Program-made: the position numbers and the translations under genes | In this document: in pieces, positions 1 through 31,135 of the stretch | Position numbering within the stretch: position 1 is the first letter of the stretch | How the letters are laid out: each line of letters starts with the position of its first letter | Notes under the pieces: generated by a model | The model's input: the letters and a program-made list of their open reading frames with translations, nothing else | Told to the model about the DNA's origin: nothing | Databases searched by the model: none | Assembly (NCBI GenBank): GCA_016840065.1 | Contig: JAEOTB010000117.1 | Location: 1 to 31,135, forward strand | DNA: 31,135 nt | DNA from: Candidatus Hermodarchaeota archaeon | GTDB lineage: Archaea > Asgardarchaeota > Hermodarchaeia > Hermodarchaeales > Hermodarchaeaceae | Direction of reading: 5' to 3'

Positions 1-10
1 AGAGCACACA

Positions 11-1441
11 CTAGTTTGCAGTGGGCGCAGAGTAGCGGTACTTCCCAGACTTCGAAGCCTTCTCGATAGTATCCGGATCAATACGCTTGAGCTCTCTCTC
101 GGGGAAGGTGGACAATAGCTCCCAGCCAAGGTCCAAGGTCTGCTCAATGGAACGCTCCTCAAACTCACCCTGAGACAAGAAACGATCCTCAAAACCCTCA
201 AGAAACTTCAGATAAACCTGATCCCGCTCAGACAACGCACCCTCGCCAACAACAGCTACGAGGTCACGTAGGTCTCGACCTTCAGACGCGGCATAGTAAA
301 GCTGCGCCTGAACCTCATTATGGTCCTCACGAGTCAGCCCCTTCCCGATTCCTTCCTTCATGAGCCGGGAAAGTGAGGGCGCAGGGTCAATCGGTGGGTA
401 AACACCTTTATTGTGAAGACTCCTTGAACATATAAGCTGTCCTTCAGTTATATATCCACTTAGGTCAGCAACCGGGTGGGTGATATCGTCGCCAGGCATC
501 GAGAGGATGGGCATTTGTGTGATGGTGCCTTTTCGTCCGATGATGCGGCCTGCTCGCTCGTAGATGGATGCGAGGTCGGTATAGAGGTAACCGGGGTATC
601 CACGGCGTCCGGGTACTTCTTCTCGTGCGGCGGCGATTTCTCTCAAGGCATTAGCGTAGTTGAGCATGTCCGTGAGAATGACCAGTACGTGCATATCCTG
701 TTCAAAGGCAAGATACTCAGCGATGGTTAAAGCAGTGCGCGGCGAGATGATTCGTTCGACGGCGGGGTCGTCTGCGAGGTTGAGTACGAGGACGCTTGAT
801 GCGAGGGCTCCTGTCTCCTCGAGGGTCTTTCTGTAGAACTGGGCTGTCTCGGCTGTGATGCCAATAGCGCAGAGGATTACGGCGAAGTCTTCTTCTTTGC
901 CGGGGATTTTTGCCTGTCGTGTGATCTGGGCTGCCACTCGGTCGTGGGGTAGCCCTGAGCCACTGAAGATGGGAAGCTTCTGACCACGCACCAGCGTGTT
1001 TAGTCCATCGATTACGCTGAGCCCTGTCTGGATGAACTCGCGCGGATATTGCCTCGCGTCTGGGTTCATGGGGCTGCCGTTGATGTCTTTCTCGTCTTCG
1101 GGGACGATTGGGGGTCCTTTGTCGATGGGTTGGCCTGAGCCGTTGAGTACTCTGCCTAGGATGTCTGTGGTTACTGGTGTGTGTAGGGTTGTGCCTGTTA
1201 GTCTGACTCGTGTCTCTTTTGTGTCGAGGCCTCGGGTTCCTTCGAAGACTTGGACTATGGCTCGTCCCCTCATTGCTTCGAGTACTGTTCCTCGGCGGAG
1301 CGTTCCGTCTGGTGCTGTTACTTCTACGAGTTCGCCGTAAGCGACGTCGCGGATTTTGTCCAAGATAAGTAGAGGTCCTGAGACGGTGCTTACTGTCTGG
1401 TACGTGGGTTTGATTATTGTTGCTCGTTCATCGGCCAACAC
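11..1441 (-). CDS. atpB: A/V-type ATP synthase subunit B
   Basis: [70 protein letters not shown]-like GAGGT upstream; start is GTG 1441 or TTG 1438. Confidence 0.98.
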
Positions 1442-1506
1442 TATAACCTCGGTTATTCTTATGGAATGGATTGTTGACGGCTTCGCCTCACTTGGTCTAA
1501 ATTGCT

Positions 1507-1519
1507 CTTAAAACTTACC
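1507..1519 (-). promoter_or_regulatory. Putative BRE/TATA promoter for atpB
   Basis: Minus strand reads GGTAAGTTTTAAG about 70 nt upstream of the atpB start. Confidence 0.45.
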
Positions 1520-1560
1520 TTTGGACAAAGGTTACGTCTTTCTCGGGTCTTCTTCTGGTG

Positions 1561-2547
1561 TCATGTTTTGAGGAGGAGCGCGGTCTTCGCTATCCCCTTG
1601 TTGATTGTCAGGATAGTTCCGCAGGCCTCTAGAATAATCTGTACGATCACCGAGTCTTTCATGACGTCGACGATGGTTTCGGTTTGCCGTTTCCAGAGCT
1701 GAAGGAGGGGGATCTCCCCAAGGACCTGGTAGACGACCTCCTTGTTTCGCTGGAGGAACGCGGATATCGTCTTTTTGAGGTTGTCATAAATCTTGCTCAG
1801 GGCCGCTTCTGCAAATACTGCTTGGTCGGGTGGTGGCTGGCGCCGGGTCAACGCCTCAGCGATTATGTATATGTTCTCGTAGATGTTGCTCAACTGTACG
1901 ATGTAGTGGGCGTTGTCGAAGATGTCTTCGATTTCCAGCTTCAGTCCTGGTGGAGGTATACTAAGGGCTTTCCTCAGTTCCCGCTGGACGCGAAGATAGT
2001 TTCCTCTTTGCCGCCAAGCCTCATCTATTATGTCGCTGGCAATCCGAGCCGTCTCATCGGACCCACTCTTCAACCCCTTAACCAGCTTGTCTATCAACTC
2101 GAGGGTGGTCCGGCTACTTATCCTGACAAATTCCAATACGTCATCGCCGACAAGCCTGGTCACCGCTTTGACCACGACCCTCTTGTCAGTGGTTTCGATG
2201 ATTTCGAAGCCGGGGAGCTGATTGACGATCTTGATCAGCAGGTTGCTAACTGGTTCGCTGAAGGACCGGGCACTCTCAAGGATAAGCCGGTCATAGCCAT
2301 CAACATAGTAGTTCTCAAGCAGGATACTCAGCGTCTTCTCATCCTGCTCCACCAGCCGCACCGACGCCTCACGGAGCGCAGGCTTCTCAAGCAAATGGAG
2401 CGGAGCAACAAGAAGCCCCTCAGGACACTCCCGGAGCGACAAGTTCATCCCCTCCTTGACACCGTACTTGATCGTCCATTTACGTGGCAGACTCACCACA
2501 AGAGTCTCGCTTCGACCCCACCGGATAGCCTTCCTAAGAACATCCAT
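1561..2547 (-). CDS. AbrB/SpoVT-type DNA-binding domain + PhoU-like helical domain regulator (archaeal phosphate uptake regulator family)
   Basis: N-terminus RKAIRWGRSETLVVSLPRKW..KYGVKEGM matches the archaeal AbrB-PhoU pattern; YVDGYD, LPGFEIIE, helical C-terminus. Start moved from 2643 to ATG 2547, with TATA-like AATATTAAG about 35 nt upstream. Confidence 0.8.
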   Translation of the reverse strand: MDVLRKAIRWGRSETLVVSLPRKWTIKYGVKEGMNLSLRECPEGLLVAPLHLLEKPALREASVRLVEQDEKTLSILLENYYVDGYDRLILESARSFSEPVSNLLIKIVNQLPGFEIIETTDKRVVVKAVTRLVGDDVLEFVRISSRTTLELIDKLVKGLKSGSDETARIASDIIDEAWRQRGNYLRVQRELRKALSIPPPGLKLEIEDIFDNAHYIVQLSNIYENIYIIAEALTRRQPPPDQAVFAEAALSKIYDNLKKTISAFLQRNKEVVYQVLGEIPLLQLWKRQTETIVDVMKDSVIVQIILEACGTILTINKGIAKTALLLKT

Positions 2548-2643
2548 GATAATCTGATAAGACGTTGATAACCTCATCCCACTTAATATTGATGGGAAAG
2601 GAAAAACCGATACCCAACGAGGGACAGAACCCCCACTACACAT

Positions 2644-4419
2644 CTAGCCAGCTGAGAGGGCACCGAATTCGCTGTGCATCTCCTTCTCTAGGTCCTTGAA
2701 ATACTTCTCCAGAACCTTCGGCTTGTCCTGGGCCTGCACCTTCATCCTGGCAATTTTGTTAACCACAGGCAACCCGATGATTTGGCGAAGCGGCACACCC
2801 GAATCAATCGCACCCTGCATCTTCTCCCAGAACATCATGATAATCTTAAGCATCCAATAATACTTGACCTGGGGACAATAGGTGTCAATAGGATGAAGGG
2901 CACTCTGCATAAGAAAGTCCTCCTTAATCATCCGAGCAGCCTCAAGAACAGCACGCTCACGCTCAGGCAAAGCATCCGGACCCACAAGCTGGACAATCTC
3001 ACGAAGCTCCTTATCACGCTGAAGAACAGAAATAGCCTCATCCGTCAACTCCGGCCAATCAGGACCAAGATTCTCACGATACCACCCAGCCAACGCATCC
3101 TTATACAACGAATAACTCTGCAAATAATCAATAGCGGGGAAGAAACGCCTAGAAGCAAACTCCTTACTAAGAGCCCAGAACACCTTCGTAATACGAAGCG
3201 TGGATTGAGTGACAGGCTCGGACATATCCCCGCCAGGAGGCGATACAGCGCCGGTGACGGTGATACTGCCCATCCTCTCAGGACTACCAAGAGCCACAAC
3301 ACGACCAGCCCGCTCATAAAACTCAGCAAGACGACTAGCTAGGTAGGCTGGATACCCTTCTTCTGAAGGCATCTCCTCAAGTCGACCAGAAATCTCCCTC
3401 AGAGCTTCTGCCCATCGGGAAGTGCTGTCTGCCATCAATGACACATCATAACCCTGATCCCTGAGATACTCAGCGATAGTGATTCCAGTATAGATTGAAG
3501 CTTCCCTCGCGGCTACAGGCATATTGCTAGTGTTGGCGATGAGGGTCGTTCTCTCCATTAAGGACCGGCCACTCCGAGGATCCTTCAACTCAGGAAACTC
3601 CTCCAAGACAGCAGTCATCTCATTACCTCGCTCGCCGCACCCAACATATACTACACAATCTGTGTCTGACCACTTTGCAAGCTGGTGCAGAGTCACGGTC
3701 TTCCCAGTTCCGAAGCCGCCAGGAATTGCGCCTGTTCCGCCTTTTGCTACGGGGAAGAATGCGTCGATGACTCTTTGTCCGCTGCAGAGGGGTACTTCTG
3801 TTCCGGTTTTTGTTTTGAATGGGCGTCCGATTCGTACGGGCCATCGTTGGGTGAGGGTGAGTGGGGTTTTGCCGGTGGGGGTTTGTACGTGGGCGATGGT
3901 GTCTCTGATAGTGTATTCGTCTGCTTTGGCGATGTCGGTGAGTTTTCCTTGGGTTCCTGGTGGGACGAGTATCTTGTGTAGGAAGACGCCGGTTTCTTGG
4001 ACGGTTCCTAGTACGTCGCCGCCTGTTACGGTTTTGCCTTTCTCGGCGGTGGGTTTGAATGCCCATGGTTTGTCTTCGGGTAGGGGTGATGCTGTTACTC
4101 CTCGGGTGATGAAGTCTCCTGTTTTTGCTTTGATGATGGGGAGGGGTCTTTGGATTCCGTCGTAGATGGCTCCCATGAGTCCTGGTCCTAGTTCGACGTC
4201 GAGTGAGGTGCCTGTGGCGAGTACTGGTTCGCCGGGTTTGAGGCCTTCTGTGGTTTCGTAGCATTGGATGTATGCTCGGTCGCCGACGACGCGGTTGACT
4301 TCTCCGATTAGTTGTTCTTTGCCTATTTTGCAGACTTCGAACATGCTTACGCCAGGGAGGCCGTCTGCTTCGATTAGGGGGCCTGCGATTCGGCGTATTG
4401 TTCCTTCTCGTGTAGTCAT
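2644..4419 (-). CDS. atpA: A/V-type ATP synthase catalytic subunit A
   Basis: P-loop GGFGTGKT, YVGCGERGNEM, NTSNMPVAAREASIYTGITIAEY, ADSTSRWAEALREISGRLEEMP; SD GGGTGA; no intein. Confidence 0.98.
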   Translation of the reverse strand: MTTREGTIRRIAGPLIEADGLPGVSMFEVCKIGKEQLIGEVNRVVGDRAYIQCYETTEGLKPGEPVLATGTSLDVELGPGLMGAIYDGIQRPLPIIKAKTGDFITRGVTASPLPEDKPWAFKPTAEKGKTVTGGDVLGTVQETGVFLHKILVPPGTQGKLTDIAKADEYTIRDTIAHVQTPTGKTPLTLTQRWPVRIGRPFKTKTGTEVPLCSGQRVIDAFFPVAKGGTGAIPGGFGTGKTVTLHQLAKWSDTDCVVYVGCGERGNEMTAVLEEFPELKDPRSGRSLMERTTLIANTSNMPVAAREASIYTGITIAEYLRDQGYDVSLMADSTSRWAEALREISGRLEEMPSEEGYPAYLASRLAEFYERAGRVVALGSPERMGSITVTGAVSPPGGDMSEPVTQSTLRITKVFWALSKEFASRRFFPAIDYLQSYSLYKDALAGWYRENLGPDWPELTDEAISVLQRDKELREIVQLVGPDALPERERAVLEAARMIKEDFLMQSALHPIDTYCPQVKYYWMLKIIMMFWEKMQGAIDSGVPLRQIIGLPVVNKIARMKVQAQDKPKVLEKYFKDLEKEMHSEFGALSAG

Positions 4420-4532
4420 CTTTATTCACCCTGGACTGGTTACAGGAGAGTGCTCTATCAGCTATACTCGGTTGTAATAAGTCTAACTGATGTAAAAAAT
4501 ATAGGCGTTATCGGCTTGTGTGGGATTGCTTG

Positions 4533-4856
4533 TTAGAATCCTTCTAGCTCTACTCCGATGGCGCGTTTGACGAGGCGTCGGAGTGGGTTCTCTTTTTCTT
4601 CTAGGCGTCCTCGTTTGTCGGGGATTTCTACGATTACTGGGTAGGGTTTTGTGGTGATTTCTTCTATTGTGTTGCGGACCTGTTCTGCTAGTCGTTCGTT
4701 GATTATCACTAGGGCTACTTCTTGGTCTTGTGCGTACTCGTTCAGTGCTCTTCGGGTTGTAGTGTTGTCGGAGGACACTGTGGCTTTCAGGATTCCTGCT
4801 AGTCTGAATCCAATTACTGTGTCTGTGTCTCCGATGACTGCGATTTTGGTTGTCAT
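4533..4856 (-). CDS. atpF: A/V-type ATP synthase subunit F
   Basis: KIAVIGDTDTVIGFRLAG, PVIVEIPDK, VKRAIGV; 107 aa; directly upstream of atpA. Confidence 0.95.
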   Translation of the reverse strand: MTTKIAVIGDTDTVIGFRLAGILKATVSSDNTTTRRALNEYAQDQEVALVIINERLAEQVRNTIEEITTKPYPVIVEIPDKRGRLEEKENPLRRLVKRAIGVELEGF

Positions 4857-5599
4857 CCCGGTTCTCCTTCTTGTTTCTCGGTTTGGCGTCGTAGGCTTTG
4901 CAAGCGGTGTATCATTGTGTCCACCGAGTCTATTCTTGTTACTCCCAGTGGTAGACGTTCTTTTTCTGCAAGTTCGATAGCCAAGTAGTCGACTTGGTCT
5001 ATACCATGAAGTACTAAAATGCTTGGCTTCGCCTCAGTTTGTAGGGCTATTAGGGGTGAGCGGCCGGTCGATACATTCGTTATCACTAGGGCTCGTTCTG
5101 TTGATGCGCGAAATAGTTTGTGATACCCTTCACTGTATAGTGCTTGAAGGGCTCTGCTATTATCTGCGACGATGCATCCCTTCAGCTCCTGGTCTTTGAG
5201 AAGGTCCTTGCAGGCTACGATGTCTACTTTGAGGGTGTCTAGGAATAATTTGATGCTGATTGCTTGGGGGAATTCGCTGATATCTTTTATGATGTTTGTT
5301 GGGATTTCGGCGCTCATCAAACGTCGGAACGCGTTCACAACTTGGTAATCGTTCTGTGAATCGAGGGCGATGATTGCTTCAACGAATCGCTTGATTGTTC
5401 TGGCGCCGGGTGACTGGCGTCTCCCACTCTCATAATCGCTTATTACTGAAGGGGAAATGCCCAGGACCTCTGCGAGGAGCATTTGTGGTACATGGAAGAG
5501 TTCCCTCCATTTTCTCATTGCACGTCCAGGTTTATCAGAGAGGGAGATGTCCCCAGCCATTAGGCGTTTTAATCGTGAAATGAACCGCAGGATTACCAC
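4853..5599 (-). CDS. XRE-type HTH transcriptional regulator (archaeal COG1709-like)
   Basis: AGDISLSDKPGRAMRKWRELF, HTH LAEVLGISPSVISDYESGRR, RALVITNVSTGRSPLIA. Start uncertain (GTG 5641, GTG 5599 or CTG 5590). Stop overlaps the atpF start (ATGA). Confidence 0.85.
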   Translation of the reverse strand: MVILRFISRLKRLMAGDISLSDKPGRAMRKWRELFHVPQMLLAEVLGISPSVISDYESGRRQSPGARTIKRFVEAIIALDSQNDYQVVNAFRRLMSAEIPTNIIKDISEFPQAISIKLFLDTLKVDIVACKDLLKDQELKGCIVADNSRALQALYSEGYHKLFRASTERALVITNVSTGRSPLIALQTEAKPSILVLHGIDQVDYLAIELAEKERLPLGVTRIDSVDTMIHRLQSLRRQTEKQEGEPG

Positions 5600-5710
5600 T
5601 TCTGTTACAAGGCGGTGCAAGAGCATGCATGCTAGCGCCACTACAACATCGATTGCATGTCGTTTAGATTTAATAAAGTTACGAAAATACGTTAGTTGAC
5701 GAATTTACTG

Positions 5711-5716
5711 AAAAAA
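5711..5716 (-). terminator. T-tract downstream of tRNA-Pro
   Basis: T6 on the minus strand about 40 nt after the tRNA CCA end. Confidence 0.35.
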
Positions 5717-5754
5717 GTTCGAGAACAGCGAATGCATCGCCGTCGAGTTGGATG

Positions 5755-5861
5755 TGGTGGGCCGACGGGGATTTGAACCCCGGATCTCACGGATTTCCGC
5801 TATGAGACTCGGATTTCTCATGACCCGAACCGCGAATCATACCAATCTAGACCATCGACCC
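5755..5861 (-). tRNA. tRNA-Pro(CGG) with 30-nt intron (5794-5823) at position 37/38 and encoded CCA
   Basis: Acceptor stem GGGTCGA/TCGGCCC+ACCA; T-arm CGGGG-TTCAAAT-CCCCG; anticodon stem CGCGG/CCGTG with loop TT-CGG-G^T. Bulge-helix-bulge TTCG/CGGA with 3-nt bulges GG^T and AA^T; intron hairpin ATGAGA/TCTCAT. Confidence 0.95.
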
Positions 5862-5885
5862 TTGTCCTGCAATCTTCCTATGTTT

Positions 5886-5900
5886 TTCTATAAATCTTTC
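5886..5900 (-). promoter_or_regulatory. BRE/TATA promoter of tRNA-Pro
   Basis: Minus strand GAAAGATTTATAGAA, with TTTATA about 28-33 nt upstream of the tRNA 5' end. Confidence 0.7.
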
Positions 5901-6003
5901 CGCTGATGATAATTACGGCTTTTTCTTTTCAGGCGATTGGTTTGTAGGTATTGCGAGTTGTATTTGGCTACGCTATGTTTTTATGATTGTAGAAGCGAAA
6001 TGA

Positions 6004-6408
6004 GTGTTGATGAAGGAAGAAATATTGAGTGCAATTGAAGATGTGAAGCGGGAACGTAGTATTTCAGGATCGACGCTGGTTAAGTTAGATGGTATTTTAG
6101 GCGAACGGTTTTGGAAGGCACTTCAAGCGGTTACATCTTCTCTAGTGAAGAGATATCTTTTCGAGCCCAGCAATCGAGAGGTTTGGGTAGTCGTTGGTAA
6201 GAATCGCGACTATCAGGTGAATGACCTCTATTGTGACTGTGACGACTTCTACTTCAAGGTCGTTATCAAGCGTCGGGCAGAATCTTGTTACCATATATTG
6301 GCGAAGCTTTTGGCAGAAGCTCTCGAACTCTTCTCTGAAATCCGTGTAGGTGACGAGATGTACGATACTCTTAGGGAAGAATGGCGGATTCTTCCACAGA
6401 AACGATAG
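6004..6408 (+). CDS. SWIM zinc-finger protein, SWS1/ZSWIM7-like
   Basis: YCDCDDF..V...CYHILA (CxC-x15-CxH), preceded by KALQAV..PSNREVWVVVG..DY. Confidence 0.8.
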   Translation: MLMKEEILSAIEDVKRERSISGSTLVKLDGILGERFWKALQAVTSSLVKRYLFEPSNREVWVVVGKNRDYQVNDLYCDCDDFYFKVVIKRRAESCYHILAKLLAEALELFSEIRVGDEMYDTLREEWRILPQKR

Positions 6409-6436
6409 TCAGTTGTTGTACACGAATTCTATTTTA

Positions 6437-6450
6437 GAAACAGTTAAAAG
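6437..6450 (+). promoter_or_regulatory. Putative BRE/TATA for the micro-ORF at 6484
   Basis: GAAACAGTTAAAAG, followed by SD-like GCAGGTCA (6471-6478) ahead of GTG 6484. Confidence 0.45.
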
Positions 6451-6483
6451 ATGAAGCAAGTCAATGCAGGGCAGGTCACCAAA

Positions 6484-6591
6484 GTGAGTGTGTTCTTCCA
6501 GTTATATCTGATTTCAACTGTGGGCTTGAGTGTCCTTGCTGCGCTTCTTATCATAGTCTATCACATCTTGGCCGGGCAAGAAGAACAGTAG
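6484..6591 (+). CDS. 35-aa single-TM membrane micro-protein, OST4-like (absent from the supplied ORF track)
   Basis: MSVFFQLYLISTVGLSVLAALLIIVYHILAGQEEQ*; an in-frame ATG at 6451 would give 46 aa. Flanked by TATA, SD and a T-tract at 6614-6619. QL...hydrophobic...YH pattern resembles OST4. Confidence 0.6.
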   Translation: MSVFFQLYLISTVGLSVLAALLIIVYHILAGQEEQ

Positions 6592-6620
6592 CATCATCTT
6601 CATCCTAAGCTAGTTTTTTC

Positions 6621-6652
6621 ATTCATTTGAAATGAATTGGTTTATTTAAAAT
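6621..6652 (+). promoter_or_regulatory. RPA promoter: 8-bp inverted repeat followed by TATA
   Basis: ATTCATTT-G-AAATGAAT (6621-6637), then TTTATTTAAAAT. Confidence 0.5.
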
Positions 6653-6689
6653 AGTAGCATGAAAAATAGAGGGTTAGAGGCTAGCAAAT

Positions 6690-8432
6690 ATGTCGCTCAA
6701 ACTTGATGCTATTATTGAGCTTATAGTCACAAAGTCTGGTAAAACAAAAGACGAAGTAATCAAGCTCATTGATGCGAAAAGGAAAGAACTCGATGGCTAT
6801 GTAACTGATGAGGGCGCAGCCTCCCTTGTAGCGCGTGAGCTAGATCTTGACCTTTTTGAGAAGCAATCAGCTCCAGAACTGAAGCTTTCAGTACGTGACC
6901 TAGTATCTGGGATGTCTGGTGTTTCACTAAATCTAAGGGTTCTACGCGTCTATCCTGTTCGAACGTTCACAAGGAAGCAGGGCGGCGAGGGGAAAGTAGC
7001 TAATGTGTTATGCTCAGATACAACAGGGTCTATTCGTCTGACGTTATGGTCACAGCATACAAAAATAATTTCGGACCGAGAAATCGAAGAGGGCGACATA
7101 ATCCGAGTAATAAATTGCCGGGTTAAAACTGGTCTACGAGAACAACTTGAACTCCACCTCGGAGTAGGCAGCCGTGTGATGATGAACCCCCCCGATGTCG
7201 ATGCGTCTGAGTTCCCCGAAGCAGCCTTGGTGTTTACTAAAATCGTAAATCTGAGAGAGGGGATGAGCGATGTTCATGTTCAGGGAACCATAAAGGCAAA
7301 GTACCGGAAAACCACCTTCAGCCGAGGAGAGAGTGAAGGAGTGGTTGCAAATCTTTCAATTGGAGATGAGTCAGGACAAACAAGACTAGTGCTCTGGGAT
7401 GAGCAAGCTGAGTGGTTTGACAAGATAGAGATTGATGATATGATCAGAGTTGAGAGTGGATATGTACGGCTCGACCGAAACAAGATACCTGAACTCCATG
7501 TTGGAAGAAGGGGGCGAATAACTCGTCATGGTGCTGCGACCGTTGAACGATCTGCTACTGCTCCTGCCAGAATGGTATTTCTTAAAGATATCAAAGCAGG
7601 AGATTACGTAACCGCGCTTGGAGTCATTGTAATAGCCAATCATGGAATCAAGACCTTCACTAGAAAAGATGGAAGCGAAGGAAAACGCCTCGTCCTTATT
7701 CTTGCCGATGGAACAGGCCAGGTCAGAGCTGTTGCGTGGGGGAGTGCTGCAGACGACCTTGCTGACTTGACTGAAGGTACATTACTAAAAATCGAAAACG
7801 CTGGATGCAGAGTAGGTCTCAACGAAGAACTTGAACTACACATTAACAAATGGACAAAGGTCAAGAGGAATCCATCAGGGCTTGAAATAGAATCTCCCTC
7901 CACAGAGCCGATAAGGACAGAGGGGAGCGTATCACAAAGCCAACTGCTTTCCGGTGTCACACAGGGAAACCAAGTTACGATTCGTGGAACTATCGTACAG
8001 GTTTTTCACCAAAAGAGCGTATACGATGCATGTCCAAAATGCTCTCGAAAGGTCACTATTAGTAATAGTACAACTACTTGTCCTAAATGCGGTAAAATCT
8101 CGCAATCAGTACCGAGAATCATTGCACAAATCATCATCGACGATGGAACCGAGAATATGCGTGCCCGGTTCATAGGTGCTCCCGCAGAGAAGCTGTTTGG
8201 GATGACCAGTACAGAGGCAAAGGCTATCGTAGAGGAGTCTGGCGAAGATGACGAACCTATCAGGAGAGTAGAAGAAAGCCTTCTAGGTAGAGAAATAGTG
8301 GTCTCGGGTCGAGTGCGACTAAATAACTTCTCGAATGAACTTGAAATCGCCGTAAATTCCGTTGAAGAACCAAACGCGATAGGTGAAGCGAAGCGTCTTG
8401 TTGAAGAGATAGAACGAGGAACTCAGACCTAG
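6690..8432 (+). CDS. rpa: Replication protein A large subunit (multi-OB-fold ssDNA-binding protein with Zn finger)
   Basis: Three OB repeats (F.R..G.EG.V..D.TG.IRL.LW) plus a C-terminal OB fold with CPKC..CPKC and IDDGT, as in RPA70 DBD-C. Confidence 0.92.
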   Translation: MSLKLDAIIELIVTKSGKTKDEVIKLIDAKRKELDGYVTDEGAASLVARELDLDLFEKQSAPELKLSVRDLVSGMSGVSLNLRVLRVYPVRTFTRKQGGEGKVANVLCSDTTGSIRLTLWSQHTKIISDREIEEGDIIRVINCRVKTGLREQLELHLGVGSRVMMNPPDVDASEFPEAALVFTKIVNLREGMSDVHVQGTIKAKYRKTTFSRGESEGVVANLSIGDESGQTRLVLWDEQAEWFDKIEIDDMIRVESGYVRLDRNKIPELHVGRRGRITRHGAATVERSATAPARMVFLKDIKAGDYVTALGVIVIANHGIKTFTRKDGSEGKRLVLILADGTGQVRAVAWGSAADDLADLTEGTLLKIENAGCRVGLNEELELHINKWTKVKRNPSGLEIESPSTEPIRTEGSVSQSQLLSGVTQGNQVTIRGTIVQVFHQKSVYDACPKCSRKVTISNSTTTCPKCGKISQSVPRIIAQIIIDDGTENMRARFIGAPAEKLFGMTSTEAKAIVEESGEDDEPIRRVEESLLGREIVVSGRVRLNNFSNELEIAVNSVEEPNAIGEAKRLVEEIERGTQT

Positions 8433-8487
8433 AGCCCTTATCCTTAAACCTAAATAGGATGACTGAATATTCTAATTGGGTAATAAA

Positions 8488-8742
8488 ATGGGTCGGCGAA
8501 GAAGAAAAATTACGCATAGGCGTCAAATCCGCACAACCCCTACGATTTTTGGATGTCCTAAATGCGGGCGTTCAGCCGTACGTGTAGAGCTAGATTACAA
8601 AGTTGGGCAAGGTTTGGTCTTTTGCGGCAACTGTGAGTGTCAGGCAACTATACCAATCACCTCGATAACCGAGCCAGTCGATGTTTATGGTGACTGGGTG
8701 GATATCGTCAGCCAAGAGCGGAAGGGAAGCGTCACTGAATAG
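8488..8742 (+). CDS. elf1: Transcription elongation factor Elf1
   Basis: MGRRRRK basic N-terminus, FGCPKCG..CGNC, TEPVDVYGDWVD signature; start set at ATG 8488. Confidence 0.9.
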   Translation: MGRRRRKITHRRQIRTTPTIFGCPKCGRSAVRVELDYKVGQGLVFCGNCECQATIPITSITEPVDVYGDWVDIVSQERKGSVTE

Positions 8743-8791
8743 GCTGGCAGTAAACCTTTTTATCAACCTCCAACTCTTCGCATAGAAAGCG

Positions 8792-9484
8792 ATGAAAGTA
8801 TGCTGTATAATCCCTGCCTATCAGGAATCACAGGCTATCGCACAAGTCGTAAGCACTACCAGACAGTACATTGATTGCGTTTTTGTAATAGATGATGGAA
8901 GTACTGATGGAACGGGTGATATCGCCCTAAAAAATGGGGCAGTTGTACTTCGACACCCAAGGAATATTGGTAAGGGTGCAGCTCTTAGAACTGGCTTCTG
9001 GAAAGCCCTTCAAACGGGGTGTGACATCATCATCACACTCGATGGGGATGGGCAACACGACCCACATCTCATACCACGATTTTTAATAAAAATCCGACAA
9101 GAAAGAGCTGATGTTGTTGTAGGATCCCGCTACACGACTTTAGCCGATAGTATGCCATTCTTTCGTAAACTTAGTAATTTGATGACTTCTAGGCTATTAC
9201 GGATATTCTTTAGGATACCAGTAACTGATTCGCAGAGCGGTTATAGGGCTTTCAGTAAGCGGATACTCAAATGGATTAAGGTTCGTGATAACGGGTTTGC
9301 CGCAGAGACAGAGATTTTAATCGATGCAAAGAGAGCTGGGGGTACTTTTGCTGAGGTCCCAATATCAACTATATATGGATCCGAGGAATCAAAGATTCGA
9401 GCTTCACGGGATATTGCTCGTTGGCTTTCCACTCTTTTTAGGAACTTCATTTATCGTGAACGCTTTGCACGCAAGATTGAGTAG
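8792..9484 (+). CDS. GT2 glycosyltransferase, dolichol-phosphate hexosyltransferase (DPM1-like)
   Basis: IIPAYQE, VIDDGSTDGT, NIGKGAA, TLDGDGQHDP, VVGSR, TDSQSGYRAF. Confidence 0.9.
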   Translation: MKVCCIIPAYQESQAIAQVVSTTRQYIDCVFVIDDGSTDGTGDIALKNGAVVLRHPRNIGKGAALRTGFWKALQTGCDIIITLDGDGQHDPHLIPRFLIKIRQERADVVVGSRYTTLADSMPFFRKLSNLMTSRLLRIFFRIPVTDSQSGYRAFSKRILKWIKVRDNGFAAETEILIDAKRAGGTFAEVPISTIYGSEESKIRASRDIARWLSTLFRNFIYRERFARKIE

Positions 9485-10416
9485 AGGAATAAGCCTACTC
9501 CTATGAGTAGCACTATTACTACGAATGTAAACCAGATTGGCGTCGGGTCGTAGATTTCTGATCTCGTCATCCAGTTGAATAGACGGTACCAGAGAATAGC
9601 ATTATCGCCTGATTGGAACCAGGAGCTGTTCAGCCCTGCACATAACGTGTCCGAGAACATGGTCGTTGATGAACACAATACAATACGAGCAGAACCTGTC
9701 GCAAAAGCAGCTAGCCAAGGTGGTTGTTCTTGTATGATTTGACCATCAATCGATACAGCCCGTGAGGAATTCGCTCCTCGGGAAACTACTAAGCTAGAAT
9801 CGTTAGTTGATAGTGAACCCCCTGCAATATAGACATCTCCGATTCCTGAAAAAATGGCTGCTTGGATTTCACTGGTTACTCCCGCTGAACTTATTCTAAC
9901 ATTGAAGGGAACAGTGATATTGTTCACTGGGTCTGTTATCGAATCGCCTTGAGTAGTGTTAGCTTTCTCAAAAGTAGTGAAGGAGACTCGGTTTTCCGAA
10001 ATTACACTGAGGATTTGGTTAAGCGCTTCCGGATTACCAATTTGCCTTTCGGCGATTTGGTAATCTCCGAGAAGGAATAGGGATCCTCCTTCTCCTACAA
10101 AGTCGGATATCGCTTCAAGCTCGGTTAATGAAAAATTGCGTCCAGGATTAGGAATTACTAAAACTTTAGCTCGATTGAGCGTAGTTGCATTTAGTTCTCC
10201 TTCATTGTGGATTCGAACGAAATATTCTGTATGAAACCTGAAGAAATTGATAGCCTGTGTGAAATTCTGCTTATCAATACTTAGCGGCTGGTCATGGCTC
10301 AAGTCAAAAACGATTGTCATTTGCCCCTCCTCGGGAAAGGCAACTGAACTATGGAAGGGCACAAGGAACACTAACAGCCCCAGCAATATCACAACAAGAC
10401 TCGTTCGGCGCAACAT
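9451..10416 (-). CDS. Secreted, C-terminally anchored GIFT/GldG-like (DUF4350-type) surface glycoprotein
   Basis: Signal peptide MLRRTSLVVILLGLLVFLVPFHSSVA; IVFDLSH..VLVIPNP..FS..E..AI..FV..GGSLFLLGD; C-terminal TM helix plus basic tail. Start ATG 10416 with SD GGTGGA. Confidence 0.65.
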   Translation of the reverse strand: MLRRTSLVVILLGLLVFLVPFHSSVAFPEEGQMTIVFDLSHDQPLSIDKQNFTQAINFFRFHTEYFVRIHNEGELNATTLNRAKVLVIPNPGRNFSLTELEAISDFVGEGGSLFLLGDYQIAERQIGNPEALNQILSVISENRVSFTTFEKANTTQGDSITDPVNNITVPFNVRISSAGVTSEIQAAIFSGIGDVYIAGGSLSTNDSSLVVSRGANSSRAVSIDGQIIQEQPPWLAAFATGSARIVLCSSTTMFSDTLCAGLNSSWFQSGDNAILWYRLFNWMTRSEIYDPTPIWFTFVVIVLLIGVGLFLYSILRAKRSR

Positions 10417-10566
10417 ATCCACCTTAAACCCTTTACTGGATAGAGCTAGGCAATCAGACAAGTCTCAGACTTTAAATCCTTTTCTAAAGTTTGCATGTTC
10501 TTGGTGGGAGTCATTCATTGACTTCATCCTTGCACAAAGAAATAAGAAGTCCCCCAACTATCAAGA

Positions 10567-11238
10567 ATGACAATGGCTGGTTCTAGGCTTGCTGCGGAAA
10601 TTCAGAGGAAGTTATTCCATTCGCTTATGGTGCTGGTAGCGGTAGTAAATTTGGTTGGTGGGCCTCCCCTTGCGATAGGGTTCGCAGGTATTTGTCTCGC
10701 TTTCTTTCTAGGGTTTGATTTCAGTCGGGTACGCGTTTACGGATACTTTCCCTTTCGACGAGTGACTGATCTTGTAATGCGTTCATCTGAACGAACACGG
10801 CTAGGTGCTAATGTGTTTTTCGCGGTGGGGACGATCTTCTCTCTACTGTTGCTCTATCTGTTGGGGTATTTTCTTCTCCAACTCGGGCTAACTTGTTATT
10901 GGATGCTCACTGGCTGGTTGGCGGTTAGCGCTGTCATAGTTTCTGCAATAGGTGATGGTGCAGCTGCGATTGTTGGTATGTCTATTGGGCGCCACAATTT
11001 AAGGAGAAACAGGACGGTCGAAGGGTCTATTGGTGGGTTCGTGTTCGGTTTTGTTGCATTCCTCGGACTTTCATATTTCATTGGTATTCCGTGGTTCTAC
11101 GGGTTCATCGCTGCTCTTATGTTAGTTCTAGTAGATGTAGTAGCGCTTTCGATTAATGATAATCTCATCAATCCCGTTGCTCTTGGGATAGTGCTTGCGA
11201 TATCAGAAATTATGTTCACGATTTTTGGAGTGGTGTGA
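10567..11238 (+). CDS. Dolichol/phytol kinase-like (CTP-dependent polyprenol kinase) membrane protein
   Basis: RKLFH, GDGAAAIVG..GRH..NRTVEGS, NDNL; multiple TM helices. Confidence 0.8.
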   Translation: MTMAGSRLAAEIQRKLFHSLMVLVAVVNLVGGPPLAIGFAGICLAFFLGFDFSRVRVYGYFPFRRVTDLVMRSSERTRLGANVFFAVGTIFSLLLLYLLGYFLLQLGLTCYWMLTGWLAVSAVIVSAIGDGAAAIVGMSIGRHNLRRNRTVEGSIGGFVFGFVAFLGLSYFIGIPWFYGFIAALMLVLVDVVALSINDNLINPVALGIVLAISEIMFTIFGVV

Positions 11239-14200
11239 TAACAGAAATGGGCTTTGATGTTGAATACTCGACAAGTCTCCGTGAAGAACTACGACGCCTT
11301 GAGGTGGTAGCGCAAGATGCTAGAAGAAAGGGATTGGATCCCAGTCGAGAGGTGGAGGTGCGTCCAGCTGATGATGTTGCGGGTCGGGTGGAGGGGTTAA
11401 TTGGACCTCCTGGGGTTGCAGATCGGATACGAGAGCTAGCCGAAGAAATGACTCCGCAAGAGATTGCCTTTAAAATCGCTCGTGAAATCGTAAACAAAGC
11501 CATTGATGGAGTTCAGGATGTCGAGGCGGCACTAGACCAAGCTATCCGAACTGCATTAGCAATACTGACAGAAGGAATTACCGCGGGGCCCATCGAAGGA
11601 ATTGCGGGAGTAAAAATAAAGAAGAATTCGGATGGCTCAGAGTACCTCGCGGTTTACTTTGCTGGACCAATTCGTGCAGCAGGAGGTACTGAGGCTGCGC
11701 TAACTGTACTCGTTGCTGATGACGTTCGACGAGTTCTTGGGTTGGATCGGTACAAGCCTTCCAGAGATATTATCGAGCGATACGTTGAGGAGATAAGTCT
11801 CTATAAAAGAGTGAGCCACCTCCAGTACCCCTCAACTCAAGAGGAAGTAAGACTTGCCGCTCAGAATGTTCCAGTAGAAGTAACTGGAGAACCCACTCTT
11901 GAAGCTGAAGTATCTGGGTATCGTGATTTGCCAGGTGTAGAGACGAATCGGCTCCGAACAGGTGCGATTCTCGTTCTAAATGACAGTATTCTAGGCAAGG
12001 CGCACAAACTAGCTAAAGAATTGAAAAGGTTGAAGCTACCTGGTTGGGACTGGCTTGAGCGCCGCACGCCTCAGAAATCAGAAAAGGCTGAAGACTCTCA
12101 GACATCGGAGACTATCAGGCCTAATGATAAATACCTCAAAGACATCATCGCTGGGCGACCAATCCTTGCATATCCCAGCAAGAAGGGAGGGTTCAGGATA
12201 CGATATGGTCGATCTAGAAATACGGGGCTGGCAGCTCTTGGAGTCCACCCCGCAACGATGGTTATCCTAGATAACTTCGTGGCCTGTGGGACTCAACTAA
12301 TAGTCGAGAGACCTGGCAAAGGTGGAATTGCCATGCCAGTTGACTCGATCCACGGACCTATTATCAAACTACACGATGGAAGCATTCACCGAGTAGATAG
12401 CGTAGCTGAAGCAAAAGAATTCAGAAGCAAGGTAGCACAAATCCTGTTCCTTGGCGACCTCCTCATCGCATTTGGAGAATTTAGGGAAAACAATCACCTC
12501 CTTGTACCAGCTGGTTATTGTGAAGAATGGTGGTCTCAAGAAACAAAACAAGCACTAGTGGATGCCCCTCCTGGTCAACTGGTGAAACTAGAAAAATGGA
12601 TAAGCCAGCAACAATTGACTAACCTCATTCAAGACCCGCTATATCAGTACCCTACACCTTGGCAAGCCCTAGCGATTTCCTCAACACTTTCTGTACCTCT
12701 TCATCCTCGTTTTACATATTTCTGGGAAGATATCACCCACGAACAACTGAATAATTTCCAGCAATGGGTACAGAGTCTTGAAGTCGTATATGAAGAAGCC
12801 AATGTAAGTGCCCTGAGAGGAGAAATTACACCTGAAATCGAATCAATTCTTGATGCGCTTTGTATCCCCTTTGAGAAGGAAGAAACCATCGCTGTTTTTC
12901 GCGAAGCCTCACCAATACTGTACTCGATGTTCATTGGAGAAAAACGGTGTCCAATTGTCAATATAGAAGATGAGAAAGCTGTTGCGTTATCCATACTCCA
13001 GCAACATTGGCGAATCCCGCTCAAATCAAAGGGAACATTCTATGTTGGCGCGCGAATAGGGCGTCCAGAGAAAGCAAAGCGTCGAGAAATGAAAGTACCA
13101 GTACACGGTCTTTTTCCAGTAGGGATGGCAGGTGGTGCAACCCGTGATCTCTTGAAAGCAGAGAAGAAAGGGAAAATAGACATCGAAACCACGCTCCGTA
13201 AGTGCCCCAAATGCGGCGAAATAGACATGTTCCTCACATGCATGGAGTGCGGTGAAGATACCACCAGTGTCAGTTGGTGCCCAATCTGCCAGGAATTCAG
13301 AAATTCACCTACTTGCAATAAATGCCAGGAAACGACAACCCCCTACGGGCTGACCACACTAAACTTGAGAAAGCAGCTCCAGCGAGTCCGACGCCTTGTC
13401 GGTGCTAGGCTCCCGCCTAGAATAAAAGGCGTGAAAGGATTAATGAGTAAACACAAAATCTCTGAACTCCCCGAAAAGGCTGCACTACGTGCCCGACACG
13501 ACCTATACGTCTACAAGGATGGCACAATCCGTTTTGATATGACCGACGCGCCCCTAACTCATTTCACACCCAAGGAAATCGATGTACCCGTTACTCGTCT
13601 CAAAGAACTTGGTTATTTCGCAGACATCCATGGCGAACCACTAACCTCTGAAGACCAAGTTCTCGAACTCAAACCACAAGATATCATAGTCCCCAGAAAT
13701 TGTGCTAACTATCTCTATCGTATCTCACACTTCATAGACGACCTACTAACAGATTTGTACCAGCTAGACCCCTACTACCGACTCAAATCTCCTGAAGATA
13801 TCCTAGGCCACCTAGTAATAGGACTAGCCCCGCATACTTCCGCAGGTATCATCGCTCGCGTCATTGGTTTCACACCATTACGCGTATGTTATGCTCATCC
13901 CTTCTGGCACGCAGCAAAACGTCGAAACGCCGACGGTGACGAAGATTCGATTCTGTTGGCGCTAGATGCATTGATTAATTTCAGTCGAGAGTTTTTACCT
14001 GCACGGCGAGGTGGTACGATGGATACACCATTAGTGCTAAGTATGTCAATTACGCCAGCTGAGGTTGATGACGAAGCGCATAACATGGATGTTGGAGGCA
14101 TTTATCCTTTAGAGTTCTATGAGCGCGCTAAGTGCTTTGTTGATCCTCGGGATGTGGAGAATGTTCTCGACATCGTCGAGCAGCGGCTAGGATCTGATGC

Positions 14201-14702
14201 TGAGAGCAGAGGTTTTCTTTATTCTCATCCCACACGTGATGCGGGGTATGGTCCCCGAGTGACATTATACACGAAACTTAAAACAATGGAGGAAAAGGTG
14301 GATCGTCAGCTGGCTTTAGGGAAGCGTATTGCCGCCGTTGACGAAAGGGATATGGTGGTTCGGTTGCTCAATTCTCATTTTCTTCCTGATATCTTCGGAA
14401 ACATCCGTGCTTACACTTCACAGAAATTCAGGTGCACAAGCTGCAATACCAAGTTTCGCCGTGTCCCCTTGGTGGGAGAGTGTACAAAATGCGGCGGAAA
14501 ACTCGTTCTTACTGTTACAAAGGCTGGAATAACAAAGTACATTGGTTTGGCGCGCCGAATCGCTGAGGAGTACGAACTATCAAAGTATTACCGACAACGC
14601 TTAGAACTAGCACAGGATATAATCGAGTCACTCTTTGCTCCAGAGGAAATCGATAAGCAACAAACAACGCTAGGGGAATTCACGGAAAAGGAAGGCGTCT
14701 AG
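11235..14702 (+). CDS. polC: DNA polymerase D large subunit DP2
   Basis: YFAGPIRAAGGT, GGFRIRYGRSRNTG, KDGTIRFDMTD, GLAPHTSAG, KRRNADGDED, C-terminal Zn finger and PIP box QTTLGEF; no intein. Confidence 0.97.
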   Translation: MITEMGFDVEYSTSLREELRRLEVVAQDARRKGLDPSREVEVRPADDVAGRVEGLIGPPGVADRIRELAEEMTPQEIAFKIAREIVNKAIDGVQDVEAALDQAIRTALAILTEGITAGPIEGIAGVKIKKNSDGSEYLAVYFAGPIRAAGGTEAALTVLVADDVRRVLGLDRYKPSRDIIERYVEEISLYKRVSHLQYPSTQEEVRLAAQNVPVEVTGEPTLEAEVSGYRDLPGVETNRLRTGAILVLNDSILGKAHKLAKELKRLKLPGWDWLERRTPQKSEKAEDSQTSETIRPNDKYLKDIIAGRPILAYPSKKGGFRIRYGRSRNTGLAALGVHPATMVILDNFVACGTQLIVERPGKGGIAMPVDSIHGPIIKLHDGSIHRVDSVAEAKEFRSKVAQILFLGDLLIAFGEFRENNHLLVPAGYCEEWWSQETKQALVDAPPGQLVKLEKWISQQQLTNLIQDPLYQYPTPWQALAISSTLSVPLHPRFTYFWEDITHEQLNNFQQWVQSLEVVYEEANVSALRGEITPEIESILDALCIPFEKEETIAVFREASPILYSMFIGEKRCPIVNIEDEKAVALSILQQHWRIPLKSKGTFYVGARIGRPEKAKRREMKVPVHGLFPVGMAGGATRDLLKAEKKGKIDIETTLRKCPKCGEIDMFLTCMECGEDTTSVSWCPICQEFRNSPTCNKCQETTTPYGLTTLNLRKQLQRVRRLVGARLPPRIKGVKGLMSKHKISELPEKAALRARHDLYVYKDGTIRFDMTDAPLTHFTPKEIDVPVTRLKELGYFADIHGEPLTSEDQVLELKPQDIIVPRNCANYLYRISHFIDDLLTDLYQLDPYYRLKSPEDILGHLVIGLAPHTSAGIIARVIGFTPLRVCYAHPFWHAAKRRNADGDEDSILLALDALINFSREFLPARRGGTMDTPLVLSMSITPAEVDDEAHNMDVGGIYPLEFYERAKCFVDPRDVENVLDIVEQRLGSDAESRGFLYSHPTRDAGYGPRVTLYTKLKTMEEKVDRQLALGKRIAAVDERDMVVRLLNSHFLPDIFGNIRAYTSQKFRCTSCNTKFRRVPLVGECTKCGGKLVLTVTKAGITKYIGLARRIAEEYELSKYYRQRLELAQDIIESLFAPEEIDKQQTTLGEFTEKEGV

Positions 14703-14706
14703 CACT

Positions 14707-15552
14707 CTAGCCTGTTTTTAAGAATATTCGGAGTAGGTCTGAATCTCTGATAATCCCACAGAGGTCTCCCTTTGCGTTCGTCACTGGCATTTGGTTGATG
14801 TTGTGTCGCCTCATGCTCTTGACAACTTCTTCAATGGTGGCTTTTTCAAAGGTTGTTATTGCTCCTCTAATCATAATCTCAGAGACCATCTTGTCAGGCA
14901 GCAGCAACTCCTTTGTTGCGATATAAAGGACTGCGGTTGCATCCCATGACCAATCCGTCCCTTCACCTGCTGCGCTCATCGATGAAGGTCTTCGTTCGCT
15001 GACGATCTCGCTCAAGCTCATAATGTCGCCCACCGATATCACGCCGACTAGCTCGCCCTTCTCCGAAAGACAAGGTAGCATATCTGCGCCAGCAAGTCGC
15101 ATTACGGCATAAGCAGTCTTTAGTGGAGTATTCTCCCAAACGCAAGCAATTCGGCGCTGTACGAAAGGCTCAATCAACTCGTCTGGATATTGGGAGCTAA
15201 TAACTCTCCTAATGATCTGATGGATTGTTATCATCCCCTTTAGCCGCCTTTTTCCATCGATTACTGGGATTTTCCGAAGGCCTTTATCAAGAAAAATTTT
15301 TGCGACATCCTCCACTTCATCTGAAGGCGAAACGGTGGGTGAATCCCTCCTCATCAATAAGGCTAACTGTTCCTCCTCAACTCTACGCATCAAATCTGCA
15401 CGGGTAACCATACCTGCAAGCTCGGTTGACCCTTTTTTCAATAGAGGTATAGTATTAGTTCCGTGTTTAGCCATTAATCGGAGAACTGTTTCCCGTGTGC
15501 CCGGGACTGTTGTGTGCACAAATTCTGTTTGCATTATTTCTCTTACTTTCAC
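14707..15552 (-). CDS. Four-CBS-domain protein
   Basis: Repeated CBS motifs (KVREIM..GMVTRADL; KIPVID..GMIT; QMPVTN..GIIRDSDL) with an archaeal DWSWD insert. Confidence 0.88.
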   Translation of the reverse strand: MKVREIMQTEFVHTTVPGTRETVLRLMAKHGTNTIPLLKKGSTELAGMVTRADLMRRVEEEQLALLMRRDSPTVSPSDEVEDVAKIFLDKGLRKIPVIDGKRRLKGMITIHQIIRRVISSQYPDELIEPFVQRRIACVWENTPLKTAYAVMRLAGADMLPCLSEKGELVGVISVGDIMSLSEIVSERRPSSMSAAGEGTDWSWDATAVLYIATKELLLPDKMVSEIMIRGAITTFEKATIEEVVKSMRRHNINQMPVTNAKGDLCGIIRDSDLLRIFLKTG

Positions 15553-15680
15553 AGCAGGCTCGCCTCAATATTTCGATGATTGAAGAATAGGGTAAATTCC
15601 GATGTTACAGAAAAATCCCAGAATGTGATATGACTAGTTAAGGCGCCTTAAAATAATTCCGTTATCCTGCCGAGTTGGTT

Positions 15681-17015
15681 TCAACGAAGACGAACATATT
15701 CGTAGGCATCACGTGCCGTGTCGAAAGCATAATGAACCTTCTGGTAACCTTGGCGGAACTCTTTGACTTCGCGCGCTATCTTCGATGGGGCCTCGCCATC
15801 AAACACCAAACGCTTAAAGAACTTGGCAATAGCAGCCATCTCGTCTTTACCCATACCCAGCCTCGTCACCTCGCTCGTACCCAATCTTATACCACCAGGA
15901 CGAACATAATCTCTCCCCATTCTTTTATCCCAAGGCAATAGGTTCCGGTTAATGATTATATTTGCCTTCTCTAGCTTCTCTTCCACAGCGCGTCCATTAC
16001 GTAGAGGAGTGTCAGCCACCTCGATAAGAAGAACATGAGATTTCGTAAACCCTTTATGCTCAGCCAGAACCTTGAATCCCACCTCAGACAGTGCCTGACC
16101 CAGCGCCTGAGCATTCGCCACAATCTGCTTTCCATACTCCTTACCAAAGGCTAACATCTCAGCCATCACAACCCCCTTAGCAGCCATGTGATGCAAATGA
16201 TGATTGCTGTGAAGGGCAGGGAAAACACCTTTTTTGAGTCGTTCAGCGAACTTCGCGTGGGAAACAATGCAGCCGCCCTGCGGCCCTGGAAGAGTCTTAT
16301 GTGTACTGAATGTCATACTGTCTGCCCCTTCCCTTAGGGGATCCTGGAAGTTATCGGTAGCAACAAGCCCGGCCACATGAGCCGCGTCGAAATTTACGTA
16401 AGCACCAAATTCATCCGCGATTTCAGCGATTTCCTTTACCGGGTGCGGGAATGGGAAAACAGATGCTCCTAACATGTAAATGTCAATGTGTTTCCCTGAT
16501 TTCTCTAATCGCCGGATTCTTCGCAGAGTGGCATCAATGTCAATATTCAATTCCTGATCATCATACTTGAAGTACTGAATCTTAAGACCACGAACACGAC
16601 CAGCTGTCCCCCAAAGCTTGTGCTTAGCAGAGGAGATGTGTCCCCCTGTCGGGATTGACAAGCACATCATCCGATCCCCTGGCTCGGTAAAGGCAGTAAG
16701 CACACTAAGGTTCGCGAGAACACCGCTAATGGGTCGCGTATCCGCGAACTCTGCCCGAAAGAGTTTCTCAGTAAGCTCATTAGCCAAAAGCTCAACCTGG
16801 TCGATAAACTGACAGCCAGCGTATACTCTTTCTCCCGGCCAACCCTCCGCGTAACGGTCACTAAAGTCAACTATCATCGCTTCTTTCACAGCGGGGGAAT
16901 GGATGTTCTCTGATGCGATTAGTGGTATGGCTTCGCGCATCATGGTATGATGTTTTTCCATCAATTCGAAGAGGCGTTTGTATTTACTCCTGGCTTCAGA
17001 GGTTTTCATCTGCAT
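15681..17015 (-). CDS. glyA: Serine hydroxymethyltransferase
   Basis: PLIASEN, RYAEGWPGERVYAGC, DAAHVAGLVA, PLP lysine motif STHKTLPGPQGG, GIRLGTSEVTRLG. Confidence 0.97.
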   Translation of the reverse strand: MQMKTSEARSKYKRLFELMEKHHTMMREAIPLIASENIHSPAVKEAMIVDFSDRYAEGWPGERVYAGCQFIDQVELLANELTEKLFRAEFADTRPISGVLANLSVLTAFTEPGDRMMCLSIPTGGHISSAKHKLWGTAGRVRGLKIQYFKYDDQELNIDIDATLRRIRRLEKSGKHIDIYMLGASVFPFPHPVKEIAEIADEFGAYVNFDAAHVAGLVATDNFQDPLREGADSMTFSTHKTLPGPQGGCIVSHAKFAERLKKGVFPALHSNHHLHHMAAKGVVMAEMLAFGKEYGKQIVANAQALGQALSEVGFKVLAEHKGFTKSHVLLIEVADTPLRNGRAVEEKLEKANIIINRNLLPWDKRMGRDYVRPGGIRLGTSEVTRLGMGKDEMAAIAKFFKRLVFDGEAPSKIAREVKEFRQGYQKVHYAFDTARDAYEYVRLR

Positions 17016-17089
17016 TTGCTCCTAACGGGAATACTATCACAGGTCTTTATAGTGGTAGGACTACTTTGAAAACAATTAAAAATGGTTAT

Positions 17090-17125
17090 GGTACCAGTAC
17101 GGTACCAGTACCTACACGTAGGTAC
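17090..17125. repeat. Tandem GGTACCAGTAC x2 overlapping an 8-bp inverted repeat
   Basis: 17090-17100 and 17101-17111 are identical; GTACCTAC-AC-GTAGGTAC at 17108-17125. Confidence 0.85.
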
Positions 17126-17150
17126 AATCTAAACAGGAAGATTATTTGCT

Positions 17151-17342
17151 ATGCCAAAATCAAAGAGAAAAAGAAGTTCTGAGGGCCCCATGCCTGCCGC
17201 TGGCGCCGGGTTGATTCGGTTCTTTGCTGATTCGTCAGAAGGGGTCAAGGTGGGTCCGATTACGGTTGTTGTGTTGTCTCTTGCGCTTCTTATTTTTGTC
17301 ATTTTAGCGCAGTTCAGGGTTTTCGCGATCTTCGGGTTATAG
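17151..17342 (+). CDS. secG: Preprotein translocase subunit Sec61beta/SecG
   Basis: AGAGLIRFFAD..GVKVGP followed by a C-terminal TM helix. Confidence 0.92.
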   Translation: MPKSKRKRSSEGPMPAAGAGLIRFFADSSEGVKVGPITVVVLSLALLIFVILAQFRVFAIFGL

Positions 17343-17498
17343 GAAACGTTTGAGGGTTGAGAGGCACTGGCTCGATGTTGTTCGGGTTGGTGCTCCAGTG
17401 GAACACTAGTATCTGGTCTGCTTGTCTTACTAGAAGCTTTATAGTGGTGGCTAATTTCTTGTTGTAGGTATTGCCTTCTGTTTGATGGGGAAAAGCAA

Positions 17499-18548
17499 GT
17501 GTCAGGATTTTCCACTGATTTCCAGCTTGTTGGCTCAAAGAATGTAACCGTTATTGCTGGGAGGCAGCGTATCCTTTTTGATCCTCAAAAACCTCCGAGG
17601 AATCCTGCGTCTCGGCAGAGTGTTGCCTGTGTTTCTCATGCGCATTCTGATCATACTGCTGCTTTTGCAAGTTCGATTGACAAGTATGCGACGAAGGTTA
17701 CTCTTGATATCCATCAAGCTCTTGGGGGGAAGACTCCGAAATCCCAGCCCGTAAATCTGGGTGATAGAATCAGCTTGTCTGATGGAGTTGATCTCCATGT
17801 TCATCCAGCGGGACACATGCTAGGTGCTTGCCAATTTGCGGTTGAGTGGAATGGTCGCCGTCTAGTCTACACTGGTGATTTTAACCCAAGTTCTACTCTG
17901 ATAACAGAAGGGGCCAAGCCGATTCCTTGTGATATTCTTCTTATCGAGGCAACATACGGCAGGCCGGATGCTGTTTTTCCGCCGCGTGAATCTGTTTATG
18001 CTGAGATAGCTGAGTGGACAAGTAGTTCGCTTAAATCAGGGAAGATTCCTGCATTCCAGGTTTATGCGAAGGGAAAGGCGCAGGAGCTAATCTGTATCCT
18101 CAACAAATATCTAGTAGTGCCGGTCGTTGTCGACTCCACTGTTGCGAAAGTTAGTGATGTGTATGTTCAGCATGGTGTTCCTCTGAAATATACAGCCGCT
18201 GATACTTCTACTGGGAAGGAGAAAATCAGGAAAGGGGGTTTTGTGTACATCTCCTCTAAAAAGTTCAACAGGCGGCTCTTCCCCTCAGGTCATCGGTTTG
18301 TACGAGCTAGGGCAACAGGTTGGTCGAAAATCTTCCCGATGAAAAGTGTTGACAAGGCGTTCACCCTCTCGGCTCATGCTGACTTCCAACAACTACTTGA
18401 CTATGTTGGGGAAGCTGAACCTGAGGCAGTTTTCCTAACCTGTGGTGACACAACAACCTTCAGGGCAGTTCTCAAAAAAATAGGAGTGAAGATAGTCAAC
18501 GCTGGAAGGGGAACAAAACAGCAGATGCGGCTCTCTGACTTCATTTAA
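17499..18548 (+). CDS. Metallo-beta-lactamase/beta-CASP nuclease with C-terminal PIP box
   Basis: SHAHSDH, PAGHMLG, YTGD, EATYG, SAHAD; motif C reads FLTCGD; ends QMRLSDFI. Confidence 0.88.
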   Translation: MSGFSTDFQLVGSKNVTVIAGRQRILFDPQKPPRNPASRQSVACVSHAHSDHTAAFASSIDKYATKVTLDIHQALGGKTPKSQPVNLGDRISLSDGVDLHVHPAGHMLGACQFAVEWNGRRLVYTGDFNPSSTLITEGAKPIPCDILLIEATYGRPDAVFPPRESVYAEIAEWTSSSLKSGKIPAFQVYAKGKAQELICILNKYLVVPVVVDSTVAKVSDVYVQHGVPLKYTAADTSTGKEKIRKGGFVYISSKKFNRRLFPSGHRFVRARATGWSKIFPMKSVDKAFTLSAHADFQQLLDYVGEAEPEAVFLTCGDTTTFRAVLKKIGVKIVNAGRGTKQQMRLSDFI

Positions 18549-18561
18549 CACCGTACTATGC

Positions 18562-19827
18562 TTACATCGAGATGCCCGCAGTGTATGTCGATCCGCCTAG
18601 GACCTCTTGGGCTGCTTTCCCCACGTTCTCCTTGTCAGATCGTGATGACGTGTAAACCCGTACGATATCTAGGTACCCCTTTAGCGAATTGATGACTCGA
18701 GACACTTCTGATATCTGAACAGGAACCTTGTCTCCACGAACATATGCAAAACCGGGTATTTCCATAGGGTCGAGTTGAGAGGAATGTCGGTAGGGCAAAG
18801 AAGGAAGAAGTGGTGAATCAATCCTAACCTCTTCAGGTTCGACTTTGGCTTTTGCGGCAATCTCGGCCTCAAATTGCTTTCTTACCACATCCTTGCTGAA
18901 TAGGTCAAGCGATGGTGCTTCTTCCCTAATCGCTTCAACGGCGTACGTGCACGATAAGAAGTCACGGCGTTCTAGCCGCTCAATTAGCGGACGCGAGGCA
19001 GAACACTGTTTCAGGCTAGACCAAACAGCATAATCATCCATGTCGATATACTCGTCAGGTGTCTTGAAAGTCGAAAGACGGAGTTCCTCATCAGCCAACT
19101 CGAGCGCGTCGGCAATCATTATCTGCACCGCACGGCTACTGCGATGGAAGTAAATTGAGCGAAAACTTAGGACCCTAGAAATCAAGAAGGACTCCAGAGC
19201 CGCAAGGGCTGTTACATTAACTGCCAAGTCTCCCTTGAAAACCTCGATGGAGTACAACAGTCGAAAAATGTCAACATTACCGTATTCAGCTCCTGTATGA
19301 AAAGAATCACGAACGATGTAATCGCATTTGTCTACGTCAATGGAGCTTCTGATTACTTGGTTGAAGTATGGGTGCTTCTTTAGGCGCCGTTTTCCGATAG
19401 CTTGTAAACTCATTTCCCTTGAATTGATACCTCCATCCCTCAGGATGTCTGCGAGTTCCGTTTCCTGAATAAGCCAGGTTGTGAGATCCTCGTGGTTACG
19501 CCCCTGGCGAGCAAGTAGGTGTTCAAAGGTATGGCTAAAGGGTCCATGCCCCACATCATGTAAGAGCCCTGCAAGTCGAAGAACCTGGATTTCCTTTGCC
19601 CTTTTTGTGATTCGCCCCGCGAGGACACCTGCAAGGTGCATGACACCCAAGGAGTGCTCAAAGCGAGTATGATTGGCGCCAGGATACACGTACTCTGAGC
19701 CTGCGAGCTGCCGTATCCTCCGCAGCCGCTGGAATACCCTAGTGTCTATGACATTCTTTTCTAGTTGTGAGATGGTGATGTACCCATGAATCGGGTCTTT
19801 GATAATGCCCCAAGATTTAGAACCCAT
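18562..19827 (-). CDS. HD-superfamily phosphohydrolase, SAMHD1-like dNTP triphosphohydrolase
   Basis: DPIHG, FQRLRRIRQL, YPGANHTRFEHSLG, LLHDVGHGPFSH, DVDKCDYIVRD, IYFH. Confidence 0.9.
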   Translation of the reverse strand: MGSKSWGIIKDPIHGYITISQLEKNVIDTRVFQRLRRIRQLAGSEYVYPGANHTRFEHSLGVMHLAGVLAGRITKRAKEIQVLRLAGLLHDVGHGPFSHTFEHLLARQGRNHEDLTTWLIQETELADILRDGGINSREMSLQAIGKRRLKKHPYFNQVIRSSIDVDKCDYIVRDSFHTGAEYGNVDIFRLLYSIEVFKGDLAVNVTALAALESFLISRVLSFRSIYFHRSSRAVQIMIADALELADEELRLSTFKTPDEYIDMDDYAVWSSLKQCSASRPLIERLERRDFLSCTYAVEAIREEAPSLDLFSKDVVRKQFEAEIAAKAKVEPEEVRIDSPLLPSLPYRHSSQLDPMEIPGFAYVRGDKVPVQISEVSRVINSLKGYLDIVRVYTSSRSDKENVGKAAQEVLGGSTYTAGISM

Positions 19828-19897
19828 AAAATCAGCCCGAGTATAGAATCGTCGCCATAACTGAAGGCGAATCTGTCTATTAATTCATTCGAAGTCC

Positions 19898-20302
19898 TTA
19901 ATCCTGCCCCTTTGAAGCCTCTTTCTCTTCTCCCCTTTTGACTATGAGCCGCCGCACAGTCTCCAATACAGATCCGACGTATGCTTCCCCCTCCCTTGAA
20001 AGGAACAGACTCACGAAAACAATTCCCCCCAGCTTCAACGCTGCGATATCCGCCATCGCCCTCACAGCCGCCTGGAACCGAGTCCCAACCAGACAGGATG
20101 TCGCAGTAGGCGAGATTTCGCCAAAGGGTGTCGGCACACCCACTGCCACCGTACCAAACCGGTATTCTCCATCGCTTACCAGAATCAGATAACCATTATC
20201 CAGCTGGCAAGTTGCCATAGAGATATTCGCTCTACCAACTTGCACCTTCTCCTCTACAAATTCTAGACCATTAACCAAGCCTGATTCACATCCTTCAAGC
20301 AC
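19898..20302 (-). CDS. Proteasome assembly chaperone PAC4/PSMG4-like protein
   Basis: LDNGYLILVS..RFGTVAVGVP..TSCLVG..RAMADIAALKLGGIVFVSL fits the PAC4 pattern as recalled; true start may be TTG 20278. Confidence 0.55.
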   Translation of the reverse strand: MLEGCESGLVNGLEFVEEKVQVGRANISMATCQLDNGYLILVSDGEYRFGTVAVGVPTPFGEISPTATSCLVGTRFQAAVRAMADIAALKLGGIVFVSLFLSREGEAYVGSVLETVRRLIVKRGEEKEASKGQD

Positions 20303-20363
20303 AGCATGGTGCTTCTCCGTTGTAAGAACAAAGTAATTCGTTGAATTACCTTAATCGTGAATT

Positions 20364-21278
20364 CTATGTCCCAACTAGTTTCTTCAAGATTTCCCATTCT
20401 CGCTCGATACCGCGCTCATACTCAGCCATCATCTCTGGGTCCTTGCGAAGGAAGCGGAATCGCCCCTGGGGCTTTATCCAGTCTATCAGCGGCTTCCGTT
20501 TTGCCTTCCCCTCCGCAATCAACTTACTCCGACCCAAGAAACGGTACTCGTCGCCCTCCATCTCCCACATAATCCACGCCCCACTCTCCACAGCCAGCTT
20601 ACCCATCTCGACCGTTTTCCATGTCTCGTACCTCCAACCAGTGGGACAAGGAATGTGGATCTCGATGAACCGGGTCCCAACGATATCCTTCGCCTTCTTG
20701 TAAGTATCATAGACAAGTCTAGGATAAGCAGCAGAAATCACACCAGTATAGGGGATGCCGTGTTCCGCCATAATCCGAGCCATCGGCTTACGATGCTGCC
20801 GCTTGCCCGTCGGGGTTGTGGTCGAATATGAACCATACGGTGTCGCCCCCGACCTCTGCATTCCAGTATTTCCATATGCTGCATTGTTGTAGCAGGTGTA
20901 GATGAAGTTGGTTTGGCGTTCTGCGGCTCCGCTGAGGGCTTGGATGCCAATATCATATGTGCCGCCGTCACCAGCCCACGCCATCAACGTGATTTCTTTG
21001 TCTTTGCCGAGGTGTTTGAGTCCTGCAGCGAGTCCCGAGGCGGCAGCTGCTGCGGTCATGAAAGCTGTATTTAGAACTGGTAAGCTGAGACCGTTCCTTG
21101 GGTAGAGTCCTTGTATAACGCTCATACAACAAGCTGGTACAGTTAAGATGGTGTTATCACCAAGGGCCTTGAGGGCATGGCGAATAGCAATTGTGGCGCC
21201 ACATCCTCCACAGGCTGCATGACCCCGTTCAATGTACTCTTCTCTGGGTAATTCTTTGACTTTTACCATCTGTTTCAC
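20364..21278 (-). CDS. porB: 2-oxoacid:ferredoxin oxidoreductase beta subunit (Por/Vor)
   Basis: GHAACGGCG, TPP motif GDGGTYDIG..YNNAAYGNTGMQRS, PCPTGW. Confidence 0.92.
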   Translation of the reverse strand: MKQMVKVKELPREEYIERGHAACGGCGATIAIRHALKALGDNTILTVPACCMSVIQGLYPRNGLSLPVLNTAFMTAAAAASGLAAGLKHLGKDKEITLMAWAGDGGTYDIGIQALSGAAERQTNFIYTCYNNAAYGNTGMQRSGATPYGSYSTTTPTGKRQHRKPMARIMAEHGIPYTGVISAAYPRLVYDTYKKAKDIVGTRFIEIHIPCPTGWRYETWKTVEMGKLAVESGAWIMWEMEGDEYRFLGRSKLIAEGKAKRKPLIDWIKPQGRFRFLRKDPEMMAEYERGIEREWEILKKLVGT

Positions 21279-22453
21279 CTTTTTAATCCGTAGAAGATTT
21301 CGGGTCCGGGTTCGCCTTTGTCCGCAACGTCGAAGCCTATTTGGATTATTTTTTCTAAATCGGTATGGGTTACGTCTCGTCCTCCCAGTCCGGCTACTAC
21401 TCCTTGGACAGGGATGTGCTTGCTGCCACGGTAGAGGGCTCCCCGGATTTCGGCGACTTGACTGCCAGTTTGTCCATAGGATATGCTCCGGTCCACAACG
21501 ACAAAGGCTTTGGCTTTAGCCGCAAGCTTTTGGACCTGTTCAACGGGGAATGGCCGGAACACTCGGAGACGTGCTGAGCCCGCGGCGATTCCCTGTTTGC
21601 GTAGGTTCTCTACAGCTAGCTGGGCTTCCTCGCCCATGGTGCCTTGGGCCCACAGAATCACTTCCGCGTCCTCACACCGATAGGTGTCGATGAACCCACC
21701 GTGACTCCTCCCGAAGTGTTTCTCGAACTCTCGTTCGACACGAGGTATGAGTTTCCGAGCAGCTTCGAACCCCTCATGAATGGCATAACTCAGCTCATAA
21801 TAATGCTCAGGACCAGCAATGTTCCCTGTTGCCATCGGGTCCTTCGGATCAATCTTCCAATGACCGGCGACGTAATCGGGAAGGAAATCAGCGATTTCCT
21901 TGTGCTCATAAACCTTTGTTGGTGTAAAGGTGTGACTCAAGATGAAAGCGTCTAGCATTACCATACTCGGTAGCAGGACCTTGGCATCCTCGCTCAGACG
22001 GAAAAGCATGAGGACAGTATCATAGACCTCTTGGTTATTAGACGCGTAGAACTGAATCCAACCTGCATCGCGTTGAGACATGGAATCAGTATGGTCGGTC
22101 CAGATGTTCCAGGGGGGTCCTACGGCTCGATTGATTACGGGCATTACTACCGGTAATCTCGCTCTAGAGGCCCAGTGGAGCATTTCAGCCATCAGAAGAA
22201 GACCGTGGGAAGATGTTGCCGTGAAGGTGCGGAGACCAAGTGCGCTGGCGCCAATGCAGGCCGCCATGGCACTGTGCTCGCTTTCAACCCGTACATATTG
22301 TGAGCTTAACTCACCCGCTTCGACAAAGTCTGCGATCTTTTCAACAACTGTCGTTTGCGGAGTGATAGGGTATGCCGCAATAACTGCGGGTTCGGCGGTT
22401 CGGCAAGCCCATGCTGCTGCGTGGTTGCCGCTGACTGATATTGTTTTTGGCAT
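21275..22453 (-). CDS. porA: 2-oxoacid:ferredoxin oxidoreductase alpha subunit
   Basis: AAYPITPQT, VESEHSAM, TATSSHGL, RVFRPFP, GLGGRD. Confidence 0.93.
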   Translation of the reverse strand: MPKTISVSGNHAAAWACRTAEPAVIAAYPITPQTTVVEKIADFVEAGELSSQYVRVESEHSAMAACIGASALGLRTFTATSSHGLLLMAEMLHWASRARLPVVMPVINRAVGPPWNIWTDHTDSMSQRDAGWIQFYASNNQEVYDTVLMLFRLSEDAKVLLPSMVMLDAFILSHTFTPTKVYEHKEIADFLPDYVAGHWKIDPKDPMATGNIAGPEHYYELSYAIHEGFEAARKLIPRVEREFEKHFGRSHGGFIDTYRCEDAEVILWAQGTMGEEAQLAVENLRKQGIAAGSARLRVFRPFPVEQVQKLAAKAKAFVVVDRSISYGQTGSQVAEIRGALYRGSKHIPVQGVVAGLGGRDVTHTDLEKIIQIGFDVADKGEPGPEIFYGLKR

Positions 22454-22480
22454 TGTTTATTGCTCTCCCTTGTTGGCTTC

Positions 22481-22774
22481 TCACTCTTTTGCTTCGGTTT
22501 CGCGGATACGCGTAATGGCTTTTGCAGGACAGACTTGCTCGCAAATTAAACAGCCTTTACAGTAGACCAGGTCCATTTTGGGTATTCCCTCTTCATCTAG
22601 GGTGATGACGGCGTCTGGGCAGTACATCCAGCAAATCTGGCACTTGTTGCATTTTTCTCGGTCTACGACGGGTCGGAATATACGCCACTTACCAGTTTCA
22701 CCCATCGCCCCTGGCTCTGGGTAAGTTATGCACGTAATTCGTTCGCCAGGTGGTTTTCTCTTCAGTTTCGCCAT
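22481..22774 (-). CDS. porD: 2-oxoacid:ferredoxin oxidoreductase delta subunit (2x[4Fe-4S])
   Basis: TGKWRIFRPV, CNKCQICWMYCPD, YCKGCLICEQVCP. Confidence 0.93.
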   Translation of the reverse strand: MAKLKRKPPGERITCITYPEPGAMGETGKWRIFRPVVDREKCNKCQICWMYCPDAVITLDEEGIPKMDLVYCKGCLICEQVCPAKAITRIRETEAKE

Positions 22775-22775
22775 G

Positions 22776-23348
22776 TTAATACCCCTTTACTAGTTCGTCG
22801 TAGGCGCGCTGGGATGATTCGACGTTTGTTTTTATGACCTTGTCTGGGAGTCCTTTGAGTCCCTTTTGTATGGCTTGCCTCAAATTTTCAATCTTGACGA
22901 TGTTGGTTGCGCGCGCAACAGCTCCCAGCATGATCGTGTTCACTACTGGAATTCCTGCGACTACAATTCCTGCATCCAAGGCGATTTTCGTGGCATCAAC
23001 AGTTGAGATTTTTGCCTTGACTTTGAGCTTGATGTCCTTGGGTGGCTTTGGCGTATTTATGATAACGTAGGTGTCTTCTCTGAGACCGTTCTGAATGCTT
23101 GGTATCTCAAGGAGGGTTTCGTCAAATACAACAATCGCTTCAGGTTGATAGATGTAGGAATGGATTCTGATGGGTTCGTCATCGATTCTTGTGAAGGCTA
23201 TGACGGGCGCGCCGCGGCGTTCTGCGCCGTAGTGAGCGAAGGCTTGGAAGAATTTGTCTTCGAGTTCTGCGGCGCTAGCCAGTATCTTCGCGCCTGTCAC
23301 TCCTCCTTGGCCGCCTCGTCCATGGAATCTGATTTCGAATAGTTTCAT
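22776..23348 (-). CDS. porG: 2-oxoacid:ferredoxin oxidoreductase gamma subunit
   Basis: EIRFHGRGGQG, YGAERRGAPV, NTIMLGA. Confidence 0.94.
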   Translation of the reverse strand: MKLFEIRFHGRGGQGGVTGAKILASAAELEDKFFQAFAHYGAERRGAPVIAFTRIDDEPIRIHSYIYQPEAIVVFDETLLEIPSIQNGLREDTYVIINTPKPPKDIKLKVKAKISTVDATKIALDAGIVVAGIPVVNTIMLGAVARATNIVKIENLRQAIQKGLKGLPDKVIKTNVESSQRAYDELVKGY

Positions 23349-23428
23349 AGCTGATTCCGCCCAGCTTGTCTGCCTGTCAAATGAGCTGTCGGCTCTTCTC
23401 TAAAAATGCTTGGAAAGTTTCAGGTTAT

Positions 23429-25294
23429 CTAGACCAGAATGAGGAGTAGGAGCGAGAAGAGTAGGGCGCTTCCGAAGGCTGCTATTCCGACGCGCTTGGC
23501 GGTTCTTGCTGAAACGGGAATTAGGCCGGTCATTGCCTCGACTGTGCCCTCGCCCATTATCTGTAATGGTTGTGTTTTACCGGTGGAAACGGCAACATGT
23601 GTTGGCTCAATCTTGGAAGCTGCTTCCTTGACAACTGCTTTCACTGCTTTGATGATGTCTTTTTGAGGGATATCAAGTCCGATGGGGCTGTAGCCCTCGC
23701 CGCGTGTCGAGATGGCGGCTACTTGGTGTGTGTCGGTGGTGAGGATTTCAGCTGCGTCAACAATGTCGGGGACGAGGGTTTTCATTAGTTTCTCTCGGAG
23801 TCCAACTGCCATATTATTTCCATCAATAATCACGTAGGCCATCCGTTGGTCTCCTACTTTGATTACTGATGCTGTGATGCCTTCGGGTCCCATGCCGACT
23901 GCTGGTCCGTATTCTGGTATGTGTTTAGTGGCGACTCCAAGACCTACGGGGCCTTTTTTGAGTTTTAGTGCCTTTTTGGTGGCTTTGACTGCGGCGTCGA
24001 TCATTTCTTGTACAAGCTCAGAGTCTTCGAAAATCGACTCCCTCAGTTCTCCGATGCAGTTGTGTGTATCCACTATGATGGCGTGTTTTACGAGTTTTTC
24101 TACAGCTGCTTTTATCTTTCTTCCAACGGAGAGGCTAATGTCATCCATTTCTTGTGGCGAGCGTGATATTACGATGAGGGCTGTGTCGCCGAAGAGTTGG
24201 CATCCGGCTTGTATTGATCCTGATGTTGCACGCGTAAACTGTGATACCGCATCAACTTCTTTGGTCTTGGTATAGGCTTCTTGGACGTCTGTGAGAAAAA
24301 GGTCGACTTCATCCTGAGAAACAAGATTGAGCGCATGTGTAGCAGTACCGTGTGGCGCACAGGCTAAAGCACCCACTTTCTCTCGTCCCCAGCGGGCAAT
24401 AGCACTCGGTAAAGCGCTGCTCCCAGTATTCCTAAACGGGCCAGGATGAACACCGGGGATGACAAAGACTAGTTGTGGCTTCCGCTTCTCATTTGTGAAA
24501 CGTAAAACCGAGAGAGGAAGTTCCATTCTCTTCCCTATCTGTTTGAAACACTCCTCAATCTGGTCTGCCTGACCCTCCATCCATGTCATCAAGAATCCGC
24601 GGAAAAGCTTGATTCCATCGACGTTGAGCGCGCTCTTGAATTTTCGTCCAACAGTAAACAGGAGCACTTGTACGCAGATGAGGTATACAACAGAAAGAAT
24701 CAGGTAGACCCCAACGATCAGGTACAATGTTGGTATTGCTAGTAGTGTTGGTTCGGTTAGTAGGAAGAATGTGACACTCGTTGCAGGGAAGGCTATGCTA
24801 AGGAAGGCTCCTTTGATGTTTCCAACAGTTGTTGTTATTAGAACTACAAGATATGTGATGGAAAGAGCGAAAGCAGCTCCAAGTATAAATCCGCGCAAGA
24901 AAAACAGAGACGCTATACCAGTGGCGTAGATGCCAAGAAATGAGTATACAACATCAATAATCCATCCTACTAGTGTGGAGGTGAGCCAAAGGGCTAGGAG
25001 AAGTATGGAGGTTACTGTGATTATTCCAACAAGTCGATGGGAGCGAAGAATTCCTCGTTTGCGAGTACCTAGCCAGAGTAGTGTAGCGGCAAGACCCGCA
25101 GCTGGAAGAATGAGGAACAATCCTCTCACTCCTCCGACGCCAGCTGCGGCGATATCTCCCGGGATTCTAAGATATTGTGTTATTACACCCACCAGAAAGG
25201 AGGATAACACAATCACTGCAAGCATCGTGCGTGGTCTTGGTAGGCTGAATAAACGCGTGTATAGCGAGATGGTTTCCTTCACATCATGGCTCAT
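23429..25294 (-). CDS. DUF2070-family membrane protein
   Basis: N-terminal TM bundle; VHPGPF..GSS, PHG..H..N, VDTHN, DGNN, TTDTH; C-terminal TM. Confidence 0.8.
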   Translation of the reverse strand: MSHDVKETISLYTRLFSLPRPRTMLAVIVLSSFLVGVITQYLRIPGDIAAAGVGGVRGLFLILPAAGLAATLLWLGTRKRGILRSHRLVGIITVTSILLLALWLTSTLVGWIIDVVYSFLGIYATGIASLFFLRGFILGAAFALSITYLVVLITTTVGNIKGAFLSIAFPATSVTFFLLTEPTLLAIPTLYLIVGVYLILSVVYLICVQVLLFTVGRKFKSALNVDGIKLFRGFLMTWMEGQADQIEECFKQIGKRMELPLSVLRFTNEKRKPQLVFVIPGVHPGPFRNTGSSALPSAIARWGREKVGALACAPHGTATHALNLVSQDEVDLFLTDVQEAYTKTKEVDAVSQFTRATSGSIQAGCQLFGDTALIVISRSPQEMDDISLSVGRKIKAAVEKLVKHAIIVDTHNCIGELRESIFEDSELVQEMIDAAVKATKKALKLKKGPVGLGVATKHIPEYGPAVGMGPEGITASVIKVGDQRMAYVIIDGNNMAVGLREKLMKTLVPDIVDAAEILTTDTHQVAAISTRGEGYSPIGLDIPQKDIIKAVKAVVKEAASKIEPTHVAVSTGKTQPLQIMGEGTVEAMTGLIPVSARTAKRVGIAAFGSALLFSLLLLILV

Positions 25295-25328
25295 AACACC
25301 CCTCTCCTTTTCCTATTCAAATTAAACT

Positions 25329-27302
25329 CTATTGTTTCGAAGGAATACGCTGCAGAGCAAAGAGAGTTGGGCACTTCTCACGCAAACAAGCAGTACAGCT
25401 AGTACATCTTTGCTCATCGATTCTTGCGCGCTGTTCTTCAAGGCTGATAGCGTTCCTAGTACAATGCGAGAGGCAAGTTCCACAGCCTGTACACAGCATT
25501 CCTCGCAGGACAGCTTTGACTAATAGATTCGCCGTGTTTTCTAGAGCTGATTCAGTTCCTGAAACAACAAAGTTTCCTCCCTCAAAGAGAAGGCACTTTA
25601 CTATGATATCTTCTGTTATAATTGAAATCTCAATAAATCCTCGGTTCACGTCATGCACAACTTCTCCCAAGGCAGGTAGAAATGCAGTTACTAATTCGAG
25701 TGAGATTGATTGGTTGAATCGTCCCTGAACCAATTTCCCTCCTTCTAAATCCTCACGAATAGATGAAATCGTGAATGCAATATTCCTCTTGACTTTCTCG
25801 GTAGAAGGTGCCTTAAGGGGTACACCAAGTTTCTCTGCAATCTTTCTGATTGGAACAGGGTGGTTCTTCCATCTCCAGAACCCATACTTGATCCATTCCT
25901 TGGGAAGTCCATGTTGCTTAGCGATGCGCAGAGCAACTTGGTTCCAGCGTGCCCAAGCTTTGGGGTGAGAGGATTGGATTGTGGTAAATTCGCTCATATC
26001 TGAAGCTGGGCAATACATGCAGCCAATGCGTTCGAAACCTCGACGATACAGGATATTGAAGGGTGCTTGTTCTTGAAGGAGGTAAAGCCAAATCATCAGG
26101 GCAGTCCAATTGTGGATTGGACTCGCTCCAATCTGGTTTGGTACCCATGGGTTTCTCCATATCCTTCTAGCCTGTGACCGGCGCTGCGATTCGTAGCGAC
26201 GCTGTCCAATGAAACTAAGACAGCCCTCTGGGAAGTGTTCATCGATGAGTTGAGTTGTAGGTCCGAGCTTGACTGTTTTACAACAGACTCTGTAATCCCT
26301 TGCAACGAATCCGTATTGTTCAAGTACAAGAAAGAATTGATTTTCATCAACATGTCCGACAAGCAGCTGCTTGTCCAATCCCAATACAGACACTACTTCA
26401 GATACATTCTCAACTGTTTCGGGAAATTCGATTCCAGTGTTGATGAACATCACGTGGAATTCTTGGTTAGCAAGAGCCTTCTTTACTAGTAGCAACACGA
26501 CTAAGCTATCCTTCCCTCCTGAGAAGGCTACTACTGGTGGTTTTGCAACCTCAGTAATTGTGGTGCGGATAAAACTGATTGCCTCCTTCTCCAACCGTTG
26601 AAGGAGGGGAGAATTCGCTTCTACAGCCTGTTCCCAAGTTTGGCCGCCAGGAAGTATCTTGGGTTCTGCTGGTGATCCGCTGTAGCGTTTCTTAACTGCT
26701 ACGCCACGAGTTCGAGCTAGCATTTCCTCGCCAGTCATTTTCGCTGTTCCTGTAAGTACGACCATTCCCTGTTTGTCTACAACGAATACGACATCGCCGG
26801 GATTTATCGATGTATTAGCTTCTTCAACACCTGGTCCCATAAGGTTCGCGCCGCGCGCTAATGCTTGTGCAGCTACATCATCTACAAGGATACATCTGCT
26901 GGGGACTAGTTGAGCTAATCTTCGAGCGCCCTCTAACTTTGGTATGAATTCCCATGCTAGCTTTTCTAGGAAAAACTTGTGTAACCCGATTATTTGTCCA
27001 TCAAGAATGACTTCCTCGCAACGGTCCACCTCTGGAATCGAGTTCAGAAGCACAATTTTGTCTGAGGGAACCAGCTTCCGTGAAACCTGCTCTCCAAATC
27101 TTGCTGAAATGGAAGAGTGGAGCTGTTTGAGGTCTGCTTCAAAGGCGGGGCGTGCATCGCCAGGGGGCGTGACCCTAATCCTCTTTGTCTCAGCTCCGCA
27201 CAACCCACAATGTTTACCCTTGGCGATAGGCAGGTTGCACTCGAAGCACCAAGCGAGAAATAATGGTCCAAGATATGGTTTCCTTTTCTTCTTTCTTTTC
27301 AT
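25329..27302 (-). CDS. PAPS-reductase-family protein with Zn ribbon, PUA and C-terminal 4Fe-4S domains
   Basis: WCFECN..CGLCG; PUA (GANLMGPGV); PP-loop SGGKDS; CCKTVK; GQRRYES; RIGCMYCP; CTGCGTC..CTSCTAC. Start ATG 27302 (or 27314). Confidence 0.85.
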   Translation of the reverse strand: MKRKKKRKPYLGPLFLAWCFECNLPIAKGKHCGLCGAETKRIRVTPPGDARPAFEADLKQLHSSISARFGEQVSRKLVPSDKIVLLNSIPEVDRCEEVILDGQIIGLHKFFLEKLAWEFIPKLEGARRLAQLVPSRCILVDDVAAQALARGANLMGPGVEEANTSINPGDVVFVVDKQGMVVLTGTAKMTGEEMLARTRGVAVKKRYSGSPAEPKILPGGQTWEQAVEANSPLLQRLEKEAISFIRTTITEVAKPPVVAFSGGKDSLVVLLLVKKALANQEFHVMFINTGIEFPETVENVSEVVSVLGLDKQLLVGHVDENQFFLVLEQYGFVARDYRVCCKTVKLGPTTQLIDEHFPEGCLSFIGQRRYESQRRSQARRIWRNPWVPNQIGASPIHNWTALMIWLYLLQEQAPFNILYRRGFERIGCMYCPASDMSEFTTIQSSHPKAWARWNQVALRIAKQHGLPKEWIKYGFWRWKNHPVPIRKIAEKLGVPLKAPSTEKVKRNIAFTISSIREDLEGGKLVQGRFNQSISLELVTAFLPALGEVVHDVNRGFIEISIITEDIIVKCLLFEGGNFVVSGTESALENTANLLVKAVLRGMLCTGCGTCLSHCTRNAISLEEQRARIDEQRCTSCTACLREKCPTLFALQRIPSKQ

Positions 27303-27396
27303 TGTGATGTGCATCGAATTATCGAATATGTAAATAGATGAGGGCTAGATGTTAGCGCATTAGGGTGCTTTGAGCCGATTTGGGCGATTACCATAC

Positions 27397-27738
27397 CTAC
27401 CTACCCATTGGTCCTACTAAAGCTCCCTGAATCTCCTTATAGATCTCAGAGCGAAGTCGCTGGACATCCGCGATGCTGATTTCCTCAGCTTCTTTTACAG
27501 TCTTTGTAAGTTGAATCACATTTCCAACAGCTGAAATGTTGGCGACATCGATTGGCAGTTCAACACCGAGACCTTTTACTTGCAGCTCAACTTTCCCAGG
27601 AGGAATGGCGATTCGCAGGCTTCGGACAATACCGATACGACGGGCACTTCCGTCGATAACCTCCTTACCCATAATATTTCCTGGGATTTGCAACTCGTAG
27701 ACCTCTGCAGTAGTTGTAGACGGGTACTTCTCAGGCAA
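27397..27738 (-). CDS. PRC-barrel domain protein
   Basis: IMGKEVIDGSARRIGIV..L.I, ISAVGNVIQL. Likely TTG start at 27738 (SD GGAG, TATA TTTATAT upstream). Confidence 0.65.
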   Translation of the reverse strand: MPEKYPSTTTAEVYELQIPGNIMGKEVIDGSARRIGIVRSLRIAIPPGKVELQVKGLGVELPIDVANISAVGNVIQLTKTVKEAEEISIADVQRLRSEIYKEIQGALVGPMGR

Positions 27739-27827
27739 ATGAAAAACTCCTTTGAATGATAACACTCCGCTAGTGGGATATAAATTCAATCTGACAAATG
27801 ATACAGTAGTTATTAATTAATTCGCTG

Positions 27828-30119
27828 ATGGACATGTCGGCTAAAGAATACGTCACTCATCCGTTGATTAAACCGCGCGCAATCGAGAAACGGTTGTACC
27901 AAGAGACTATCATCGGTACATCAATCAAGTGGAATACTCTTTGTATTTTGCCAACTGGTTTAGGGAAAACTCTGATTGCGGTATTGGCTGCTGCATATCG
28001 GCTGAGAAAATTCCCCAATTCTAAATGCGTATTCTTAGCACCGACGAAGCCTCTAACTCTCCAACATCAAGAAACCTTCCTGAATGTTATGACTCTTCCC
28101 GACAACAAGTTACGACTAGTAACTGGGGAAGTCGCACCTGAGCGTCGTCAGAGCCTCTGGGAAGATGCTCAAATCTTCTTCATGACTCCTCAGGTACTTC
28201 AGAATGACCTTCTTGCAGGGCGGTACACGTTAAAGGACGTGTCATTGCTAGTAGTGGATGAAGCACATCGAGCTGTTGGTGACTATGCCTATGTCTTCAT
28301 CGCAGAGCAGTATTACCAGCAAGCAACTTCACCACTTCTCCTAGCATTGACAGCGTCACCAGGGTCTGAGATAGAAAAAATCCGTGCGGTAGTCAGTAAT
28401 CTACGGATAGAGAATATCGAGCTTCGTACCCGGGAAAGCCCTGATGTGGCGCCATATGTTCCACATGTTGCGTTCGAATGGAAGGAGGTGACCCTCCCCG
28501 AAAGGTTTCGAGAAGTCGGTCGTCGTCTGAAGCAGGCGATGAGATCTAGGCTTCAGCCAATTAAAGAAGCAGGATTCATCGAGACCCGTGATTTAACAAA
28601 GGTTGGAGTTAGAGATATTCTCGGGCTGCAAAGGGCCCTTCAACGACGGATTGCAGCTGAATCCCAACCTCCCAGTCATTTGTTCCAGCTCGTATCGCAT
28701 TGTGCAGCGCTAATACGGTTATATCACTGCATGGAGTTGTTAGAAACCCAGGGCATCTCTGCACTGGCATCGTATTTGTCAGGTGTATTTGATAAGGCTA
28801 AAAGTAGTGGTGCATCCAAAGCAATTCGAGGGCTAGCTCAAGATCCTGATGTACAGGAGGCTAGACTGCTCACCGAAAAGCTGGTAGCAGATAAGGTGGA
28901 GCACCCCAAGCTAGCAGTCTTGAAGAGGCTAGTTCACCGTCAGTTCAAAGACGTACCAGAATCTCGTGTTATTGTTTTCTCGCGTTTCCGCGGAACAGCT
29001 CAGCTGATTGAAAAAACACTCAAAGAATTACCCGATGTAATCCCTATCAGATTTGTCGGGCAAGCCTCCAAGATTGGTGACCCAGGTCTAACTCAAAAAG
29101 AACAGGCTAAGATTCTGCAGGCCTTCCGAGATGGCAGCTACAATGTTTTGGTGGCTACCAGTGTCGGTGAGGAAGGACTGGATATCAAAGAATGCAACCT
29201 TGTAATATTCTATGAGGCAGTGGCTAGCGCCGTAAGATTGATACAGAGAAGGGGGCGAACTGGCCGTACTCAGCCAGGTCGAGTTGTTGTATTAGTAGCT
29301 AAGGGGACCAGGGATCAAGGATACTATTGGGCAGCTATCCGAAAAGAAGCCCAGATGAAAGAATTGCTGAAGGAGATGAGGAAGATATCTCGTGATGTTG
29401 TTCGCGATAGGAAACAGGCTACACTCAAGGACTTCATAACAAAGCCAACACCAAAAGGGCAAGAGACAAGCCCTAAACCAAGTGTTAAAATCGTCATAGA
29501 TAGCCGTGAATTACGTTCGGGAATTGCCAAGTCATTGAAATCCCTGGGTGCTGAGCTCCAAGTTGAAACTCTAGAAGTAGGGGATTATATTCTCTCAGAC
29601 CGTGTAGGAGTTGAAACAAAGACTGCCAATGATTTTGCACAGTCAATTGTTGATAAACGCCTTTTCACCCAGTTGGCAGTGTTGCGGGATACATTCCCGA
29701 TTCCTCTCCTTTTGATTAGCGGTGAAAGCATATACGGTACTGGAGGAGTCAGCCATCAAGCAGTACGTGGCGCACTCGCCAGTGCCATGATTGGTTTCCG
29801 CGTTTCCACGATTAACGTCGCGAACCCAGAGGAAGCTGCAAACCTTCTCTACACCATCGCTCGCAGGGAGCAACAAGAGAGGAAACACACTCTCAGCATA
29901 AGAGGAGGAAAGCCCTCCCTGAGTACATCTGCTCTGCAAGAATACATAATAGCAAGCCTACCTGGAATCAATACAACCCTAGCTAAACGACTCCTGTCAA
30001 AGTTTGGAAATGTAAGCAAAGTCGTCCAGGCTTCACTCGAAGAATTAGAAGAGGTTCAAGGAATCGGTAAAGCAAAGGCCAAGGCAATAAGAAAAGCCCT
30101 TGACTCGCCCTACGAATAA
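27828..30119 (+). CDS. hef: Hef (FANCM-like DEAH helicase + ERCC4/XPF nuclease + HhH)
   Basis: LPTGLGKT, DEAH, LTASPG, TSVGEEGLDI, QRRGRTGR; GDY..ETK...D nuclease motif; two HhH motifs (LPGI, VQGIG). Confidence 0.95.
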   Translation: MDMSAKEYVTHPLIKPRAIEKRLYQETIIGTSIKWNTLCILPTGLGKTLIAVLAAAYRLRKFPNSKCVFLAPTKPLTLQHQETFLNVMTLPDNKLRLVTGEVAPERRQSLWEDAQIFFMTPQVLQNDLLAGRYTLKDVSLLVVDEAHRAVGDYAYVFIAEQYYQQATSPLLLALTASPGSEIEKIRAVVSNLRIENIELRTRESPDVAPYVPHVAFEWKEVTLPERFREVGRRLKQAMRSRLQPIKEAGFIETRDLTKVGVRDILGLQRALQRRIAAESQPPSHLFQLVSHCAALIRLYHCMELLETQGISALASYLSGVFDKAKSSGASKAIRGLAQDPDVQEARLLTEKLVADKVEHPKLAVLKRLVHRQFKDVPESRVIVFSRFRGTAQLIEKTLKELPDVIPIRFVGQASKIGDPGLTQKEQAKILQAFRDGSYNVLVATSVGEEGLDIKECNLVIFYEAVASAVRLIQRRGRTGRTQPGRVVVLVAKGTRDQGYYWAAIRKEAQMKELLKEMRKISRDVVRDRKQATLKDFITKPTPKGQETSPKPSVKIVIDSRELRSGIAKSLKSLGAELQVETLEVGDYILSDRVGVETKTANDFAQSIVDKRLFTQLAVLRDTFPIPLLLISGESIYGTGGVSHQAVRGALASAMIGFRVSTINVANPEEAANLLYTIARREQQERKHTLSIRGGKPSLSTSALQEYIIASLPGINTTLAKRLLSKFGNVSKVVQASLEELEEVQGIGKAKAKAIRKALDSPYE

Positions 30120-30141
30120 GATGAGGAAACATCCTCTTAGT

Positions 30142-30510
30142 CTATTCCCAAAGGCTGTGTATGACTCTCAGAGTTTCCACAAGATCCTTGGCAATAGCTG
30201 CAAAGGTCCGAATTTCCTCTAAATGTGGCTGTTTTCTCATCGATTGGCATAGACTGTCAATACTCACAAGTATCTTATCAGCTAGTTTCATCAGCACTTC
30301 CTTCATCGGTAGAGCTGGCACCGTATCTTCAGATTCTACGGTCACCTTCTCCTTATCTTCGGTATATCTGACATTACACTTTGCACAGTACAAAGTACCT
30401 TCTGGCAATCTAAGAAGTGGAGTATTGCACTTTTGACAAGCTATGTCGAGAATTGCCGCACCTTTTCGAAGCAGCTGCCCCATCCGTCTAGTCACTTCTT
30501 CATCTGGCAT
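30142..30510 (-). CDS. UPF0148 / Sjogren autoantigen-1-like Zn-ribbon protein
   Basis: MGQLLRKGAAIL..CQKCNTPL..YCAKC; start moved to ATG 30510. Confidence 0.8.
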   Translation of the reverse strand: MPDEEVTRRMGQLLRKGAAILDIACQKCNTPLLRLPEGTLYCAKCNVRYTEDKEKVTVESEDTVPALPMKEVLMKLADKILVSIDSLCQSMRKQPHLEEIRTFAAIAKDLVETLRVIHSLWE

Positions 30511-30597
30511 AACACTTCTAAGTAGGTGAAAAAAGCTTTTAAGCCATATTGGTGTTTCCACGCCTACCCAGCGTTTGTTAAGCGAGGGGATAAGAAG

Positions 30598-30885
30598 ATG
30601 TCAGAATCAGGTAATGAAGAAATTTCTGAGGAAACAATAGCGAAAATAGAGCAAGTGACTATTGTTTTATCACAAATCGGAGAAGACAGTACAGTTCCTC
30701 GAAACATTCGCCGAGCTGCAAATGAAGCAATCGATGCGCTTCACAGCGACATAGGTTCTCCTGCGGTTCGCGCATCCAACGCTATCTCAAGATTGGGTGA
30801 TGCAACACTAGACCCCAACTGTCCAAGCCACGCGAGGACCCGAATATGGAATGCGGTCTCAATCCTCGAGACTATTAACGATTAG
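30598..30885 (+). CDS. UPF0147 family protein
   Basis: [28 protein letters not shown]; start moved to ATG 30598. Confidence 0.88.
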
Positions 30886-30919
30886 GGTTGACAACACGAA
30901 TACAAGTCAATCGCTATTT

Positions 30920-31135
30920 TTATTTAATTAGACTCAGTAGTTCTCGTGCGAGCTGCAAATCTCGTGCAGCGATATAGGAATAGGTAGAGGTATTGTTGCA
31001 TTCACCTGCAATTGGGGCTAATTTCTGGTCAACCAAAACCGCTCCAGCTTCATTAAGGATCAAAGAGGCTGCAGCTAAATCAGTACCCCTAAAAGTTCCT
31101 CGCAAGTCCACAAAGGCATCAAATATTCCATTAGC
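30920..31135 (-). CDS. Inositol monophosphatase / FBPase (FIG family), C-terminal part; 5' end lies outside the window
   Basis: ANGIFDAFVDLRGTFRGTDLAAASLILNEAGA matches the FIG C-terminal signature. Confidence 0.8.
   Translation of the reverse strand, partial: ANGIFDAFVDLRGTFRGTDLAAASLILNEAGAVLVDQKLAPIAGECNNTSTYSYIAARDLQLARELLSLIK

Follow-up and report, generated by a model that had tools for sequence, protein, structure and literature searches.

A 35-residue, single-pass membrane micro-protein was found to be encoded in a 31,135-nucleotide stretch of Hermodarchaeota DNA (the whole stretch is referred to as the window) and is probably an Ost4-like partner of STT3/AglB, that is, an accessory subunit of oligosaccharyltransferase (OST). 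Among the subunits of the eukaryotic N-glycosylation enzyme OST4 is the smallest, and it is required for the stability of STT3 and for the recruitment of Ost3/6 (subcomplex II). The micro-gene and the elements around it were mapped on the forward strand as follows:

6004..6408, forward strand: SWIM-zinc-finger-like gene (134 aa; CxC...CxH motif; Pfam SWIM only at E=1.1), the constant upstream neighbour
6444..6449, forward strand: TATA-box-like TTAAAA, 35-40 nt 5' of the start codon, a putative promoter element
6466..6480, forward strand: conserved leader motif GCAGGGCAGGTCACC, containing GCAGGTCA (6471-6478)
6484..6591, forward strand: micro-protein ORF (35 aa, single TM; GTG start codon, TAG stop codon), kept in 18/18 family relatives
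6614..6619, forward strand: T6 tract, which may act as an oligo-T terminator of archaeal type

The reading frame proposed in the initial annotation (GTG6484 to TAG6591, forward strand) was present, and its translation was identical to the 35-aa peptide quoted there. In the program-made list of ORFs the same frame was extended to an in-frame ATG at 6451 (46 aa); this form was rejected, its start being unconserved and a same-genus relative carrying a stop codon between both starts. At the exact position of the window's GTG6484, an ATG was found in 16/18 relatives.

Forty related genomes were searched by tblastn and six-frame translation, and each of the 18 further genomes of the family, which comprises two genera, yielded an intact orthologue (E 1e-6 to 1e-17); beyond the family, this search of 40 genomes yielded no convincing orthologue. 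Each family genome carried one copy of the micro-gene at a fixed locus. Conservation among relatives with dN/dS<1 had been proposed as a check on the peptide, and both were borne out, the median dN/dS being 0.15 (Nei-Gojobori, 70 unsaturated orthologue pairs); in most of the remaining pairs the synonymous sites were saturated and the peptide was nonetheless retained. One alternative frame was stop-free in 0 orthologue pairs and the other in only 6, and variable sites were distributed over the three codon positions as 26/14/33 of 34. The amino-acid sequence is under strong purifying selection. In an alignment of 17 micro-protein orthologues (A1), residues M1, Q6, L22, I23, H27 and G31 were invariant within the family, and a [YF]-H pair, of which H27 is the invariant member, occupied positions 26-27 at the inner (cytoplasmic) end of the helix. 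The hydrophobic run extended from about residue 3 to residue 30, giving a single TM helix within the 35 aa.

The TATA-like box that had been noted at 6444-6449 was located there and had a counterpart in all family loci (TTAAAA or TTTAAA, 34-40 nt before the start codon in 19/19). The leader motif that follows it read GGCAGGTCACC in members of the genus, the sister genus having GGCAGAACGGTTC, with GGCAG..GGT conserved after the TATA-like box. The element previously called 'SD-like', GCAGGTCA, lies at 6471-6478 within this conserved motif; the label itself is unproven, since GCAGGTCA is a poor match to an archaeal Shine-Dalgarno sequence. The T6 tract was likewise present at 6614-6619, the downstream T-runs of the orthologues varying in position and being only loosely conserved, and no hairpin terminator was found downstream of the micro-gene. 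Box and leader motif together are consistent with an archaeal promoter followed by a short leader, and the micro-gene is most likely expressed independently, its product being a 35-residue single-pass membrane micro-protein.

Given these observations, it is very improbable that the ORF is no protein-coding gene at all, or that it encodes a type-I toxin or a regulatory leader peptide, or forms an exon spliced to the SWIM-like gene via a BHB intron. The ORF is very short and hydrophobic, as such readings would have it, and it lies in frame with the upstream SWIM-like ORF, as the exon reading would require; against them stand the strong purifying selection seen at the protein level, the conserved ATG and promoter box, and the single copy at a fixed locus in each genome. 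The spacer to the SWIM-like gene was found to contain two in-frame stops and to vary in length, and a BHB-intron or read-through fusion was rejected because neither a significant RNA fold or BHB-like structure (z = +1.0) nor an Rfam match was obtained for the leader/spacer region upstream of the micro-gene. The leader-peptide reading was dropped, since the gene lying downstream is not the same in the two genera and is convergent in the sister genus. The micro-gene is, then, almost certainly a genuine, conserved protein-coding gene.

The description of the gene as unannotated proved true in practice. A word-indexed search of 5.8 billion proteins with the 46-aa ORF as query returned one JGI hypothetical protein, and a full HMM search of 1.84 billion cluster representatives with the family HMM returned only 3 proteins, all from the same family. 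Micro-genes of this kind are almost never called, and published inventories of the Asgard OST may miss such a subunit, since it was represented by only 1 called protein among the 5.8 billion.

The surroundings of the micro-gene were compared across the family. The SWIM-like gene lay directly 5' of the micro-gene and on the same strand in 18/18 relatives. On the 3' side the following genes were mapped in the window:

6690-8432, forward strand: RPA of eukaryote type (three OB folds, Rep_fac-A_C domain)
8476-8742, forward strand: Elf1 zinc-ribbon elongation factor, following RPA

RPA was found 3' of the micro-gene only within the genus, the downstream gene of the sister genus being the convergent one mentioned above. 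RPA of eukaryote type and Elf1 are typical Asgard eukaryotic-signature genes. The neighbourhood (SWIM-like, RPA, Elf1) is a housekeeping one and contains no glycosylation operon. This arrangement, with a SWIM-like gene as the constant neighbour, is what might be expected if the micro-protein were a real small membrane protein with a different partner or role (e.g., a helix of a different membrane complex), in which case its likeness to OST4 would be generic and its docking (below) a product of model memory. Such an explanation is considered rather unlikely, for reasons that are given with the sequence comparison, the docking and the related micro-proteins.

The sequence comparison concerned eukaryotic OST4 (human, 37 aa; yeast Ost4p, 36 aa; Pfam PF10215; PDB 2LAT, 1RKL, 6EZN, 6C26, 6S7O and 6S7T). 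The human OST4 sequence that had been quoted in the initial annotation was exact when compared with 2LAT/6S7O, and the yeast sequence matched 1RKL/6XCR over the residues shown. The window peptide scored 11.9 bits (E=0.21) against Pfam Ost4 (PF10215), the sole Pfam family reported for it, and the profile match that had been suggested as a check was therefore missed, the gathering threshold being 25 bits. Matches to Pfam Ost4 at E<=10 were obtained for 4/17 orthologues and none for the other 13. In a six-frame Ost4 scan of the window's own genome, an unrelated 959-aa ORF was found to contain a TM segment with a higher score, and the same scan of 301 Asgard genomes gave nothing over the cut-off; the top matches in these 301 genomes had stops inside or lay within large TM proteins and were rejected as noise.

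Profile searches gave a similar result. The family profile A1 did not retrieve OST4 from the PDB at E<=10, and the best PDB profile matches, to TM helices of AcrB/MexB (AcrB at E=0.03), were judged to be chance. Exhaustive HMM searches linked the family only to Asgard micro-proteins, and a search of the ESM Atlas gave nothing scoring above 0.82 and no Ost4 lead. That every sequence test for OST4 fell below significance, and that the best PDB match was an unrelated AcrB helix of a sort that is matched easily, speaks for a membrane protein with another partner. In a direct comparison by hhalign, A1 was aligned to a two-sequence profile of human and yeast OST4 with 12% probability (P=0.0024, score 15.8, 17 columns), residues 14-30 being paired with OST4 13-29 and YH with YH. 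The score of 15.8 was reached by 3/400 full column shuffles and by 11/400 core-only shuffles, P-values that are optimistic because the ORF had been chosen for its resemblance to OST4. This order-specific signal, seldom matched by shuffles, is modest and counts against a merely generic likeness. Human and yeast OST4 themselves were matched at only E=0.067 in a PDB-wide search, so weak scores are to be expected even between true OST4 orthologues.

Several features were in common between the micro-protein and eukaryotic OST4: size (35 aa vs 36-37 aa), one TM helix, Q at position 6, a Tyr-His pair at the cytoplasmic end of the helix, a polar/acidic C-terminal tail, co-occurrence with STT3 and an Ost3/6-like protein, and a predicted seat at STT3 TM1/TM13 with the N-terminus outside. 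In the micro-protein, however, the distance from Q6 to YH differs by one residue, position 4 has no conserved acidic residue, and the tail is acidic (G-R-E-E-Q) where that of OST4 is rich in N/P/K. Of the shared features listed in the initial annotation, the length, the single TM helix and the [YF]-H at the inner end of the helix were upheld, and the Q-L pair was found to be conserved only inside the Hermodarchaeia family. The likeness to OST4 is too weak to serve as proof of common descent, the chances of which we would put at about even from the alignments.

The partners that an OST subunit would need were then sought in the family. STT3/AglB (~1015-1045 aa) was present in 18/19 family genomes and never in more than one copy each. 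The only STT3/AglB gene of the window's genome is cut by an assembly break, one part lying at the end of contig 78 and the other at the start of contig 102; both contig ends encode the same 42 residues, from which it follows that the two contigs abut. An Ost3/6-like protein of ~145 aa was present in 15/19 family genomes, in 11 of them above the Pfam cut-off; its match to Pfam OST3_OST6 was confined to the C-terminal 4-TM part, and it has no thioredoxin domain. Its gene was placed at, among others, the following positions:

L114:362-796, forward strand: Ost3/6-like gene in same-genus genome G001
L096:1453-1893: Ost3/6-like gene at a further locus

In the 6 genomes in which both genes were seen on one contig, 17-42 kb separated the Ost3/6-like gene from the micro-gene; the assembly to which the window belongs (84% complete) yielded no Ost3/6-like gene. 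A ribophorin-I-like protein was present in 3/19 family genomes, and searches of the window's own genome for Pfam ribophorin I and Ost5 gave nothing at the cut-off.

Docking of the window peptide (alignment A1) was predicted with the N-terminal 619 residues of a full-length same-genus STT3 (alignment A2), which is 82% identical to the copy of the window's genome and was substituted because the latter is split across two contigs. The complex prediction scored 0.79, a value read as support for binding, with 0.00 for the best of 3 controls, although the peptide controls were of undemonstrated TM-helix character. The mark applied is reached by 58/80 solved complexes and by 2/110 mismatched pairs, figures that hold only roughly here because own alignments were used in the docking. 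The runs agreed in at least 95% of contacts; pLDDT was >=82 for the partner and 82-83 for the peptide, which was modelled as a helix. Contacts on STT3 were predicted at residues 24-53 (TM1, the first TM helix, just before the conserved D62-P-W of EL1), at 456-467 and 492-511 (the end of TM12 and TM13, 492-511 lying in the last TM helix before WWDYG 557-561), and additionally at 153-166 and 526-530. Docking at the OST4 site of STT3/AglB, which had also been proposed as a check, was thus predicted between TM1 and TM13. In the closest pairs, residue 12 of the peptide faced STT3 45-46 and its residue 26 faced STT3 31-32, an order antiparallel to TM1. The N-terminus of STT3/AglB/PglB is cytoplasmic, and the antiparallel arrangement would accordingly place the peptide N-out/C-in.

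A review of the yeast cryo-EM structures depicts Ost4 as 'nestled between TMH1 and TMH13 of Stt3' and notes that Stt3-Ost4-Ost3 is destabilised by charge substitutions at positions 18-24 of Ost4 (PMC7226087). The invariant L22 and I23 of the micro-protein fall in the equivalent stretch. The predicted position and N-out topology of the helix coincide with the published Ost4 site and support the proposed identity. Since solved OST complexes exist, the docking pass may stem from model memory and would then indicate likeness instead of binding, a point in favour of another partner; the gap between the score of the pair and those of the three controls, together with the placement in the Ost4 groove in the Ost4 topology, points the other way.

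Related micro-proteins were sought across the phylum with A1, and weak matches fell in ORFs of 34-36 aa that belong to a different Asgard family (f27). An extended profile (A4) detected the micro-protein in 18/18 genomes of the Hermodarchaeia family (f1), in 8/11 genomes of f27 and in 2/2 genomes of one genus of f4; it detected none in the large Asgard families f6 and f9. The f27 micro-proteins (alignment A5) were homologous to A1 (hhalign, 96.5% probability, E 8.5e-10), gave no match to Pfam Ost4 and compared no better with human and yeast OST4 (hhalign, 3.5% probability). They are 34 aa long, with a consensus that begins M-I-D-x-N and ends G-Y-H-L-V-S-G-E-E-E-E, and share with the Hermodarchaeia peptide their size, the YH motif and an S/A-G-x-E-E tail; the N-terminus is different, the Q-L pair is not conserved, the alignment contains a five-column gap and the SWIM-like neighbour is missing. 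Because the f27 micro-protein is one residue shorter, its YH falls at 25-26, as in eukaryotes. Retention of [YF]-H in both Asgard families shown to be homologous argues against a partner other than STT3, an argument limited by a third, tentatively related Asgard group in which the His is kept in only 1/2 copies. The SWIM-like gene was absent beside the homologous micro-genes of other Asgard families, and its synteny was for that reason ruled out as a marker of orthology outside the family. In two of the f27 loci (of L105-L112), a Y-family DNA polymerase gene lay downstream of the micro-gene.

A longer related micro-ORF (44-48 aa) was observed in two copies 10 kb apart on contig 19 of genome G021 (36295-36405 and 45928-46038; L104), which belongs to a further Asgard family. 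In a second genome (L113), Asn stands in place of the YH-motif His.

Homologues of Ost4 and Ost5 have been reported 'in most Asgard archaeal classes' (Eme et al. 2023, Nature 618:992, PMC10307638) from a data set that includes Hermodarchaeia and by profile-profile methods; in the supplementary discussion of that study only Ost5 and WBP1 are named. The premise of the initial annotation, which knew of no OST4 among the OST subunits reported from Asgard archaea, is contradicted by this report, and the claim of an Asgard OST4 is itself not new, having been published in 2023 (PMC10307638). The identity proposed there, an Ost4 subunit of the Asgard OST, is the same as that proposed here, and the Hermodarchaeia micro-protein probably belongs to the same gene family. 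As an independent claim, the 2023 report also weighs against assignment of the micro-protein to a different membrane complex (PMC10307638). In a 2024 study of MK-D1, only OST1, OST3/6 and STT3 were listed (PMC11417166), an inventory that exemplifies how easily a micro-subunit is overlooked.

A functional analogue was also considered, that is, a micro-protein that binds STT3 and is of independent Asgard origin, having converged on the Ost4 site. The docking is supported and the homology is not, detection was confined to some Asgard families (those matched by A4 above), and the N-terminal motifs differ among these families and from eukaryotes, all of which would suit convergence. Peptides of ~35 aa, however, quickly diverge past the reach of HMMs, as the human-yeast comparison illustrates; size, topology, YH position and partner set (STT3 and the Ost3/6-like protein) are in common; and the published homologues cover most Asgard classes (PMC10307638). 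Convergence is accordingly regarded as improbable, more so than a different partner. The possible archaeal OST4 homologue of the initial annotation stands as a conserved micro-gene whose product is predicted to dock at the Ost4 site, with a sequence likeness that is below significance everywhere.

If the micro-protein is an Ost4-like subunit, its helix would insert N-out/C-in, pack into the TM1/TM13 groove of the single STT3/AglB and stabilise this catalytic subunit, and it would probably help to keep the short 4-TM Ost3/6-like protein of this family in place; the resulting complex would correspond, on the archaeal side, to eukaryotic OST subcomplex II (Stt3-Ost4-Ost3/6). More broadly, a minimal OST core of three parts, namely STT3, a helix of Ost4 type and an Ost3/6-like protein that lacks thioredoxin, may already be assembled in Hermodarchaeia and at least one further Asgard family, subcomplex II may predate eukaryogenesis as a physical complex, and systematic failure of gene callers to detect the micro-subunit may leave inventories of the MK-D1 type incomplete; this combined proposal is tentative and was rated slightly short of an even chance. 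The presence of OST4 in Asgard archaea bears on the extent of the pre-eukaryotic ER translocon/OST machinery. The overall picture is unchanged, the claim having been made in 2023, and what is added is a well-documented Hermodarchaeia member, with its conservation, selection, promoter element, predicted docking site and partner inventory.

The remainder of the window was also annotated. Genes for A-type ATPase subunits A and F, an HTH regulator and PolD DP2 were identified, and no Pfam family was assigned at E<=0.001 to the ORFs at 10567-11238 (forward strand, 223 aa) and 1561-2643 (reverse strand, 359 aa). Three further features were mapped:

8792-9484: GT2 glycosyltransferase, confirmed
9451-10461: GIFT-domain protein, confirmed, adjacent like the GT2 gene to the ORF at 10567-11238
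5758-5861, reverse strand: tRNA with an intron (Rfam, 42.3 bits)

ARAGORN reported no tRNA in the whole window. The Rfam match covered the full model (1-71) spread over 104 nt, which corresponds to an insert of ~33 nt.
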